From: Acidobacteriota bacterium | Lineage (GTDB): Bacteria; Acidobacteriota; UBA6911; RPQK01; JAJDTT01 | NCBI GenBank assembly: GCA_965217775.1 | Contig: CBDCJH010000002.1 | Span: 384,001 to 448,000, forward strand | Direction: 5' to 3' | Length of the DNA: 64,000 nt | Part shown: positions 1-64,000 of the stretch, piece by piece | Layout: each line of letters begins with the position of its first letter | Numbering within the stretch: position 1 is the first letter of the stretch | Program-made: the position numbers and the translations under genes | The notes under the pieces: generated by a model | The model's input: only the letters and a program-made list of their open reading frames with translations | Database searches by the model: none | Told to the model about the DNA's origin: nothing

Positions 1-622
1 AAACCCGCTCCACGATGGGAATGAATTGCATGAAGCGGCTACCCGCCTCCTTGAGAAAGCGGTACACCTCCAGGGGATGGCGGGAGTTGCTCCTTTGCAC
101 CACGGTCAGCGTGTTGTACTCGACACCGTGTTTCCGGAGGTAGCCCAGTCCCCTCCTCACTCTTCGAAAGGAGGGGGCTCCCCCCTTGTCCACCCGGTAG
201 CGGTCATGGAGACGCTCGGGCCCGTCGATGGAGATCCCCACCAGGAATCGGTTCTGGGCCAGGAACTCTCCCCAACGGTCGTCCAACAGGACGCCGTTGG
301 TCTGAAAGCCGTTCTCGATCTTTTTGCCCGCCGCGTACTTGGCCTGTAGCCGGACCACCTTCCGGAAGAAATCCACACCCAGGAGGGTGGGCTCGCCCCC
401 CTGCCAGGCGAAGCTGATGACCGGCGCGCTCTGGGACTCGATGTACTGGCGGACGTAGGATTCCAGGACCTCGTCCCGCATCGCCCACCGTGACGTATCT
501 GCGTAGAGGTTCTCCTTTTCCAGGTAGAAGCAGTACTTGCAGTCCAGGTTGCAGATGGGTCCCGTGGGCTTGGTGAGGACGTGGAAGGCCTTGATTTCAG
601 CGGGGGCAGCCGACGGGTTCAT
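1..622 (-). CDS. Anaerobic sulfatase maturase-type radical SAM protein, N-terminal part (runs off the window edge)
   Basis: Manual translation from ATG at 622 gives MNPSAAPAEIKAFHVLTKPTGPICNLDCKYCFYLEKE, with the CxxxCxxC motif in a typical anSME/AtsB context. Not in the ORF track because it is truncated by the window. Confidence 0.85.
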   Translation of the reverse strand, partial: MNPSAAPAEIKAFHVLTKPTGPICNLDCKYCFYLEKENLYADTSRWAMRDEVLESYVRQYIESQSAPVISFAWQGGEPTLLGVDFFRKVVRLQAKYAAGKKIENGFQTNGVLLDDRWGEFLAQNRFLVGISIDGPERLHDRYRVDKGGAPSFRRVRRGLGYLRKHGVEYNTLTVVQRSNSRHPLEVYRFLKEAGSRFMQFIPIVERV

Positions 623-676
623 CTTGGGAGTCACCTGGGACAAGTCTACACCGCCACCGCTTCTGGTTGACATGCA

Positions 677-2098
677 TCAGCCGCGGCCTGCGGCCGTCCC
701 GATAATATCGAGCTTCTCGTCGCTCAGATAACCATACCGGTTGATCCAGCAACCATGCCGGCTCGCCGCCATGGCGGTCTCCAGGCGGTTTCGGAAGTCC
801 TTGGCCGGCCCGTAACCATGCGCCAGGGCGTAGACAGGGGTCTCGCCCGCTTCAAGCTGGGCCTGGACGATCTTGCGGTGCTGGGCCGCGGCGCCGGCCG
901 GATGCGGTTCGTCGGGGGCCGGATAGTAGAGATCCTCCAGCCGTTCGGGAGCCCATTCATCGGAGATGCCGAACAGACGAACCAGCGCTCTCGCCAGTAG
1001 CGAACCGGAGATTCCCGGATTGGCCTGGCGCAGTTGGTCACCGTAGAACCGGAGCATCATGGGCCAGTGCATCGTATAGAGCTTGACCGAGATGGCTGAG
1101 CTGTACCGGCCGACCAGGCGGTAGTCCATTCCCGAGAACGTGTTCCAGGGAGGCGGAAACGCGTTGGACCACAGCTCCATATGACCTGCGCCCGTTTCAT
1201 CCATGGTCTTGCGGAACCCTGCGTGCAACGATTCCACCAGCTTGGCCTTGAATCGGATCCAGTCCGCTAGGCCGGCGGAATCCGGCAGGAGGCGCCGCCG
1301 GGCCTCGGCGGGGCTCCCGGCTTCGGCACAGGCCGACAGATCGGAATCGTCGAGGTCACCATGAAGCCGGGCGTAAGTTTTGGCGGCGGCGCGGCGCATC
1401 CGGTCGACATCGAATCCCATCGCTTCCGCTTCTCTCCGGGCCGGCTCGCCGAAGTCGAGGAAGATGGAGTCTAGGAGGTAGGGGGGATATTCGGGCCAGT
1501 CCACTCGAAGGCCGTTGAGGTCCGGGTACTGCCGGCAGAGGTCCCGGATCAGCGCGTGGGCATACTCCCGGATGTGAGGACTGGCCAGGCTTCCGTTGGC
1601 CGAGAGACGGCGTTTGGGAATGCTTCCGTCGGGCAGGCGAGGAATGTCTTCGAGTTCCGGTTTCCCGAACTGAACCCGGTAACCCGGGGGGATGGCCGCC
1701 TGAACCTGCAGGTAGACCTTCAGTCCCCGGGATCGGGCGGCCTGGATGAACCGCTCGACCATGGGACCTTGTTCGGCGGTCAGGCCGTCGGGCGACGGAG
1801 GCTGATAGCGCAGACCGCGATAGAGGCGGAAATCGGGGCGGAAGCTCGGGGCCGTCCGGGTCCGGAGTTCCTGCTTCCTCCAGAGCGGCCGATCCAGCCG
1901 CCGGACCTTCCCGGCTCCGGCGTCGATGGGAGGCTCCCGGAAACCGGACTGCGAGTCCGCCGGCTGCATCACGTACGGCGAAGTCGTCACCGCCGTGACC
2001 CCGGCACGACTCTGCAGGTTGTCGAGCACGCCGTTGACGGACTCGCTCTGGAAGTACTCGGGCAGCAGAGTGACGCCGATGAACTCTGAGCCGGCCAA
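677..2098 (-). CDS. Hypothetical protein, possibly a glycoside-hydrolase-like TIM barrel
   Basis: 473-aa ORF with protein-like composition. The segments GLKVYLQ and LNGLRVDWPEY resemble barrel strands of GH-like proteins. Confidence 0.6.
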   Translation of the reverse strand: MAGSEFIGVTLLPEYFQSESVNGVLDNLQSRAGVTAVTTSPYVMQPADSQSGFREPPIDAGAGKVRRLDRPLWRKQELRTRTAPSFRPDFRLYRGLRYQPPSPDGLTAEQGPMVERFIQAARSRGLKVYLQVQAAIPPGYRVQFGKPELEDIPRLPDGSIPKRRLSANGSLASPHIREYAHALIRDLCRQYPDLNGLRVDWPEYPPYLLDSIFLDFGEPARREAEAMGFDVDRMRRAAAKTYARLHGDLDDSDLSACAEAGSPAEARRRLLPDSAGLADWIRFKAKLVESLHAGFRKTMDETGAGHMELWSNAFPPPWNTFSGMDYRLVGRYSSAISVKLYTMHWPMMLRFYGDQLRQANPGISGSLLARALVRLFGISDEWAPERLEDLYYPAPDEPHPAGAAAQHRKIVQAQLEAGETPVYALAHGYGPAKDFRNRLETAMAASRHGCWINRYGYLSDEKLDIIGTAAGRG

Positions 2099-2107
2099 CG
2101 TATCTTC

Positions 2108-2482
2108 CTACATCAACTTGAGACCGGGCAGATCGCCGAAGTCGTCGTAGTTCAGAGTCCAGAGGGCAGCACCCTGCGCCAGCGCGCAGGCCGCCACGGC
2201 GAGATCGACCTCGCGCCCCCGGGGGCGAGGCGTCTGCCGGTAAAGCATCGCGGCTTGGGCGGCAGCTTCGGCATCGAGCGGGACTGCTGCGCGGCGCGGA
2301 AACATCTCCTCCTGCACCTGCAACTCTGCTGTCGTGCGGGGCCCGCGCAGCCATTCATACAGCACGATCGTCGACAGGATCACCCGGTGGCCTTCCGCCA
2401 CGAATGCCGACAGCCGTTCCAGCGAACGGCGAGGGCCTGTGAGCGCATCGATGAGCGCCGACGTATCGAGATGAATCGTCAC
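2108..2482 (-). CDS. PIN-domain (VapC-like) toxin
   Basis: IHLDTSALID...STIVLYEWLRG...DLAVAACAL...LWTLNYDDF PIN motifs. The GTG start at 2482 overlaps the antitoxin stop (GTGA). Confidence 0.85.
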   Translation of the reverse strand: MTIHLDTSALIDALTGPRRSLERLSAFVAEGHRVILSTIVLYEWLRGPRTTAELQVQEEMFPRRAAVPLDAEAAAQAAMLYRQTPRPRGREVDLAVAACALAQGAALWTLNYDDFGDLPGLKLM

Positions 2483-2760
2483 GGCGTTTGCCCGGGTCGT
2501 CCGCCGTGGCGTCGCGCGGCCCGCACCGCGCGGATCTCGGCATCGACGCTCTGCTCGGAGCGGGTCACCGGTGCGTCGCGCAGGCGGTCGAGCACCGCCA
2601 GCAGACGAAGCCTTTCCCGTTCGCTGAGCCGATCCTTCCGGGCGGCGTAGTCGGCGACTGCTTCCCGGACGACATGGCTCTGCGCCATCCCGAGAAGGTC
2701 CGCCATCCGACGGATCTGCCGCACCGTCGCCTCGTGGAGAGAGTAAGTGACCTTTACCAT
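2479..2760 (-). CDS. Ribbon-helix-helix-type antitoxin
   Basis: 93 aa, MVKVTYSLHEATVRQIRRMA...QSHVVREAV RHH pattern, translationally coupled to the PIN toxin. Confidence 0.75.
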   Translation of the reverse strand: MVKVTYSLHEATVRQIRRMADLLGMAQSHVVREAVADYAARKDRLSERERLRLLAVLDRLRDAPVTRSEQSVDAEIRAVRAARRHGGRPGQTP

Positions 2761-2840
2761 ACTGATGCAATACTACCATAATAGCTGACCGGCTTCCCGC
2801 ATTCCGGCGGAGCACGACCAGGATATGCCTCCAACTTCGC

Positions 2841-5800
2841 TCAGATCCCCAGCAACCATCCTTCCGCCGGCTGTCCCATGATCTGTTTCAGTCCGTACAC
2901 ATACCACTGCACCTGGCGCAGGTAACCGGGATCGTCCGGTTTGAGGTGGACGTCGGTCTTGAAGTCCACCACGACCCAGCGGCCGTCCTCCAGATAGGCG
3001 AGATCGATCGTCCCCTCCAGCAGTTGGCCTTCCGCAACGGTGAGGAGAAATGGGAGCTCCCGGTGGCGCCTTGGGGCGGCTCGTGCCCGTTCCAGCAACG
3101 AATGGTCCAGGGCAGAGCGCACGGCCTGGATGGCGAACCTGCGCTCCGGGTTGGTCACGCCCAGGACCCTGCCATGGAGCCGCGCAAGCCTTCGGATCTC
3201 CGGCTCGTCGGCGTCCAGGTGGACGTCCCGCAACAGGGTGTGGACCAGGGTCCCGAACCTGGGTCCCGAGGGCCGGGAGTCGGGAATCGGATGAGTCTCC
3301 AGCCCCACGGAGGGACGCTCGGGAGGGTCACCCGGCGAGGGTTCCCCGGTGACCGTCAACACTTGCAGTGTTGGCCGGGACCCGGACTGAAGCGCCAGCC
3401 GTCGTCCTTCCCGCCACTGCCGGTAGCGGGCGAGGCCCTCTTGTCCGGCCCGGCCCCGTTCGTCGTCGGCCAGGATCCGTTCCCGCTGCAGGCCGAAGTT
3501 GGGACGAACCGTCAGGTCCAGCAACTCGGGGTCCCACCAGACCAGGGGATGATCCCCCGTCTGCGGTCGGTGGAGGCCGGGGCGGATGCAGGGCTGGATT
3601 CGGCCCTTGGGGTTCTGGAGCAGACTGCGAGGCCCGAAGCTGGGGCATCCTGGAGCCGGTTGTCCGCGGCTCCAGGCCGTCCGGGCCGGATAGATGGCCT
3701 GCTCCAGGGGAGCCAACCATTCCAGCTTCGATCTCGGCCTGGGGCCCACTCCCAGCCCGGGGACCACCAGCAGATCCCGGGCTCGCGTCGCCGCCACGTA
3801 GGCGAGGCGGACCCCCTCCGCCCGGTCCCGTGCCGCCTCGACGTCCTGATGGTCCAACAATTCCCAGGGGACGCATCCCATGAGGCTGAATGCCGCCAGG
3901 TTGCGGCTCGAATCGACGAATTTGTCGGGACGGAAGGAGGAGAGGTGGGCCGTCGTGTCGGCCAGGATCACCACGGGAAACTCCAACCCCTTGGCGTTAT
4001 GGACGGTCATCAGATGGACCCCGTCGACCCCTTCTTCCGACACCTGGGCCCCGGCCCCGGTCCGCCGCCGGGCCAGTCTCTCCAGATGCTCCACGAAGCC
4101 CCGGAACGAGCCTCCTCCGCCGGTCTCGAAAGCCCGGGCCAGATCGCAGACCCGTTGCAGGTTGGCCAGTACCTGGCGTCCGGCCGGGCGCAGGGCGAAT
4201 CCCGCATGAGCTCGAGTTTGAGCCAGGAGCCGGGAAAGGGTTTCGGCGACGGGGCGCCGGTTGCGCCGTCGATGCAGAAGGGCCAGGATCTCCAGCGCCT
4301 CGGCCACCGGCTTCAGGTCGTCATGCAGATCTTCGGGACGAGGACGGAACGGATGGAGTGAACCGTATCGGTCCCTGAAGCGCAGCAACAGCGAATCCCG
4401 GATCCAGAAGAGGGAGCCGCGGAGCGTCGCGTAGACCGAGAGTTCGTCGTCTGGCCGTTCGAGAGCGCTCAGGGCCACCCGCAGGGTCTCGACTTCTTCC
4501 CGCTGATGGAAGGATCGGGAGCCCATCAGGACGTGGGGCACCCCCCGGATCTCGAGTCCCCTGGCGTATTCACGCGTGACGTCCCGTCTCCAACTGACGA
4601 AGCGCCGGAACAGGATGCAGACGTGGCCGGGGGAAATGGGGATGCGCCGGGTGGGGTCCTCGGGGTCGCCCACCTGCCAGCCGCTTTCTCGCAACAGCCA
4701 GTCCGTGAAGGCGGCGACGGTCTGGGGGAGGCTCTGCTCGATGGCCGCGTTGGCCAGGTTCCCCCATTTGCTGTAGGGCTCCGGCACCGGAAGGGCGATG
4801 AGCGCCGGCTGGTCCGGTGCGGCCGTTCGGTGGCTCTCGAGGGGAACGTAGTCCGGTTGTCCGCTGACGGGGTCGGCCTTCATCTCCGGCGCGAAGGCCG
4901 CGTTGACGGCCAGTTGCAGAGGCCGCACGGAGCGGAAGTTTCGCTTCAGGTGGACCACTTTCACCCCGGCGGCCTCGAGGATCTCCTTGATCTCCTGGTA
5001 CAGGACCACGTCGGCGCGGCGGAACCGATAGATCGACTGCTTGGGATCTCCCACCAGAAAGAGCTTTCCGGGAGCGGGCCGGACCCTGCGCCAGTCCGTC
5101 TCCTGCGCGTCATCCGCCGACAGAAGCAGTAATATCTCCGCCTGCAGGGCGTCCGTGTCCTGGAACTCGTCGACGAAGATGTGGCTGAAGTGTTCCTGGA
5201 AATCCCGCCGGACGGACGGACGGTCCCGAATCAGGTTGCGAGTCTTGATCAGCAGGTCCATGAAGTCGAGTCGGCTGGTCTGTTCCTTGAGTGCCTCGTA
5301 GAACGGGGCCACCTCCAGCAGTTCCTCCCGGAGCAGAGCGGCCAGATCGGCGTCGGCGCATCGTATGAAATCCTCCAGTTCCCGGAGCAGATCTTCCCGC
5401 GCCCGGACCACCACCACCCGGGGCAGTCCCGGACCGTATTCTCCGGTCCGGCTCGGCCGGAAGAAGGGGGACCTCAACCGGCGCTTCAGACGGAGCAGTC
5501 GCCCTTCGAGGCGATCGTAGTCGCGGGGCCGTTCCAGTTCGAAGCGCCGGACCCAGGCGTCCAGATCCCGGACCGGACCCAGTTCCTGCCGCAGCCGATC
5601 CCGCCGGTTGGCCGCCCGATCGCTGGTGGCTGCCAATTCCCGGATCCGGCTGATCAGGTCGTCCAAAAGCGCTTCCCGGTCGAAGACCTCCCGTCTCCAG
5701 GAACTCCCGTAGTCGCGCCATTCCATGAGTTTCCAGGCGGCCGAGCGGAGCTGGTCCAGAGGCGAGCCGAAGTCGGCTCCCTGCCCGATCAGGGAGCGCT

Positions 5801-6314
5801 GGAGGGCCCGGGCCAGACCCGGCGCCGGGTGGGCCAGCCGGGTTTCCATCCATTGTCGAAAGGCCCTCCGGAAGAGACGGGACCCCTCATCCTCCGAGAG
5901 TTCCCGGAAATCGGGGTCGACGCCGGCCTCCACCGGCCGCTTTCGAAGCAGGTCCGCGCAGAAGGAGTGGATGGTGGAGATGCTGGCTTCCTCCAGCCCC
6001 GCCACCGCCCGCTCCAGATTCCGGATCTCGATCGGGTCCGAAGCATTCCGCCGGGCTCGGTCCAGAGCCTCCCGCAGACGCAGCTTCAGCTCCCCGGCCG
6101 CCTTGCGGGTGAAGGTGACGGCGGCGATCCCGTCGACACGGGCGCGGCCGCCGGCCAGAATGGCCACCAGGCGCCGGACCAGCTCGCTGGTCTTGCCCGT
6201 GCCCGCCGCCGCCTCCACCAGAAGGCTGACGTCCAGGGAGTTTCGGATGGCCCGCCGCCCGGCAGAATCGGAAGGAGAGGAAACCTGGGGACCGAACTTC
6301 AAGGAATCGTTCAT
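2841..6314 (-). CDS. AddA-like UvrD/SF1 helicase with C-terminal PD-(D/E)XK nuclease
   Basis: Walker A AAGTGKT, VDEFQDT, VGDPKQSIYRFR, MTVHNAKGLEF, YVAATRAR, and nuclease motif GTIDL...VVDFKT. Confidence 0.9.
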   Translation of the reverse strand: MNDSLKFGPQVSSPSDSAGRRAIRNSLDVSLLVEAAAGTGKTSELVRRLVAILAGGRARVDGIAAVTFTRKAAGELKLRLREALDRARRNASDPIEIRNLERAVAGLEEASISTIHSFCADLLRKRPVEAGVDPDFRELSEDEGSRLFRRAFRQWMETRLAHPAPGLARALQRSLIGQGADFGSPLDQLRSAAWKLMEWRDYGSSWRREVFDREALLDDLISRIRELAATSDRAANRRDRLRQELGPVRDLDAWVRRFELERPRDYDRLEGRLLRLKRRLRSPFFRPSRTGEYGPGLPRVVVVRAREDLLRELEDFIRCADADLAALLREELLEVAPFYEALKEQTSRLDFMDLLIKTRNLIRDRPSVRRDFQEHFSHIFVDEFQDTDALQAEILLLLSADDAQETDWRRVRPAPGKLFLVGDPKQSIYRFRRADVVLYQEIKEILEAAGVKVVHLKRNFRSVRPLQLAVNAAFAPEMKADPVSGQPDYVPLESHRTAAPDQPALIALPVPEPYSKWGNLANAAIEQSLPQTVAAFTDWLLRESGWQVGDPEDPTRRIPISPGHVCILFRRFVSWRRDVTREYARGLEIRGVPHVLMGSRSFHQREEVETLRVALSALERPDDELSVYATLRGSLFWIRDSLLLRFRDRYGSLHPFRPRPEDLHDDLKPVAEALEILALLHRRRNRRPVAETLSRLLAQTRAHAGFALRPAGRQVLANLQRVCDLARAFETGGGGSFRGFVEHLERLARRRTGAGAQVSEEGVDGVHLMTVHNAKGLEFPVVILADTTAHLSSFRPDKFVDSSRNLAAFSLMGCVPWELLDHQDVEAARDRAEGVRLAYVAATRARDLLVVPGLGVGPRPRSKLEWLAPLEQAIYPARTAWSRGQPAPGCPSFGPRSLLQNPKGRIQPCIRPGLHRPQTGDHPLVWWDPELLDLTVRPNFGLQRERILADDERGRAGQEGLARYRQWREGRRLALQSGSRPTLQVLTVTGEPSPGDPPERPSVGLETHPIPDSRPSGPRFGTLVHTLLRDVHLDADEPEIRRLARLHGRVLGVTNPERRFAIQAVRSALDHSLLERARAAPRRHRELPFLLTVAEGQLLEGTIDLAYLEDGRWVVVDFKTDVHLKPDDPGYLRQVQWYVYGLKQIMGQPAEGWLLGI

Positions 6315-6322
6315 GGGGTCGC

Positions 6323-9300
6323 TCAGGGAAGATTCCGGATCTGCCGGAGTGGCTCCAAGGGCCGGCTTTCCTTCAGGCCGGTCCGAAGTTCTTCATACGG
6401 ACCGCAGACGGCCCGGTAATCGCAGGAGGCGCAACTCTCCTCGCGAGGTGCGGCCGGAAGGAAGCCCTCGCCCACGGCCCGGTCGATGGTCTCGAGGACC
6501 TCTCCGATCCGATGCCGGCCCTCCCGGTCGAGCCGGATCCGTTGGACCTGGAAGTTTCCCCTCTGGGTGCAGTAGTCGAGGCGGCCCCCCACGACCCGGA
6601 GACCGCGCAGTTCCTGCAAGGCCAGGGAGTAGAGAAGAGGCTGGAGCGTTTCCCCGCGTCCCACGGACTGGGGCACGGGATCCTTGGCCTTTCCGGTCTT
6701 GTGGTCGGTGATCCGGAGGACGCGGTGCGAGGGATGCATCTCCACCAGATCGATGATCCCCCGGAGCCGCATTCCGTCCAGGATGGCGGCTTCTTCGGGA
6801 GTGCTTTCGGGGTCCCGATCCTCCCCGCCGGCGAGGCCGAAGGCGTAGTCGAAGTGGATCGGCACCCATCCGTCGGGCTCCTGGCTGGCGCTTCGGATCC
6901 AGGTCCGAAGGTCGACCCGCAGGTCTTCGACCTCCGACTCCCACAGCGCAGGGAGAGTGGGAGCCAGCCGCTCCCGAAAGCTCCCGGCGACCTGGTTCAG
7001 CACCTGGTCCGCCCGGCTCAGGATCGGCTCCAACCTCCCTGCGTTCATGGGCAGCAGGTCCTCTTCCCGGAGGCGGCGAAAGAGCCGGAACTGCACTTCA
7101 TGGAAGAGGGAGCCCCGGGTCAGGGGGTCCAGGCGCTCCAGCGCCAGGGACTCCTCTCTGGGCCGCAACCTCTGGATCGAGTGAAGGAAGAAGCGGTAGG
7201 GACACGCCGCGTATTTTTCCAGGTCCGTGGCGGAATAGCTGCGGTTGCGGAGGCGGTGCTTGCGCAGAATCCGGAGGGTCGCGGGATCGGACCGGGCCAG
7301 GATCCCGTCGTCGTCCGACCAGGCGGGGCGCCAGCGCTTGTAGCGTGCCCGCAGCGAGCGGGCCAGCCACGGATTGACCAGGAGCAGGTACCGGCCCTGG
7401 CCGGTGTCCTGCGATTTCGGCGCCTGCAGGACCGGCCCCAGCGTCGCCAGATCGTACTCGGCGTCGTCGATGGCCCGAGCCGGATCCCGGGGCGCCGTCC
7501 AGCCCAGCCGGGTGCTGGAGGCCGCGGCGCTCTTCCGCTCCAGTTCCTGGAGGTCAGGCAATTGGCCCAGGGCCCCGCGCATGAGCTCCAGGGCGTAGAG
7601 GGAAGGGACCCGGGACCGTCCCCGCACCAGATCCATGCGCGGGTAGGAGGCGAGGAGCCGCCGAGAGGCCGCCGCCAGCGCGATGCGCAGCAACCGGCGC
7701 TCCTCCTGGATCTTGTCCGCCAGCAGAGGAAGGTGGGCCGAGACCCGACGGCGCAGGGGGTCCAGGAGCAGTGGGTCCTCGTATGCCTTGCGGGGGAAGA
7801 TCCCCTCCGAGAGTCCGGGCAGACAGATCACCTGAAAGGACCGGCCACACGCCTCCCGCGGCGTCCCGACGAAGACCCGGCCGTAGGGTCTTTTCGGGGG
7901 GTCCCTTCTCAGGACGCCGAGGCGTTGACTCAGGACCTCCCTCACCTCGGTGAGAGTCACGGGTCCCACTTGCCCCATGGGCTCCAGTTCGGCCAGGAGG
8001 GACAGCACCGGCTCCGGCCGGTGAAGAGCCAGTGCGGACAGCCGCCGGAGCCGGTCCAACCAGGCTCGCCAGTTCTGCTGGTGAGGAAAGTCTCCCAGAA
8101 ACTCGATGACGGGCAGTGCGAAATCCCTCAGGTTCCGGAGCCGGTCCAACCGGTCCTGGAGCGCTTGTCCGGCCGCTTCGTTCCCCTCCGCCTCCCTCCG
8201 TCTCTGCTTCAGGATGAGATCCGATTCCAGACCGGCGAGCCGGCCTTCCCAGCGGTCCCTCCCGCCGATGACGGAGGCATCCACCAGAAGCCGCTCCCAG
8301 TGAGCTGGAGTTCTGAGGGTGCCGGCGATCACCGGAGAGCGGTCGTCCTCCGGGTCCGAATCGCCATCCGCCGCCGGTATCGCCGCGTCGCCGCCGCTCT
8401 TGAAGTTCATTTCCATGTCCTCCCCCGGACCGATCCAGGGAGGTTCCTGCTCGAGTCGTTCCGGGGAGGGGTGGTCCCTCGGGACCTGACCCAGGGAGAG
8501 GTACTCGGCGAATCGGCTGGCCGTGAGGCCCTCCTCGGCGCACTCCAAGAGAGTCAGAAGAGCCCGGCCGGCCGGGTCGGGACGCGAGATGCCGCGGCTG
8601 AAGTAACCGGGGATGCCGGCCCGGGCCAGCGCCTCCTCCATCTGGGGCTGGTAGGTCTCCGGATTGCGCAACAGGACCGCCATCTGGTCGAAGGGGGTTC
8701 CCCGCTTGGCCTCCTCCAGGAGGGAACGGGCGATCTCCACGCACTCGTGCCCCTCACCCAGGGCCGAAAAGAGTCGAAAGCCGGAATCCATGGGGCCGCC
8801 GGCAACGTCGCCGGCAGCGAATAGGTTTCTCCGAATCCGGCTCAGAGTGGCGCCGGCGTCCCCGTCCTCGAGCTGGGCCGCCGCGGCAGCCGAGCCTCCC
8901 AGAAGCGTCTGGAAGGCCTCCAATGCCGGTGCTTCACTGGAGAGAACCAGGGCCAGGGTCGCCGGAGACCCATCAATGAGGGACCTGTAGAAGCGGAACT
9001 CGGTCCGCGATCGGGGAGGAACGTCCAATAGCACCAGGGGAAGGCCGGACCAGGGGGAATCCTCCTTCAGAGCCCGGGTGGCCAGCTCCAACAGCGTGGC
9101 CCGGTCGGCCAGGGAATGTACCTGAAGCTCCTGGGTGTACAACTCCAGCAGCAGGGCCAGGTCGGGTCCGGCCCCTTTGCATTGCGCCAACGGGTCGCCG
9201 TCGGCGTGAGACAGACGAAGGTCCAGCAGCGTGGACGCCAGAGAGCGGGAGAAGCCGGGCGTTCCCGAGACGGGAGCAAAATAGCCCGGCGTGTCTGCTT

Positions 9301-9604
9301 CCCGGCTCCGGTAGCTTGCCCGAGCAGCCAGGGCCTCCAGTCCCAGACGACTCAGGGGAGCCATACCCGCATTGGCCAACTTCGGGGTCGCCAGAGCCGC
9401 CGCCAGTTGAGCCGGTGTCCACCGATGGAGTCCCAATCGGCCCTGGTTACTCAGGGAAAGCGCCCGCGACAATTCGTCCGCGGCCGCGCGGGTCGAGCCC
9501 AGAATCAGAATCTCGCCGGGGCAGTCCAGGGAATCGAGCCAAAGTTCCACCGCAGCCGGAACAGACTCGTATCGTGTGACCTCCTGAATGCGATTGGACG
9601 ACAT
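6323..9604 (-). CDS. AddB-like protein (degenerate helicase plus PD-(D/E)XK nuclease, Fe-S cysteines)
   Basis: SATDLEKYAACPYRFF, RGIIDLV...TDHKTG and CASCDYRAVC (four Fe-S-type Cys). Lies directly upstream of the AddA-like gene. Confidence 0.85.
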   Translation of the reverse strand: MSSNRIQEVTRYESVPAAVELWLDSLDCPGEILILGSTRAAADELSRALSLSNQGRLGLHRWTPAQLAAALATPKLANAGMAPLSRLGLEALAARASYRSREADTPGYFAPVSGTPGFSRSLASTLLDLRLSHADGDPLAQCKGAGPDLALLLELYTQELQVHSLADRATLLELATRALKEDSPWSGLPLVLLDVPPRSRTEFRFYRSLIDGSPATLALVLSSEAPALEAFQTLLGGSAAAAAQLEDGDAGATLSRIRRNLFAAGDVAGGPMDSGFRLFSALGEGHECVEIARSLLEEAKRGTPFDQMAVLLRNPETYQPQMEEALARAGIPGYFSRGISRPDPAGRALLTLLECAEEGLTASRFAEYLSLGQVPRDHPSPERLEQEPPWIGPGEDMEMNFKSGGDAAIPAADGDSDPEDDRSPVIAGTLRTPAHWERLLVDASVIGGRDRWEGRLAGLESDLILKQRRREAEGNEAAGQALQDRLDRLRNLRDFALPVIEFLGDFPHQQNWRAWLDRLRRLSALALHRPEPVLSLLAELEPMGQVGPVTLTEVREVLSQRLGVLRRDPPKRPYGRVFVGTPREACGRSFQVICLPGLSEGIFPRKAYEDPLLLDPLRRRVSAHLPLLADKIQEERRLLRIALAAASRRLLASYPRMDLVRGRSRVPSLYALELMRGALGQLPDLQELERKSAAASSTRLGWTAPRDPARAIDDAEYDLATLGPVLQAPKSQDTGQGRYLLLVNPWLARSLRARYKRWRPAWSDDDGILARSDPATLRILRKHRLRNRSYSATDLEKYAACPYRFFLHSIQRLRPREESLALERLDPLTRGSLFHEVQFRLFRRLREEDLLPMNAGRLEPILSRADQVLNQVAGSFRERLAPTLPALWESEVEDLRVDLRTWIRSASQEPDGWVPIHFDYAFGLAGGEDRDPESTPEEAAILDGMRLRGIIDLVEMHPSHRVLRITDHKTGKAKDPVPQSVGRGETLQPLLYSLALQELRGLRVVGGRLDYCTQRGNFQVQRIRLDREGRHRIGEVLETIDRAVGEGFLPAAPREESCASCDYRAVCGPYEELRTGLKESRPLEPLRQIRNLP

Positions 9605-9625
9605 GCGTTAGTAGGAAAGAGTAAA

Positions 9626-9799
9626 GAGAAAAGAGGAAAGAGAGAAGGGGAGACATTCGCGTAGACGAGAAGAGACCCGGAAACGAGATTGTCGAGTCCC
9701 GTCAATCGAAGTTCACTTCCGATAGTGATATTGCCGCAAATTCTCCGGCCAGCACCCGGTGAGAGGTGCTCCCCACTCTTTTCTCTTTCCTCTTTTCTC
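9626..9799. repeat. Perfect 18-bp purine/pyrimidine inverted repeat in a divergent intergenic region
   Basis: GAGAAAAGAGGAAAGAGA at 9626-9643 and its reverse complement at 9782-9799, followed by a 15-bp tandem repeat (GTTTCCTCATCCCGC x2). Confidence 0.75.
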
Positions 9800-9852
9800 G
9801 TTTCCTCATCCCGCGTTTCCTCATCCCGCCGTAGTAGACTGTCCCCAAGGCA

Positions 9853-10974
9853 ATGTCGGGTTTGCGAGTATCCGTCTGGTGGTTGGCTTTGGGGCTTCAG
9901 GTGGCAACCGTCGCCGGGCGGGACGCGGGGGAGTGGCCGCAGTTCCGGGGGGACCCCTCCCTGACCGGGGTTTCCGGCGCCCGGTTGCCGTCGTCTCCGA
10001 AACTCGCTTGGACTCATGACGCGGGCGATCCCATCGAGTCTTCGGCCGCCGTCGGCGGAGGGCGCGTCTTCGTCGGTTCGGCCGGAGGCGAGCTGCAGGC
10101 CGTCGACCTGGAATCAGGCGCGCTTGTCTGGAGGTACGAGGCGGAGGACGCCATCGGAGAGTCCTCGCCTGCGGTTTCCGGCGGCGGTGTTTACGTTGCC
10201 GATCTGGCGGGAGTTCTCCACGCCGTGTCCGAGGCCGACGGATCGAAGCGCTGGACCTTTCAGACCGACGGTGAAGTGAAGTCTTCGCCTGTCGTGGTGG
10301 AGGACTCGGTCCTGGTGGGTTCCTACGACGGGTACCTCTATTGCCTCTCCGCCGCTGGGGGAGACGTTCGCTGGAAGCAGGAGACGGACGGACCGGTCCA
10401 CTGTACTCCTGGAGTTCTCGGTGGGATCGCCTATGTTTCAGGGTGTGACGGCATGTTGCGCGGGATCCGGGTCTCCGACGGAGAGCAGGTGGTCACGGTG
10501 GATGTGGGCGCCTACACCGGGGCCTCCCCGTCCCTGGAAGGGGACCGGGCCGTCTTCGGCACCTTCGACAACCAGGTGCTGGCCGTGGGGCTGAAGTCCG
10601 GCGCCGTTCTCTGGCGCTACCAGCCCGCGGAACGCGCTTCTCCGTTCTACTCGTCCGCGGCCCAGATCGGAGGAAGAGTCGTGTTGGGGGGGCGGGACAA
10701 ATTGGTCCATTGCCTGGATGCGTCCACGGGAAAGGCGTTGTGGACCCATGCCACTCGGGCTCGAGTCGATTCCTCTCCGGCCATTGCCGATGGACGGGTC
10801 TGGGTCGGCTCCTATGACGGCCGGCTCTACTCGTTGGACCTCCAAACGGGAAAGCAGTTGTGGGAGTTTCGAACGGGCGGAAGGATTTCCGCTTCACCGG
10901 CGGTGGCCGCCGGCCGGATCATCGTCGGGTCCCAGGACGGGCTGCTCTACTGTTTCGGCGCCGGTCCGCGGTAA
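9853..10974 (+). CDS. Secreted PQQ-like beta-propeller repeat protein (BamB-like)
   Basis: Signal peptide, WPQFRG, and repeated SSPAV...GS.DG.L...D..TG..LW units. Confidence 0.85.
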   Translation: MSGLRVSVWWLALGLQVATVAGRDAGEWPQFRGDPSLTGVSGARLPSSPKLAWTHDAGDPIESSAAVGGGRVFVGSAGGELQAVDLESGALVWRYEAEDAIGESSPAVSGGGVYVADLAGVLHAVSEADGSKRWTFQTDGEVKSSPVVVEDSVLVGSYDGYLYCLSAAGGDVRWKQETDGPVHCTPGVLGGIAYVSGCDGMLRGIRVSDGEQVVTVDVGAYTGASPSLEGDRAVFGTFDNQVLAVGLKSGAVLWRYQPAERASPFYSSAAQIGGRVVLGGRDKLVHCLDASTGKALWTHATRARVDSSPAIADGRVWVGSYDGRLYSLDLQTGKQLWEFRTGGRISASPAVAAGRIIVGSQDGLLYCFGAGPR

Positions 10975-11010
10975 TTCCCGGCGCGAGGCCGGGAGCGATC
11001 CCCGGCTCCC

Positions 11011-12276
11011 TCACTTCATGATCCAGCGCCGGGACTTCATCTCGAAGCGGGGTAGAGTCCCCGGCGGCACCGGCGAGACGGGAATTCTCAGCGAGAAGGC
11101 GGCGTGAAGCTCCTGCTCCAGTTGACGCGCCCCCCCTTCGCCCAGGCTCGACTCGATCCGGATCTTCATTTCCCTGAGCACGCCCGAGTCGTGGACCTCG
11201 ACCCGGTACTCGGAGATTTCCGGCCGTCTCCGGATCACCTCCTCCACCGCGGCCGGGAAGAGGTTCACCCCCCGGATCACCACCATGTCGTCGACCCTCC
11301 CCAGAATGCCTCCTTCCAGCGCCAGCTCGGAGCGGCCGCAGGCGCAGGGGGTCCGCGGGGACGGCTTCACCAGGTCCCCGGTTCGATAACGGAGAACCGG
11401 GGACCCGGCCCGGTCCAGCGTGGTCAGGATCAACTCCCCCGTCTCCCCCGGCGTCGCGGGACGCGAAGTGGCCGGATCTACCACCTCGGCCAGATAGGCG
11501 TCTTCCAGGACGTGCAGGACGCCCCGTCGGGAAGGGCACTCGTAGCTGACGGGTCCCACCTCGGTCATGCCGTGATGGTCGCGAAGACGGGCCCCCCAGG
11601 TGGCTTCCAGTCGGGAGCGGGTGGCCTCGATGCAGCCCCCCGGCTCTCCGGCGGTCAGGAGGATGCGGACCGCGGACTGCTCCAGCGAGAGGCCGTTTTC
11701 CGCGGCGACCTCGGCCAGGTGCAGGGCGTAAGTGGGCGTGGCGCAGAGGACGTCCACGCGGTTGTCCAGGATGGCCCGAAGGCGCCCCAGGCTGCTCTGG
11801 CCGCCGCCCGGCAGGCACAGGGCTCCCAGGGACTGCGCCGAGTCGAAGGCGGTCCAGAAGCCCAGGAAGGGCCCGAACGAGAAGGCGAAGAAGATCCGGT
11901 CCCCGGGCCGCACCCCCGACCTCCGGTAGACGGTCTTCCAGCAGTCCAGCATCTTCTCCCAGCTCGCGGCGGTGTCCAGCCAGCGCAACGGTTCCCCCCG
12001 GCTCCCGCTGGTCTGGTTGAATCGCGTGTAGCGATACACCGGGAAGCTGAGGTTGCGGCCGAAGGGAGGATTCCGGATCTGGTCCTCCAGGAGTTCCCGT
12101 TTCCCGGTGAACGGAACACGGCGGCGAAACTCACGGAGGCTCAGAGGCCTCCCCGGCGGCGGCTCGGGACCCAGCTTCTCCCGGTAGAACGGGTTCGAGT
12201 CCAGGACCGTTTCCAGCAGATGCTGCAGTTTGACCTGCTGCCGCTTCCGGATTTCTTCCGGGCCGGGTGCATTCAT
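11011..12276 (-). CDS. Phenylacetate-CoA ligase family (PaaK-like) adenylating enzyme
   Basis: TSGSRGEP, ATPTY, AGEPG, HHGMTEVG, RYRTGD and GRVDDM motifs. Likely start is MNAPGP at 12276. Confidence 0.85.
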   Translation of the reverse strand: MNAPGPEEIRKRQQVKLQHLLETVLDSNPFYREKLGPEPPPGRPLSLREFRRRVPFTGKRELLEDQIRNPPFGRNLSFPVYRYTRFNQTSGSRGEPLRWLDTAASWEKMLDCWKTVYRRSGVRPGDRIFFAFSFGPFLGFWTAFDSAQSLGALCLPGGGQSSLGRLRAILDNRVDVLCATPTYALHLAEVAAENGLSLEQSAVRILLTAGEPGGCIEATRSRLEATWGARLRDHHGMTEVGPVSYECPSRRGVLHVLEDAYLAEVVDPATSRPATPGETGELILTTLDRAGSPVLRYRTGDLVKPSPRTPCACGRSELALEGGILGRVDDMVVIRGVNLFPAAVEEVIRRRPEISEYRVEVHDSGVLREMKIRIESSLGEGGARQLEQELHAAFSLRIPVSPVPPGTLPRFEMKSRRWIMK

Positions 12277-12280
12277 GGAA

Positions 12281-12733
12281 CTAACGTCTCGCCAAGAGGT
12301 GGGAGGGAGCGGCTTCGATCCGGGAGGAGATCTCCGGGGGAATGGGGATGGAGGACATCCGGCCCGTCTCCTCGGAGACTCGGACGCAGACGACCTTGAG
12401 AGCGCCGGCCGCCACCACCTGGAGACCGTCCTGCGACTGTTTCCGAAAGGTGAAATCCAGGAGCAGGGATTTTTCCTCCTTGGCCCGCACCAGGAGGTGG
12501 ATTTCCACCACGTCCTCGAAGCGGAGGGGTTTCCGGTAGTCGCAGCGAGCGCTGAGCCGGGGCCAGCCCAGGGTCCCCCGGGGCCCGCTGAAGTGCCCCG
12601 CGAATCCCAGCGAGCGGTAGAAATCGTGCTCCGTCTCCTCCATGAAACGGAAGAAGTTGGCGAAGTGGACGATGCCGGCCATGTCCGTGTCCGCAAACTG
12701 AATCCGGCGGCTGGCCTTGAATTCGTATGCCAC
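12281..12733 (-). CDS. Acyl-CoA thioesterase (hotdog fold, 4HBT/YbgC family)
   Basis: FADTDMAGIVHFANFFRFME motif. Confidence 0.85.
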   Translation of the reverse strand: MAYEFKASRRIQFADTDMAGIVHFANFFRFMEETEHDFYRSLGFAGHFSGPRGTLGWPRLSARCDYRKPLRFEDVVEIHLLVRAKEEKSLLLDFTFRKQSQDGLQVVAAGALKVVCVRVSEETGRMSSIPIPPEISSRIEAAPSHLLARR

Positions 12734-12742
12734 TGGGCTCGA

Positions 12743-14056
12743 CTACCCGATCGCTGGTTCGGTTGCGGTTGCGGCCCGTCGGGTGGGCGGACGAAAGCCC
12801 TCCCCGGCCAGCGGATGACCATGTTTGAGGGGCGGCGGCAGCTCCACCAGCTCTTCGATGGCGCCGAAGAGATCGGCAAAATCCCGGAAGAGGTGGCCGA
12901 TGAGGCAGTCGGTGAGGTCGCCTCTCAGGTCCGCATGGCGGTTCAGGAGCCGCCTGAAGCTGAACTCCTGATCGTAGAAGGCGTAGACGAGGCGCCGCAT
13001 GGCCTCGATACCCCGGGTCAGTTCGCGCCCATACCGGTTGAAACGAGACGCCCCGACGTCCCCCGCCTTGAGAGCGTCGTCGATGGCGTCGGCGGCCATC
13101 TCGCCGCTCTTGAGCGCCAGGAACACGCCGGAGGAGAAGATGGGGTCCAGGAAGGCGAAGGCGTCTCCCACCAGCACCAGGCCCGAGGCGGCGCAGTAGC
13201 GCGAACGGTACGAGTAGTCCCCCGTCAACTTCACCGCACCCTCTTGGCGTCCCGGCGCCACGTGCTCCCGGATCCACGGATTGCATTGGATCTCCCGGTC
13301 GAACACGACCTGGAGGTCCCGGGACTCACGGAACAGGTAGCTCTTGTGGGCCACCACGCCGACGCTGACCTGGTCTTCCGGGAGCGGGATGTACCAGAAC
13401 CACCCCTTCTCCGGCAGGTAGGCGATGGTGGTGGCTCCTTCGTCCAGACCCGGGTCCCGGAGAGCTCCACGATAGTAGGTCCAGAGCGCCGCCCGGTTCA
13501 GGGCCCGGTCCCGAATCCTCCAACGATTGGAGGCGGCGGACAAGGCGGCTCGGCCCGTGGCGTCGACGGTCATGGGTGCCCGTACCCGGAACCTCTCTCC
13601 GGCACGGGTGACGGCCTCCACGCCCCGCACCGAACCCGCTTCCCGGATCAGACGGGTGACCGAAACCTCTTCCCGGACCGTTGCCCCTTGGGCCCGGGCA
13701 TTGTCCAGCAGGAGTTGATCGAACTCGCTGCGCAGGACCTGCCAGGTGGTGGAGGCTTCATGGTCCAGGTGCTGAAAAAAGTAGAAGGGTTGGGAAACCC
13801 GTCCCCCGGTGGAGACGAACTGAACGCTGTGTTTGAGGGGAAAGGCGGACGCCTTGAGCTGCTCGATCAGCCCCAGCCGCTCCAGGGTGAAGTAGCAATA
13901 GGGCATCAGCGATTCCCCCACCGAGTAGCGGGGAAACCGCTCTTTCTCCAGGACCAGCACCTTCCAGCCGGCCTGGGCCAGCAAGGCGGCGGTGGTGGCT
14001 CCGGCGGGTCCTCCCCCGGCCACCACCACGTCGTAATCTCGGACTGTCTCCGTCAT
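12743..14056 (-). CDS. Flavin-dependent halogenase-like oxidoreductase
   Basis: GGGPAG FAD-binding motif, FPRYSVGES, FPLKHS (candidate catalytic Lys), WFWYIP (WxWxIP) and GDAFAFLDPIFSSG. Confidence 0.8.
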   Translation of the reverse strand: MTETVRDYDVVVAGGGPAGATTAALLAQAGWKVLVLEKERFPRYSVGESLMPYCYFTLERLGLIEQLKASAFPLKHSVQFVSTGGRVSQPFYFFQHLDHEASTTWQVLRSEFDQLLLDNARAQGATVREEVSVTRLIREAGSVRGVEAVTRAGERFRVRAPMTVDATGRAALSAASNRWRIRDRALNRAALWTYYRGALRDPGLDEGATTIAYLPEKGWFWYIPLPEDQVSVGVVAHKSYLFRESRDLQVVFDREIQCNPWIREHVAPGRQEGAVKLTGDYSYRSRYCAASGLVLVGDAFAFLDPIFSSGVFLALKSGEMAADAIDDALKAGDVGASRFNRYGRELTRGIEAMRRLVYAFYDQEFSFRRLLNRHADLRGDLTDCLIGHLFRDFADLFGAIEELVELPPPLKHGHPLAGEGFRPPTRRAATATEPAIG

Positions 14057-15367
14057 TTAGGTGTATCGCGAATCCTGATGCTCCCGCAGGAAGAAGAGGG
14101 GCAGCAGCCGGTCCACCTGCAGAAGGCCCTCCCGGCTGAGTTCCAATCCTTCGGGGGAGGCCGTCATGAAACCCTCCTCGACCAGTTCGCCGATGGGACC
14201 CGCGAATCTCTCGAGAATGTCCACTTGGAACTTGTTCCGGAAGTATCCGGTCCGGACCCGGCCCAGCTTCAATTGCAGGATCAGCTCTCGAATCAGGCGC
14301 TCCTCTCCGGTCGGCGTCAGGGCGCGATGGAGGGGAAGCTCTCCTTGGCCGAGTCGTTGCAGGTAGGGCCCCATGTCGTGCTCGTTCTGGAAATGGGTGC
14401 CCCCGACGTGGGAAAAGGAGGCCACTCCCAGAGCCACCATGTCGGCTCCCGACCAGAGCTGGTCCCGGTAGAGGAATCGGCTCCGGTCAGGCGATCGGAC
14501 GGCCGTGTAGGCGCTGGCCACATGGTAGCCGTTCCGTTCCAATTCCTGGAAAGCCAAATTCACCCACCGGCGCTTGGTAGGCCAGTCGGCCACGGGGGCC
14601 CTTGTCCGGTCCTGCTCGCGCATTCGACGGTAGATCGTGGTGTTGAAGGGGATCTCCATCTGGTAGACGGTGATGCTGTCGGGTTGAAGTTGGAGGGTGT
14701 TCTCCACGCACCGGCGCCAGTTCTCCTCCGTCTCGTCCACCATCCCGGCGATGAGATCGATGTTGACCTGGGGGAAGTCCAGACGGCTGGCCCGTTCGTA
14801 GACGTCCCAGATTTCGCGGGAGCGGTGCGCCCGGCCGTTGATCTCCAGGACGTGGTCGTCGAAGTTCTCCACCCCCAGGCTGAGCCGGGTGACGCCGAGT
14901 TCGCGCAGAAGCTCCAGTTTCCCCGGGGTCAGCGTGCCCGGCTCGCATTCGAAGGTGATCTCGCGGGCGTGGTCCCAGGAAAAATGCTGCTTCAACTCCC
15001 CGACCAGGCCGGAGAGTTGCCGGGTGGAGAGGTAGGACGGAGTTCCGCCTCCGAAGTAGATGAAGTCCAGTTGCCGGCCGTCGACGAAGGGGCGGCGGGA
15101 GTAGATCTCCAGCTCCCGGACCAACGCGTCCAGATAGCCCAGGATCTCCCGCGAGCCCTTGCCCGTGTAGACCTTGAAGTAACAGAAATGGCAGCGCTTG
15201 CGGCAGAAGGGGATGTGGAGGTAGAGGCCCAGCGGCGTCTCCGGGTCGCTGGGGCGCTCCAGGGCCGCCAGGGCATCCTGCACGCCCTCCGGCTTCCAGA
15301 AGGAGAAGGGGGGGTAGTTGGCGATGAAGTAGTTGCTGGCGACGGTCTCCTTGTCGGACTGCATCAT
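14057..15367 (-). CDS. HemN-like radical SAM protein
   Basis: LYLHIPFCRKRCHFC, YFGGGTPS, RLSLGVE and NIDLIAG. Confidence 0.85.
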   Translation of the reverse strand: MMQSDKETVASNYFIANYPPFSFWKPEGVQDALAALERPSDPETPLGLYLHIPFCRKRCHFCYFKVYTGKGSREILGYLDALVRELEIYSRRPFVDGRQLDFIYFGGGTPSYLSTRQLSGLVGELKQHFSWDHAREITFECEPGTLTPGKLELLRELGVTRLSLGVENFDDHVLEINGRAHRSREIWDVYERASRLDFPQVNIDLIAGMVDETEENWRRCVENTLQLQPDSITVYQMEIPFNTTIYRRMREQDRTRAPVADWPTKRRWVNLAFQELERNGYHVASAYTAVRSPDRSRFLYRDQLWSGADMVALGVASFSHVGGTHFQNEHDMGPYLQRLGQGELPLHRALTPTGEERLIRELILQLKLGRVRTGYFRNKFQVDILERFAGPIGELVEEGFMTASPEGLELSREGLLQVDRLLPLFFLREHQDSRYT

Positions 15368-15484
15368 TAAAAACCGGCCGCGGTGGGACCGGATCGCCGG
15401 CCGCCGCGCGGGGTCATTCTATCAGACGGAATGCCGACGCCCCTCTCGACGCCGGGGGCCTTCTTCTCGCACCTGCAAAAACAC

Positions 15485-15631
15485 GTAGGGCGCCCCTTGT
15501 GGGTGCCCTCTTACGTCCCAACCTCGGTGGTCGGCGGGGAAGGGCGACCACACACAAGGGTCGCCCCTACGAACGAAAAGGCAGCGGGGTCACCGGGGGA
15601 TCACAAATTCCAGCCGTGCGGTCGCCCCTAC
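15485..15631. repeat. GTAG-type REP doublet (REPIN-like) plus a third half-unit
   Basis: GTAGGGCGCCCCTTGTGGGTGCCCT at 15485-15509, inverted partner ending ACAAGGGTCGCCCCTAC at 15570, and GGTCGCCCCTAC at 15620-15631. Near-identical units occur at 24635 and 25807. Confidence 0.75.
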
Positions 15632-15649
15632 GAAGGAAAAGGTAGGGGT

Positions 15650-18600
15650 CTACTCCGACCGGAGGGACTCGATGATGGGAGTGCGCGCGGCGGCGACGAC
15701 GGCGGCCAGCGAAGCCAGCAGGCCCACCAGAAGAACCAGACCGGCGAGAGCTCCGGTGGGCGCCAGGGAGGGGCCGAGGTCCCGGGCGAGGAGAACCGGG
15801 GCCACCGCAACCAGGGCCGACGAGACCCCCGTCACCAGGGCGAATCCCACCAGCAGCAGGTTCTCGGCCAGCACCATGGTTCCCAGGTGGCCCGGCCCGT
15901 AGCCGACGGCCCGCATCAAGGCCAGCTCTCTCCGGCGCTCCAGCACGTTGCGAAGCAGGATCACCGCGGTGCCCAGCGTTCCCAGCAGCAGGCCCAATGC
16001 GCCCAGGCTCTGGAAGGTGGACAGGTACGTATTCTCGACGCGGTGGAAGCTGGCCAGACGGTCCGCGGTGGAAGTGGAGTCGAACCCGTAGTCGGAGAGA
16101 CTCCGTTCCAGGCTCTGAACCCAATTCCCGTCCTCCCGGTCGGGGGTCTCGATCAGGAAGTAGCGGTAACCCTGCTGTTTCGGGAACAGCTTCAGGAAAT
16201 TCCGCTCGGAGATCACGATCTCGCCTTGCAGCACGCTGTCGGACAGGGCTGCAACCAGTTTCAACCGGACCGGCTCCCCTTCCGCCCGCTCCAGAATGAT
16301 CTCCTCCCCCAAGCCCGTGTGCAGCGAATACGCCATGGAGGTGGCGTCGGCGATGGCGGGAACCGCCGAGTCTTCGGAGTCCGCCTCCAGCAGGCGCCAC
16401 GGATTGCCCTGATCTTCGGAAGCCAGCGAGGAACTGAAGCTGAAGCGCCCCAGGTCCAGAAACGCGGACGGAGCGCCCAGGATTCTCGGGTTGGCCGGAC
16501 GATAGAGGTTTCGGCAACTGGCGTCGTCCCCCGGACGGAGCCGGAACGACCAGAAGCGGAGCTTTTCGGGGGAGGGCAGACGGTCCAGATTCAGGTCCCG
16601 CCTGCTCTCCGGGTCGTCGGGATCCTGGAAGAAGGGAATCGAAGACTCGGCCGCCAGGGAGAACCCGCCGGTTCCCGACCCGGGCGCCAGAGAGGGGGTC
16701 CCCTCTCGGCGAAAGACTCCCACCGTCACGATGATGAATGTGGCCAGCGCGATGAGGCCGATGGAGAGGAGGGATCGAGCCGGCCGGTAACTCAGGTTCC
16801 GGAGTCCGATTCGGCACAGGGCCGGGATCCCCCGCCCGTGGAATCGCAGAGTCCGGCCCGAGGTGAGGAGCCACCATTGGAACGCCAGCAGGGAGACGAG
16901 CAGCAGGGCTCCGGAGCCGAAGAATCCGGCCGTCTGTCCGATCCAGCCCAGGGTCGCCGCCAGCAGGAAGATCAGTCCGGCCGCTCCCAGCGCCAGAGCC
17001 GCCAGCAGGGACCGGCGGCCGGAGCCGGTGGCCAACGGTTCCTTCTCGCCCGCCAGCAGGAGCCGGGGAGGCGCCTTGCGGAGTCTTCGAAGAGTCAACA
17101 GGATGCAGAGGAAGGCGGCCGTCACCCCGGCGGCGGCTCCCAGAAGGAGGGTTCCCGGTTCCACCTGCAGGGTCAGCCGCGTGGTTCCCACCGCCGAGAT
17201 CCAGCGGGTTCGCAGGCCCCACATCATCAGCCAGCCGTAGGCAGCGGCTCCCGCCAGCCCCACCAGGCTCCCGGCGATGGCCAGAACCAGACCTTCGGCC
17301 GCGAAGATCCGCCGGATCAGAGGCTCCGAAATCCCCAGGGCCTTGAACAGACCGACCTGGCGGAGCCGTTGCTCCAGCCCCAGCTTGAAGAACAGGACGG
17401 TCAGGAGCAGGGCGGAGACGACCAGGAAGAAGCTGAAGTAGAGGAAGTACTCGCCGAAGTCGGTGCTCCCGCGGGAGGCCTCGATGCCGGTCTCTCTCAC
17501 CCGGTGCAGGGCGAACCCCATGTCCTCGGGGGTGAGGTTCGCCAGCAGGCTCTCCCGAAAGCGGTCCAGAGCCTCGTCCAGGGTGAGATCCTCCGGTTTT
17601 TCGAAGCGTAGCGAGGTGACGTCGCCGAACCGGGACCCCCACAGTTCCTGGGCGGTTTCAAGCGGGAGGAAGGCCTTGGGAGTGGTGCGGTAGCGTTCCC
17701 AGTAGTCTTCGTCCTGATGCCGGATGCGGGAGAGGTCGACGGGAAAGGGCGGGTCCCAATGGGAGATGGACTCGGTCTGGCTGATGCCCTCGAACTCGGG
17801 AATCAGGTCCCTGTCGGCTGCCGCACCGGAGAGGGGAATGACTCCGGCCACTCGGAAGTCCGCCGTTTGCGTCGAGAGTCCGTGGCGGTAGTCCCATAGA
17901 AAGTACTCCAGTTTCACCGGTGTCCCCGGTCCGATCTCCAGGTCCCGGGCGGTCCAGTCGTTGATCCAGAGCGGCGCCGGAGACCCCTCTCCTTGGAAAG
18001 CGGCAGCCGCCTCTCCCGAGAGTCGGGCCAGATGGTCCGATTCCAGCCCCGTGACCAGCGAATAGGGGACGTTCTTTTCGCCCTGGGCGATGGAATTGAC
18101 GACGTAGCTGAAGATGGACTGGGACTCCAGCTGCAGGGCGTCGCCCGCCCGCCGGGCCGCGGCCACCACGGGCTTGTCCAGCAGGCCTCCTTCATGCTCC
18201 AGGGAGAGACAGGAACAATGGTCCAGGGCCCGGATCCTGAGTCCGGCATCTTCCGGTGTGACAGTGTCCCGAAGCAGATCCCGGAGCCGGTTCCCATCAT
18301 CCTCGGACCGGTTCCGGCTTGCGGACAGGAGCAACGCGTTGACCCGCCCCTCCTGGTCCAGGGCCCGCTGAATCTCAGCCAGGGGCAAAAACAGGGTCCG
18401 AACCGCGGCGCCTCGTTGCAGGATCGAGAACTCTCCGAGGTTTTCCGGCTGCAGGACGCGGCTGCCCCGGACCCGCAGTGTGGTCCCCGAGGAGTCCCTC
18501 CGGCCATGAAGAGTCTCAGCCGGAGTCGCAGCCTGCTGCTGTAAAGTCACCAGCAGGCTGTCGCCCTCGTTCCAATCCAGCTCCCGGGCCAATTCCGGAC

Positions 18601-19012
18601 TGAGCAGAGCGCTGCGGCGGTCCAGGGGCTCGGGCGGCCGCCCGTGGAAAGCCCAGAAACGGGGGTCCACTCCGTAGATCTGGACGCGGGACGCCAATCG
18701 TTGGGTGCCGGCGTGAACCACCGCACCTTCCGCCACCATGATGGGACAGGCGCCGCCGAAAGCCTGGGAGAAGCCGGGATGGGACTGGACTCTTCGGACC
18801 AGATCTTCGGGGAAGGGCATGGAGGCGGTGACGACGGTGTGGGTACTGCCCAAGCGCTCCAGCACCAGTGCCCTGAGGCTGGAGCGGACCGAATCTCCCA
18901 CCAGGAGGGCGCCGGCCAGGGTGGCGACGCTCACGGCCACGCCGCCCACGATGGCCAGCTGGGTGGGCCAGTAGTGGACCAGGCTTCGTACGACGATCCG
19001 GCGGAGTCTCAT
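15650..19012 (-). CDS. Large FtsX/MacB-type ABC transporter permease
   Basis: About 1120 aa with two sets of TM segments and large periplasmic domains; ERRRELALMRAVG motif. Start overlaps the upstream stop (ATGA). Confidence 0.85.
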   Translation of the reverse strand: MRLRRIVVRSLVHYWPTQLAIVGGVAVSVATLAGALLVGDSVRSSLRALVLERLGSTHTVVTASMPFPEDLVRRVQSHPGFSQAFGGACPIMVAEGAVVHAGTQRLASRVQIYGVDPRFWAFHGRPPEPLDRRSALLSPELARELDWNEGDSLLVTLQQQAATPAETLHGRRDSSGTTLRVRGSRVLQPENLGEFSILQRGAAVRTLFLPLAEIQRALDQEGRVNALLLSASRNRSEDDGNRLRDLLRDTVTPEDAGLRIRALDHCSCLSLEHEGGLLDKPVVAAARRAGDALQLESQSIFSYVVNSIAQGEKNVPYSLVTGLESDHLARLSGEAAAAFQGEGSPAPLWINDWTARDLEIGPGTPVKLEYFLWDYRHGLSTQTADFRVAGVIPLSGAAADRDLIPEFEGISQTESISHWDPPFPVDLSRIRHQDEDYWERYRTTPKAFLPLETAQELWGSRFGDVTSLRFEKPEDLTLDEALDRFRESLLANLTPEDMGFALHRVRETGIEASRGSTDFGEYFLYFSFFLVVSALLLTVLFFKLGLEQRLRQVGLFKALGISEPLIRRIFAAEGLVLAIAGSLVGLAGAAAYGWLMMWGLRTRWISAVGTTRLTLQVEPGTLLLGAAAGVTAAFLCILLTLRRLRKAPPRLLLAGEKEPLATGSGRRSLLAALALGAAGLIFLLAATLGWIGQTAGFFGSGALLLVSLLAFQWWLLTSGRTLRFHGRGIPALCRIGLRNLSYRPARSLLSIGLIALATFIIVTVGVFRREGTPSLAPGSGTGGFSLAAESSIPFFQDPDDPESRRDLNLDRLPSPEKLRFWSFRLRPGDDASCRNLYRPANPRILGAPSAFLDLGRFSFSSSLASEDQGNPWRLLEADSEDSAVPAIADATSMAYSLHTGLGEEIILERAEGEPVRLKLVAALSDSVLQGEIVISERNFLKLFPKQQGYRYFLIETPDREDGNWVQSLERSLSDYGFDSTSTADRLASFHRVENTYLSTFQSLGALGLLLGTLGTAVILLRNVLERRRELALMRAVGYGPGHLGTMVLAENLLLVGFALVTGVSSALVAVAPVLLARDLGPSLAPTGALAGLVLLVGLLASLAAVVAAARTPIIESLRSE

Positions 19013-21024
19013 CTCGGGTGGAGCCGGCATTCGCGGAGCTCATAGCGGTTGGGAAACCTGGCCGCCAGCTCCAGATTGTGGGTGACCACCATGAGAATCG
19101 TGCGCCGGCGCCGGTGCAGCTCCAGCAAGAGCTCGCTGACGGCTTCGGCCGACCGGCGGTCCAGATTGCCGGTGGGCTCGTCGCAGAGCAGCAGAAAAGG
19201 ATCCAGGATCAAGGCTCGAGCCAGGGCCGCACGCTGTTTCTCCCCACCCGAGAGCTCCCAGGGCCGATGCTCGAGACGATCGCCGAGACCCACCCGTTCC
19301 AGCAGGCCGCGGGCCTTCCGCACCTGTTCCCCGCCGTTGGACTCGGAGCGGGCGACCAGGGTCGGTATCAAGACGTTTTCCAGGACGGAGCATTGGGGCA
19401 GGAGGCAGTGGTCCTGGAAGACGAAACCCACCTGCCGGTTCCTGAATTGGGCCAGCTCCCGCGGCTCCAGCTCGAACGGATTCTGGCCCTCCAGCCGGAC
19501 GGTGCCGGCCGTGGGTGGCTCCAGAGCTCCCAGAATATGCAGCAGCGTGCTCTTGCCGCTCCCGGAGGGTCCCACGATCGACACCGCGTCTCCCCGGGAC
19601 AGGGACAACGACACGCCGGAGAGAACCGGCAGCGTGCCCCGGGGAGTGGCGTAGTCCTTGCTCAGGCCGCGGACCTGAAGTCCGCCCGGTCTCCGGGGCG
19701 AGCCGCCGCTCTTTGCAGCAGCGTGGCGGGACCCGGACGGGCTGGCCAGGCGCTCATAGGACCGTAGTGTGGCGGCCGCCATTTTTCGCGCGTCGTAATG
19801 CTCCCGCACGCCCTCCCGGCCGCGGCGGCCCAACTCCGCGGCCCGTTCCGGATCGCGGTGAAGATCCAGAATCCCCCGGGCCAGGTCCGCGGCGTCGTCC
19901 GGTTCCACCAGCAGACCGCCGCCGGTGGCCGCGATGATCTCCGGAAAGACGCCTCGCCGCGGCTGCACCACGGGAACGCCGCAGGCCTGCGCCTCCAGCG
20001 TGTAGATTCCCTTGGGCTCGTCGTAGCAGGTGGGGACCGAGAAAACGTCCAGTTCCTTGAGGAACCGGATCTTTTCCGCACGGCTCAGACAGCCCCGGTA
20101 CTGGAAGGAGTCCTCCAGGCCCCAGCGGCGCATTTTCTTTCTGATCCCACGCAGATAGCCGGAATGATCGGTGGTCGGGTCGCCTGCGACCAGGAGGCGC
20201 GTTTTTCCCGGACCCAACTCGCGGGCCACGCCGCGATAGGCATCGCAGAGCAGGTGCAACCCCTTCTCGGGAGCGATCCGGGCCAGGTATCCCACGTTGA
20301 AGGGGCGGGATGGATCGGGGCTGCGCGGCTGAAAGTCGTCGACGTGGATTCCCAGAGGAATCACGCCGACCTCGGAGCCGGGGATGCCCAGATAGTCCCG
20401 CATCACTCGTCCGTGGTAGCGGCTCACGGCGTGGAACTGATCGATGAATTCGGCGTTGGCCCGGATTCTCTCCCGAGCCTGAGACCGGTAGGGTTCCTTC
20501 AGCGCCTCCAGGAACAGGTCCTCTCCCTGGAGGGTGCAGCAGACGGGGCAGGAAAGGGCCTGCTTCAAGGGATGAGCCAGTCCGCTGAGCAGACTGTTTC
20601 CCAGGTGTACCAGGTCGGGACGGGGACGGGTTCGGAGCCAGCTGACGAGTTTTTCCAGCTCCTTGCGCTGGAAACCCGATTCTCCCCGGAGAACCGAAAT
20701 GGTGATCTCCCCCAGTTCGCCGGGATCGGTCTGAGCGCCCCAGCGCCCCGCCGAGTTCAACAGCCAGGACGAGTCCAGAATCCGATCCAGGTACCAGGGA
20801 GTGGATCGGAAAATGGAAAACCGCTGTTGCAGGTAGACGTTGACTCCACCGAAGAACGTGGTGCCGAGACTCACATTGGGTTCGTCGGTGACGGTCGGAG
20901 TGTAGAGGGGGACCAACTCGACGTCATGTCCCCGGGCAAGGAGGTCCGAGGCCAGGGTGTTGTCCCGAATGCAGGCGCCGCAGTACATGCCCGCGGCTCC
21001 CGCCGTGATGTACACGACCCTCAT
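19009..21024 (-). CDS. Glycosyltransferase family 4 fused to a LolD-like ABC ATPase
   Basis: N-terminal GT-B part (ARIAPEKG, EPKGIYTLEAQACGVPVV) in frame with GPSGSGKST, LSGGEKQR and CDEPTGNLD. Confidence 0.85.
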   Translation of the reverse strand: MRVVYITAGAAGMYCGACIRDNTLASDLLARGHDVELVPLYTPTVTDEPNVSLGTTFFGGVNVYLQQRFSIFRSTPWYLDRILDSSWLLNSAGRWGAQTDPGELGEITISVLRGESGFQRKELEKLVSWLRTRPRPDLVHLGNSLLSGLAHPLKQALSCPVCCTLQGEDLFLEALKEPYRSQARERIRANAEFIDQFHAVSRYHGRVMRDYLGIPGSEVGVIPLGIHVDDFQPRSPDPSRPFNVGYLARIAPEKGLHLLCDAYRGVARELGPGKTRLLVAGDPTTDHSGYLRGIRKKMRRWGLEDSFQYRGCLSRAEKIRFLKELDVFSVPTCYDEPKGIYTLEAQACGVPVVQPRRGVFPEIIAATGGGLLVEPDDAADLARGILDLHRDPERAAELGRRGREGVREHYDARKMAAATLRSYERLASPSGSRHAAAKSGGSPRRPGGLQVRGLSKDYATPRGTLPVLSGVSLSLSRGDAVSIVGPSGSGKSTLLHILGALEPPTAGTVRLEGQNPFELEPRELAQFRNRQVGFVFQDHCLLPQCSVLENVLIPTLVARSESNGGEQVRKARGLLERVGLGDRLEHRPWELSGGEKQRAALARALILDPFLLLCDEPTGNLDRRSAEAVSELLLELHRRRRTILMVVTHNLELAARFPNRYELRECRLHPR

Positions 21025-21196
21025 GGGAAGAAGATTACGCCGGGGCCGGTCCCCGCTGCAAGACATGAAAAAACCGGCGGGCGCGAATCATTTTCGCACC
21101 TATCTGAAATCCTGAACCAAAGCATCCAAGTGGGAGTTGGGAGGACTCCGAAGTCGCGCCAACTTGACGGTCCTCTGCGCATCATTGATTGAATAA

Positions 21197-21246
21197 TTTT
21201 CTATCGATAGTAAATGTCGGATTATATTTTACTATAGATAGTAAAA
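21197..21246. promoter_or_regulatory. Two palindromic operator-like sites (consensus TTTACTAT-NN-ATAGTAAA)
   Basis: TTTTCTATCGATAGTAAA at 21197-21214 and perfect 9-2-9 TTTTACTATAGATAGTAAAA at 21227-21246, in an AT-rich divergent promoter region. Confidence 0.65.
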
Positions 21247-21390
21247 AACATTCATTTGGGCGGAATTGGAAACGGCGGCTCTCCAACCGCCGGCCTACCG
21301 GCGCCAAACGACCGCGGTTTCCAATGCCGTGGAGACTTCATTGAAGGGCTGGTAACATGAGCACTCCTCGAACGTCTACCCGAACTTTGG

Positions 21391-24300
21391 ATGGAATCCA
21401 TGCCATTGGGACTGAAACCCAGAACCGAGTTGATCCTGATTCTCCTGCTCTGCGCAGGCGGCCCGCTTCGGGGCCAGACCGTCGAAGGGTCGCTGAGGCT
21501 GCTGATCGGGGACGGAACCGGCGCCGTGGCGGGAGCGGCCGCCGAAGCGGTGCAGGAAGAGACCAACCGGCGGCGGACCGGCGTCGCCGACCGGGACGGC
21601 CACCTGTTGATCCCGCTTCTCCCGTCCGGGACCTACCGTCTTGAAGTTTCCCACGCCGGCTACAGGAAGCATGTGGAGAAGTTCTCCCTGCGGGTCAACG
21701 AGCGGTTGGAGCTTCGAGTGACACTGCAGCCGGGTGAACTGACCGAAGAGGTGGTGGTCCTGGAGAGCCGGGGATGGCTCAAAAGGGACTCGCTGGCGCT
21801 GGGCAGCGTGATCGAGAACTCGCAGATCGCGGGCCTGCCTCTGGATGGGAGGAACTTCTTCGAGCTGAGCCTGCTGCTTCCGGGGAGTGCTCCGGCGGCG
21901 CCCGGATCGGCCGGTTCGGTCCGTGGAGACTTCGCGTTGAACATCAACGGACAGCGCGAGGCGTCCAACAGCTTCTTGTTGGACGGTGTCTACAACGGAG
22001 ACCCCAAGCTCAACGGCATCGGCGTCAATCCTCCCGTCGACGCCATCCGGGAGTTCGAAGTGCTCATGGGCACCTATGACGCCTCGTTCGGACGCAACGT
22101 GGGCAGTCAGATCAACGTGGTGACCAAGTCGGGCGGCAACCGGGTCCACGGTACCGTTTACGGTTTCTTCCGGAACGCGGCGCTGGATGCCCGGAACTAC
22201 TTCTCGTTGCCTCAGGGGCCTGACCCGGAGTATCGGCGAAGCCAGTTCGGGTTCTCGCTGGGAGGGCCCGTGGTCCCGAACCGGACCTTCTTCTTTGCCG
22301 ATTACGAAGGCCGGCGCGTTCGGCAGGGAGTCACCCGGGGCACCATGGTTCCCACTCTGGCCGAACGCTCCGGTGATTTTTCCGGCTCCTCCGGTCCGCT
22401 GCCGGTGAATCCTTTGACCCGCCAGCCGTTTCCCGGGAATGCGATCCCGTCCCCGTGGATTCATCCCACGGGCCACGCCATCGCTCAGCTCTATCCCGAC
22501 CCCAACCGGTCCGGGGAGGTTCCCAACTTCGTCTCCTCCCCCACCCTGCAGGATCGGGACGACCATTTCGACGTGAGAATCGATCACGCTGCGAGTCCAT
22601 CCTCGAATCTGGCCCTGCGCTACAGCTTCGGGGACCGGGACCTCTTCGATCCCTTTTCCGGTCCTCTCTTCTCAGCCGTGCCGGGATACGGAACCGATGT
22701 CCCGAGGCGGGCCCAGAACCTGGTCTTCAGCGAGTCGCATACCTTCACATCCCGGTTCCTGAATCAGGTGCGGTTCGCCTTCAACCGGGTTGCGGCCGGC
22801 GCTTTCCAGGAGAACATGGGCCGGAGCATCAACGGGGATGTGGGCTTGCCCGAGCTTTCCGACCGCCCCCGGGACCTGGGGATGAGCTTCATCACCGTCT
22901 CCGGATTTTCGTCCCTGGGGGACGAATACAACAATCCCCAGCACAGCGCTTCCGACACCTTTCAGATCCTGAACCATTCCACTTACGCCAGCGGCAAGCA
23001 TCTCTGGCAAGTGGGCGCGGACTTCCGGATCGTCCGGCAGGACGCCTACCGGGACGTCCAGTCCCGCGGCTTTCTCAACTTCGTGGGCCAGACCGGAATC
23101 ACCGGAAACGGCCTGGCCGATCTGCTGCTGGGTCTGCCCTCCCTGACGGGCGGAGCGCAGCTCGACAATCCCCAGCATCTGCGTAACCGGAGCTACAGTT
23201 TCTTCGTCCAGGACCATTTCAAGCTGAGGCCCAACCTGACGCTGGCTCTTGGGGTCCGCTATGAATACAACTCACCGCCCGTCGACAAGGACGATCGGGC
23301 CAACGTCTACGATCCGGAGAGCGGATCGCTGGTCGGTGTCGGAACCGGCGGCGTGCCCCGGGGAGGCTATCTGCCCGACCGGAACAACTGGGCTCCCCGG
23401 ATCGGCTTGGCCTGGGGACTTGATCGGGGTGGACGCACGGTGCTCCGGACCGGATACGGAGTCTTCTACGACCAGTCGCCCCTGGCGCCGGGGGAGGGCC
23501 TGTATTTCAATCCCCCGTATTTCGATTTCCGTCTTTTCTTCCCGCTGCCCGGGTTGCCGTTGACGCTGTATGACCCGTTTCCGAGGAACTACCCCTTTCA
23601 ACTGCCCCCTTCGGTCCTCTTCTACCAGCGGGACCTGGCCCAGGCCTACAGCCAGCACTGGAACCTGAATTTGCAGCGGGAGCTGGGAAGCCGCCAGATG
23701 ATCGAGGTGGGCTACGTCGGTTCCAAGGGGACCAAGCTCTTGACGGCGCGCGACTTCAACCAGCCGCGTCCCAGTCCCGTGTGGCCCAATCCCCGGCCGG
23801 TCCCGCAGTTCGACGACATCAACAAGCTGGAATCCCGCGGGAACTCCGGCTACCACTCGCTCCAGGCGAGGTTCAACCGCAGGTTGAGTTCCGGATTTTC
23901 GCTGCTTGCCTCCTACAGTTGGGCCAAGTCCATCGATGACTCTTCCAGCTTCTTCTCCAGCACCGGCGACCCCAACTTTCCCCAGGACAGTTGGAACGTC
24001 GGGACCGAGCGGGCTCGGTCCAACTTCGACCTGACCCACCGGCTTTCGGTGAGTTATTCCTGGGAGATTCCCATCGGCCGGGGGCGGTCCCTCCTGGGGA
24101 ACCTGGGGTGGTTTTCCACTCTGCTCGCAAACTGGCAGAGCTTCGGGATCCTGACCTTCCAGACGGGGCATCCGTTCACCGTGGCCCTGCTTCCGGAGAT
24201 CGACAACAGCAACACGGGACGATCGATTCTGGGTTTCGGAGCCAACGACAGGCCTCACCGGACCGGTACCGGAGCGATCTCCAACCCCGGCCCGGATCAG

Positions 24301-24585
24301 TGGTTCGACAGCCGGGCCTTCGTTTTCCCCCGCTACGGCAGTTTCGGCAACTCGGGAAGGAACATTCTCGAAGGGCCCGGATACGCGACGGTGGACCTTT
24401 CTCTGGTGCGGGATACGAGGATTTCCGAAGAGGCGACGGTTCAGTTCCGGGCCGAGTTCTTCAACCTCCTGAACCGGCCCAATCTGCACCTCCCGGATCT
24501 GTTTCTGGGCTCACCCACCTTCGGCCGGATCCTCTCGGCAGGCGAGCCCCGGCACGTTCAGTTGGGCCTCAAGCTGTTGTTCTGA
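21391..24585 (+). CDS. TonB-dependent receptor (carboxypeptidase-regulatory-like N-domain, Oar type)
   Basis: Signal peptide, LPLDGRNFFEL, INVVTKSGGN, NNWAPRIG and C-terminal QLGLKLLF. Confidence 0.9.
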   Translation: MESMPLGLKPRTELILILLLCAGGPLRGQTVEGSLRLLIGDGTGAVAGAAAEAVQEETNRRRTGVADRDGHLLIPLLPSGTYRLEVSHAGYRKHVEKFSLRVNERLELRVTLQPGELTEEVVVLESRGWLKRDSLALGSVIENSQIAGLPLDGRNFFELSLLLPGSAPAAPGSAGSVRGDFALNINGQREASNSFLLDGVYNGDPKLNGIGVNPPVDAIREFEVLMGTYDASFGRNVGSQINVVTKSGGNRVHGTVYGFFRNAALDARNYFSLPQGPDPEYRRSQFGFSLGGPVVPNRTFFFADYEGRRVRQGVTRGTMVPTLAERSGDFSGSSGPLPVNPLTRQPFPGNAIPSPWIHPTGHAIAQLYPDPNRSGEVPNFVSSPTLQDRDDHFDVRIDHAASPSSNLALRYSFGDRDLFDPFSGPLFSAVPGYGTDVPRRAQNLVFSESHTFTSRFLNQVRFAFNRVAAGAFQENMGRSINGDVGLPELSDRPRDLGMSFITVSGFSSLGDEYNNPQHSASDTFQILNHSTYASGKHLWQVGADFRIVRQDAYRDVQSRGFLNFVGQTGITGNGLADLLLGLPSLTGGAQLDNPQHLRNRSYSFFVQDHFKLRPNLTLALGVRYEYNSPPVDKDDRANVYDPESGSLVGVGTGGVPRGGYLPDRNNWAPRIGLAWGLDRGGRTVLRTGYGVFYDQSPLAPGEGLYFNPPYFDFRLFFPLPGLPLTLYDPFPRNYPFQLPPSVLFYQRDLAQAYSQHWNLNLQRELGSRQMIEVGYVGSKGTKLLTARDFNQPRPSPVWPNPRPVPQFDDINKLESRGNSGYHSLQARFNRRLSSGFSLLASYSWAKSIDDSSSFFSSTGDPNFPQDSWNVGTERARSNFDLTHRLSVSYSWEIPIGRGRSLLGNLGWFSTLLANWQSFGILTFQTGHPFTVALLPEIDNSNTGRSILGFGANDRPHRTGTGAISNPGPDQWFDSRAFVFPRYGSFGNSGRNILEGPGYATVDLSLVRDTRISEEATVQFRAEFFNLLNRPNLHLPDLFLGSPTFGRILSAGEPRHVQLGLKLLF

Positions 24586-25862
24586 AACCCGGATCCCGAC
24601 ATCAAACGGGACCAACCAAACCCGATCGTACGCATAGGGGCACCCCTTGTGGGTGCCCTCTTTCCTAGGGGATGCTTTGCCTACGGAAAGTGCCTACGCC
24701 TACGCGCGCCTACGCGGAAAGGGACAGTCTCGATTCCCGGAACGGAACGGGAACGAACAGTGGACCTTTGGCAAATGGATGGAAGTCCGGCGGACTTTCC
24801 GCACATTGGGAGGACAATTCAGTCTATTGGACGAGACAAGTGATCTGGGTCGTTCGGTGCCGCGGTGGCAGAATCGACGGACGGAGATCACGTACGCGCG
24901 CGCGGAAAGGGACAGTCTCGATTCCCGCGCTTTGCCCGCGTCCCAGTCCCGTGTGGCCCAATCCCCGGCCGGTCCCGCAGTTCGATGACATCAACAAGCT
25001 GGAATCCCGCGGGAACTCCGGCTACCACTCGCTCCAGGCGAGGTTCAACCGCAGGTTGAGTTCCGGATTTTCGCTGCTTGCCTCCTACAGTTGGGCCAAG
25101 TCCATCGATGACTCTTCCAGCTTCTTCTCCAGCACCGGCGACCCCAACTTTCCCCAGGACAGTTGGAACGTCGGGACCGAGCGGGCTCGGTCCAACTTCG
25201 ACCTGACCCACCGGCTTTCGGTGAGTTATTCCTGGGAGATTCCCATCGGCCGGGGGCGGTCCCTCCTGGGGAACCTGGGGTGGTTTTCCACTCTGCTCGC
25301 AAACTGGCAGAGCTTCGGGATCCTGACCTTCCAGACGGGGCATCCGTTCACCGTGGCCCTGCTTCCGGAGATCGACAACAGCAACACCGGACGATCGATT
25401 CTGGGTTTCGGAGCCAACGACAGGCCTCACCGGACCGGTACCGGAGCGATCTCCAACCCCGGCCCGGATCAGTGGTTCGACAGCCGGGCCTTCGTTTTCC
25501 CCCGCTACGGCAGTTTCGGCAACTCGGGAAGGAACATTCTCGAAGGGCCCGGATACGCGACGGTGGACCTTTCTCTGGTGCGGGATACGAGGATTTCCGA
25601 AGAGGCGACGGTTCAGTTCCGGGCCGAGTTCTTCAACCTCCTGAACCGGCCCAATCTGCACCTCCCGGATCTGTTTCTGGGCTCACCCACCTTCGGCCGG
25701 ATCCTCTCGGCAGGCGAGCCGCGGCACGTTCAGTTGGGCCTCAAGCTGTTGTTCTGAAACCCGGATCCCGACATCAAACGGGACCAACCAAACCCGATCG
25801 TACGCATAGGGGCACCCCTTGTGGGTGCCCTCTTTCCTAGGGGATGCTTTGCCTACGGAAAG
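23764..25862 (+). repeat. 927-bp direct duplication (23764-24690 and 24936-25862) of the TonB receptor 3' end and downstream DNA
   Basis: Offset 1172 bp. Three differences seen (23814/24986, 24216/25388, 24549/25721), all synonymous. Confidence 0.9.
24936..25757 (+). pseudogene. Partial duplicate of the TonB receptor C-terminus
   Basis: Protein-identical to the last approximately 273 aa of 21391-24585, with no credible start or signal peptide. Confidence 0.8.
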
Positions 25863-26112
25863 GGACAGTCTCGATTTCCGGAACGGAACGGAACGGGAAC
25901 GGGGAACGAACGGGAACGCGGGAACGAACGGGAACGCGTTATAAGACTTGAGAATCCCGCCCGGAATCAGAACAGTGGACCTTTGGCAAATGGATGGAAG
26001 TCCGGCGGACTTTCTGCACATTGGGAGGACAATTCAGTCTATTGGACGACACAAGTGATCTGGGTCGTTCGGTGCCGCGGTGGCAGAATCGACGGACGGA
26101 GATCAGGCGAGT

Positions 26113-27054
26113 CTACGTGACAAATGCGTGCGAGCGCTGCTCCCGCAGGGAAAACAGCACTCCGCCCAGTTGGGGGATGGGGTGTCGGCGACGCCGATAT
26201 CGACCTTGCTTTCGATACGTCTCCAGCAGTTGCGCCACTTTCTCTGCCGGACCGACGGCCAATCCGTCCGTCAGAAATCGCAAACGACGGCGAAAGGCTC
26301 CGGCACGGGTAAATCCACGTCGCTGCTCCTGATGGAGGATCCACCGGGGGATTGCGGCCTGGTTCTCCCGGGTGGGGACGGCTCCTCGATAGTACAAGCG
26401 AGCCCGGTAACTCCTGTACACGTCGGTTCCGGGATCCGAGGGGAACAGTTCCTCCAATGGAATCAGGTCGTGATCCTTGCCGGTGAGTCTCCAGCGGGCT
26501 GAGCCCCACTTCCATTGCTCGGGCCGCTTGACCAGTCCGGCTCGGACGGCGTTGAGCTCCACGTAAAGAATGGCGTCTTGGACCGCTTCGGTTCCCAATA
26601 GTTCCGGGTTCTTGAAACGTTCACTCCAAAAATGGCCTCGCCGTCGAAACTGGTGGTTGAACCACACGGCATACAGCCCGTCCACGTTCTGCATCAGTTT
26701 CGACACGTCAAAGAGACGCTGGTTGAAAGCCTTCCATTGGGCGACGGTCCAATCGGCGGTTTTCTTCTCTACCTTTCGCCCATAAAGCTTGTCGGCGCTC
26801 TCCATCAACTCCTTGCGGGACAAGGAGCGAGGCTTCTCAAAATGGACGACGAAGTGGAAGTGATTGCCCATGATCTGAAACGCGGCCAAACGACACCGGT
26901 AGACACTAACGTAGAACAACATCATGTCTAGGAGTTTGCGACGGGCTCGCCGGTCTTCGAAGGGGAACCAATCGGTCCAGCCAGTGACTCGATTGGTGAG
27001 GTGATAGAAGGCGGCTTCCTTGCTTTTGTGTCGCGCGGTTCGGGGCATGGGCAC
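26113..27054 (-). CDS. REP-associated tyrosine transposase (RAYT, HUH Y1 family)
   Basis: MPRTAR...FYHLTNR, IMGNHFHF (HUH), GHFWSERFK and YVELNAVRAGLV..PEQWKW. Confidence 0.85.
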   Translation of the reverse strand: MPMPRTARHKSKEAAFYHLTNRVTGWTDWFPFEDRRARRKLLDMMLFYVSVYRCRLAAFQIMGNHFHFVVHFEKPRSLSRKELMESADKLYGRKVEKKTADWTVAQWKAFNQRLFDVSKLMQNVDGLYAVWFNHQFRRRGHFWSERFKNPELLGTEAVQDAILYVELNAVRAGLVKRPEQWKWGSARWRLTGKDHDLIPLEELFPSDPGTDVYRSYRARLYYRGAVPTRENQAAIPRWILHQEQRRGFTRAGAFRRRLRFLTDGLAVGPAEKVAQLLETYRKQGRYRRRRHPIPQLGGVLFSLREQRSHAFVT

Positions 27055-27346
27055 GGTCCTCGGTTCACCGGACTCGGACTAGCAGGGGAGTCGGAGTCGG
27101 ATCACCCTCTCACCCTCTGATGACAACAACGATTCAGAACTGAGAAAAGCGAAGGAGACTAAAGTAATTCAGCACATCTCGCGTTTCCGGGAGCAACGGA
27201 GGCAATTCGACCAAGTGACCACCTAAGTCGTCATGGCAGCCGAAGGAGCCGGCACCTTTGTGGTCTGATCTGCCCCTGCCGTTCCTGCCGTTCCTGCCGT
27301 TCCAGAACAACAGACTGTCCCCTTCTTTTTGCAGTCTCGATTCCCC

Positions 27347-28129
27347 TCACCTTTGGGCCGCATCCCTGGTTCCCACGATCAATACAGTTTGTATAGGCAA
27401 CAGGAAGTCTCCCCCCTTCCGCCTGATGTTCAAGGCCTCCAGGAATGAACTCGGGGCCTTCTGCAGACGAGCTCGGATCTCCGCTTCCGCCTCTGTTCCA
27501 GAGGATGCTATCTCGCACCACCTGCGTACAGTCTGCCCCTGAGGTCGCTCCGATAATCTAGCCTTCAACACTTCCACCTTCAGCCCCCTGCTCTCGAATA
27601 TGGATCTCCACCTCGCGGCCGTGTAGCTCCGAACGTGGGTTGGATCATGAAGAAGTTCCAGCTTGTGATTAAACTCGTCAACGTCAGCGTTTTCGTGTCC
27701 TTCGAGATCGATAATCGCTACCCGCCCGTCGCTCTTCGTGAGCCGAACCATTTCTGCCACCGCGCGATCCACATCATCGAAATGGTGGGGGGCCAGCCGC
27801 GATAAAACCAAGTCGAACTGGTGTCCCCGCAGGGGAATCGAATCAGCGTACGCCTCGACAGTCTCCACCTCGATCCCCCGCTCCACTGCCAATCGCCGAA
27901 AGGCGTCCAACATGCTGGGCGCCGGGTCAACTCCTACGAGTCTCCCGGCACAGGTGGCAAAGGACAGCGCCAGGTGGCCAGCGCCACACGCGACGTCACA
28001 TACGGATGCCCCAGGCTCCAGATTCACGAGCTGATGAAGAAGCCTGATCGTTGGGCTCATGGAGTGGACTTCGCTCGTCGCATAGTTATCAGCAAATTTG
28101 TCGAAGCGATCACGCGATTCGTTCGTCAC
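27347..28129 (-). CDS. Class I SAM-dependent methyltransferase
   Basis: VCDVACGAG, FDLVLSRLAPHHF and DPTHVR motifs. Confidence 0.85.
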   Translation of the reverse strand: MTNESRDRFDKFADNYATSEVHSMSPTIRLLHQLVNLEPGASVCDVACGAGHLALSFATCAGRLVGVDPAPSMLDAFRRLAVERGIEVETVEAYADSIPLRGHQFDLVLSRLAPHHFDDVDRAVAEMVRLTKSDGRVAIIDLEGHENADVDEFNHKLELLHDPTHVRSYTAARWRSIFESRGLKVEVLKARLSERPQGQTVRRWCEIASSGTEAEAEIRARLQKAPSSFLEALNIRRKGGDFLLPIQTVLIVGTRDAAQR

Positions 28130-28278
28130 TTTGCACCCTCCTTCTGGAACCTCCGATCTCGACCCAGCGGTTCATCAGGGCCGAGTCCACTCGTTTTGAG
28201 AAGACTCCCATGTCCTCTTGCAAACCTGTTCAAGTGACCCGCCTATCCGTTGATGCATGAAGACGGCAATAATCTCCT

Positions 28279-28570
28279 CGTGGAATGCCTCCCCCAACAG
28301 TGTTGGCTTTAGCGGAAGAATGACTCCCCCGTGGAATGCTTCCCCCAACAGTGTTGGCTTTAGCGGAAGAATGACTCCCGTTAGCGGAAGAATGACTCCC
28401 CGAAAAATAGACTGTCCCCTTCTGGCTGTGCTGACTTCGCCGGCTGCGAACCGACGGGAGAGCCGGTCAGAGGGGAGAGAAGCGGACTGTCCCCTTCTGA
28501 GGGGAGAGAAGCGTGCCCAGGTCCGAGTTCATGCCCTGACTTCGCTGGCTGCGAACCGACGGGAGAGCCG
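28279..28570. repeat. Mosaic of short direct duplications
   Basis: 51-bp unit x2 (28279-28379) plus a 20-bp partial copy; 35-bp unit at 28431 and 28536; 15-bp unit at 28470 and 28499. Confidence 0.8.
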
Positions 28571-28571
28571 A

Positions 28572-30308
28572 TCAGGCCTCGACCGAAAGGGTCCGCATTC
28601 GGTTGACGGCCATGGCCACCTCGTAGCGCCGGGGCCGGGCCAGATTGCCCACCTTGAACCGAGACAGGATCTCCAGCCCTCCGGCGTCCAGATCGTCCAG
28701 GAGCCGGGTCAGAGCCTGCTCCAGGGTCAGATCGTCCGTAAAGTAACGAGTCGCCATATGGTGGATGGCGAGTCCGATGGCCCGGGTCTGTGAGGAATCC
28801 ACCAACTGTTCCAGGGCGGACAGATCGATGTCGGCGCGGCCGTAGGAGAGTTTGCGCAATCCCCTGGCGTCGATCTTGACGGCCCGCCTGCCCCGCCTGG
28901 CGTCGAAGCTGCGTGCCCGGGGACGGCGCCGGAGCACGCGCCCGAAGTCGTCACCTCCTTCCCGCCGGCGCCGGCTGGGCTGTTCCGCGACGATGGATCG
29001 GGCCTCGGCGCTGACGTCCAGGGGACGATATTCGTCCATCATCACCACCGAGTCGGCCACGTCGAAGTAGTCTCCGGACCCGCCCATGACCAGGATCGTC
29101 GAGACGCCGTAGTCTCGAAACATCTGCCGGACCTTGTCGATGAAGGGGGTGATGGGCTCCTTGGGTTTGGCCACCAATGCCTGCATCCGGGCGTCCCGGA
29201 TGATGAAGTTGGTGGCAGAGGTGTCCTCGTCCATGAGCAGGAGCCGGGAGCCCATTTCCAGGGCCTCCACGATGCCGGCCGCCTGTGAGGTGGACCCGGA
29301 CGCATTCTCGGTGGAAAAAGTCTCCGTTTCTCTACCGAGCGGGAGGTTTCGAATGAAGGGGGACAGATCCACGTTCTCCACGGAGCGTCCGTCTTCGGCC
29401 CGTATCTTGAGAGCGGACCCGATGGTGACCACTCCTTCCCGTCCGTCGCCGGGGATCTGGTTGTAGACGCCCCGCTCCAGTGCGTTAAGCAGAGTGGTCT
29501 TTCCATGGAAGCCCCCTCCCACGATGAGGGTGACGCCCGATTTCAAACCCATTCCCCGAACCGGTCCCGCGTTCGGCCTTTCGAGTTCGACTTCCAGGTT
29601 CGCGGGAGATCGGAAATCGATCACCGGTTGCGCTGGGGTGGGGACGAGAGGGCGATCGTCCACGCCGCTGCGGCGTGGCAGGGAGGACCCGTTGGCCAAG
29701 AAGGCCACGAGTCCCCGCTTGACAAGCTGGTTGCGGAGCGCTTCCTGGTCTTCCACGACCCGGATCTGCCTCCGGAGCTGCTCTCGAGGAAGGCGGGCGT
29801 AGAAGACGGACCGGCGAACGATCCGGGGGAGTTCCGAAAGCAGCATCTCCGCCGCTTGGCGGCCACGGATCGACCGCCCGGCGGCGGGAAGACCGGCCGT
29901 GAAGCGGGCCTCCAGAAATCTGCGGTGGATGACGACGCTGTTGGCCTCCAGGACCTCCTGGTTCCCGCGATCGATCTCGAAGAGGCCGCTGCGTCCGGTC
30001 CCGCGGCGCCCCGAGGAGGTCACGCGGATGGCCCGATGAAAGGCCCGGGTCAGGAAGTCGGCCAAGGCAATGCGCCGGACCCGGCTCGTGCTCAGGGAAT
30101 CGGGAAAGCCGGCTCGGGCCGACTCCACGCGAACGCTCATCCGGGAGGGAGCGGCGAAAGGGTCCCCTTGCACGTGGTCGACCGAGAGCTGGAACCCGCC
30201 CAGGTCGTACGTTCCCCGGATGTCCCGGTAAGCCTTGTAGCCGCGGCCGTCGATCCGTCTGAGGATCGTTTCCAGATCCGCTCCCGTCGCCATCGGTCGT
30301 AACCTCAT
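28572..30308 (-). CDS. Predicted ABC-class P-loop ATPase (COG3044-like)
   Basis: IDGRGYKAY, DHVQGDPFAAPSR, GGGFHGKTT, ASGSTSQAA and MDEDTSATNF. Start is at 30308 or 30293. Confidence 0.8.
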   Translation of the reverse strand: MRLRPMATGADLETILRRIDGRGYKAYRDIRGTYDLGGFQLSVDHVQGDPFAAPSRMSVRVESARAGFPDSLSTSRVRRIALADFLTRAFHRAIRVTSSGRRGTGRSGLFEIDRGNQEVLEANSVVIHRRFLEARFTAGLPAAGRSIRGRQAAEMLLSELPRIVRRSVFYARLPREQLRRQIRVVEDQEALRNQLVKRGLVAFLANGSSLPRRSGVDDRPLVPTPAQPVIDFRSPANLEVELERPNAGPVRGMGLKSGVTLIVGGGFHGKTTLLNALERGVYNQIPGDGREGVVTIGSALKIRAEDGRSVENVDLSPFIRNLPLGRETETFSTENASGSTSQAAGIVEALEMGSRLLLMDEDTSATNFIIRDARMQALVAKPKEPITPFIDKVRQMFRDYGVSTILVMGGSGDYFDVADSVVMMDEYRPLDVSAEARSIVAEQPSRRRREGGDDFGRVLRRRPRARSFDARRGRRAVKIDARGLRKLSYGRADIDLSALEQLVDSSQTRAIGLAIHHMATRYFTDDLTLEQALTRLLDDLDAGGLEILSRFKVGNLARPRRYEVAMAVNRMRTLSVEA

Positions 30309-30424
30309 CGAACTCTCCAGCCGGCCGCCGCTTCCGGTCGTCCACATCGCGCAGCGTCCGGCCGACCCACTGTACCGGCGCGTTCCGGGTATAATCCACC
30401 CCGTTTGGTGGCGTCTCCACGGGC

Positions 30425-31096
30425 GTGAGAAATGTGGTGCAGGAACTCCCGGTGAAAGTCTCGTCGAGCACGGGCCGTACGCCATGGGGGGTCTTGTCCG
30501 GGGCTCTTGGCGTCGTCCGGGGCCTCTACGATTGGGTGCTCTCGTTGGCCCACCGGCGGTACGCGGCCGCCATTCTGTTCGTGATCGCCTTCGCCGAGTC
30601 GTCCTTCTTCCCGGTTCCCCCCGACGTGCTTCTGATCGCCCTGGCTTTGGGCGCCCCCGGCCGGGCCCTGGGATTCGCGGCCATCTGTACGGCCGGGTCG
30701 GTGGCGGGGGGCGCGTTGGGCTACGTGCTTGGCCTCTACTTCTACGAGCTGGTGGGCCGGCCCATCATCGAGATCTACGGCGCCCAGAGTGCGTACCTGG
30801 ACGTCCAGGCCCTATACCGGGAATGGGACGCCATCGCCATCTTCGTCGCGGGCTTCACACCGCTTCCGTACAAGGTCTTCACCATCGCGGCGGGGGCGTT
30901 CCGGATCGATTTCCCGACCTTCATCCTGGTTTCGGCCGTCAGCCGGGGAGCTCGATTCCTGCTGGTCGGGGCACTCATTTTCCGATTCGGTCCCGGGGTC
31001 AAACAGATCATCGACCGCTACTTCAGTTGGCTGACCGTGGTCTTCGCGGTTCTCCTGATCGGTGGATTCCTGCTCCTGAGATATGCTATTTTTTAG
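30425..31096 (+). CDS. YqaA/DedA family membrane protein
   Basis: [15 protein letters not shown] and [15 protein letters not shown]. Exact start uncertain. Confidence 0.85.
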
Positions 31097-31110
31097 CCGT
31101 TCTCCTGCCT

Positions 31111-31187
<77 letters not shown>

Positions 31188-31260
31188 GACACAATCTGGT
31201 TACCGAAGGCTTTTCTCAGCGTCGCCCGGAATCGGAACGGGCGAATCACGGGTGGATGTC

Positions 31261-31530
31261 ATGGCTGCTCGCCGCTATCGATTGACGGGCCGGGTCCAAG
31301 GCGTGGGCTTTCGGTATTTCACATACAGGTCGGCCCAGCGCCTGGGGGTGAAGGGTTGGGTCCGCAACCGGGACGATGGGGACGTGGAGGTCCACGCCGA
31401 GGCTGAGTCCCCCATCCTGAAGGAATTTGAAGGGCACCTGCGGTCGGGTCCATTCTTTGCCCGGGTCCTGGGCCTGGAGTGGACCAACGTGTCTACGGGT
31501 CCGTTCCTGAACTTTTCCATCGAGAGGTGA
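31261..31530 (+). CDS. acyP: Acylphosphatase
   Basis: GRVQGVGFRY and GWVRNRDDGDVE signatures. Confidence 0.9.
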   Translation: MAARRYRLTGRVQGVGFRYFTYRSAQRLGVKGWVRNRDDGDVEVHAEAESPILKEFEGHLRSGPFFARVLGLEWTNVSTGPFLNFSIER

Positions 31531-31533
31531 GCC

Positions 31534-32049
31534 GTGGAGGAATTGAAGAAGAAAATCCGGGAGATCCCTGACTTTCCCAAGGAGGGGATCCTCTTCTATG
31601 ACGTGACGACCCTGCTGAAGGACGCTGACGGACTGCGTCAGGCCATCGATCTCATGGTGGACCCTTATGTCGGCGCCGGAATCGACAAGGTGGTGGGGAT
31701 CGAATCGAGGGGATTCATCCTGGCGCCGGCCATGGCAGTTCGTCTGGGAGCCGGATTCGTCCTGGTCCGAAAGCCGGGCAAGCTTCCCGCCAAGACCATC
31801 GAGGTCGCCTACGATCTGGAATACGGACAGGATCGCATCGAGGTCCATGAGGACGCCATCGAAGCCGGTGAGCGGGTCCTGATCGTGGATGATCTGATGG
31901 CCACGGGGGGCACGGCCGCCGCCTGCGTCGAATTGGTCCGCCGTTTGGAGGGGAACCTGGTCGGCGCGGCCTTTCTGGTGGAGCTGGAGTTTCTTCAGGG
32001 GAGATCCAAGGTCCCCGGCGTCGAGATCTTCTCCCTCCTCAAATACTGA
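31534..32049 (+). CDS. apt: Adenine phosphoribosyltransferase
   Basis: [33 protein letters not shown] and [10 protein letters not shown]. Confidence 0.95.
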
Positions 32050-32086
32050 ACACCGGTGGTGCCGCGCAGAACCTCGCAAATCGACG

Positions 32087-32872
32087 TCAGGCTTCGGGAA
32101 CGGGGGCCGGTTCCAGGCGATCGATTTCGGATTGAGCCTCCTCGGCCTGGGTGCTGGTGGGAAAGTCGTTCGTGATCTTCTTGTAGTTCTCTAAAGCCTG
32201 CTCGATATTGCCCAGGGCCTCTTGGGTTCGGGCAATCCGCATTAACACCGTCTGCTCCGGAACTTGGGGAGTGGGGTCTCCCAGGAGCTGCTGGAGGTAG
32301 GTCAGAGCTTCCTGGTGATTCTCCTCTCCCAGCGCAATGTCCGCCAGGACGTTTCGTGACAAGTTTCGGACATCGCTGTCACCGCTGTTGTCCACGACCC
32401 ATCTCAAATGTTGGCGGGCCTTCCCGGCGTCTTCGCTCTGCCGTTCGATGAGGCCGAGATAGTACCGGGAGAAAAAACCGATCCGAGTGCCGGAGTAGTC
32501 GTCCGATATCCTCTCGAACGCCGCTTCGGCAGCGGCCCGCCGTTCCGTGACGGTCTCGAAACGGTACACTGGCGGCGGCTCCTGAGGCTGGTTCTGGTTC
32601 TCACCGGCGGACTCGGAATCAGGTTCCGGATTCAACTCCTTGACCGGGGCGTGGTAGGTGTCCAGGGCCTCGGCGAACAGCTCCTGGGCTTCCTGGTTGG
32701 TGCTTTCCCGGTAGCCCTGCCAGAGGTAGAAGCCCAGCAGGCTCACCACGACGATCCCCGATCCCACCACCAACTGAGTCCGATTTCCCACCACCCACTG
32801 GGAAATCCCGCTCAATACCGAGTAGATCCGGTCCTCTTGAACGATCTCCCTGCGCGTCAACCTGCGAGCCAC
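32087..32872 (-). CDS. Membrane-anchored TPR protein (YfgM-like)
   Basis: One N-terminal TM helix followed by TPR-like helical repeats. Confidence 0.7.
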   Translation of the reverse strand: MARRLTRREIVQEDRIYSVLSGISQWVVGNRTQLVVGSGIVVVSLLGFYLWQGYRESTNQEAQELFAEALDTYHAPVKELNPEPDSESAGENQNQPQEPPPVYRFETVTERRAAAEAAFERISDDYSGTRIGFFSRYYLGLIERQSEDAGKARQHLRWVVDNSGDSDVRNLSRNVLADIALGEENHQEALTYLQQLLGDPTPQVPEQTVLMRIARTQEALGNIEQALENYKKITNDFPTSTQAEEAQSEIDRLEPAPVPEA

Positions 32873-32916
32873 AGAACAACCCTCCTGCGGAATTCAGTCA
32901 CTGATTCGTATATTTA

Positions 32917-32990
32917 TGCGCCTGGCAGGACTCGAACCTGCGGCACAGGGGTTAGGAACCCCTTGCTCTGTCCTTCTGAGCTACAGGCGC
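32917..32990 (-). tRNA. tRNA-Arg (anticodon CCT)
   Basis: Reverse complement GCGCCTG TAGCTCAG...AGGGG-TTCCTAA-CCCCT...GGTTCGAGTCC...CAGGCGC-A. CCA is not encoded. Confidence 0.92.
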
Positions 32991-34914
32991 AATCGCAAAT
33001 AGTCTAGCATCCTCAGGCTGGAAGCCGCCACGGTATTGGCCCGGACGGATTGCCTACTTTCGACACCGAAAATACCTTGACGGCTGGTGTCGGGGACTAT
33101 ACATCGAACGCCGCTCGTGACCGCATCCCAGTCTCTCTTGGTCGCAAATCCTTAGTTCAACCAGCCACGGAGGCCGAATTTCGAGATGCGTAAGAATGTC
33201 AACTTTTCTTCGATTGGGATCATCCTTCTTCTGCTGAGCTTCACCAGCACCTTCGCCCAAAGGACGACGGCGGAGATCGTGGGCACGGTGACCGATGAAA
33301 CGGGAGGCGTGCTTCCCGGCGTGGAAGTCGTGATCACCAATCTGGACACGGCTCTGACCCGAAGCACCTTCACGAACGATTCCGGAAACTACCACGTCCG
33401 CCTCTTGCCGGTCGGCCGCTATTCCGTCAGCGGCGAGCTGGTGGGGTTCAAGAAGCAGGAAATCTCGGGAATCATCCTCCAGGTGGACCAGGTGGCTCGT
33501 ATCGATCTGAGCTTGGAGGTCGGAGAGATCACGGAGCTGGTGGAGATGGAAGGCACGGCGCCCCTGACCAAGACCGACGACGCCGACATCGGGATGGTGA
33601 TCGAGAACCAGCAGATCGAGGAACTCCCTCTTCGAGGCGAGAACTCCTTCGTCGATCTGGTCTCGCTGGATGCCGGAGCCGCCAAGGTTTCCGGCCATTT
33701 GACGTCGATCTTCACCGATCTGTTCGGAGGCATGACGAACGCCTACGGCTCCCCCCCGGACGGGTCGAGGTTCATGATCGACGGCGTGGACGTGAAGGAC
33801 ACCGCCTATCCCGGATCGATATCCGTCTGAGCGGCAACGCCACCCGGGAGATGAAGTCGCAGATGAACTCCCATTCGGCGGAGTTCGGAATGAACAGCGG
33901 CATCCAGGTCAACATGGTGACCAAGTCCGGGACCAATGAAATTCACGGAAACGTCTTCTGGGACCATCGCAACTCGTCGGCGAACGCACGGAATTTCTTC
34001 GATCCGTCCCGGGAAAGCCGGGTCCGGGAGGGTCTGTCCGAAGTTCCCATCCTTCAATTCAACATCTTCGGCGCCTCGGTCGGGGGACCCATCGTCCAAG
34101 ACCAGACCTTTTTCTTCTTCAACTACCAGGGCACGCGGGAAAACAAGTCGCTCACTCGTCCGGCCAGCGTTCCCACCATGAAGATGAGAAACGGCGACTT
34201 CTCCGAGATACTTCCCGGAACGGTGATCAAGGATCCGTTGACCGGCCAGCCCTTCCCGGGCAACATCATCCCCGAGAACCGGATCCATCCGGTGGCCCGC
34301 AACATGATGTTCGGCGTGGGTGAGGTCAATCCGCTGTGGCCCGTGCCCGATCGTCCCGGAATCGCCAACAACATCCTGCCCAGCCGTGTCCAGGAGCAGG
34401 TCTTCGACCAGTACGTCTTCCGCGTGGACCACAGCCTCACGGACTCGGACAACATCTGTGTCCGATACATTTACGACAAACAGGACCGGGTCCTGCGCTA
34501 CAACAAGTTCCTTCACCAACTCCCCGACTACAACGACATTTTCTCCACGCCCGCCCACAATGCTCGAGTCGGTTGGACCAAGGTCATGGGGGCGACGGCG
34601 GTCAATGAACTGAAACTGGGCGTCAACCGCATGACGCAGACGCTGGAAGATGAGATTTACGGCACGCCGGTTCCGAAGCTCCTGGGAATCGAGGGGACGT
34701 CGACCCTGTTTCAATACAATCCCTGGGTGAACGTGGCTGGTTTCAGCCGGACCGGCACCCTCTTGAACGCTCCCAACAACCGTGTGGACAACACCTATCT
34801 CGCCGGAGATACGATCTCGTGGAACGTGGGTTCTCATGCCCTCGGATTCGGAGGCGAGTGGAGGGAGAGAGAGCAGAACGGGGGATCCCAGCCGATACCC
34901 AACGGTTATTTTAT

Positions 34915-35015
34915 GGGGCTTATATACCTAAGTGCCCTTGGCATACAGTTCTGGCACCACGCTTTCCCCAACGAGATACGTTCCGGTACCCAGGGCAAGA
35001 ACCCCAGCCCTGAGA
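34915..35015 (-). ncRNA. Candidate omega-RNA scaffold overlapping the tnpB 3' end and the TIR
   Basis: Minus-strand stems CAGGGC/GCCCTG, GGTACC/GGTGCC enclosing ACG..CGT, and TGTATGCC-AAG-GGCA-CTT-A-GGTATATA. Position is typical of omega-RNAs. Boundaries are inferred. Confidence 0.5.
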
Positions 35016-36103
35016 ATGTTCAGGGCGGCATTGTGGTCCCTGTCCATTCCAAGTCCGCAGGCCCTGCACCGGAAGGTTTCGCTCCGCCCTGGATCGTGGC
35101 GGGCGCCGCACCGGTGGCAGTCCTGCGATGTAAATGCGGGATTCACTTCTACGAACTTCCGACCGGCCCATTCTGCCTTGTACTGGATTTGATTCCGCAG
35201 AAGCCCCCAGGATTGCGTCAGTATTTCTCGATTCAGCCCCTTCTTCTTCGAGCCCTTCGTTACCATCCCTTGGATGTTCAGCTTCTCCACAGCGATCAGA
35301 CCGTGCTCACGAATGATCCTGCTGGAGAGACGATGGCAGGCATTACGGTTTCGGACCGATTCCCGGTGACGGAGCCGAGATAGCTGTACGATCCGCTTCC
35401 GTCTGGTCTTGGAAATCTTCTTGCACCTGGAGACCTTTCTCTGCTGCTTTCGGATCTCCCCCCAGTCCCGTCGATTCCGTTCGATCCTCTCACCCGTGGA
35501 CAGCACCGCTCGCTTGCGGACGCCCAGGTCGATCCCTACCGAAGACTCGCATTTCGGTAGCGGCGGCTTCTCCACCTCGTACGTCAGGTCCACATACACC
35601 CGGTTCGGCTTGCGGACAATCCGCAACGCTTTCAACGGGCATCCGTCCGGCAACGGCCGGGACGGAAATATCCGGATCGTCGGGAAGCCCTTGGGCCGGA
35701 TGGCGTAGCCCCGAGCGCGCTTCTTCACCAGGGTCGCTTTGGGGTCGACGACGTCGATGGTCTCCATCCTCGCCAGGGGCCGGAATCGAGGATACCCCGG
35801 CTTCTCCCCCGCCTTGCAGCGACGGAAAAACGCCTTGAAGGCCCGGTCCAACCGCATCAACATCCCACGCTCCGCCTTGACCGCCACCGACCCGAGCCCC
35901 TCCGGATCGTCCTTCCTCTGGGAGGTCAACCCCTTCATCTGATCGTACAGGGTCACGCCGCGTTGCTCGGATTCCCAGGCCGTCCTGCGTTCCTCCAGTG
36001 CAGCGTTGTACAGCCGATTCAGGATGGACCTCACCCCGTCCAACCGCCGGATTCCACCCTTGGACAGCTTGGCTCGGCACTGGATAGTTGCGTGGCCTTT
36101 CAT
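34928..36103 (-). CDS. tnpB: RNA-guided endonuclease TnpB
   Basis: LYNAALEER, KPGYPRFR, RuvC-I GIDLG, RuvC-II IAVEKL, Zn finger CHRCG/CRACG and RuvC-III DRDHNAALNI. Confidence 0.92.
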   Translation of the reverse strand: MKGHATIQCRAKLSKGGIRRLDGVRSILNRLYNAALEERRTAWESEQRGVTLYDQMKGLTSQRKDDPEGLGSVAVKAERGMLMRLDRAFKAFFRRCKAGEKPGYPRFRPLARMETIDVVDPKATLVKKRARGYAIRPKGFPTIRIFPSRPLPDGCPLKALRIVRKPNRVYVDLTYEVEKPPLPKCESSVGIDLGVRKRAVLSTGERIERNRRDWGEIRKQQRKVSRCKKISKTRRKRIVQLSRLRHRESVRNRNACHRLSSRIIREHGLIAVEKLNIQGMVTKGSKKKGLNREILTQSWGLLRNQIQYKAEWAGRKFVEVNPAFTSQDCHRCGARHDPGRSETFRCRACGLGMDRDHNAALNILRAGVLALGTGTYLVGESVVPELYAKGT

Positions 36104-36110
36104 GGTCGGA

Positions 36111-36116
36111 ATTGTA
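36111..36116 (-). promoter_or_regulatory. Candidate -10 box for a leaderless tnpB transcript
   Basis: TACAAT 7 nt upstream of the tnpB ATG, with no Shine-Dalgarno sequence. Confidence 0.45.
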
Positions 36117-37821
36117 ACCCATCAGCCTGAATTCTCGGCACTTACGTATATAATCCCCTATTTTATCTTCGCCCCCGTCTACACCGGTTATGCCATGGCG
36201 GATCTGATGCTGGGCTATCACCGGACGGCCATCACGGGCCGGGAAGACGGTTTCGGAAACTACAGCCACAACAACGTCAGTATCCACTTCAAGGACACCT
36301 GGAAGGTCAGCTCCAAGGTGACTCTGGACCTGGGCCTGCGCTGGGACTACTTCTCACCCTATACCGATTCGAGAGATCGGATCTCGCAGTTCGATCCGGG
36401 TTCGGGATTGCTGATTCTGGTGGGTGATCCGCGCCCGACCGACGCTTCCCACTATGCATTGCCGGCGGAATACGGCGTTGCCGAGCGCATGCTCTCTCCG
36501 TTGATCTCGGACGCGAGCTGGCCTCATGGAAGGCTGCTTCAGGCGCGCGACCTGAACGACTGGGCTCCGAGAGTCGGTCTGGCTTTTCGTCCCTTCGGCG
36601 GAAACGAGACGGTTGTTCGGGCGAGCTACACCCCTTTCGACACCTTCTACATGCAGCGGGTCGGTTTCAACAAGCCCTTCGTGAACCAGCAGACCTTCGT
36701 GAATCAGTTGGACGAGCAAGGTGTTCCCGTGTTCACCATCGACAGGCCGTTTCCTGAGGGCTCGGGTATTCCTTCGTCGACGGGGTAGGGATTTCAGCCG
36801 GATTGGGCCCACGGTTACAACCAACAGTACAACGTCACCGTGGAAAGAGCCCTGTCTCAAACCGCCGTCTTCGAGCTCGGTTACATCGGCAACAAAGGCA
36901 CCAAACTGATCCGCGACGGGAACCTGAACCTGGCGGCTCCCGGTCCCGGCAGCCGCGTGAATCGAAGGCCCTATCAGAATTGGGCGACCGTCGGCTGGAG
37001 ACAGCCCACTGCCAACTCCTCCTATCACGGGATGAGAGTCAATCTGAAGCAGGGATTCAGCAACGGTTTCCTGGGCAACATTTCCTACGTCTATTCCAAG
37101 TGGCTCGACTGTGGTGGAAACAACCTGTTCGCCGACCTGGGGGACAGCGTGAAGAGGAATCCCTTCGACTGTGCGGCGGAAAAAGGGCGCAGCGCTTCCG
37201 ATTACCGGCAGCGGTTCGTCTACAATTTCGTCTACCAGATTCCGGTCATGCGAGGATCCGGCCACGGACTTGCGGGAGCCATCCTGGGTGAATGGAACAT
37301 CAGCAGCATCGGGACCTTCTCTTCGTCCGGGGCGGTCGACGTCGGCAGTCCATTCGATCCCGACAACACGGGAGCGGCCAATCGGCCTGATCTCACCGGG
37401 AATCCGAACAGTGGGCCCCGAAACGCCCAGCAGTGGTTCAATACCAAGGCGTTCACGCGGGTTCCGAATCCGGCGGAAACGGGCGTCTACCGTTTTGGAA
37501 ACGCCGGCCGCAACATCATCGACGGTCCCGGCTGGACCACGGTCGACTTTTCGGTCTGGAAGTCCTGGCACGCGGCGCAGGAAGCAGTACGGATCGAGTT
37601 TCGAGTCGATTTCTTCAACATCACCAATCACACGAACTTCGATCTCCCCAATCGTAATTTCGGAACGGGAGCCTTTGGAACGATGGGCAACGCCGGGAAT
37701 TCGCGGCATCTTCAATTCGGCCTGAATGTCCAGTTCTAGAGATGTCGTCTCAGGCCCGGAAAGAAAACCTGTCGGCAAGTCCGTCTCGAATGGTCTCGAA
37801 TAAGAAGGAGAAGTTGAAGAT

Positions 37822-39624
37822 ATGCTCTCTGGAGTTGAAAATCTGCTTTCTGTAAGCGAGCGCTCTTTCCCGTTGATCCTGACCCTCCTTTTCGGTGCTA
37901 CCATGGTTCTCGCCATGGGGCAGAACGAGCGATCGAAACCTGAATATCAGGTGAAGTTCAAGATTCACAATCTGGTCCCCATGCAGGACGGAGTCCATCT
38001 CTCGGCGGATGTCTACCGTCCCGACGCTCCGGGCAAGTTCCCCGCCGTGCTTCTGATGACTCCCTACAACAACATGAGAGGCGGAAACGACATGGAGCAC
38101 GCCCTGTACTTCGCCAAACGCGGGTATGCGGCCGTGCTGGTCGACTTGAGGGGACGGCACGATTCCGAAGGCGTATGGGACCCGTATGTGAACGATCCCA
38201 GGGACGGGTTCGATACCCACGAGTGGATCGGCAAGCAGGAGTGGTGTGACGGGAATCTGGGAACCTACGGGTACTCCTATCCGGGATTCACCCAGATCAT
38301 GCCGTCGGTTTACGGCAGCGAGTACCTCAAGTGCATGGTCCCGTCGGTCTGCCAGCAGACCAACTTCGGGCATCTCTACAACGACGGCGTGATGCAGCTC
38401 AACGTCACCTTCGTGGCCGGGTTCTTCTGGGCCGGTCACACCATGCAGTTTCTGCACGGACCGGGAATTACCGAGAATCCCATACTCGATTGGAACAAGT
38501 TCTTCTGGCGCCTGCCCCTGATCACCGCGTTGGACGATATCGCGGATCTGCCCTGGTTCCGGACCTGGATCAAGCATCCCACCTACGACGACTATTGGAA
38601 GGGCTACGGGGTCAAGGAGAAGTACGGACAGATCAAGGCGCCCGCCTATTTCATCACGGGCTGGTACGACAACCTGGTGCGTGAGAATTTCCGAAACTTC
38701 AACGGCTTCCGGAAAGAGGGCGGTTCCAAGGCGGCCCGCCAGACCAAGCTCCTGGTGGGACCCTGGACCCACAGCGTCAACAAACGCATGGAGACCTCGA
38801 TCCTCGATTTCGGTCCCGACATCTACGTCGACATCCTGGATGAACATGTCCGGTGGTACGACTACTGGCTCAAGGGAATGAAGACCGGCGTCGACACCGA
38901 AGCGCCACTCAGGATTTTCGTGATGCGCGCCAACAAGTGGCGGGACGAGTGGGAATGGCCGCTGGCCCGCACCAAGTGGACCAAGTATTACCTCAATAGT
39001 GGAGGCTCGGCCAATTCACTCTACGGCGACGGCACACTCGGCACTTCCAAGCCTTCGTCGGATTCCGCTCAGGATACGTTCGATTACGATCCAGCGAATC
39101 CGGTGGAGACCGTTGGAGGCCAGACCGAATTTCCGGCCAGCCAGAGAGGCCCGCAGAACCGGCTGGTGGTCCAGAGGCGGCAGGACGTCCTGATCTATAC
39201 GTCGGACGCGCTGTCGGAACCGTTGGAAGTCACCGGGCCCGTTGAGGTCAAGCTGCATGCGGCCTCCAGCGCCGTCGACACCGACTTCACGGCGGTTTTG
39301 ACCGAGGTCCTGCCTGACGGCCGGTCCGTCCATATCAGCGAAGGGGTCGTTCGAGCCAGCTTTCGCGACTCTCTGGAGAATCCGACCCATATCGAGCCGG
39401 GCAAGGTATACGAATACACGATCCACATCTGGGAGACGAGCTGGGAGTTTCAGCCGGGAAGCAAGATTCGGCTGGAGATCAGCAGCAGCAATTTCCCCCG
39501 CTGGGCCCGTAATCTGAACACCGGTGCCGAGTTTGGCATGACCTCGGAGATAAAGGTCGCCACGCAGACGATCTATCACAACGAGATGTATCCCTCGCAT
39601 GTGATTCTCCCGGTGATCCCGTAG
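37822..39624 (+). CDS. CocE/NonD family serine hydrolase
   Basis: VPMQDGVHLSADVYRP, DLRGRHDSEG, GYSYPG nucleophile, GWYD, GPWTH and ISSSNFPR. Confidence 0.9.
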   Translation: MLSGVENLLSVSERSFPLILTLLFGATMVLAMGQNERSKPEYQVKFKIHNLVPMQDGVHLSADVYRPDAPGKFPAVLLMTPYNNMRGGNDMEHALYFAKRGYAAVLVDLRGRHDSEGVWDPYVNDPRDGFDTHEWIGKQEWCDGNLGTYGYSYPGFTQIMPSVYGSEYLKCMVPSVCQQTNFGHLYNDGVMQLNVTFVAGFFWAGHTMQFLHGPGITENPILDWNKFFWRLPLITALDDIADLPWFRTWIKHPTYDDYWKGYGVKEKYGQIKAPAYFITGWYDNLVRENFRNFNGFRKEGGSKAARQTKLLVGPWTHSVNKRMETSILDFGPDIYVDILDEHVRWYDYWLKGMKTGVDTEAPLRIFVMRANKWRDEWEWPLARTKWTKYYLNSGGSANSLYGDGTLGTSKPSSDSAQDTFDYDPANPVETVGGQTEFPASQRGPQNRLVVQRRQDVLIYTSDALSEPLEVTGPVEVKLHAASSAVDTDFTAVLTEVLPDGRSVHISEGVVRASFRDSLENPTHIEPGKVYEYTIHIWETSWEFQPGSKIRLEISSSNFPRWARNLNTGAEFGMTSEIKVATQTIYHNEMYPSHVILPVIP

Positions 39625-39747
39625 AGAAGCTGCCCGATCGCGGAAAACGAGCAAGCGTCCTCCGGCCACCGGACCATAGGGCACACACGTCCGTCTGAAT
39701 TTTCGATCCCGTCGACCATCCCGACATGGGGTTCCGCCGGTGCGGGT

Positions 39748-41415
39748 TTGCTGCCGTTCCAATTCTCCGCATTGCGGTCTGCAATGATTGCAATCGCGTT
39801 TTTTCTCCTCTGCCATCCGCTGTACGCACAGCAGCCATCCGGCAGCCGTGTGCTGTTCTCCGACGTCACCCAGGCGTCCGGAATCGACTTTCTTCACGAG
39901 AGCGGTCAATCCCAGGAAAAACTGATCGTCGAGACGGTCGGTTCCGGTGTGGCGTGGCTCGACTACGACAATGACGGGCATCCGGATCTTTATTTTGTGA
40001 ACGGTTCAAGGATGTCTGAGAACAAGCCCTCGCCTGGAAATGCGCTTTTTCGAAACGACGGCGCCGGGACTTTCGAAAACGTCACCAGGAAGGCTGGAGT
40101 CGAAGGCAATGGATCGTACGGCATGGGTGTGGCCGTGGGAGACTACGACAACGACGGCCGGCTGGACCTCTACGTGACCAACTACGGTCCCAATCAACTG
40201 TTCCGCAACCATGGGGACGGAACCTTCGGGGAGGTGGCCTCGAAGGCCGGTGTCGACAGCCGGCAGTGGGGAAGCAGCGCCGGCTTTTTCGACTTCGATC
40301 GCGACGGAGACCTCGACCTCTATGTCGTCAACTATCTGGACTACGATCCGGACGACAATCCCTACTGTGGACTGCCCAAGGAGGGGTACCGTCTCTACTG
40401 CGACATCCGCATGTTCGAGGGAGCGGCGGATCAGTTGTACCGAAACGATGGCGACGGTTCATTTTCCGATGTGTCGAGTTCCGCGGGGATCGCCAATCCG
40501 GCCGGCAAGGGCCTGGGATTGACCTTTTCCGATTTCGATCTAGACGGCTACCCGGACATCTACGTCGCCAACGATACGATTCGGGACTTCCTGTACCGAA
40601 ACAACCGGGACGGCACGTTTTCCGACGTCACGTACGCCGCCGCAGTCGGTTTCGACGCCAACGGCGAACCGCAGGCGGGAATGGGGGTGGACGCGGCCGA
40701 TCTGAACCAGGACGGTCTGCCGGAGATCTTCGTCACGAATTTCGCGTACGAACTCAATGCGCTTTACCGGAACGGTCCCGGCCTTCTCTTTGAGGAGGTC
40801 TCGGAGAGAGTCGGACTAGGCTCCGGACTTCTTCCCCTGGGATTCGGAACCAAGCTCTTCGACTATGACAATGACGGCGACGCGGACGTCTACGTTGCCA
40901 ACGGACACATCGAAAACAACGTCCACCTCTACTTTCCCAACCTCACCTACGCTCAGACGGATCTTCTCTACGAGAACCTGGGAACCAGCTTCTTCGATGT
41001 CTCCGCCGAGAGTGGGACCCCCTTCAGTCGTCCGGCTGTCGGAAGGGGGGCGGCGGTTGCCGACTATGACAATGACGGAGACCTCGACATTGCGTTGTCC
41101 AACTCGGGCGGGTACGCGGTTTTAATGAGAAACGAAGGTGGAAACCGGAATCACTGGATCGCAATCCAGGCTCGCGGCCGGGAGAGCAACTCCTTCGGCC
41201 TGGGTGCCGGCGTGCGGATTGAGACGGTGCAAGGAACTCAGGTGGGGCAGATCAACAACGTGGCGAGTTATCTGAGTGCCAACGATCTCCGGGTATATTT
41301 CGGCTTGGGCCGGCTGCAGCAGATCAAGAGTGTCGAGTTGAACTGGCCCAGCGGCAGGAAACAGGTTCTTTCGAATGTACCGGCCAATCAGATCCTGAGA
41401 GTCACCGAGCCGTAG
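39748..41415 (+). CDS. CRTAC1 family protein (FG-GAP repeats, ASPIC/UnbV domain)
   Basis: Repeated DYDNDG..DLY units and C-terminal YFGLG...WPSG. Confidence 0.88.
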   Translation: MLPFQFSALRSAMIAIAFFLLCHPLYAQQPSGSRVLFSDVTQASGIDFLHESGQSQEKLIVETVGSGVAWLDYDNDGHPDLYFVNGSRMSENKPSPGNALFRNDGAGTFENVTRKAGVEGNGSYGMGVAVGDYDNDGRLDLYVTNYGPNQLFRNHGDGTFGEVASKAGVDSRQWGSSAGFFDFDRDGDLDLYVVNYLDYDPDDNPYCGLPKEGYRLYCDIRMFEGAADQLYRNDGDGSFSDVSSSAGIANPAGKGLGLTFSDFDLDGYPDIYVANDTIRDFLYRNNRDGTFSDVTYAAAVGFDANGEPQAGMGVDAADLNQDGLPEIFVTNFAYELNALYRNGPGLLFEEVSERVGLGSGLLPLGFGTKLFDYDNDGDADVYVANGHIENNVHLYFPNLTYAQTDLLYENLGTSFFDVSAESGTPFSRPAVGRGAAVADYDNDGDLDIALSNSGGYAVLMRNEGGNRNHWIAIQARGRESNSFGLGAGVRIETVQGTQVGQINNVASYLSANDLRVYFGLGRLQQIKSVELNWPSGRKQVLSNVPANQILRVTEP

Positions 41416-41417
41416 TC

Positions 41418-42737
41418 TCAACGCCCGCCCGCCGGTTCCGTGTACCCCAATTCTTCTGCACTGGAAGCATGTCTCTGCGACTTGGCCCGATCACCGGTCA
41501 ATGCGAACAACTGGGCCAGCCGGTGGTGAGCCTCGCCATGGTCGGGGTTGAGTTCCAACACTCGAAGATAGGAGCGGATCGCGTCCGCCGGCGAGTCCTT
41601 GGCGTCATACGCCCGGCCCTTTTCCAGGTAGACCTCCGACTCGAACTCCAGGTACTTCCTGGAAGCCGAGAATCCGACGGCGTACGAGAGAGCCGAGTCC
41701 AACTCCGCGAGGGCCGAGTCGGGTCGACCGGTGAGGCGATGAGCGCGGGCCAGTTCCAGGCGGCCTTCCGGCACCGCCGGACTGATTTCGACGGCCTTCC
41801 GAAGCAGCTCCGTGGCCTTCTGCAGGACGCCCTCTTGCAGGTAGACGGAACCCGCCTTGAGAACCATGTCGGAGGTGGCGCCCTGCAAAGAGATGGCGCG
41901 GTCCAATCGGCTGAGAGCCGCTTCCGTTTCACCTCGATCCAGGTGAGCCAATCCCAGGTAGTAGTGGGCTTGAGCCAGGTCCGGGTCCAGTATGACGGCA
42001 GACTCGTTCTGCCGAATCGACACCCGAGGATCCCCCAACTGCCGATTCGCTTCCCCCAGGAGAGAGAGCAGTTCAGGTGTGTTCTCAGTGGTCTTGAATC
42101 GCTCTTCCAGGGTCTCCTTGGCCTTTCGGGCCCGGCCCAGATCGAGATAGACGCGGGCCAGATGAAATCGGGCACTGGTATTGTCGGGATCGATGGACAG
42201 TGCCTGCCTGAACTCCCCCTTCGCTTCGCCGATCATGCGATAGGAGCCAAGGAGCCGGTAGACGTAACCCAGCATCAGGTGGGCGCCGGCCGACCTCGGA
42301 TCGTGCGTGAGAGCCATTTTGAGCTCCTCGATCGCTTCCTGGGGCTTGCCCTGATTCAGATACCTGGAACCGCGTCTTAACGCCTGTTTGGAGTAAGCCT
42401 GGTTTGCGGCCTTCCGTTCCAGCTTCCGGATCACGACGTAGCCCAGGCCGGGATCGAAGAAATGTGTCATTGACCCCGGCGGAATTCCTTCCACCTGCCG
42501 GCGCAACTCCCTGCTGAGTTCGCCGATGGACATTTGGCCGAGGTAGCCGCCGCCGGCAGCGGTGGGATGGTTGGAATATCGGTGTGCGACTTCGTTGAAT
42601 CGAGTGCCCGATTTCAGTTCCGACAGAACGTCGTTCAATTGGGATTTGGTGGCGACGGTGATGATCTGCAGATCGACGAGCGAGTCGTCCCGGACTGCCC
42701 CGGCCAGGCAAGAGGAGAAGACCCAAACTGAAAACAT
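41418..42737 (-). CDS. Parvulin/PpiC-domain plus TPR protein
   Basis: FNEVAHRYS...GGYLG parvulin motif followed by many TPRs. Likely start MFSVWV at 42737. Confidence 0.75.
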   Translation of the reverse strand: MFSVWVFSSCLAGAVRDDSLVDLQIITVATKSQLNDVLSELKSGTRFNEVAHRYSNHPTAAGGGYLGQMSIGELSRELRRQVEGIPPGSMTHFFDPGLGYVVIRKLERKAANQAYSKQALRRGSRYLNQGKPQEAIEELKMALTHDPRSAGAHLMLGYVYRLLGSYRMIGEAKGEFRQALSIDPDNTSARFHLARVYLDLGRARKAKETLEERFKTTENTPELLSLLGEANRQLGDPRVSIRQNESAVILDPDLAQAHYYLGLAHLDRGETEAALSRLDRAISLQGATSDMVLKAGSVYLQEGVLQKATELLRKAVEISPAVPEGRLELARAHRLTGRPDSALAELDSALSYAVGFSASRKYLEFESEVYLEKGRAYDAKDSPADAIRSYLRVLELNPDHGEAHHRLAQLFALTGDRAKSQRHASSAEELGYTEPAGGR

Positions 42738-42809
42738 GACGCGTGCGAGTCTTGGTGACACCGGGCAGATCCTTTCAAAGGCGGCGACGGATCGACGGCG
42801 GAGCGGCGG

Positions 42810-42875
42810 TGGAGCGGCGGTTTCCAGCCGCCGTCCTCCGGAAGCAGAGTGGGGGACAAGAATGTCCCCCCTCCC
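42810..42875. repeat. REP-like hairpin pair
   Basis: GGAGCGGCGGTTTCCAGCCGCCG and GGGGGACAAGAATGTCCCCC. Related hairpins occur at 53787-53863. Confidence 0.5.
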
Positions 42876-42980
42876 ACCTTGCTTCAGCCAGGATCCCGAT
42901 ACTATACTCCCTGCCAATTTTGTGATTCCAGGGAAGCATTTGGCATCCCTGGAGCCATTCCGAAGACTCCCGGAGAAAAG

Positions 42981-44768
42981 ATGTTTCCAGGAACGTGGAA
43001 CCGGATTTTGATCCTGCCGGCTCTGACCTTCATGGTGCCGGTCATCACCGCCGAGGCCCAACCGGAATGGGAACCCGGCCCCGAGCAGTATGCGGTTAAA
43101 GTCAAGATCAACGTGAAGGTCCCGATGCGGGACGGCGTCAATCTCTCTGCCGACATCTATCGTCCCGACGCGCCGGGTCAGTTTCCCTGCCTCTTGCTGC
43201 GGACCTACTGGGGCAACAATATCGGACCGTTGAAGGTGCCCTGGGGACTCTATTTTGCCCGCCGCGGGTACGGAGTCGCCCTGGTCGATGTGCGGGGGCG
43301 CTATGACGCCGAGGGTGTCTGGGAACCTTACGTCGATGAACCGCAAGACGGCTACGACACCCAGCAGTGGCTGGGACAGCAGGATTGGTGCAACGGTTCG
43401 GTGGGGACGTTCGGCCGCTCCTACGACGGCTTCACGGCGCTCATGTCCGCTCCACTCGGCAGCCCCTATCTGAAATGCATGGTCCCGGCTTCCAATCAAC
43501 AGACCAATTTCGGCCATCTCTTCAACGACGGAGTTCCCCAACTGGGTGTGATCTTCATGGCCGGAGTGTTTCTCGCGGGCCATACGCTGCAGCCCAACAT
43601 CTCCCGCTTCGCCCACGGAGAAGTGACCGTCAACTACGAGGAGGTGTTTCGGCGGCTCCCCCTCATGACTGCCTTGGACGACTTGGCCGAGGGTTCGTAC
43701 TACCAGGAGTGGCTGAGCCACTGGACCTATGACTCTTATTGGAAGTCCTATGGGGTCAAGGAAAAATATGGCCGGATCACGGTTCCGGCCTATCTGATGA
43801 GCGGATGGTACGACAACCTGGTGCACGAAGCGTTTCGCAACTTCGAAGGCATGCGCAAGGAGGGCGGCTCGGAGACTGCAAGGAAGGGAACCAAGATCCT
43901 GGTGGGTCCCTGGGCTCACGGCGGCTATCGGATGGCAGACGGAAAAACCGTCACTTTTGGAGACGGGCTCGATCTGCGGGAGGTCCACCTGAGATGGTAC
44001 GACTATTGGTTGAAGGGGATTGAAAACGGAATCGACCGGGAAGCGCCGATCCGCATCTTCGTGATGGGGGACGACCGGTGGAGAGATGAACAGGAGTGGC
44101 CCCTGGCCCGGACCCGGTGGACGGAGTACTACCTCTCCAGCGGCGGGAGAGCCAACTCCCTTCACGGAAATGGCCGGCTTTCTCCGCAACCGGACCCCTC
44201 CACCACCCCCACCGATTCCTACCACTACAATCCCCATGATCCAGTGCCGACTTTGGGAGGACAGATCTCGACCCATGGTGATCTGAAGGGTCCGAGAGAC
44301 CGCCGTCCGGTCCAGCGAAGAGACGATGTCCTGGTGTACACGAGCCCACCGCTGGACCGGGACACGGAAGTCACCGGACCGGTCGAGCTGAGGTTGTACG
44401 CGGCCTCAAACGCCAAGGACACGGATTTCACTGCAACGCTGACCGACGTCTATCCGGATGGACGGGCCATCCATATCTGCGAAGGGATTCAGCGGGCTGC
44501 CTTCCGGGAGTCTCTCGAGAACCCGAGTCTGATCGAACCGGGGAAGATCTATGAGTATCGCATCAGCCTCTGGGAGACCAGCACCGTCTTCAAAGCGGGT
44601 CACCGGGTCAGGCTCGAGATCTCCAGTAGCAATTTCCCCCGATATGCGAGAAATCTGAATACGGGCAATCGCCTGGGAACCAGCGCCGAAACGAAAATTG
44701 CGGAGCAGACCATCCACCATGATGGCCAGTACCCGTCGGCACTGGTTCTTCCCGTCATTCCTCGTTGA
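42981..44768 (+). CDS. CocE/NonD family serine hydrolase
   Basis: Signal peptide, GRSYDG, GWYD, GPWAH and ISSSNFPR. Confidence 0.9.
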   Translation: MFPGTWNRILILPALTFMVPVITAEAQPEWEPGPEQYAVKVKINVKVPMRDGVNLSADIYRPDAPGQFPCLLLRTYWGNNIGPLKVPWGLYFARRGYGVALVDVRGRYDAEGVWEPYVDEPQDGYDTQQWLGQQDWCNGSVGTFGRSYDGFTALMSAPLGSPYLKCMVPASNQQTNFGHLFNDGVPQLGVIFMAGVFLAGHTLQPNISRFAHGEVTVNYEEVFRRLPLMTALDDLAEGSYYQEWLSHWTYDSYWKSYGVKEKYGRITVPAYLMSGWYDNLVHEAFRNFEGMRKEGGSETARKGTKILVGPWAHGGYRMADGKTVTFGDGLDLREVHLRWYDYWLKGIENGIDREAPIRIFVMGDDRWRDEQEWPLARTRWTEYYLSSGGRANSLHGNGRLSPQPDPSTTPTDSYHYNPHDPVPTLGGQISTHGDLKGPRDRRPVQRRDDVLVYTSPPLDRDTEVTGPVELRLYAASNAKDTDFTATLTDVYPDGRAIHICEGIQRAAFRESLENPSLIEPGKIYEYRISLWETSTVFKAGHRVRLEISSSNFPRYARNLNTGNRLGTSAETKIAEQTIHHDGQYPSALVLPVIPR

Positions 44769-44832
44769 AACAGGGTAAAGAACCGGCCGCAATCGCCGTC
44801 ACCGGTCAAATATTGTCCTGAAAGGACGTTTC

Positions 44833-46005
44833 TTGAAGATCAGCGACATCAAGACGACTTTCTTGAATCTCCCCCACAGAGAGCCGGAGTTCGTGTCCAC
44901 CGGTTATCGCTTGGGGACGACCGAAATTCTTATTGAAGTGGAGACCGACGAAGGCGTCACGGGGCTGGGAGAGTGCATCTGCCGGCCCAATTCACAAGTC
45001 ATCGAAGCGGCCATCCTGTCCGCCAAGCCGTTCTTGCTGGGACGGGATCCCAGAAACATCGAGCGCATTCTCAATGATCTGAAGAGCCTCGGGAACTGGA
45101 GTTTTTTTGAACGTGTCGGCAACGTGATGATGGGAGGAGTCGAAACCGCTCTCTGGGACATCATGGGGAAGGTGTCCGGCCAACCGCTCTACTACCTGCT
45201 CGGGGGGTTGCTTCGGGAGCGCATTCCGATCTTCTACTATCTTCTCCGCTTCCCCCTGGACGAGATGGTCCGGAGGGCCAGGCAAGCGGTTTTCGAGGGC
45301 TACCAGACCATCTTCTTCAAGGTCGGGGGCGATATGAACGGCGACATCGCCGCCATTGAAGCGGTCCGTGACGCCGTCGGGACGAATGCCAACATCCGGG
45401 TTGACGCCAACGAGGCCTGGACCCCGGGCACGGCGATCCGCTTCATCAAACAGGTGGAGAAATTCGATCTGGAGTGGGTCGAAGAGCCGGTGATCATCAA
45501 CGATCTGAACGCCCTGGCCCACGTTCGACGCTCGGTCAACACCCCCATCGCCGCCAATCAGTCGTCTTGGACCCTGTACGACGCCAAGCGAATCCTGCAG
45601 GCCAACGCGGCCGACGTTCTGGTCATCGATCAGTGGCAGATGGGCGGGTTGCTCTTCTACAAGAAGGCAGCGGCGTTGGCCGAAGCCTATGGCGTCGGGG
45701 TCAATCATCATTCCTGGGGAGAAACCAGCGTCGGTCACTTCGCGGGCTTCCATGTTGCCGCCTCCAGCCCCAACTTCCTCTACGCCAATCAGAGCTATCT
45801 CATGATGCGGGAGGACGATATCATCCAGGGAGGCCCGCCCAAGATCGAGCAGGGCTGTGTGGAGATTCCACACGGCCCCGGGATCGGAGTTGAGCTGGAC
45901 CGGGAGGCGGTAGGAAAGGCTGCCGAGCGTTATCGGCGTGACGGGCCCTACGCGGCCCGCGAAGGGCGTGACGACCTTCCGGTCACGCTCATTCCTCAGA
46001 TGTAG
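44833..46005 (+). CDS. Mandelate racemase/muconate lactonizing enzyme family protein
   Basis: VETDEGVTGLGE, ALWDIMGK, RVDANEAW and WVEEP. Confidence 0.88.
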   Translation: MKISDIKTTFLNLPHREPEFVSTGYRLGTTEILIEVETDEGVTGLGECICRPNSQVIEAAILSAKPFLLGRDPRNIERILNDLKSLGNWSFFERVGNVMMGGVETALWDIMGKVSGQPLYYLLGGLLRERIPIFYYLLRFPLDEMVRRARQAVFEGYQTIFFKVGGDMNGDIAAIEAVRDAVGTNANIRVDANEAWTPGTAIRFIKQVEKFDLEWVEEPVIINDLNALAHVRRSVNTPIAANQSSWTLYDAKRILQANAADVLVIDQWQMGGLLFYKKAAALAEAYGVGVNHHSWGETSVGHFAGFHVAASSPNFLYANQSYLMMREDDIIQGGPPKIEQGCVEIPHGPGIGVELDREAVGKAAERYRRDGPYAAREGRDDLPVTLIPQM

Positions 46006-46014
46006 GTTCGACTC

Positions 46015-46179
46015 ATGGACAAAGGCGGCCGCCAAGGCGACTCTTCGGTGAACTTGGCTCAACTGGATCGGAACGAGCCCTCCTGGCGGAGTGCCGCCAT
46101 CGGTTTCGTTCTCATATTCCTGGCGGCGGGCCTGTTCTACCTTTTCTGGATTCTCCTGTTTCACCTGATTTCTCCATGA
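46015..46179 (+). CDS. Small 54-aa membrane protein upstream of the symporter
   Basis: MDKGG...AAIGFVLIFLAAGLFYLFWILLFHLISP. Its stop overlaps the symporter ATG (ATGA). Below the ORF-track length cutoff. Confidence 0.6.
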   Translation: MDKGGRQGDSSVNLAQLDRNEPSWRSAAIGFVLIFLAAGLFYLFWILLFHLISP

Positions 46180-47615
46180 ACGAGATCCTCTGGCCCCTGG
46201 TCGCCGTCTATCTGCTGGTCGTAGTGGGGATCGGCGTCTGGAGCGCGAAGCGGCGCGTGACGACCTATGAGGACATGACCGTCGCCGGGCGAAGCGTGGG
46301 TCCCTGGCTGATCGCCTGCTCGGTGGCCGCCACCTGGATCAACGGCGTCACCCTGATCACCATCACCGGCTTCGGCAAGAGCTTCGGTCTCAGTTCCTAC
46401 TGGCACACCAGCGCCGTCGGGATAGGTACCCTGTGGATCGGAATCTTTCTCATTCCTCGAATGTGGAAGCTCCGGGTCATCACCACTCCTCAGATCCTGG
46501 AACGCTTCTTCGGTCCGACGCATCGCCTGGTGGCGCTGTTCGTGGCAATGCTGCGAGATTTCGGCGCCACGGCGGGGACCATCGGCGCCACCGCCATCGT
46601 GACTTCGTCGGCGCTGGATATCAGCATCTTCACCGCCCTCGTGCTGACTTATTTCATCACCGTCCTCTACGTGGCGCTGGGGGGGATGTGGGCGGTGCTG
46701 CTCACCGATACGATCCAGTTCTTCATCATCGTGCTCGGCACGGTGCTGCTTCTGGTCCTGTCCATTGTGAATCTGGGCGGTCTGGGGGCAATGGTGGAGA
46801 AGGTCGACGAGCCGGCGCTGTTCTCCTTCACGGGCAACTTCGATGCGTTGGAGATCCTGGGCTGGTTCTCCATGGGCTTCTTCCTGGCCTGCGGGTACCA
46901 GAGCTTGGCGCAGAGAGCCTTTTCGGCATCCAGCGCCGAGGTGGCACGCCGAGGGTTCATCTACGGCGGGTTCCTGACCATATTGTGGTACATCATTCCG
47001 GCCTTGTTGGGGTTGGTCGGAATCGCTTTCTTTGGCAAGGACGTCGAAGCCGACCAGGTCTTTTTGAGCCTTTCGGGTCAGTTGGCGGGGCCATACCTGG
47101 GGAGCATCATTTTCATCGCCATCTTGAGCGCCAACATGTCGACCTTGAGTTCCACCATCGGGACCATGGGATCGAACGTGACCGTGGACATCTACCAGAG
47201 GTTCATCGATCCCCAGGCCGGCGCGTCGCGGATGCTCCTGGTGTCCCGATTGAGTATCTTGCTGACCGCGGTTCTGGCTTGCGTCACCTACTACTACATT
47301 CCGCTGCTGCTGGAGCTGTTCTTTGCCGGGGGCCGGCTGGTGGCGGGCTCGCTGTCGCCGGTGTTGATCGCCGTCCTTCTCTTCCCGTCCATGCGCAAGA
47401 AAACCCGGACGGTGTTGGCTGCGTTGACGGTCAGTGCGGTAGCGGTCATCGTCTCTCAGGCCGTCATGCCCCGGGAGCTCAAGGCGGGAGCCAGCTTTTT
47501 CATCTGGGTGTTCGACCCGGTGCTGATTGGCGTGTTGATATCAACCGTGGTCCTGGTGGTCGGCAAGCGGCTGGAGAGCGACAGATCAGACTCGCCGGTT
47601 TCGGCTGAGAGTTGA
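46176..47615 (+). CDS. Sodium:solute symporter family protein
   Basis: About 13 TM segments, YVALGGMWAVLLTDTIQ, QRAFSA and SANMSTLSS. Confidence 0.9.
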   Translation: MNEILWPLVAVYLLVVVGIGVWSAKRRVTTYEDMTVAGRSVGPWLIACSVAATWINGVTLITITGFGKSFGLSSYWHTSAVGIGTLWIGIFLIPRMWKLRVITTPQILERFFGPTHRLVALFVAMLRDFGATAGTIGATAIVTSSALDISIFTALVLTYFITVLYVALGGMWAVLLTDTIQFFIIVLGTVLLLVLSIVNLGGLGAMVEKVDEPALFSFTGNFDALEILGWFSMGFFLACGYQSLAQRAFSASSAEVARRGFIYGGFLTILWYIIPALLGLVGIAFFGKDVEADQVFLSLSGQLAGPYLGSIIFIAILSANMSTLSSTIGTMGSNVTVDIYQRFIDPQAGASRMLLVSRLSILLTAVLACVTYYYIPLLLELFFAGGRLVAGSLSPVLIAVLLFPSMRKKTRTVLAALTVSAVAVIVSQAVMPRELKAGASFFIWVFDPVLIGVLISTVVLVVGKRLESDRSDSPVSAES

Positions 47616-47650
47616 AGGTTGGGCCGGTAGGAGGAACGGAGAGAAAAATC

Positions 47651-48556
47651 ATGCCGTATCGACTCGCCCGTCTCAGAGCGTATCTTCCCGGCCTCCTGTT
47701 CGTGATCGGGACCGCAGGCTGCTCGGTTTCGGACCCGGCCGAGGTGAAGGAAGAGCCGTCGTCGCCAAGTGACGGTCTGAGCGCGGCGCTCAGCTTCCAT
47801 GCCTCCTTTGACCAGGGGCCCGTCGCCGATTTCGCCCGAGGCGATTCGCAGATCTACACGGCGCCCAAGTACGACCAGCTCGACCAGGCGTCGCCCGGCA
47901 TCGACGACCCGGACATCACCATCGAAAACAATGCAGGCCAGATTGGAAGCGCACTCAAATTCAGCCGGAGCTATAAACGCGCCTTGTTCTACAGGTCCGA
48001 GAAGAACCTGGCCTACTCGACCGAAAACTGGGCCGGCACCATCTCCTTCTGGCTCAATCTGAATCCGGATGAAGATCTGGAGCCCGGCTATTGCGACCCG
48101 ATCCAGGTGACGGACAGCGCCTACAACGACGCCGCGATCTGGGTGGACTTCAGCAAGGACCCGCCGCGGGAATTCAGGCTTGGAGTCTTCGGGGATCTGG
48201 AGGTCTGGAATCCGCAGAAAGTCTCCCCAAATGACAATCTAGATTTCATGAACCGGCTGGTTGCGGTCACACGCCCTCCGTTCAAGCGCGGCAGTTGGAC
48301 CCACATCGTGATGACCTACACCGGCCTGAACAGTGATGCCGGCGGCACGGCCCGGCTCTATCTCGACGGCCGGTTTCAGGGCGCCGCCGAAGGGATTCAG
48401 GAACCGTTCACCTGGGATCTTCCCGGGAGTACGATTCGGTTGGGGATCAACTACGTCGGCTTGTTCGATGAGTTGGCGATTTTTGACAGAGCCCTCGGTG
48501 ACGAAGAAGTCCGGATCCTCCACCAGCTCGAGGGTGGCGTGGCGGCACTTTACTAA
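47651..48556 (+). CDS. LamG-like jellyroll protein, probable lipoprotein
   Basis: Lipobox TAGC, GTISFW, WTHIVMTY and FDELAIFDRAL. Confidence 0.75.
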   Translation: MPYRLARLRAYLPGLLFVIGTAGCSVSDPAEVKEEPSSPSDGLSAALSFHASFDQGPVADFARGDSQIYTAPKYDQLDQASPGIDDPDITIENNAGQIGSALKFSRSYKRALFYRSEKNLAYSTENWAGTISFWLNLNPDEDLEPGYCDPIQVTDSAYNDAAIWVDFSKDPPREFRLGVFGDLEVWNPQKVSPNDNLDFMNRLVAVTRPPFKRGSWTHIVMTYTGLNSDAGGTARLYLDGRFQGAAEGIQEPFTWDLPGSTIRLGINYVGLFDELAIFDRALGDEEVRILHQLEGGVAALY

Positions 48557-49698
48557 ATCGAAGAAGGCGTCAACTGCATTCCACCGGTAAACCGGGCGAT
48601 CCCGTCCGGGTTCCACTCCAGGCCGAGTCCCGGACCGTCCGGAATCGGAATCATCCCGTCTTCATCGGGATGAATGGGGACGGCCAGCAGCTCTTCGATG
48701 TAGGGTGCCGGCGTAATGTATTCGACCCAGCGCGCACAGGGGACGGCGGCGACGAGTTGAAGATCGGCTGCCAGGCCGATCGCCGTATTCCAGCCGTGAG
48801 GAACGAAACGGATCGAGTGATCGTCCGCATATCGAGCAATGCGAATTTCCTCGCTGATTCCTCCGACTTTGGTGACGTCGGGCTGGATGTAGTCCACGGC
48901 TCTCCGTTCGATCCACTCGATAAATGACTGTCGCCGCGTGAAGACTTCACAGCCGGAAATGGGCAGCGGCGCATTTTCGGTCAACGCCACATAGCCGTTC
49001 AGATCATCCGGCCGTAGCGGCTCTTCAAACCAGGTAATCCCGTAGTCAGCGAGCATCTGCGCGGTCTGCAGTCCCCATTTGTAGCCATGCGGCCAAAAGG
49101 CATCCGAACCGCCGGCGTCCACCATCAATTCGATATCCGGACCCACCGTTTCGCGCGCGGCCTTGACGATGGCTTCATCGGTCTGCCGGTCACGGCGGCC
49201 GAACGGACCCCACCCGATCTTGAAGGCACGGAATCCCCGGCTGAGCCCGTCTTTCAGCGAGGCTCGCAATATTTCGGGTTCATCCATCAGCAGGGAACCG
49301 TACGGCTTGACCCGGTCGCGGTAGCGGCCTCCCAGCAGCCGGCTGATGGGCTGGCCGGTGACCTTCCCGAGAATGTCCCAGAGCGCGATGTCGATGCCCG
49401 AAATGGCGTGGGTGACGGCCCCGCCGCGGCCCTGCCAGAAGGTCTGCTGGTGGCAAGTCTCGGTCGTCGCCGCCGGATCCAGGGCGGAGGCGCCGATCAG
49501 GAACGGCCGCATCACTTCGATGGCGCCCCGGATCAGCCGTTCCGAGGTGAACGCGCTGCCCACCCCGGTCACGCCTTCATCGGTGATGACCTCGACCAGC
49601 GTGTGCAGGTTGTTCTCGAGATCGGAAAACTTGTCATCCCATCCACCATCGGGAGTTTCGCCGCGGAGCGGCAGCAGACGGATGTCCTGAATCTTCAT
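48553..49698 (-). CDS. Mandelate racemase/muconate lactonizing enzyme family protein
   Basis: DIALWDILGK, FKIG, LMVDAG, WFEEP and QPDVTKVGG. Confidence 0.88.
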   Translation of the reverse strand: MKIQDIRLLPLRGETPDGGWDDKFSDLENNLHTLVEVITDEGVTGVGSAFTSERLIRGAIEVMRPFLIGASALDPAATTETCHQQTFWQGRGGAVTHAISGIDIALWDILGKVTGQPISRLLGGRYRDRVKPYGSLLMDEPEILRASLKDGLSRGFRAFKIGWGPFGRRDRQTDEAIVKAARETVGPDIELMVDAGGSDAFWPHGYKWGLQTAQMLADYGITWFEEPLRPDDLNGYVALTENAPLPISGCEVFTRRQSFIEWIERRAVDYIQPDVTKVGGISEEIRIARYADDHSIRFVPHGWNTAIGLAADLQLVAAVPCARWVEYITPAPYIEELLAVPIHPDEDGMIPIPDGPGLGLEWNPDGIARFTGGMQLTPSSI

Positions 49699-49791
49699 CG
49701 GAATCCCCTTTCCTGGACCGGTGACCAGGATGCGCCTGGCGGCGGACGCCGAGACGGTGTCCCTTGGAGATTGAAAAGGTGGACTACCGCA

Positions 49792-51537
49792 TCACAATTC
49801 GTGAACGGCCACCGAATTCTCATTGCGGAGCCGCCGACGCAGGACTGCCGTGGCCTTTTGGTCCACTGCCAGATCGTCGTCGAAAACCACGCCGTAGTCA
49901 TCGCGAGCCGCTTGGATCGACACTTTCTCGTTCCTGACGTCCCGCTGAACGGCCTCCGGGGGCCGATCGAGCGGTTCGCCCCAGCCACCGCCCCCAGGCT
50001 GCCGATGGTAGAGAACGTCGCCTTCCTTCAACGTGCTCGAAATCATGACGGGAAGGACTTCCTGGTCTTCCTCCCGGCTCAGAACGGTGAGGGAACCCGT
50101 TCCAGGTTTCCCCGAGTAGAGTCCATAAGGGAGGTGGTCGCGCCGGTCGGAACGGATGGCCAAGTGGGTTTCGCCCTCCATCAACTCCCATTCCCGTTCG
50201 ACGGCCAAGCCGCCGCGGTACCTTCCGGCGCCTCCCGAGTCTCCCACCAGGCCGTAGCGCCGGATGCGGAGCGGGTACTCGGTCTCGGCGTGCTCTACGG
50301 GTATGTTGCTGGCGACGTTGATGGGATTGCAGAGGCCGTCGTTGCCGTCGCGGTCCGGACGGCCACCCCAGGTTCCGGTCATCAACTCGTAGTAGACATA
50401 CGGCGACCGGTCCTTTCGCATCCCCCCGATCACCACCAACGTGTTGCCTCCTTCACCTGCTGCCAGAATCCGGTCGGGCAGCAGCCCGGCCAGCGCACCG
50501 AAAATCGCATCGACCATGCGAAAGCCGGTCACGCCGCGCATCGATGAGGCGCCGGGCATGACGACGTTTACCACGGTGCCGGGCTCGGTAATGATGTTCA
50601 GGGGCTTGAACATGCCGGCGGTATTGGGCACCTCCTCCCGCATGGCGCAGCGGACACAGACGGCTACGGCGCCTTCAGTGAAGGAGAGCGTGCTGTTGAG
50701 TGCCCCGCGGACTTGCGGATCGGTGCCGGTGAAGTCGGCGGTCAGGGAATCGCCTTCGATAGTGACCTTCACCTGGAGACGCACCCTCGGCCCTCCGACT
50801 CCATCGCTGTCCATGTAGTCGGTGAAGGTGTTGCTGCCGTCCGGCCAGGCGGCGATCTCGGCCCGCATCAGGCGCTCCGTGTAGGCGATGAGATCGTCGG
50901 CACAATCGGCAAATGTCTCGGGACCATGACGCTCCACGAGCGACTGGACGGCGCGAGCACCGATGTTGCAGGCGGCAACCTGGGCCCGGAGGTCACCGAT
51001 GGTCTGCTCGGGAACCCGGACATTGGTGCGCATCAACTCGAAGATCGCCACGTCGGGTTCTCCCTGGTGGAAGAGTTTGAGCCAGGGAATGCGGAATCCT
51101 TCCTGGAAAATCTCCGTATTGTCACACGCCGAGCTTCCGGGCAGACGTCCTCCCAGATCGAGGTGGTGTGCCGTACTGACGGCAAAGGAAACTCGACGGC
51201 CCTCAATGAAAATGGGTTTGACGACATAGATGTCGGGGATGTGCATTCCTCCGCCGAAAGGATCGTTCATGATGAAAACGTCCTCCGGCTCCATGTCGTC
51301 GCCGTACTTGTCCAGCAGGGTCTCCATGGCGTGGGGGACCGATCCCAGATGCAGGGGGATCGTCACGCCTTGCGCGATCATCTCGCCCTGGGCGTTGCAC
51401 AGTGACGTGGAGTAGTCGAGACAGTCCCGGACGATCGTGGAGTAAGCCGTCCGATAGAGCGCCAGTGACATTTCGTCGGCGGCCGACGAGAGGGCGTTCT
51501 GAATGATTTCACGGGTGATGGGATCGATCTCGGTCAT
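49792..51537 (-). CDS. Hydantoinase B / 5-oxoprolinase subunit
   Basis: RTAYSTIVRD, NDPFGGGMHIPD, HHLDLGG, DSGGAGRYRGG and PGGGGWG. Confidence 0.9.
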   Translation of the reverse strand: MTEIDPITREIIQNALSSAADEMSLALYRTAYSTIVRDCLDYSTSLCNAQGEMIAQGVTIPLHLGSVPHAMETLLDKYGDDMEPEDVFIMNDPFGGGMHIPDIYVVKPIFIEGRRVSFAVSTAHHLDLGGRLPGSSACDNTEIFQEGFRIPWLKLFHQGEPDVAIFELMRTNVRVPEQTIGDLRAQVAACNIGARAVQSLVERHGPETFADCADDLIAYTERLMRAEIAAWPDGSNTFTDYMDSDGVGGPRVRLQVKVTIEGDSLTADFTGTDPQVRGALNSTLSFTEGAVAVCVRCAMREEVPNTAGMFKPLNIITEPGTVVNVVMPGASSMRGVTGFRMVDAIFGALAGLLPDRILAAGEGGNTLVVIGGMRKDRSPYVYYELMTGTWGGRPDRDGNDGLCNPINVASNIPVEHAETEYPLRIRRYGLVGDSGGAGRYRGGLAVEREWELMEGETHLAIRSDRRDHLPYGLYSGKPGTGSLTVLSREEDQEVLPVMISSTLKEGDVLYHRQPGGGGWGEPLDRPPEAVQRDVRNEKVSIQAARDDYGVVFDDDLAVDQKATAVLRRRLRNENSVAVHEL

Positions 51538-53623
51538 CGACGAACTCCAGGTTTAGATTCCCCTGTTGGTCCAGCCAGGCACGGGCGCCGGGCGGTACGA
51601 CGATGGTCGAATCGTATTCGTCGATCAACAAAGGACCATTTTGAGGGTCTCTCAGGTCGCTACGGCCCAGCACGGGCGCATCCATCACCGTTCCGGAAAA
51701 ACAGGCCCTGCGGCTGGGCGCCCTGGTGCCCAGATATTCGGCCGGCTTCAAGGCCCCCTCCTGGCGCGGTTCCCCGGCCCGGCCGATCAATCGGACGGCC
51801 ACCACTTCGATGGGATTGTCGGGATCGGAACGGTGTCCGTAGAGTTTCTCGTGCTCCGCTACAAAATCAGTGCACAGGTTTTGGACGGTATGGCCGCTGA
51901 TCTCGTCTGCGGTGATCTCCAAGCGAATCTCGGAGGTCTGCCCCTTGAAGCGTACGTCGCAGGCGGCCGACAACCGGACCTGTTCGGCGGGGAAGCCCTC
52001 GGCCTGGAACTGGGCCAGCATCTTCGCGCGCATCTCGTCGCTGACGTTCCGAAGCGCCGTCGCCGTCAAATCTGTTCCGGAAAGCAGACAACTGCGAACG
52101 TCGTGGTGCTCGATTCCCGAAAAGAGCAGTCCCAAGGCGCTGAACAGGCCCGGCAGCGCAGGAACGATCATTCGGCTGATGCCCAGTTCACGCGCCAGGC
52201 CCGCAGCATGGATCGGCCCGGAGCCCCCGAACGCCATCAACACGAAATGGCGCGGGTCGCGTCCGCGTTCGGTGGAGACGGCCCGCAAAGCCCTCATGGT
52301 GCGGGCATTTCCGATGCGATGGATGCCTTCGGCCGCCTGAATGAGATCCAGGCCCAGAGGCGCTGCGATCTGGTCGGTAATGGCTCTCTCCGCGGATTCG
52401 CGATCGATACTGACCTGGCCGTCCGCCAGATCGCCGGGCCGGATGTAGCCCAGGACCACGTTGGCGTCCGTCAGTGTGGTTGCCCGGCCACCCCGTTGAT
52501 AGCAGACGGGGCCGGGCACGGCGCCGGCACTGCGCGGACCGACCCGCAGGCCCCCGGCCCGGTCCAGGTAGGCGATGCTTCCGCCACCGGCTCCCACCTC
52601 CGCAATGTCGATGCTGGGCGCCCGAATCAGTTCACCGCCGCCTCCCACCAGCCGGCTGACGACGGAGAGTGAGGAGCCCACCTCGTATTCCGGACTGTAG
52701 TCGATCTTTCCGCCTTCGATCATGGAGGCCTTGGCCGTGGTTCCCCCCATGTCCAGTGTGATGACGTTTTCGATCCCCAGACGGCCAGCCGTAAAACCTG
52801 CGGCCAGGACTCCCGCCGCCGGGCCCGATTCCAGCACGAACACGGGACGGCGCGCCGCATTGTCGTCCGGCGTCAATCCGCCTGCGGACTGCATGATGTG
52901 GAGCGGGGCATCGATTTCCAGGTCGTGAAGTCCGTGCCGCAGGGCGTTCAGGTACACGTGCATGATGGGCCGCACGTAAGCGTTGACGACCGTGGTTGCC
53001 GTCCGTTCGTACTCCTTCCGCTCCGGCAGCACCTCGTGCGAAAGCGAGACGGGTGTGTTAGGGAAATGCTTGCGCAGAAACCGGCCCACGACCATCTCAT
53101 GCTGGGGATACGCGTACGAATGGATGAAACAGACCGCGATGGACTCGACTGCCTCGGCCTCGAGCCGCTCCTTGATACGCCATAGATCGGCTTCATTCAG
53201 CGGTGTCAGGACGGCGCCGTCGGCCGCAATCCGCTCGTCGACCTCGAAACGGAGATAGCGTTCCACCAGAATCTCCGGTTTGTCGAAAAACACGTCGTAG
53301 ATCTGGGGAGCCCGGATGCGGCGCAGCTCCAGCACGTCCCGGAAGCCCTTGGTGGTGATCAGGGCCGTCTTGGCGCCCCGATGTTCCAAGACGGCGTTGG
53401 TGGCCACCGTGGTACCGTGAGCGACTTGCCTCACCGCGGGACCGCCGGTCCTGCTCTCGCGCATAAGACTCGCGCTGGCGAGCAGGACCGCCTGCTCGAA
53501 GTCGGGGGGAGTCGAAGGCACCTTCTGGCTCCAGATTCTACCCTCGGCGTCCAGGAGGATCACGTCTGTAAACGTACCGCCAACGTCGGCGCCAATCCGG
53601 ATGTGTCCTTGTTGTTCACTCAT
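51509..53623 (-). CDS. Hydantoinase A / 5-oxoprolinase subunit
   Basis: DVGGTFTD, HGTTVATNA, SGPAAGV, DMGGTT and GAGGGSIA. Confidence 0.9.
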   Translation of the reverse strand: MSEQQGHIRIGADVGGTFTDVILLDAEGRIWSQKVPSTPPDFEQAVLLASASLMRESRTGGPAVRQVAHGTTVATNAVLEHRGAKTALITTKGFRDVLELRRIRAPQIYDVFFDKPEILVERYLRFEVDERIAADGAVLTPLNEADLWRIKERLEAEAVESIAVCFIHSYAYPQHEMVVGRFLRKHFPNTPVSLSHEVLPERKEYERTATTVVNAYVRPIMHVYLNALRHGLHDLEIDAPLHIMQSAGGLTPDDNAARRPVFVLESGPAAGVLAAGFTAGRLGIENVITLDMGGTTAKASMIEGGKIDYSPEYEVGSSLSVVSRLVGGGGELIRAPSIDIAEVGAGGGSIAYLDRAGGLRVGPRSAGAVPGPVCYQRGGRATTLTDANVVLGYIRPGDLADGQVSIDRESAERAITDQIAAPLGLDLIQAAEGIHRIGNARTMRALRAVSTERGRDPRHFVLMAFGGSGPIHAAGLARELGISRMIVPALPGLFSALGLLFSGIEHHDVRSCLLSGTDLTATALRNVSDEMRAKMLAQFQAEGFPAEQVRLSAACDVRFKGQTSEIRLEITADEISGHTVQNLCTDFVAEHEKLYGHRSDPDNPIEVVAVRLIGRAGEPRQEGALKPAEYLGTRAPSRRACFSGTVMDAPVLGRSDLRDPQNGPLLIDEYDSTIVVPPGARAWLDQQGNLNLEFVDDRDRSHHP

Positions 53624-54020
53624 AATCAGATAACAAACAGGATTGGTGAGTATCTTCGGTGTTGTGTCGGATCGTGCGCAGGGTCTTCATCTCCAACAGG
53701 CGTTCACCGTGGCTGAGTAGCCTAACTTGCACCGGGAGACGGTTCAAGACGTGATCTCTTTGAGGTCGTCGAAGATCCGGCTCCACGGGAGGCGGCTTTC
53801 TTGCCGCCCATTGGGACAGGCGACTTTCTTGTCGCCTGCAGGAGGGGTGACTCCCAGTCGCCTGTTCCTTCTCTGCTCCGTTGATACTGTGGAGTTCGAC
53901 GGCTGGAATGCACCCCGCTCCCATTTGGCGGCGGTGCCGCGGCTGAAGTCGCGGATCGCCACATCAGGAAAGTGTACGCTGCAACCGTGTAAACTTGCCG
54001 ATGAAAATATGGATCTGATC

Positions 54021-54308
54021 ATGAAAAATATCCCCTTGAGCGCCGACGAGAACCTGATTGAGGCGGGGCACCAGGCTGCCGCGGCCATGAGAGTGATCCG
54101 CGAGTTGCAAGCCAGCATTTTCACCGGAGGACACACGTTCACTCGGGATCCGATAAATGAGCGTTGAATATATTCTCGACACCCACGTCTCGGGTTCTTG
54201 TTCTTTGCGGCCGCGATCGAAGCGGGCTGCAGAATCCTATACAGCGAAGACCGTCAGCATGGACAGCAGATTTCAGGCGTCACCATCACGAATCCTTTCG
54301 GGAAGTGA
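54021..54308 (+). pseudogene. Internally deleted antitoxin plus PIN toxin remnant
   Basis: MKNIPLSADENLIEA...FTRDPINER (54021-54167), then MSVEYILDT joined out of frame to [30 protein letters not shown] (54157-54308). Confidence 0.65.
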
Positions 54309-54382
54309 GTAGATCCGGGGCAGAGAAAGTGAACCGGAAGAGGGTCGAAGTGCTCCAGCGTACCGACGACAATCCTGGCGAC

Positions 54383-55111
54383 ATGACGATGAACTTGACC
54401 AACCTGTTCTTCGAACGCCCCATCCTCAACTCGCCGTACGAGTATCCGAACCGGCATTGGGAACTGGACGGGGCCGGGCAGCCGACTCAGAAGATCATCG
54501 AAAGCCGTCGGCCGGCCGAATTCATCACGCCGATCCCGAAACCTAGAAAGCGTGGACGCCGGCAACGCGAGATGGTCTTCGACGAGCAGGCGCCGCCGCT
54601 CTTCATCCAGGAGGTGGAAGGAAAATCGAATCGCTATGTCCGTTTTTTAGATGACTTCTCAGTTTATCCTCGGACAAATGTATGGCTTGACGTGGGCGGC
54701 GTCCAAAGCCGTACAGATCCAAAGGTGTATGTAGTGCAAACTGCTACCGAAGCCGTCAAGCGTTGCATTTTGATGACTACGGATCCCGGCGACCTAGTGC
54801 TGGATCCCACCTGTGGATCCGGTACGGCTGCCTACGTAGCCGAACAATGGGGCCGGCGCTGGATCACCATCGACACGTCTCGCGTCGCCCTCGCCCTGGC
54901 CCGCTCTCGTGTCATGGGCGCACGCTATCCCTACTTCCTTCTCTCCGACAGTCGCGATGGACAATTGAAAGAAGCCGAGATCAACCGAGATGCCTGGGCT
55001 ACCCTTCGTAGCGACACCTCTCGCCCCTTCGCCAAACCCCAGTCCGGCCGGATCGTCGTCAAGGTCATCAACCACCTCGGCGACGAAGTGATGAAGGTGT
55101 TCCGTGTCTGA
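54383..55111 (+). pseudogene. Collapsed type III restriction-modification remnant (Res N-terminus fused to Mod fragments)
   Basis: [16 protein letters not shown] resembles a Res N-terminus. [28 protein letters not shown] and the end [15 protein letters not shown] resemble Mod. No DPPY motif. Confidence 0.7.
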
Positions 55112-55616
55112 GCGGGGGATTTCGGACATCAAACCACGCGTATATGTTGAGACCACCGTAGTCAGCTATCTGACTGCCCGTCCGGCGCGTGACATCGTTG
55201 TTGCGGGACATCAGCAGAGCACGCGCGACTGGTGGACGAGGGCCGAAACAAGGTTCGAACTGGTGATTTCCGATCTGGTCTACGAGGAAGCGGGTGCGGG
55301 TGATCCTGACGCGGCCAGGAAACGGTTGAACGCGATCGCCTCACTGGTGCAGCTTGAAGCGACTCCCGAAGCGCAAATGCTGACTGAACGGCTAGTCGCC
55401 GCCGGTGCCATCCCTGAGCGAGCCGTCCGTGACGCTGCCCATATCGCCATCGCTGCAGCCAACGGAGTCGAATACCTTGTCACTTGGAACTTTCGTCATA
55501 TCGCCAACGCGATGACAAGGATGCAGATTGAGTCCGTCTGTCGGCGGTCGGGTGTTGAATCCCCCGTGATTTGCAGTCCAGATGAATTGATGGAGGACAT
55601 CAACGATGAGGAGTGA
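55104..55616 (+). CDS. PIN-domain (VapC-like) toxin
   Basis: [18 protein letters not shown] and [12 protein letters not shown]. Confidence 0.85.
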
Positions 55617-55803
55617 CCCGATTGTGGATGAAGTTCGCGCTATAAGAAACAGACTTGCCGCTCAGTGCGAGTACGACGTCGATCAGATCTTCCGACGTAT
55701 CCGGCGCCGCCAAGTCGACTCCGGCCGGAATTACGTGCGGTACCCCGCCCGCAGAGTGACGAAAGACAAAGACACGCGAGGGTTTGGCGCGGATAGTTGG
55801 TAA
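55606..55803 (+). CDS. Small protein, probable partner of the PIN toxin
   Basis: [22 protein letters not shown]; overlaps the toxin stop. Confidence 0.65.
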   Translation: MRSDPIVDEVRAIRNRLAAQCEYDVDQIFRRIRRRQVDSGRNYVRYPARRVTKDKDTRGFGADSW

Positions 55804-56118
55804 ATGTCCCAGTGATCTGTTGGTTGTACTGAGAATGATTTCGTGACGGTTCCTATCGTTTCACCCCAACACCCGCGGGATCCGTAACGCCTCCGCCGGT
55901 AACAACTGATGGTTCAGCACGGCTGGCCGCATCGAGTGACGCTTCTTCAAGCTGCACAAGTCGGATTTTTGGGGAATCGGGATCCTTTGTTTGACAGAAC
56001 TCTTCACCCCAGCAAGACCGGGAATCCGTCCGTATGCACCGTCAACCGCGACGGTCGATTCGTGCCGGACACATGCCGTTGTGACTTCTTCGTCGGAGAT
56101 CTGTGAGTCAAGGCAAGC

Positions 56119-56940
56119 ATGGACTTCCTTATCGCCGACACCTTCACCGGAGGCTTGGCCAAGCTGACTGGTAACGAGCAGAAGGCAGCCAAGACCACCG
56201 TCCTCGACCTCCGATTGAACCCGGCGCAGCCCGGACACCGGTTCCACAAGCTGGACCGAGCCCGCGATCCACGGTTCTGGTCCGTGCGCGTCAATCGTGA
56301 TGTTCGGATGATCGTCCATCGGACCGGCAAGAACCTGCTGCTGTGCTACGTGGATCACCATGACAGAGCCTACCATTGGGCCGAACGGCGCAAACTGGTC
56401 ACCCACCCCAAGACCGGTGCGGCCCAACTGGTGGAAGTTCGGGAGACGGGTGAAGAGATCACGGTCCCCAGATTCGTGGATGTCGAGAAGGACTTGTCGC
56501 CCAAGCCGCTTCTGTTCAAACACCTCGCCGAGCGCGAGCTGCTGAGTTACGGAGTGCCGCCGGAATCGCTGAACGACGTACGCAAAGCCGACGAGGACAG
56601 TATTCTGGAAATCGCCGATCATCTTCCGGAAGAGGCGGCGGAGGCATTGCTCAAGTTCGCCGTCGGGGAAACTCCGAAACCCGTCCAGCCGGAGGTCGTT
56701 CCCGATCCCTTCGAGCATCCTGATGCTCAACGAAGATTCCGCGTCATAGACGACGTAGCGGAGTTGGAGCACGCTCTTGAATATCCAGCGGAGAAATGGG
56801 CGGTCTTCCTCCATCCGGCGCAGCGTCAAATCGTAGAAGCGATCTACGGAGCGCCTTTGACAAGGCAACTTTCCAGTCGCCCGTTTCCGTTTTCGCCCGT
56901 TACGCTGCGTCTCACCCTATCTCCGGAGTTCGGCGACTGA
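56119..56940 (+). pseudogene. Truncated UvrD-like helicase with RelE-like N-terminal domain
   Basis: FHKLDRARDPRFWSVRVNRDVR N-domain. Recognisable sequence ends at FLHPAQRQIVE, just before the expected Walker A. Confidence 0.65.
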
Positions 56941-57095
56941 GAGCCGCCGCTCCCGCGAGGTGCCGGCCGGTAGGGGATCTTCTCGCAGACCTTCAGGCGT
57001 ACTGGAACCGGACCCGGCGTAGTCGATCCGCGACCAGTGAGCTATCCTTCTGCTATGGAACCGTAAAGGCCCTGCTGGTTGGAAGCTGACCTGAA

Positions 57096-59072
57096 ATGGA
57101 AAAGACAGACAGATCGCTGGCAATAAAGGCCTACGAAGACATGTTGACCATTCGGGCGTTTGAGGAAGAGGTGACTCGCCAGTTCCGGGGCGGCAATTTC
57201 CCGCGCCATGCCCACACCTACCAGGGACAGGAGGCAGTCGCGGTCGGCGTCTGCCAGGCACTGGAGCGGGATGACTTCATCACCAGCACTCACCGGGGCC
57301 ATGGCCACCTCATCGCCAAGGGGGCCGATCTACGACGCTCGATGGCCGAATTTGCCGGTAAAGCCACTGGGTATTGCAAGGGCAAGGGCGGCGAGATGCA
57401 CGTCATCGATCTCAAGATCGGGATGCTGGGAGCGGTCAGTGTCGTGGGTGGCGGAATCCCGCTTGCGGTCGGAAGCGGCCTGGCCAGCCAAGTGGGCCGG
57501 GACAGCCGAGTGACCGTCTGCTTTTTCGGCGACGGAGCCGCCAACCAGGGAACCTTTCACGAGGGGCTCAACCTGGCCGCGGCTTGGAAGCTTCCCGTCG
57601 TTTTCGTCTGCGAGAACAACGGCTACGCCATGACGGTGAAGTCGTCGAACGTGACTTCCGTTGAGGATTTGGCCGTCCGGGCCGGATCCTATGGGATACC
57701 CGGGTTCAGTGTCGACGGCAACGATTTCGCCGCGGTACACGAGGCGGCCAAGAGAGCGGTGGGGAAGGCCCGGGACGGCAAGGGTCCGTCCCTGATCGTC
57801 TGCAATACCTTCCGTTACGAACCGCACGCCACCGTCTTTCCGCCCGCCCTGCACCCGGCGCCGGCGGAGGAAGTCAAGGAATGGAAGCATCGCGATCCCA
57901 TCGACCGCCTCCGTCGTGAGCAGACGAACGTCCTCACGGAGGAAGAGGACGAGGCCATTCGCGCTCGTGTGCGCGTTCGGGTGGAAGACGCCCTTCGCTT
58001 TGCTTTGGATTCGGAATGGCCGGATCCGTCCGAAGCCACCACGGAGGTCTATTCGCCGGCTTACGTTCCCCCCCGCCCTGAGCCGCCCGCAGGCAGCCGC
58101 AAGATCACGTACACCCAAGCTCTCAACGAAGCGCTCCGGGAGGAGATGACAGGTGACGATCGTTTGATCGTCATCGGAGAAGACGTCGAAATCCTGGGAG
58201 GGTTGTTCGGAGTCACTCGCGGTCTGGCCCGCCAGTTCAAGGATCGCGTCCGGGATACGCCGATCTCGGAGAATTCCTTCACCGGAGTGGGGATCGGGGC
58301 GGCCGTGCGCGGCTATCGGGTCGTGGTTGAATTGATGTACGTGGATTTCACGACCCTGGCCATGGACCAGATCGTCAATCTCGGGGCCAAGCTCCACTAC
58401 ATGACCGGCGGCCAGGTCAAGGTGCCGGTGGTGATTCGAACCGCGACCGGCGCCGGCGGCAGCGGCAGCGCCACCCATTCACAGAGTCTAGAAGCGTGGC
58501 TCTATCACGTTCCCGGATTGAAGTTGGTCATGCCGACCACGCCCTACGATGCCAAGGGTCTGCTGAAGACCGCGATCCGGGATGACAATCCGGTCCTGTT
58601 CCTGGAGCACAAGCTGCTCTACCAGACCAAGGGTCCGGTCCCCGAAATCGACTATGCGATTCCCTTCGGGGAAGCGGTCATCCGTCGCCCGGGGGATGAC
58701 GTCACCGTCGTGGCCACCGGAGCGATGGTCCAGGAGGCTCTCAAGGCCGCCGACGATCTGTCGCGGCGGGAGAACGTCGAACTGGAGGTGATCGATCCCC
58801 GGACTATCGTGCCCCTCGATATGGAAACCATCGTTTCCTCAGTCAGAAAAACACGCACGGCGGTGGTCTTGAACGAGGCTCCCCGCCAAGGCTCTTTTGC
58901 CGCCTGCTTGGCCAGCGAGATCGGAGAAGCGGCATTCGATTGGCTGGACGCTCCGGTCGTCGCACTGGGAATGCAACATACGCCTATTCCGTTCTCTCCG
59001 GCCTTGGAGAAAGAGTTGATTCCCAACGCTGAGCTGCTGAAAGCGGCGGTTCGGGAGCAGCTTGACCTTTGA
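57096..59072 (+). CDS. 2-oxoacid/acetoin dehydrogenase E1 alpha-beta fusion
   Basis: GQEA, THRGHGH and GDGAANQG...ENNGY (alpha); GEDV, DTPISE and HSQSLE (beta). Confidence 0.9.
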   Translation: MEKTDRSLAIKAYEDMLTIRAFEEEVTRQFRGGNFPRHAHTYQGQEAVAVGVCQALERDDFITSTHRGHGHLIAKGADLRRSMAEFAGKATGYCKGKGGEMHVIDLKIGMLGAVSVVGGGIPLAVGSGLASQVGRDSRVTVCFFGDGAANQGTFHEGLNLAAAWKLPVVFVCENNGYAMTVKSSNVTSVEDLAVRAGSYGIPGFSVDGNDFAAVHEAAKRAVGKARDGKGPSLIVCNTFRYEPHATVFPPALHPAPAEEVKEWKHRDPIDRLRREQTNVLTEEEDEAIRARVRVRVEDALRFALDSEWPDPSEATTEVYSPAYVPPRPEPPAGSRKITYTQALNEALREEMTGDDRLIVIGEDVEILGGLFGVTRGLARQFKDRVRDTPISENSFTGVGIGAAVRGYRVVVELMYVDFTTLAMDQIVNLGAKLHYMTGGQVKVPVVIRTATGAGGSGSATHSQSLEAWLYHVPGLKLVMPTTPYDAKGLLKTAIRDDNPVLFLEHKLLYQTKGPVPEIDYAIPFGEAVIRRPGDDVTVVATGAMVQEALKAADDLSRRENVELEVIDPRTIVPLDMETIVSSVRKTRTAVVLNEAPRQGSFAACLASEIGEAAFDWLDAPVVALGMQHTPIPFSPALEKELIPNAELLKAAVREQLDL

Positions 59073-59131
59073 GTTCGCCACGGAGCAATCGGTTTGACTT
59101 CACGGACGCCGCTGGGCAAAGGTGATTCGCC

Positions 59132-60328
59132 ATGACCGATCTCAGAATGCCCGCATACGGGATCTCCGATGCCGGAGGCACGGTCATTCGGTGGCTGAAG
59201 AAGATAGGGGACGCCGTTCAAGCGGGCGAATCCCTGGTCCTGGTCGAAACCGAAAAGGCGGCGGTGGAGTTGGATTCCCCGGCCACCGGGATCTTGCGAG
59301 AGATTTGTGTCGACCAAGGTCACGTCTCCGTCGCACAGCTTCTGGCCGTCATCGAGGACGAGACTGCCGCCGGCGAATCTCCAATTCCGCGTCCAACTTC
59401 CGCCGAATCGACGAGGACGGGTCCCGCCACGGAAGGCGTTCCGGAAGGTTCGGTCGTACCGCGGCGCCCGGCCCGCTCGACCAGGCTCTCAGCCGAGCCC
59501 AATGTGCGCGCGGCGCCCGCAGCCCGGCGTCTGGCCCGGAAGCATGGCATCGATCTGGGCCGGATCCGGGGAACCGGGCCCCGAGGCCGGATCGTCAGGG
59601 CCGATGTGGAACAACTGATCGGCGCCTCCCAACCCGGCTCGGCAGCCATAGCCTCCGGCAGTGGACCCGAAACGGAGCGGGAGGAACTCTCGCAGATAAG
59701 GCGTGTGGTGGCCCAGCGAATGATCGAGAGCGCCACGACCATCCCTCAGTTCCATCTGACCGTGGACGCCGACGCCAGCGCACTGCTGAAGGCGTACCGG
59801 CAACGGCGGCAGACCGCCCAGGGGATCTCGATGACCGCGTTTTTGGTCAAGGTGCTGGCGGAATTGCTGAAGCGCAATCCCCGTTTCAACGCCTCCTGGA
59901 AAGAGGATCACATCGAGATCCACCGCGATGTGAATATCAATGTTGCGGTGGCCACCGATCGAGGACTGCTCGTCCCCGTCCTGCGTGATTGCGCTTCCGG
60001 AACGATCGACGAAATCGACGAGCAACTGGTTGATCTGGTGAGTCGCGCCAGAGCGGGGAAAGTCCTTCCCGAAGACTTCGCCGGGGGCACCTTCACTCTG
60101 AGCAACCTCGGCATGTACGGGATCCGCGAGTTCAACGGCCTGATCAATCCCCCCCAGAGTGCGCTGCTGGCCGTCGGAGAGATCCGGGAGCGACCCTTCG
60201 TGAACCAGGGGATGATCGGGATTCGGCCCGAGATGTCGCTCACGCTGGCGGCGGATCATCGCGTCGTCGACGGCGCCGAGGCCGCCCAGTTTCTGGATGC
60301 GTTGCGAAGAAGCCTGACTCGCCTGTGA
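59132..60328 (+). CDS. Dihydrolipoamide acyltransferase (E2)
   Basis: Lipoyl motif ETEKA, E3-binding GTGPRGRI and catalytic DHRVVDG. Confidence 0.9.
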
Positions 60329-61418
60329 CGCCGGTCGGATCGGAACCGGTATCCATTCGTATTCGAATCAGTCGGGAATGACCGGCAGGACCACATGAGA
60401 CGGGTAGCGGTCATCGTGATAGATGGTCTGGGTCGCGACCTTCATCTCCGCACTCTTGCCCAATGGATTGCCGGTGTTCAAATTCCTGGCGAAACGTGGG
60501 AAGTTGCTGCTGGAAACCTCCAGCCGGATGCGGCTTCCCGGCTGAAACTCCCAACTCGTCTCCCAGATCTCGATTGGAATCTCGTAGACCCTTCCGGGTT
60601 CGATCAAGGTCGGATTTTCCAACGATTCCCGGAAGCTGGCCCGGCGGATCCCCTCACTGATGTGAATTGCCGTTCCATCCGCCAACACCTCGGTCAAGAC
60701 GGCAGTGAAATCGGTGTCGACCGCGCTGGAAGCGGCATAGAGCTTCAACTCGATGGGGCCCGTGACCTCCAGCTTTTGGGTCAAGGGCTCACTGGTATAG
60801 ATCAGGACGTCGTCCCGCTTCTGGACGGGCCGGCGGTCCTGAGGCCCTCTCTGGTCGGGAGGAAACTCGGTCTGTCCTCCCACGGTGGGGACGGGGTTGG
60901 CGGGATCGTATTGGAAGCTGTCTTGAGGAGCACCGTCAGGCGGGGGTGACGTTCCCAGGGTGCCGTCGCCAGGGACGGAGTTGGCGGCTCCGCCGCTATT
61001 CAGGTAGTACTTGGTCCACCGGGTGCGGGCCAGGGGCCATTCGTGCTCGTCACGCCACTTGTTGGCGCGCATCACGAACAGCCGGATGGGGGCCTCCTGG
61101 TCGATGCCGTTGGGGATGCCCTTGAGCCAATAGTCATACCATCGGACGTGCAACTCCTCGACGTCGAGAAGGGAGGATTCCCCAAAGTCGATCACCCAGT
61201 TGTCGTAGGTCTGATTGTAGGAATGGGACCAGGGTCCGACCAGGATCTTGGTCTGCTTCCGGGCCAACTCGGATCCCCCTTCCTCTCGAAAGCCGATGAA
61301 CTGCCGCCAGATCTCATGTTCCAGGTTGTCGTACCAACCGGTCAGGAAGTAGGCGGGGACCTGGATCTGGTCGTACTTTCCCTTGGGGATTATATACGAA
61401 AGTGCCGAAACCTGAGCA

Positions 61419-61601
61419 TTAACGCCGGTTCCGTGGCCGGTCTATCCATCTGATATTCACGGGCTGGACCAATGCACGGGCCAGCTCCTCGAAGTCTGCT
61501 TCCACGCGCATATCCGGTTCCAGTTCGGCCTTGGTCGGTTGGTAGGAATCCTTGACCAGTTCGATGGTGGGATGTTGGGGATTGTGTCTGGGTTTCTTCA
61601 T
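61419..61601 (-). CDS. Small hypothetical passenger protein (60 aa)
   Basis: ATGA overlap with the upstream stop; ends 8 bp inside the TIR boundary. Confidence 0.5.
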   Translation of the reverse strand: MKKPRHNPQHPTIELVKDSYQPTKAELEPDMRVEADFEELARALVQPVNIRWIDRPRNRR

Positions 61602-62103
61602 GCGGCCCTCGGCATCCTAGGTTGTTTCCCCTCAAAGTAGTCTTCCGCCGTGTAGATTTGAATCTTGGGCAGGTCCATGAAGCGTCCGGCGTTGACGGCG
61701 GCATTTCTCATGCCGTTGGTCACTCGGTCTCGAAAGCAGGTGAAGATGCCGAGATCAGCTCCGGCCTGTCGACGTGCGCCGTTGAAGGCTTGGACGTGTC
61801 CGGGATTGGTAGAGCCGCCTTTGACCTGAGAAACGATGTCAATGAACCGGCCCTTGCGGATCGGGAGCCGTCCCACGCCGTCAATTCCGCCATCCCGTCT
61901 CTGGATTCGGTTCGGCTCCGTACCCTCCACCAGAGCAGCAGCCCACCTCTCAAACCGGAATTTATCGATGCTGGCAAGCTCCTGAGCGTGTGTGATGGTA
62001 TGGGGAAGGCCAATGTCTTGGGTGTGTTCCCAACGGATTCATCCGGGACATCCTCCCGCATGACTTCAAGGTGGTCTCCAAAGCTCAGTCGATTTTCGTT
62101 CAA
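61598..62103 (-). pseudogene. Internally deleted DNA methyltransferase/Mrr-like nuclease passenger
   Basis: MNENRLSFGDHLEVMREDVPDESV (MTase-like start) joined out of frame to ...DKFRFERWA...DGGIDG...SQVKGG (Mrr-like). Confidence 0.65.
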
Positions 62104-63050
62104 CCCACCAAATCCTTGTAACGCAGCCGCTTTCCCACCATCCGGTCAGCGACCAGGGCCATTTGATCCAACGTGTCCATGCGCCTTAGGTTGTGACGTG
62201 CGGCAAACTCTCCAACGTATCGGTCGGTGTGCTGTTCCGAGAAGTGGTGAAAGGTTCCGTGGTAACTCCGCTTCAACATCGACCAGAACGATTCGGCTCC
62301 GTTGGTGTGGCAGTTGCCTTTGACGTACTCCTGAAGAGAATGCTTGACCGTCTCGTGATTGACAAGCCGGCCGTAAGAGGTTGAATCGTCGGTGTAGATC
62401 TTGGCATCTTCTCCCACGTGCTCCAAGACGAAACGGGAGAGGGTTTCAGACTTGGTGTCAGGGACGACTCGGGCCGACACTTGGTTGGAGGGGCGATCTT
62501 TGACGGCAGCCACGGCCGTCTTTCCAACGGCTCCACGTCCCTCCAGTTTGGCGCGTTTGGCCTTCGGCATATTCTTCCGCTTTCCGCCGAGATACGCCTC
62601 GTCAGCCTCGACCGGGCCGGAGAACAGGGCCATTCCAGTCAGGTTCAGACCTTTCCGTATCCGGTGAGCAAGGTGCCAAGCCGTCTTCTGTGTTACGTCC
62701 AGGTCACGATGCAGCTTCATGGAGGAAACGCTCTTGAGGCTGGTAGTAAGGAGGTAGGTCGCAAGCAACCAAGTCTGATAGCCGAGTTTGGAGGACTGCA
62801 TAACCGTCCCGACCCGGACGCTGAACCGCTTGCCGCAATCGCGGCAACGATACGGCATGGAAGGATGCTTGGCTCCGGTCTGGACGTTGGTGGAGCCGCA
62901 ATGGACGCAACAGACTTCCTCCGGCCACCGCCGCTTTATGAACCATTCCTCAGCGGCTTTATCGTCGGGAAATCTCTTGAAGAATCCGCGCAGTGAAAGT
63001 CCCTCTCGGAACGCCTTTCCGGGTGCCTTGTTCCGTGTCTCGTAACTCAT
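62100..63050 (-). CDS. IS1595-family DDE transposase
   Basis: Zn ribbon CVHC...CRDC, VEADEAYLGG, IYTDD, HTNGAESFWS and YVGEF. Confidence 0.92.
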   Translation of the reverse strand: MSYETRNKAPGKAFREGLSLRGFFKRFPDDKAAEEWFIKRRWPEEVCCVHCGSTNVQTGAKHPSMPYRCRDCGKRFSVRVGTVMQSSKLGYQTWLLATYLLTTSLKSVSSMKLHRDLDVTQKTAWHLAHRIRKGLNLTGMALFSGPVEADEAYLGGKRKNMPKAKRAKLEGRGAVGKTAVAAVKDRPSNQVSARVVPDTKSETLSRFVLEHVGEDAKIYTDDSTSYGRLVNHETVKHSLQEYVKGNCHTNGAESFWSMLKRSYHGTFHHFSEQHTDRYVGEFAARHNLRRMDTLDQMALVADRMVGKRLRYKDLVG

Positions 63051-63075
63051 TGCAGCCTCCTGACTTACAAGACAT

Positions 63076-63104
63076 ATTCTATAGGAAAGTACCGGGATTG
63101 TCAA
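63076..63104 (-). promoter_or_regulatory. Sigma70 promoter for the IS1595 transposase
   Basis: TTGACA-17 bp-TAGAAT, followed by an AGGAGG RBS before the ATG at 63050. Confidence 0.7.
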
Positions 63105-64000
63105 CCCCTACGGGAAACCTTTTCGGCACTTTCGTATATAATCCCCTTTCCCTTGGTTCCGTAGGACTTCCAGTAGTCGTCGTAGGTGGGGTGATCCAAC
63201 AGCGTCTTGACCCAGGGACGGTCCACCATCTCATCCAGGGCGGTGTAAAGGGGGAGCCGCGAGAAGATCTCGTTCCAGTCCATCAGGGGATGGTCGAAAA
63301 TGCCGGGCCAGAAGGCCATGCCCCGGTTGACCCAGAGGAACTCGGCCACGAAGATCACGTTCAATTGGGGGATGCCGTCGTTGTAGAGGTGACCGAAGTT
63401 GGTCTCCTGATTGGCGCTCGGCATCAGGGCTTTCAGGTTGGGATGCTGGTAACGGGCCGGCATCACCTGTGTGAAGCCGTCGTAGGAATGCCCGAAGGTC
63501 CCGATCTTCCCGTTGCACCAGTCCTGCTCGGCCAGCCACTTCTGAGTGTCGAATCCGTCCTGCGGGTCATTGACGTAGGGGTGCCAGACCCCCTCGGAGT
63601 CGTGACGGCCGCGGAGATCCACCGTGACCGCGGCATAGCCCCTTTCGGCGAAATAGACCGCCCGGCTCACCACGTCGGGACGCATGTTGTTGTAGGCGGT
63701 CATCAACATCAAAGTGGGGAACGGGCCGGGTGCATCCGGCCGGTAGATGTCAGCCGAAAGATGGACTCCATCCCGCATCGGCACCTTGGCGTCGAGCGAA
63801 AAAACGACCTTGTGCCCGGGTTGGGAGAGTTCGGCCTGTCCACAGCCGAAGACCGTAAACAGTAGAGAGGAAAACACCATCGTCACTATACTGGATCGCA
63901 GGTTGGTCTTCGCCTCGAACATCAGGCCGTCCTCCTGGAAGTGGACCGGTTTTGCGTTGACTTCGTTCCGGGCGGCATGGAGCCGCCAAAGATGTTGCTC

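What the first reader, a model, noticed from the sequence alone, without database searches (positions are those of the whole stretch)
34907..36166. TnpB packaged inside IS1595-type inverted repeats, with a matching IS1595 transposase about 25 kb away
Seen: the tnpB gene (RuvC D/E/D residues and Zn finger intact) is the only gene in a 1244-bp element. The element has 22-bp TIRs (20/22 identical to each other) and an exact 8-bp TSD (TATTTTAT). The upstream end matches the TIR of the IS1595 element at 61385-63146 at 24/26 positions, and that element also has an 8-bp TSD. Established: TnpB normally travels with IS200/IS605 (Y1) or IS607 (serine) elements, which lack TIRs and make no TSD. Inference: an RNA-guided nuclease has been captured by a non-autonomous IS1595 derivative mobilised in trans by a DDE transposase. 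Occasional TnpB-DDE links may already appear in large surveys, so novelty needs checking.
Basis: partly seen in the sequence, partly recalled or inferred. Interest (0 to 1): 0.92.

Follow-up and report, generated by a model that had tools for sequence, protein, structure and literature searches.

The report
TnpB nuclease riding IS1595-type mini-transposon
A small multi-copy mobile element in a sponge-associated Acidobacteriota genome carries only an RNA-guided TnpB nuclease between the inverted-repeat ends of a different (IS1595, DDE-type) transposon, and its insertion sites bear an oriented sequence mark suggesting that the nuclease helps the element persist.

Summary
Window 34915-36158 is a 1244-bp element with 22-bp inverted ends and an exact 8-bp duplication. 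Its only gene is an intact, ISDra2-like tnpB. It is not a chance copy. The genome holds 12 near-identical copies at different sites. Related subfamilies occur in 6 of 9 genomes of one genus. Four public read sets hold the precise empty site, as do four sister genomes.

A co-resident IS1595 with matching ends (24 of 26) is the likely helper in trans.

I add three things:
- TnpB is under purifying selection (dN/dS 0.12-0.30).
- The 3' end of tnpB plus the inverted repeat forms a conserved, covarying RNA fold that resembles an omega-RNA.
- Insertion sites are asymmetric. G|A lies on the tnpB-upstream side in 21 of 21 clean insertions, and never on the other side alone. The helper IS shows no such rule. 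This fits a TAM imprint from TnpB-mediated retention, which is inferred and not shown.

The general idea, TnpB in DDE transposons with solo copies moved in trans, is already in print (Altae-Tran 2023). IS1595 as the partner is not named in the texts I could search. Verdict: a new member of a known kind, with an interesting target-site signature.

The parts
34907..34914 (.). Target-site duplication, copy next to the tnpB-downstream end (TATTTTAT)
   Evidence: Public contigs hold a single copy of it in the empty allele (joint 34906->36159, 8 letters fit both sides).
34915..34936 (.). Terminal inverted repeat at the tnpB 3' side ('RE'). It contains the tnpB stop codon.
   Evidence: Copy boundaries.
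34928..36103 (-). tnpB, 391 aa, RuvC D192/E273/D354-D356 and zinc-finger cysteines present
   Evidence: dN/dS 0.12-0.30.
34953..35012 (-). Two adjacent conserved hairpins (34991-35012 and 34953-34990) inside the 3' end of tnpB; proposed omega-RNA scaffold core
   Evidence: There are 22 pairs, 98.8% of cells are paired, and 9 pairs carry compensatory changes. 0 of 500 shuffles reach this. Slid controls give 32-45% paired.
34921..34947 (-). Third hairpin, whose 3' arm is the inner part of the inverted repeat. It is followed by the tail AAGCCCC (34915-34921), which could pair with the GGGGUU loop of hairpin 1.
   Evidence: MFE folds give a TIR-containing terminal hairpin in all 9 sequences folded, from 6 subfamilies. 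Partial consensus with one compensatory pair. The pseudoknot-like pairing of the tail is inferred.
34895..34914 (-). Proposed guide segment of a read-through RNA (duplication plus flank beyond the 3' end)
   Evidence: Inferred from TnpB biology. The only support is that an RNA-library contig of another copy runs 29 nt past this end (X9 record 26). That contig may be DNA or a host transcript.
36137..36158 (.). Terminal inverted repeat at the tnpB 5' side ('LE'). With its next 4 bases (36133-36158) it matches the co-resident IS1595 end at 24 of 26.
36159..36166 (.). Target-site duplication, copy next to the tnpB-upstream end
36167..36167 (-). G immediately before the duplication in tnpB orientation; proposed last TAM position
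   Evidence: G at this position in 26 of 28 unique upstream junctions. G|A in 21 of 21 elements with a clean duplication.
33851..36788 (+). TonB-dependent-receptor-like outer-membrane barrel gene split by the insertion
   Evidence: Pfam OMP_b-brl_4 profile positions 1-314 lie left of the element and 324-503 right of it. The reading frame is continuous in the empty allele.
61385..63146 (.). Autonomous IS1595-family element (1762 bp) with 26-bp inverted repeats and the 8-bp duplication TTTCCCTT (61377-84, 63147-54)
62100..63053 (-). IS1595 (ISXO2-like) DDE transposase, the proposed helper in trans
   Evidence: Pfam DDE_Tnp_IS1595 1.6e-38. Zn_ribbon_IS1595 2.5e-05 (24.6 bits, just under Pfam's 25.4-bit cut-off). 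There are 4 identical copies in this genome and 8 copies at 98-99% in G260.

Best explanation
The element is a non-autonomous member of an IS1595-family transposon lineage. It consists of two IS1595-type inverted repeats around a single cargo, an active TnpB with its own omega-RNA.

Shown:
- It is multi-copy and inserts with 8-bp duplications.
- It is polymorphic (present or absent) in natural populations.
- It has diversified into subfamilies whose repeats differ, while TnpB stays under purifying selection.
- A covarying RNA fold spans the tnpB 3' end and the repeat.

Inferred:
1. The co-resident IS1595 DDE transposase moves it in trans.
2. Transcription runs through the 3' repeat into the flank. 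This gives each copy a guide that matches its own insertion site.
3. When a copy is lost and the site is resealed on one duplication copy, TnpB cuts the empty site. Recognition uses a TAM that ends in the G just before the duplication (G|AWW). Recombination with a sister copy then restores the element.
4. Over time only insertions with that motif on the tnpB-upstream side survive. This produces the oriented site bias.
For: Copies and duplications.
- The own genome holds 12 subfamily-A copies at 94-100% nt identity, 10 of them with a whole 391-aa ORF.
- Of 27 elements with both ends found across genomes of the genus, 18 have an 8 of 8 duplication, 3 have 7 of 8, and 6 have 6 of 8 or fewer.

Empty sites.
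- A joint that skips exactly 1252 bp, with 8 shared letters, is present in 4 of 4 runs laid. In X1 it coexists with an occupied junction contig.
- The orthologous site is empty in 4 of 4 sister genomes examined.

Helper.
- The IS1595 carries 24 of 26 matching ends. In this genome it has 4 intact copies plus 1 broken copy.
- None of 16 tnpB loci in G000 lies within 5 kb of an IS1595 transposase gene (coordinates).

TnpB function.
- Catalytic and zinc-finger residues are invariant in 9 subfamily representatives, apart from the first cysteine of the second pair, which is kept in 8 of 9.
- dN/dS is 0.30 within subfamily A and 0.12-0.30 between subfamilies.

RNA.
- 22 pairs, with 9 compensatory. 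0 of 500 shuffles reach this.
- A repeat-containing third hairpin appears in all 9 sequences folded, from 6 subfamilies.

Site bias.
- G|A lies on the upstream side in 21 of 21 clean insertions.
- 16 insertions carry it only upstream and 0 carry it only downstream (binomial 3e-5).
- In the autonomous IS it lies on one side in 5 of 16, on the other side in 4 of 16, and on neither in 8 of 16.
- The motif sits on the side where TnpB biology places a TAM relative to a guide read out of the 3' end.
Against: - No transposition, RNA end or cleavage was measured.
- The RNA data are assembled contigs. They cannot show strand, ends or abundance.
- Only position -1 (G) is strict upstream of the duplication. 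The other conserved positions (A, W, W) lie inside the duplication. A classical 4-5-nt TAM directly followed by the guide therefore fits imperfectly.
- The motif resembles the repeat terminus itself (GGGG|ATTATATA), so part of it is a transposase preference.
- The IS comparison rests on 16 copies. For 4 of them I corrected a one-base offset by eye, and 8 rows were dropped for lacking clear repeats or a duplication: L095, L096, both L109 rows, L108, L110, L111 and L112.
- G148 has 5 elements but only a transposase gene with a stop codon, so those copies currently have no visible helper.
Confidence: 0.7

Rival explanations
1. TnpB is a passive hitch-hiker. An IS1595 derivative captured the gene by accident. 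The protein and RNA do nothing for the element, and the site bias comes from the transposase alone.
For: Half of the autonomous IS insertions (8 of 16) also carry G|A at one end, so the transposase has some preference of this kind. The motif resembles the repeat terminus.
Against: dN/dS is 0.12-0.30 over a divergence where dS reaches about 1. 10 of 12 ORFs in this genome are intact. The RNA fold covaries. The orientation bias is 16 to 0, although left and right repeats do not differ consistently between subfamilies. The same transposase gives no orientation bias for its own IS.
Confidence: 0.12
2. TnpB takes part in transposition itself. For example, an RNA that contains the repeat sequence could guide cuts at the element's own ends or at the target, helping the DDE enzyme to excise or to choose sites.
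For: The 3' repeat is part of the conserved RNA, and by symmetry it is complementary to the other end. G|A is present in all clean insertions, as if it were needed at insertion.
Against: In studied systems TnpB is dispensable for transposition (stated in the review PMC13565253, passage read). The autonomous IS moves without it. No spacer-like variable segment lies inside the element.
Confidence: 0.1
3. The element is an ordinary IS200/IS605-type (IS1341-like) solo tnpB that a Y1 or serine TnpA moves. The repeats and duplications are incidental.
For: The protein is closest to ISDra2 TnpB. Databases name relatives as IS200/IS605 accessory proteins.
Against: 8-bp duplications occur at 21 of 27 elements. 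The repeats are shared with a DDE IS. The Y1_Tnp family gives only 3 weak hits in the genome, none near tnpB. There are 55 nt and 0 nt of non-coding sequence at the two ends, which leaves no room for subterminal hairpin ends.
Confidence: 0.03
4. The TnpB has been domesticated as a nuclease-dead regulator (TldR-like) or serves a host function.
For: None specific.
Against: Catalytic residues are invariant. The gene is multi-copy, mobile and polymorphic, and here it disrupts a host gene.
Confidence: 0.02

Closest known systems
DDE-transposase-associated TnpB branches (DDE-1 to DDE-6) and solo TnpBs with the same ends (Altae-Tran et al. 2023, PNAS, PMC10691335; section 9 and passages read)
   Same: TnpB lies inside inverted terminal repeats of a DDE transposon. 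The TnpB 3' end is close to the transposon end (within 250 bp there; here the stop codon lies inside the repeat). Solo copies are presumed to be moved in trans.
   Different: The partner family here is IS1595 (ISXO2-like). 'IS1595' has 0 occurrences in that main text. A 2026 review sums up its DDE partners as ISL2, IS630 and IS1031 (PMC13565253). TnpB was never found in cis with the transposase in the genomes searched.
ISDra2 / IS200-IS605 TnpB-omegaRNA (OMEGA) system
   Same: Full-length sequence similarity (E 3.5e-32). Same catalytic layout. A structured RNA overlaps the 3' end of tnpB. A motif lies next to the upstream end, where a TAM would be.
   Different: There is no Y1 TnpA and there are no subterminal hairpin ends. 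The element has inverted repeats and 8-bp duplications. The element terminus is dictated by a DDE transposase.
Fanzor1 and Fanzor2* in eukaryotic TIR/TSD transposons (Bao & Jurka 2013, PMC3627910, search listing only; Yoon et al. 2023, PMC10711439, passages read)
   Same: A TnpB-family nuclease is the cargo of cut-and-paste transposons, often non-autonomous. The inverted repeat is predicted to be part of the guide-RNA scaffold.
   Different: This case is prokaryotic and the TnpB is short and canonical. The duplication is 8 bp and variable, so it cannot be a fixed scaffold part. From recall, IS1595 is the bacterial relative of the eukaryotic Merlin superfamily. No paper in the library links Fanzor to Merlin in a relevant way.
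IS1595 family and mobile insertion cassettes (recalled: Siguier, Gagnevin & Chandler 2009; MICs of Chen et al. and De Palmenaer et al.; none of these read here)
   Same: 8-bp duplications, GG-starting inverted repeats, members that carry passenger genes, and cassettes with IS ends but no transposase.
   Different: The passenger is an RNA-guided nuclease whose RNA uses the repeat.
IS1341-type solo tnpB elements
   Same: tnpB is the only gene and the element is multi-copy.
   Different: Those keep IS605-type ends and make no duplication (review PMC13565253, passage read).

Membership tests
TnpB (OMEGA RNA-guided nuclease) | OrfB_IS605 RuvC domain plus C-terminal zinc-ribbon/TNB domain | tested here: met
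   Pfam PF01385 at 6.2e-18 and PF07282 at 2.8e-25, both over the cut-off
TnpB (OMEGA RNA-guided nuclease) | RuvC D-E-D catalytic residues | tested here: met
   They align to ISDra2 TnpB. D192, E273 and D354/D356 are invariant in 9 subfamily representatives.
TnpB (OMEGA RNA-guided nuclease) | Structured omega-RNA that overlaps the 3' end of the gene and ends at the element terminus | tested here: inconclusive
   A conserved, covarying fold was found. No Rfam match. RNA ends and expression were not measurable from contigs.
TnpB (OMEGA RNA-guided nuclease) | RNA-guided, TAM-dependent DNA cleavage | not testable with these tools
   Needs a TAM-library or interference assay. The oriented G|AWW site bias is indirect.
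IS200/IS605 or IS607 element | Y1 or serine TnpA partner; asymmetric ends with hairpins; no inverted repeats and no duplication | tested here: not met
   Repeats match 20 of 22 and an 8-bp duplication is present. PF01797 gives only 3 weak hits, none near tnpB. Serine recombinases were not searched for.
IS1595 family (as a non-autonomous derivative) | Terminal inverted repeats shared with an element that encodes a DDE_Tnp_IS1595 transposase | tested here: met
   24 of 26 identity to the ends of 61385-63146. Transposase Pfam match 1.6e-38.
IS1595 family (as a non-autonomous derivative) | 8-bp target-site duplication | tested here: met
   18 elements at 8 of 8 and 3 at 7 of 8, out of 27. 16 autonomous copies also have 8-bp duplications (with 4 offsets corrected by eye). 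That 8 bp is the family norm is recalled.
IS1595 family (as a non-autonomous derivative) | Own transposase gene | tested here: not met
   tnpB is the only ORF with a family match, so the element is non-autonomous
IS1595 family (as a non-autonomous derivative) | Mobilisation by the IS1595 transposase | not testable with these tools
   Needs a transposition assay
DDE-associated TnpB branches of Altae-Tran 2023 | Phylogenetic placement in one of DDE-1 to DDE-6 | not testable with these tools

The most novel reading that the evidence does not exclude
This is a natural prokaryotic counterpart of Fanzor-in-DDE-transposon systems. An IS1595 (Merlin-related) cut-and-paste lineage has taken a TnpB into a helper-dependent mini-element. 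The transposase-binding repeat has been built into the omega-RNA. The TAM has evolved to match the transposase's favoured half-site. The 21 of 21 oriented G|AWW sites would then be the first genomic footprint showing that TnpB-mediated retention (homing) decides which insertions of a DDE transposon survive.
Probability: 0.4. Interest if true: 0.75.

Novelty: new member of a known kind. Interest (0 to 1): 0.55.

Why it matters
TnpB is thought to pay its way by restoring scarlessly excised IS605 and IS607 copies. Why it so rarely joins the far commonest DDE transposons in prokaryotes is an open point (discussed in the review PMC13565253).

This lineage gives a compact, multi-copy, recently active test case:
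- It has a known helper.
- It has a 1.2-kb cargo element.
- Occupied and empty alleles occur in the same samples.
- It carries a candidate TAM that can be read directly from the insertion sites.

It would allow direct tests of three questions. Does TnpB retention work with a duplication-making transposase? How can an inverted repeat serve as both transposase site and guide-RNA scaffold? Does this mirror the route that led to Fanzors?

Tried and rejected
Searches that gave nothing or were closed:
- Rfam search of 34700-36400 gave only COG3860 at E 0.73, below its threshold.
- The JGI metagenome scan with the subfamily alignment gave one weak partial hit, L124, with 42% identity over 76 residues. 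It added no further context.
- A phylum sample of 401 genomes had nothing closer than 37% identity outside the genus. I therefore could not see the ends of the 45-62% relatives listed. Whether they carry repeats or IS605 ends stays open.
- The consensus promoter scan found no sigma-70-like site on the tnpB strand.

Data I do not rely on:
- Depth in the RNA library X9 is higher over 34972-35055 than over the rest of tnpB (90.7 against 13.6). These are contig depths summed over many copies, and the tool warns against ranking by them, so I do not count this as expression evidence.
- My first alignment of sister-genome sites used the wrong end of reversed loci. It was redone.
- RNAalifold on the last 50 nt recovered only the outer 5 pairs of hairpin 3, because of indels.

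Ideas rejected:
- A -35 or -10 explanation for the upstream G. The G would fall in a spacer.
- A left/right repeat asymmetry as the cause of the orientation bias. It is not consistent between subfamilies.


Full report
**1. The observation**

- The element spans 34915-36158 and is 1244 bp long.
- Its ends are GGGGCTTATATACCTAAGTGCC and, as reverse complement, GGGGATTATATACGTAAGTGCC. They match at 20 of 22 positions.
- TATTTTAT flanks it on both sides, at 34907-14 and 36159-66.
- The only substantial ORF is 34928-36103 on the minus strand, 391 aa. It matches Pfam OrfB_IS605 and Cas12f1-like_TNB.
- The ORF aligns end to end with the solved ISDra2 TnpB (8bf8, E 3.5e-32), with the RuvC acidic residues and both CxxC pairs in place.
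- The ATG lies 55 nt from one terminus, and the TAG stop lies inside the other inverted repeat. There is no room for nested IS605 or IS607 ends.
- The tnpB-upstream end matches the end of the element at 61385-63146 at 24 of 26 positions.
- That second element has perfect 26-bp repeats and the 8-bp duplication TTTCCCTT. It encodes a DDE_Tnp_IS1595 (ISXO2-like) transposase (1.6e-38) with a near-threshold match to the IS1595 zinc ribbon.

**2. It is a real, mobile, multi-copy element**

The window lies in a 6.43-Mb, two-contig assembly. Records of close relatives are titled Acidobacteriota MAGs.

Copies in this genome.
- BLAST of the element finds 18 places.
- Twelve of these are copies of the same subfamily at 94-100% nt identity, and the alignments stop at the repeat ends. 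One of the twelve is split by an insertion.
- Ten of the 12 keep a whole 391-aa ORF.
- Each copy sits at a different site. The flanking 8-mers match 8 of 8 in 10 copies, 7 of 8 in 1 copy and not at all in 1 copy, at C2:1186780.

All genomes reached. Of 27 elements with both ends detectable, 18 have a perfect duplication, 3 have 7 of 8, and 6 have 6 of 8 or fewer.

Control. The same repeat-finding routine was run on 17 unrelated TnpB loci of 26-35% identity. In 16 of them the best repeat was only 15-19 of 24, with no duplication.

**3. Empty sites**

Contigs from four public runs were laid on 34300-36800. The runs came from four studies, and one is an RNA library. All four contain a joint from 34906 to 36159 that skips 1252 bp, with 8 letters shared by both sides. 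That is the uninterrupted site with one copy of TATTTTAT.

In run X1 this joint (depth 21.8) coexists with a contig across the occupied left junction (depth 44.4).

Four sister genomes of the genus (G260, G437, G148, G436) have left and right flanks contiguous at the orthologous place.

The interrupted gene is a TonB-dependent-receptor-like barrel. Its Pfam profile positions continue across the gap, 1-314 on one side and 324-503 on the other.

**4. Lineage**

Within the class, which is represented by 137 species genomes, close relatives (E <= 1e-50) occur in 6 genomes. All 6 are in the window's genus: the own genome plus 5 of 8 others.

A phylum sample of 401 genomes has nothing above 37% identity outside the genus.

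Within the genus there are at least five or six subfamilies at 69-87% aa identity.
- All are 1228-1255 bp long.
- All begin with GGGG(A/C)TTATA.
- The inner repeat sequences differ per subfamily.
- IS1595-type elements in these genomes carry a similar variety of inner repeat sequences.

No tnpB locus in G000 or G260 lies within 5 kb of an IS1595 transposase gene (coordinates).

G148 has five elements, but its only IS1595 transposase gene carries a stop codon.

The wider protein database shows a continuum of further relatives at 45-62% identity. Some are labelled Bryobacterales or Acidobacteriia TnpB. I could not fetch their DNA context.

**5. TnpB is maintained**

- D192, E273, D354/D356, C329/C332 and C349 are invariant in nine subfamily representatives. 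The first cysteine of the second pair is kept in 8 of 9.
- Nei-Gojobori dN/dS is 0.30 among 12 subfamily-A ORFs, with means of 15.9 synonymous and 14.4 non-synonymous differences.
- Between subfamilies dN/dS is 0.12-0.30, at dS up to about 1.4.

**6. RNA**

I aligned the last 230 nt of 11 elements on the tnpB strand. The alignment gives two adjacent hairpins at window 34991-35012 and 34953-34990.
- They comprise 22 pairs, and 98.8% of cells are paired.
- 9 pairs carry compensatory changes.
- None of 500 column shuffles reaches any of the five measures.
- Sliding the 3' partners drops pairing to 32-45%.

Single-sequence folds of nine sequences from six subfamilies all add a third hairpin. Its 3' arm is the inner half of the inverted repeat, and its sequence differs by subfamily. 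The consensus fold recovers only its outer pairs, one of them compensatory.

In the subfamily-A fold the final AAGCCCC pairs with the conserved GGGGUU loop of hairpin 1. This may be a pseudoknot-like contact of the kind described for TnpB guide RNAs (Yoon et al. 2023, passages read), but it is inferred.

No Rfam family matches.

**7. An oriented target-site signature**

Read in tnpB orientation, the base before the upstream duplication copy is G in 26 of 28 unique junctions. Within the upstream copy of the duplication:
- Position 1 is A in 24 of 28 junctions. In the downstream copy it is A in 32 of 34.
- Position 2 is A or T in 28 of 28.
- Position 7 is T in 22 of 28.

The mirror positions on the other side are not conserved. 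C follows the duplication in only 12 of 34 junctions.

| Set | n | G\|A on one side | Mirror on the other side | Neither |
|---|---|---|---|---|
| TnpB elements with a clean duplication | 21 | 21 (tnpB-upstream side) | 5 (downstream side, always together with upstream) | 0 |
| Autonomous IS1595 copies | 16 | 5 | 4 | 8 |

Among the 21 TnpB elements, 16 carry the motif only upstream and 0 carry it only downstream (binomial p 3e-5).

For the 16 IS copies I corrected four boundaries by one base by eye. I dropped eight rows that lacked clear repeats or a duplication.

The transposase therefore likes AT-rich 8-mers and has a mild liking for G|A. The strict, oriented rule belongs to the TnpB-carrying elements.

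Left and right repeats do not differ consistently between subfamilies. The asymmetry is best tied to the cargo.

The motif is on the side where a TAM must lie if the guide is read out of the 3' end into the flank. In the empty site the order is TAM, then the duplication, then the right flank. At the occupied 3' junction the corresponding base is the C of ...CCCC, so a copy would not cut itself.

**8. Mechanism, with status**

Shown:
- The anatomy of the element.
- Copy number and duplications.
- Presence/absence polymorphism.
- Selection on TnpB.
- The RNA fold.
- The site bias.

Inferred:
- Trans-mobilisation by the IS1595 transposase (likelihood about 0.85).
- An active TnpB-RNA complex that uses the flank as its guide (about 0.7).
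- Retention or homing as the cause of the site bias (about 0.5).

The retention idea can explain why all surviving copies obey the rule. The TnpB copies differ by 1-5%, so they are older than the 98.7-100% identical IS copies. This leaves time for unprotected insertions to be lost.

Weak points:
- Only one strict base lies upstream of the duplication.
- The motif resembles the repeat terminus.

**9. What is known**

Altae-Tran et al. 2023 (PMC10691335; section 9 read in full, other passages read) report the following:
- Six DDE-associated TnpB branches.
- TnpB 3' ends within 250 bp of the transposon end.
- Solo TnpBs surrounded by near-identical ends and presumably moved in trans.

The concept is therefore not new. 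In that main text only IS630 is named, and 'IS1595' occurs 0 times.

A 2026 review lists the DDE partners as ISL2, IS630 and IS1031, and discusses why DDE links are rare in prokaryotes (PMC13565253, passages read).

Full-text searches gave this:
- 'TnpB' with 'IS1595': 9 papers, none linking the two in title or abstract.
- 'TnpB' with 'ISXO2': 0 papers.
- 'Fanzor', 'Merlin' and 'IS1016', any two of the three: nothing relevant.

I therefore rate this as a new member of a known kind. The oriented insertion-site signature and the repeat-in-RNA architecture are the parts a specialist would find new.

Noticed in passing
L033 (Bathyarchaeia MAG contig CAZYOZ010000041.1), around its TnpB match at 2501-3166: A distant TnpB (31% identity) sits in a 1286-bp unit with 21 of 24 inverted repeats of a different sequence (GGTTCTGTCAACTTGCCGGCGGAT) and a perfect 8-bp duplication AGAAGAAA. 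This may be an independent TnpB-in-TIR element in an archaeon.
   Followed up: no
window 61385-62100 (minus strand ORFs 61598-61930, 61720-62103, 61419-61601): The autonomous IS1595 carries about 715 bp of passenger sequence downstream of its transposase. It includes a 110-aa ORF that matches NA-iREase1/Mrr_cat restriction-endonuclease-like domains (1.4e-07) and overlaps a 127-aa ORF in another frame. The length is constant (1762-1764 bp) in all 11 copies measured.
   Followed up: partly
G000:C2:1186780-1188023 (locus L005): One otherwise intact copy has unrelated flanking 8-mers (AATGGATT and AAACATAT). This is what recombination between two copies would give. No reciprocal partner was seen.
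   Followed up: no
window 36625: All four public runs carry 12 extra bases (CTACGGCATTTT) after 36625 relative to the window. The receptor gene also changes frame near 33830-33851 and 36788-36840. These may be assembly errors or a decaying gene.
   Followed up: no
G148 (handles L039, L051, L058, L062, L118; L088/L140): This sister genome has five TnpB elements. Four have 386-aa ORFs and duplications matching 8 of 8 (3 elements) or 7 of 8 (1). Its single IS1595 transposase gene contains a TAA stop, so these elements look stranded.
   Followed up: partly
G000:C2:4647309-4648714 (loci L012/L015): One subfamily-A copy carries an insertion of about 160 bp inside tnpB but keeps its repeats and the duplication ATTGCTTG.
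   Followed up: no
one search run list: The stretch is held by runs of 9 studies. They include four metatranscriptome libraries labelled sponge metagenome, which suggests a sponge-associated lineage. Only X1, X3, X8 and X9 were laid.
   Followed up: partly

Follow-up and report, generated by a model that had tools for sequence, protein, structure and literature searches.

The locus studied here raises the question of how an RNA-guided TnpB nuclease can operate within an element that carries the inverted repeats and target-site duplication of a DDE transposon. Passages of a 2026 review of OMEGA systems describe partnerships between TnpB and DDE transposons as rare in prokaryotes and ask whether inflexible target recognition is the reason (PMC13565253). 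The window, by which we mean the whole analysed stretch of 64,000 nucleotides from an Acidobacteriota bacterium (contig CBDCJH010000002.1), contains a tnpB gene between repeats of IS1595 type, and a preliminary description of it proposed that one of these terminal inverted repeats (TIRs) doubles as the terminal hairpin of the omega-RNA. We follow that proposal through the window, the other copies in the genome and relatives in three phyla. Coordinates of the features are collected in Table 1.

A tnpB gene between IS1595-type ends

The repeats of the tnpB element are 22 nt long, of IS1595 type, 91% complementary and separated by 1200 nt, and the 8-bp duplication ATAAAATA is found at both ends, within an outer-membrane barrel gene. 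The right repeat (RE) differs from the left repeat (LE) at two positions, 34928 and 34919. The repeat motif has four matches in the window against zero expected, two at the tnpB element and two at the IS1595 element. Analysis of open reading frames and Pfam domains found no transposase gene within the tnpB element, which is therefore a non-autonomous derivative and not an insertion sequence, and its 22-bp inverted repeats and 8-bp duplication place it outside the IS200/IS605 (IS1341 group) elements, which lack both, have asymmetric ends bearing subterminal hairpins and use Y1 TnpA. Matches to Y1_Tnp in the genome are limited to three weak ones, of which even the closest lies some 17 kb away from a tnpB copy. 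The subfamily has 12 copies in the genome, every one at a distinct site; nine of them share the RE sequence of the window element, and the duplication, 8 bp long in 11 of the 12, is perfect in ten, has one mismatch in one and is absent from one.

The second element in the window is the likely source of transposase in trans. It has perfect repeats and an 8-bp duplication, TTTCCCTT, and its transposase scores 177 bits against the NCBIfam model transpos_IS1595 (cut-off 75). The genome holds four autonomous copies whose transposases are identical, alongside one that is split. Of 14 copies of the 1762-bp IS1595 element, 13 have A or T at duplication position 2 and all have A or T at position 7. Repeat identity and multi-copy spread are the two observations that suggest mobilisation of the tnpB element by the IS1595 transposase.

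Table 1. Positions of the features discussed, in window coordinates
Feature	Position	Strand	Remarks
tnpB-only element, non-autonomous, 1244 bp	34915..36158	-	22-nt inverted repeats and 8-bp duplication
tnpB CDS, 391 aa	34928..36103	-	TAG stop 34930-34928; Pfam OrfB_IS605 and Cas12f1-like_TNB
Left inverted repeat (LE)	36137..36158	-	21/22 positions as in autonomous IS1595 repeat
Right inverted repeat (RE)	34915..34936	-	gives loop, 3' arm and tail of predicted terminal RNA hairpin
Target-site duplication, LE-side copy	36159..36166	.	ATAAAATA on tnpB strand
Target-site duplication, RE-side copy	34907..34914	.	predicted first 8 nt of guide
G at -1, candidate one-base TAM	36167..36167	-	directly 5' of LE-side duplication
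Predicted guide	34895..34914	-	duplication and host flank; assumed length; predicted from TnpB biology
Predicted omega-RNA scaffold core	34915..35018	-	covariance-model match, 103 bits, E 1e-27, finishing at element end
Scaffold hairpin H1	35012-35007 with 34996-34991	-	covariation
Pseudoknot loop strand (H1 loop)	35005-35000	-	covariation
Scaffold hairpin H2	34990-34953	-	covariation
Scaffold linker	34952-34947	-	predicted
Terminal hairpin H3	34947-34921	-	covariation
Tail, pseudoknot strand	34920-34915	-	outermost repeat bases
Autonomous IS1595-family element, 1762 bp	61385..63146	-	transposase ORF 62100-63104; Pfam DDE_Tnp_IS1595 and Zn_ribbon_IS1595

The protein encoded by tnpB exceeds the cut-offs of both of its Pfam families (PF01385, 65.6 bits; PF07282, 88.7 bits) and that of the NCBIfam model guided_TnpB (215 bits, cut-off 100), and falls under those of IS200_TnpB (164 bits, cut-off 425) and IS607_TnpB (127 bits, cut-off 350). 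The RuvC residues D192, E273 and D356 are invariant among 23 aligned relatives, the zinc-finger cysteines C329, C332, C346 and C349 reach 90% conservation or more among them, and dN/dS is 0.30 over the 66 pairs of 12 intact copies; judged from its sequence, the nuclease is intact and under purifying selection. A FastTree phylogeny of TnpB (118 rows) sets the distant canonical relatives, whose ends carry a conserved GGGAGTAGTCAC-type motif and no repeat, opposite the IS1595-type clade with 100% support at the split. A metagenome scan returned mostly distant canonical TnpBs without repeats, with only L168-L172 being IS1595-like, and so provided no replication set; the six or seven repeat-plus-duplication calls in that scan are GC-rich, have 2-4 repeat mismatches and are attributed to chance. 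A scan for sigma-70-like promoters found none on the tnpB strand.

The TAG stop of tnpB lies inside RE, just 13 nt from the element end, which leaves no room for a separate IS605 right end, as was remarked at the outset. It is the C-to-G difference from LE at 34928 that creates this stop, and the stop lies 5-33 nt from the end of RE in all 13 representatives.

The right repeat as part of a predicted omega-RNA

The stem-loop with a TIR-derived 3' arm that was first proposed from the window is also the minimum-free-energy fold of the last 161 nt, in which H3 has 11 bp, one bulged A, a GGCA loop and a 6-nt tail; the 161-nt fold as a whole is moderately better than its shuffles (z = -1.98). H3 (about 11 bp) uses the inner repeat as its 3' arm, and the two further hairpins placed upstream of it in the preliminary description, H1 and H2, are real, covary and lie inside the tnpB coding sequence. 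Both positions at which RE departs from LE make RNA pairs: G34928 pairs with C34940 in H3, as had been pointed out (that the same change makes the stop codon had passed without remark), and G34919 pairs with U35001 in a pseudoknot that joins the outermost six repeat bases to the loop of H1. This pseudoknot had gone unseen in the preliminary description.

One RNA fold is kept at the 3' end of the element in relatives from Acidobacteriota, Binatia and Chloroflexota. RNAalifold, applied to 13 Acidobacteriota representatives, returns H1, H2 and H3 with compensatory changes at 14 of 27 pairs; 98.0% of the cells of this alignment pair, against 30-48% when the partners are slid, and none of 500 shuffles reaches the observed values, although such shuffle controls overstate significance because related elements are kin. 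A covariance model built from the same 13 sequences matches all 28 representative elements, each match ending exactly at the element end, and matches none of six autonomous IS1595 loci at E <= 1. With 30 rows, 96.4% of cells pair (35-53% when slid) and both sides change at 24 of 33 pairs, so that the stem expected to be conserved in homologues is indeed conserved. The fit of this larger alignment took in H1-H3 and left out the pseudoknot, which nevertheless pairs in 97.7% of the cells: pair 17/155 is GC in 16 rows, AU in 12 and GU in two, and pair 18/154 is UG in 13, AU in 11, CG in three and something else in three. An alignment-free test that asks for at least six consecutive pairs finds them with 23 of 28 tails when each is set against its own element and with 131 of 532 foreign tails. 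The number of pairs available to the right repeat only (38 of 58 paired differences) is a biased count, the fold itself having come from the right end, and was set aside as evidence.

Over the last 50 nt, with the repeat in the same orientation, the mean folding energy is -13.2 kcal/mol at RE and -6.4 kcal/mol at LE, and the RE fold is the stabler one in 25 of 28 representatives (p = 4e-6). The median hairpin is 11 bp and the median tail 7 nt across the representatives, and the terminal hairpin persists despite differing repeat sequences among relatives. Within the gene, the synonymous rate drops from 0.062 over codons 1-350 to 0.013 over codons 351-391, and identical residues are encoded by identical codons at a frequency of 0.70-0.75 in codons 365-391 as against about 0.5 in most other stretches. 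The many G-U pairs of the scaffold are consistent with an RNA of the sense strand. Rfam, searched over 34000-37000 at E <= 10, gives a single chance snoRNA match and no family that matches the scaffold. Elsewhere in the window the covariance model has a match at 40583-40683 (15 bits), which is weak, lacks a repeat and is regarded as chance.

These comparisons support the view that RE is part of the predicted omega-RNA scaffold and has co-evolved with it; the idea of co-evolution goes back to the preliminary description and is borne out by the matches of the covariance model to all representative elements and no autonomous locus, and by the pairs that both RE differences make. It is very improbable, in our estimate, that the terminal hairpin serves the transposon end at the level of DNA or of transcription termination and that TnpB is a passenger with no flank guide, whether inactive, regulatory or guided by RNA made elsewhere. 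Domesticated, guide-fixed relatives of TnpB do exist, according to PMC10705468, and the contigs considered below reveal no RNA ends; but the hairpin has no U tract, has no counterpart at the left end or at the ends of autonomous IS1595, covaries with the upstream coding sequence, is tied to H1 by the pseudoknot and is made strand-specific by its G-U pairs, and an intact RuvC triad under purifying selection in a multi-copy mobile element does not suit a passenger.

The flank, the predicted guide and a conserved G

The empty allele on which the preliminary description relied is represented in two RNA-library runs by contigs that pass directly from 34906 to 36159 and so omit 1252 nt, 8 nt fitting either side; GGCGAAG lies 5' of the single duplication copy, as had been stated. 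A contig of 1226 nt runs from 36088 through RE to 34863, 52 nt into the flank, and other contigs reach the end of RE and then continue into different flanks, all of this evidence consisting of contigs assembled from four runs that may contain DNA and from which ends, strand and level cannot be read. RNA-library contigs leave the left repeat uncovered at 36100-36155 in X1, X2 and X5, an observation that carries no evidential weight. The omega-RNA would be the 3' part of the tnpB transcript, and since transcription would continue into the flank, the guide would consist of the duplication followed by host DNA; by analogy with TnpB biology we infer that the flank serves as guide. The first 16 nt of the predicted guide occur once in the genome. 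That the guide would be reset by each insertion, as was proposed, fits TnpB, but this is the normal behaviour of the family and no peculiarity of the present element.

Comparison of flanks for a shared TAM, an idea already present in the preliminary description, brings out one base. Of 56 non-duplicate insertions in the family, 55 have G directly before the LE-side duplication (position -1); position -2 varies, and the mirror position +9 is C in just 15 of the 56. The count draws on loci with a repeat-plus-duplication call, which 45 of 117 loci lack. At the ends of autonomous IS1595 the base is G in 15 of 44 cases pooled, and in 9 of 22 on the side upstream of the transposase, and the contrast between them and the tnpB elements is strong (Fisher p = 4e-13). 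Elements in which the two ends agree over the first 14 repeat bases (L025, L151, L167) also obey the rule, which spans repeat subfamilies and three phyla and so follows the TnpB clade and not the repeat sequence. Exceptions are L034, with A at -1, and, by eye, L029. Left ends without a duplication call, also read by eye and kept out of the count, give about 13 G and one or two A; an automated count from left ends only was discarded because its register slid by 0-3 nt. Two relatives, L144 and L152, have a different repeat and ambiguous borders, and the G rule cannot be judged there.

Within the duplication, position 1 is A in 42 of the 56 insertions, C in ten, T in four and never G, positions 2 and 7 hold A or T throughout, and positions 4-6 and 8 vary freely. 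The A/T bias at 2 and 7 is symmetric, as in autonomous IS1595, and most of the bias within the duplication hence reflects the target preference of the transposase. Position 1 differs between clades, being A in 24 of 24 insertions of the window's clade and, among Bryobacterales-like elements, C in eight of 16 and A in seven of 16. The sole invariant directional base is the G outside the duplication. With a guide that begins at the duplication, position -1 is precisely where a one-base TAM would be expected, and we regard the G as a candidate for it; it would answer the question, raised in the preliminary description, of how a fixed TAM is supplied when the target site is duplicated. The TAMs known from studied TnpBs are 4-5 nt, longer than this candidate.

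Since the first bases of the duplication are biased, the motif could reach into it and the guide could have a later start. We judge it unlikely that the register is of this Fanzor-like kind, in which the duplication or its first bases would be scaffold or TAM, the guide would start within or after the duplication and the motif would extend from the G into the A/T-rich first bases of the duplication (G-A-W-W in the clade of the window element). The constant A of that clade, and the lack of G at position 1 in all 56 insertions, would fit such a register, which also has precedents: passages of PMC10711439 place repeats and duplications of Fanzor1 and Fanzor2* in the predicted guide-RNA scaffold, with RNAs reaching about 15 nt past the duplication, and passages of PMC13565253 describe the 5' duplication as belonging to the TAM. 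Against it, positions 4-6 and 8 vary, 2 and 7 show the symmetric A/T of autonomous IS1595, and the only invariant directional base falls outside the duplication.

Less likely again is a reading in which the scaffold is as we describe it and the conserved G is no TAM, having arisen from some other orientation-dependent bias in insertion or survival, for example an influence of the tnpB element's ends on the strand transfer that the right end makes exactly at the G|A step. DDE chemistry puts the top-strand joint made by the right end precisely between the G and duplication position 1, and a TAM of one base would be unusual; yet autonomous IS1595 elements with the same outer repeat bases do not follow the rule (15 of 44), tnpB elements that are symmetric over the first 14 repeat bases nonetheless do, and the rule tracks the TnpB clade through repeat subfamilies and three phyla.

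The best explanation, which we consider probable, combines a tnpB element moved by IS1595, an RE recoded as omega-RNA scaffold, a guide taken from the flank and G as minimal TAM. The non-autonomous element would be moved in trans by the IS1595 DDE transposase, whose gene lies elsewhere in the genome. Its omega-RNA would comprise, in order, H1 and H2 from the coding sequence, an AGAAC-type linker, the terminal hairpin of about 11 bp and a tail of 6-7 nt, the inner half of RE forming the 3' arm and the tail pairing with the H1 loop as a pseudoknot; RE being both hairpin arm and pseudoknot tail, the same DNA would double as transposase site and RNA scaffold, and RE would have drifted from LE at the positions that make RNA pairs. 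The nuclease would recognise the unoccupied allele as G, a single duplication copy and the right flank, with the G directly 5' of the duplication acting as minimal TAM. The occupied locus would be spared because the base before the RE-side guide match is the terminal C of the repeat, and because the LE-side duplication matches the guide over just 8 nt. By cutting empty alleles the nuclease would let recombination restore the element or spread it, in line with what is proposed for the TnpBs of IS605 and IS607. A TAM used for homing only leaves the 98% G in surviving copies unexplained, which counts against this explanation. Our stronger proposal is that the clade uses a single-base TAM (G) and that, as the near-absolute G rule would imply, a DDE-mobilised element lacking a transposase could hardly persist unless TnpB cut its empty site. 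This proposal is a tentative one, to which we give somewhat less than an even chance.

Relation to known systems and significance

The element shares with canonical IS200/IS605 elements and IS1341-type TnpB (e.g. ISDra2) the protein family and RuvC triad, a scaffold that overlaps the 3' end of tnpB and finishes at the right end of the transposon, a pseudoknot from an upstream loop to the guide-adjacent bases and, as predicted here, a guide from the right flank with the TAM beside the left end. It differs in having no ends of Y1 TnpA type but 22-bp inverted repeats, an 8-bp duplication and, by inference, a DDE transposase, and in that the last ~30 nt of the scaffold are repeat, the target would include the duplication and the candidate TAM is a single G. 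Relative to IS1595 insertion sequences and their non-autonomous derivatives, it has the same repeat sequence, 8-bp A/T-rich duplication and presumed dependence on the IS1595 DDE transposase, and departs from autonomous elements in carrying tnpB in place of the transposase, an asymmetric right repeat and the directional G rule.

Passages of Altae-Tran et al. 2023 (PMC10691335) report TnpBs with inverted terminal repeats, a TnpB 3' end no more than 250 bp from the end of the transposon, and solo TnpBs whose flanking ends resemble those of elements with a transposase; these passages describe no RNA structure built from the repeat, no pseudoknot with the repeat tip and no TAM. The families named for DDE-associated TnpB branches in the cited parts of PMC10691335 or PMC13565253 are IS630, ISL2 and IS1031, IS1595 appearing only as a comparison family in an SI appendix, and a literature search by title and abstract found nothing on TnpB with IS1595 ends.

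Fanzor1 and Fanzor2*, as presented in sections of Yoon et al. 2023 (PMC10711439), are likewise TnpB-family nucleases in non-autonomous inverted-repeat elements with a duplication that the RNA crosses. Their hosts are eukaryotic or viral and their proteins form another clade, whereas the hosts here are bacterial MAGs; their duplications, in the same sections, are mostly short, of fixed sequence and counted as scaffold or TAM, unlike the variable 8 bp found here, and pseudoknots are reported absent from Fanzor1, whereas here a pseudoknot is kept that uses the repeat tip. The conserved base of the present family also lies outside the duplication, in contrast to Fanzor. The resemblance is one of how the system works and not of membership. 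The TnpBs of IS607 offer a parallel of another kind, since a boundary imposed by the transposase is recoded in the scaffold there too (the right-flanking nucleotide lies inside the IS607 scaffold, in the part of the literature drawn on here), but with a serine recombinase, no inverted repeats and no duplication.

To the question posed by the rarity of such partnerships, the family offers a concrete bacterial solution, in which the repeat bound by the transposase appears to be recoded as the last hairpin and a pseudoknot strand, the variable 8-bp duplication is apparently part of the target, and the only fixed base needed would lie outside the duplication. A one-base TAM, if true, would mean that a compact nuclease of 391 aa can target very widely, being hardly restricted by sequence, and the directional G rule would be evidence from population genetics that the survival of an insertion is decided by TnpB activity. 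If the whole explanation is true, a nuclease-only parasite and IS1595 would form an RNA-guided partnership of 'restorative homing' that extends over at least three phyla.

A tnpB element between IS1595-type repeats

The tnpB element in the window encodes a protein that scores 215 bits against the NCBIfam model guided_TnpB (cut-off 100) and does not reach the cut-offs specific for IS200 and IS607. The 8-bp direct repeat ATAAAATA lies on both sides of the element, which splits a plus-strand gene for an OMP_b-brl_4 barrel. As the preliminary description had observed, the TAG stop codon (34930-34928) falls within the right repeat (RE, 34915-34936), 13 nt before the element's end. The empty site it had reconstructed was recovered as well, in contigs from two RNA-library runs that connect 34906 to 36159 with 8 nt in common, giving an uninterrupted allele with one copy of the duplication. 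The interrupted gene has more frame breaks beyond the insertion, with ORF frame shifts near 33830/33851 and 36790-36840, and may be a pseudogene or contain assembly errors.

Features of the tnpB element, its IS1595 partner and their surroundings (window positions)
Feature	Position	Strand	Description
tRNA-like sequence	32905-32990	-	directly upstream of interrupted receptor gene; seen by eye only
Interrupted host gene	33186-37739	+	CarboxypepD_reg and OMP_b-brl_4; TonB-dependent-receptor-like
tnpB element	34915-36158	-	1244 bp; 22-nt inverted repeats at ends, 91% complementary
tnpB ORF	34928-36103	-	391-aa TnpB; Pfam OrfB_IS605 and Cas12f1-like_TNB
H3, terminal hairpin of predicted omega-RNA	34947-34937 with 34932-34921	-	A34929 bulged; loop GGCA
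IS1595-family element	61385-63146	-	1762 bp; perfect repeats; 8-bp duplication TTTCCCTT; DDE transposase
IS1595 passenger ORF	61598-61930	-	110 aa; weak restriction-endonuclease-like match (NA-iREase1 1.4e-7, Mrr_cat 2.3e-4)

Four copies of the repeat motif are present in the window, where zero would be expected, and the second pair encloses an element whose transposase matches Pfam DDE_Tnp_IS1595 at 1.8e-38 and NCBIfam transpos_IS1595 with 177 bits (cut-off 75). The left repeat of the tnpB element (LE, 36137-36158) is identical to the repeat of this IS1595 element in 21 of 22 positions. Across the two contigs (6.43 Mb) of the window's genome we found 12 tnpB elements of the same subfamily, all at different sites, with perfect duplications in ten, one mismatch in one and unmatched flanks in one; the 391-aa ORF is intact in 10 of the 12. 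The genome also holds four autonomous IS1595 copies with identical transposase, one split copy, and three weak matches to Y1 transposases, the nearest about 17 kb from a tnpB copy. The preferred reading is that the tnpB element derives from IS1595, is non-autonomous and is probably mobilised in trans.

Several copies are of interest in their own right. One intact copy (L005, G000:C2:1186780-1188023) has flanking 8-mers, AATGGATT and AAACATAT, that do not match, the pattern expected from recombination between two copies, that is, from a chromosomal rearrangement. Two others are decaying: a 1406-bp copy whose tnpB is split by an internal insertion (L012/L017, G000:C2:4647309-4648714) and a 1265-bp copy with an in-frame TGA (L013, G000:C2, 2358592-2359856). 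The passenger ORF of the autonomous IS1595 copies adjoins a 127-aa ORF without a family, and the two are possibly one gene in two frames.

Distribution of the repeat-type elements

Genomes of the same genus carry tnpB elements at 73-97% protein identity with diverged repeats of the type seen in the window element, and a scan of species-representative genomes yielded TnpB relatives at 40-55% identity, mostly of the same architecture, in metagenome-assembled genomes (MAGs) whose records name Bryobacterales/Terriglobia, Candidatus Binatia, Caldilineaceae and Dehalococcoidia. A repeat-plus-duplication finder (at most 4/14 repeat mismatches and 1/8 duplication mismatches) was applied to 117 loci, of which 57 gave a non-duplicate call, 15 a duplicate call and 45 no call; one call with a different repeat (L144) was set aside, leaving 56 insertions. 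A FastTree phylogeny of 118 TnpB rows, in which support values are approximate and the root is arbitrary, contains a 100%-supported split with every repeat-type element on one side and, on the other, canonical relatives with a GGGAGTAGTCAC-type motif and no repeat at their right ends. The IS1595-type rows make up a group of 52 (support 84). In the sister group of this clade are the TnpBs of three loci from SAR202 / Dehalococcoidia MAGs (L144, L147 and L152), flanked by a different inverted repeat (GAGACGATTTCA...) and by duplications of 6-9 bp with ambiguous borders, which may represent a second capture by another DDE transposon.

The right repeat in the predicted omega-RNA

The distance from stop codon to right end is 5-33 nt in 13 of 13 representatives and the C-terminal tails of the proteins differ, so that the last codons are shaped by a factor other than the protein. 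Among 12 intact copies (10 from the window's genome and 2 from a congener) dN/dS is 0.30, and the synonymous rate drops from 0.062 in codons 1-350 to 0.013 in codons 351-391. Among 13 diverged representatives, the frequency with which identical residues share a codon is about 0.5 in most windows but 0.70-0.75 in codons 365-391. It peaks once more (0.75) at codons 305-319 (window about 35147-35191), roughly 230-275 nt upstream of the right end, where the 5' portion of the omega-RNA or some other overlapping signal might lie.

Folding the last 110 nt of 13 Acidobacteriota representatives with RNAalifold gives two upstream hairpins, as first described, namely H1 and H2 in the coding sequence, followed by H3, whose 3' arm consists of repeat sequence; 14 of the 27 pairs show compensatory changes. 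In the window the fold of H3 is identical to the stem-loop first described. Partners pair in 98.0% of the cells of this alignment, compared with 30-48% when they are slid by 1-3 columns, both sides change in 14 pairs compared with 3-5 in the slid versions, and none of 500 shuffles attains the observed values. A covariance model built from the 13 rows matches all 28 representatives, a set chosen for similarity below 93% over the final 150 nt (E from 1e-30 to 2e-4), every match ending at the element's last base; it gives no match at E <= 1 in six autonomous IS1595 loci, and in the window it finds 34915-35018 only, with 103 bits. On the 30-row model alignment, two rows of which are additional matches (another element in L106 and one of 12 bits in L150), 96.4% of cells pair versus 35-53% when slid, and both partners change in 24 of 33 pairs. 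The L106 match (504-613, minus strand; 58 bits) is diverged, lies upstream of a Bryobacterales tnpB element in opposite orientation and ends in the same repeat type; it may belong to a neighbouring or nested element. The H3 stem (median 11 bp) leaves the outermost repeat bases unpaired as a tail (median 7 nt). The terminal hairpin is specific to the right end. There the last 50 nt fold at a mean of -13.2 kcal/mol, compared with -6.4 for the left end in the same repeat orientation, and in 25 of 28 elements the right end has the greater stability (Wilcoxon p = 4e-6).

We also identified a pseudoknot absent from the preliminary description, in which the six outermost repeat bases (34920-34915) pair with the loop of H1 (35005-35000). 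Across the family tail and loop words covary (AAGCCCC/GGGGUU, AAUUCCC/GGGAAU, AAGUCCC/GGGACU), and at least six consecutive pairs form with an element's own tail in 23 of 28 cases, against 131 of 532 combinations with different tails of other elements. The 30-row model alignment was not fitted to this helix, and on it 97.7% of the helix's cells pair; two of its pairs covary (GC 16, AU 12, GU 2; and UG 13, AU 11, CG 3, other 3). Its counterpart is the pseudoknot that mutation and rescue established in an IS607 TnpB RNA (PMC10711439).

Each of the two differences between RE and LE forms an RNA pair, G34928-C34940 in H3 and G34919-U35001 in the pseudoknot. The first had been singled out as creating a C-G stem pair, which it does, and the same G also gives rise to the stop codon; since the stop has a different position in other subfamilies, pairing explains G34928 more generally. 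In several subfamilies, too, the fifth base from the tip is G at the right end and T at the left. Taken with the slid and shuffled controls, this covariation supports the earlier interpretation that repeat and RNA scaffold have co-evolved, and the observation on which it was built is confirmed.

The element is present in sponge metatranscriptome runs. A 1226-nt contig of run X1 extends from 36088 through RE to 34863, into 52 nt of window flank, and contigs of X2, X3 and X5 reach RE and then enter other flanks. The RE junction thus occurs in RNA libraries, seen as contigs from which RNA end, strand and level are not readable and in which DNA carry-over is possible.

The target side and known TnpB systems

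Comparison of flanks across copies, with elements oriented by tnpB, revealed a candidate target-adjacent motif (TAM): the base directly 5' of the LE-side duplication (position -1) is G in 55 of the 56 insertions, a total in which L120 and L121, a single orthologous site, count twice. The sole exception, L034, is a longer copy in which the tnpB match is truncated. Position -2 is variable, and only 15 of 56 insertions have C as the mirror base after the RE-side duplication. Within the duplication, positions 2 and 7 are A/T in 56/56, a symmetric preference common to autonomous IS1595 copies, and position 1 is never G (0/56) and is A in 24/24 of the window's clade. Autonomous IS1595-type elements called likewise have G on the transposase-upstream side in 9 of 22 cases and, as read from the table with both ends pooled, in 15 of 44 (Fisher's test against 55/56, p = 4e-13). 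The G rule is kept in elements with the same first 14 repeat bases at both ends, so repeat asymmetry is not its explanation, and in different phyla and repeat subfamilies alike the rule goes with the TnpB clade. The ATAAAATA duplication at 34907-34914 is identical to that of L019 (G014:C1, about 1.946 Mb), an independent insertion in another genome with different flanks, and L112 and L125 have the duplication CTACGAT(A/T) in common; such repeated use suggests a strong site preference.

A homing role of TnpB was reportedly described by Meers and colleagues in 2023. If the guide is the sequence right after RE, as predicted by analogy with IS605 elements, the G at -1 would sit where a TAM is expected. 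In the empty allele this G directly abuts the single duplication copy, and at the occupied right junction the corresponding base is the repeat's terminal C, so that the element's own locus would be spared. Each of nine 16-nt predicted guides from the window's genome is present there exactly once.

The concept itself is already known. In the parts consulted, Altae-Tran et al. (2023) describe six DDE-associated TnpB branches with inverted terminal repeats, TnpB 3' ends at most 250 bp from the transposon end and solo TnpBs between the same ends; there IS630 is the family they name, and IS1595 appears in a list of comparison families only. A 2026 review, as far as consulted, gives ISL2, IS630 and IS1031 as DDE partners and calls such partnerships rare in prokaryotes. 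Fanzor guide-RNA scaffolds were predicted to include repeats and duplications (Yoon et al. 2023), and TnpB is reported to turn its own mRNA into guide RNA (PMC10278001). A full-text literature search returned no account of IS1595-type TnpB elements, a repeat-built hairpin with pseudoknot, or the G rule. What appears to be new, therefore, is the IS1595-type tnpB family, the way in which both repeat halves serve a dual purpose, and the one conserved base outside a variable duplication.
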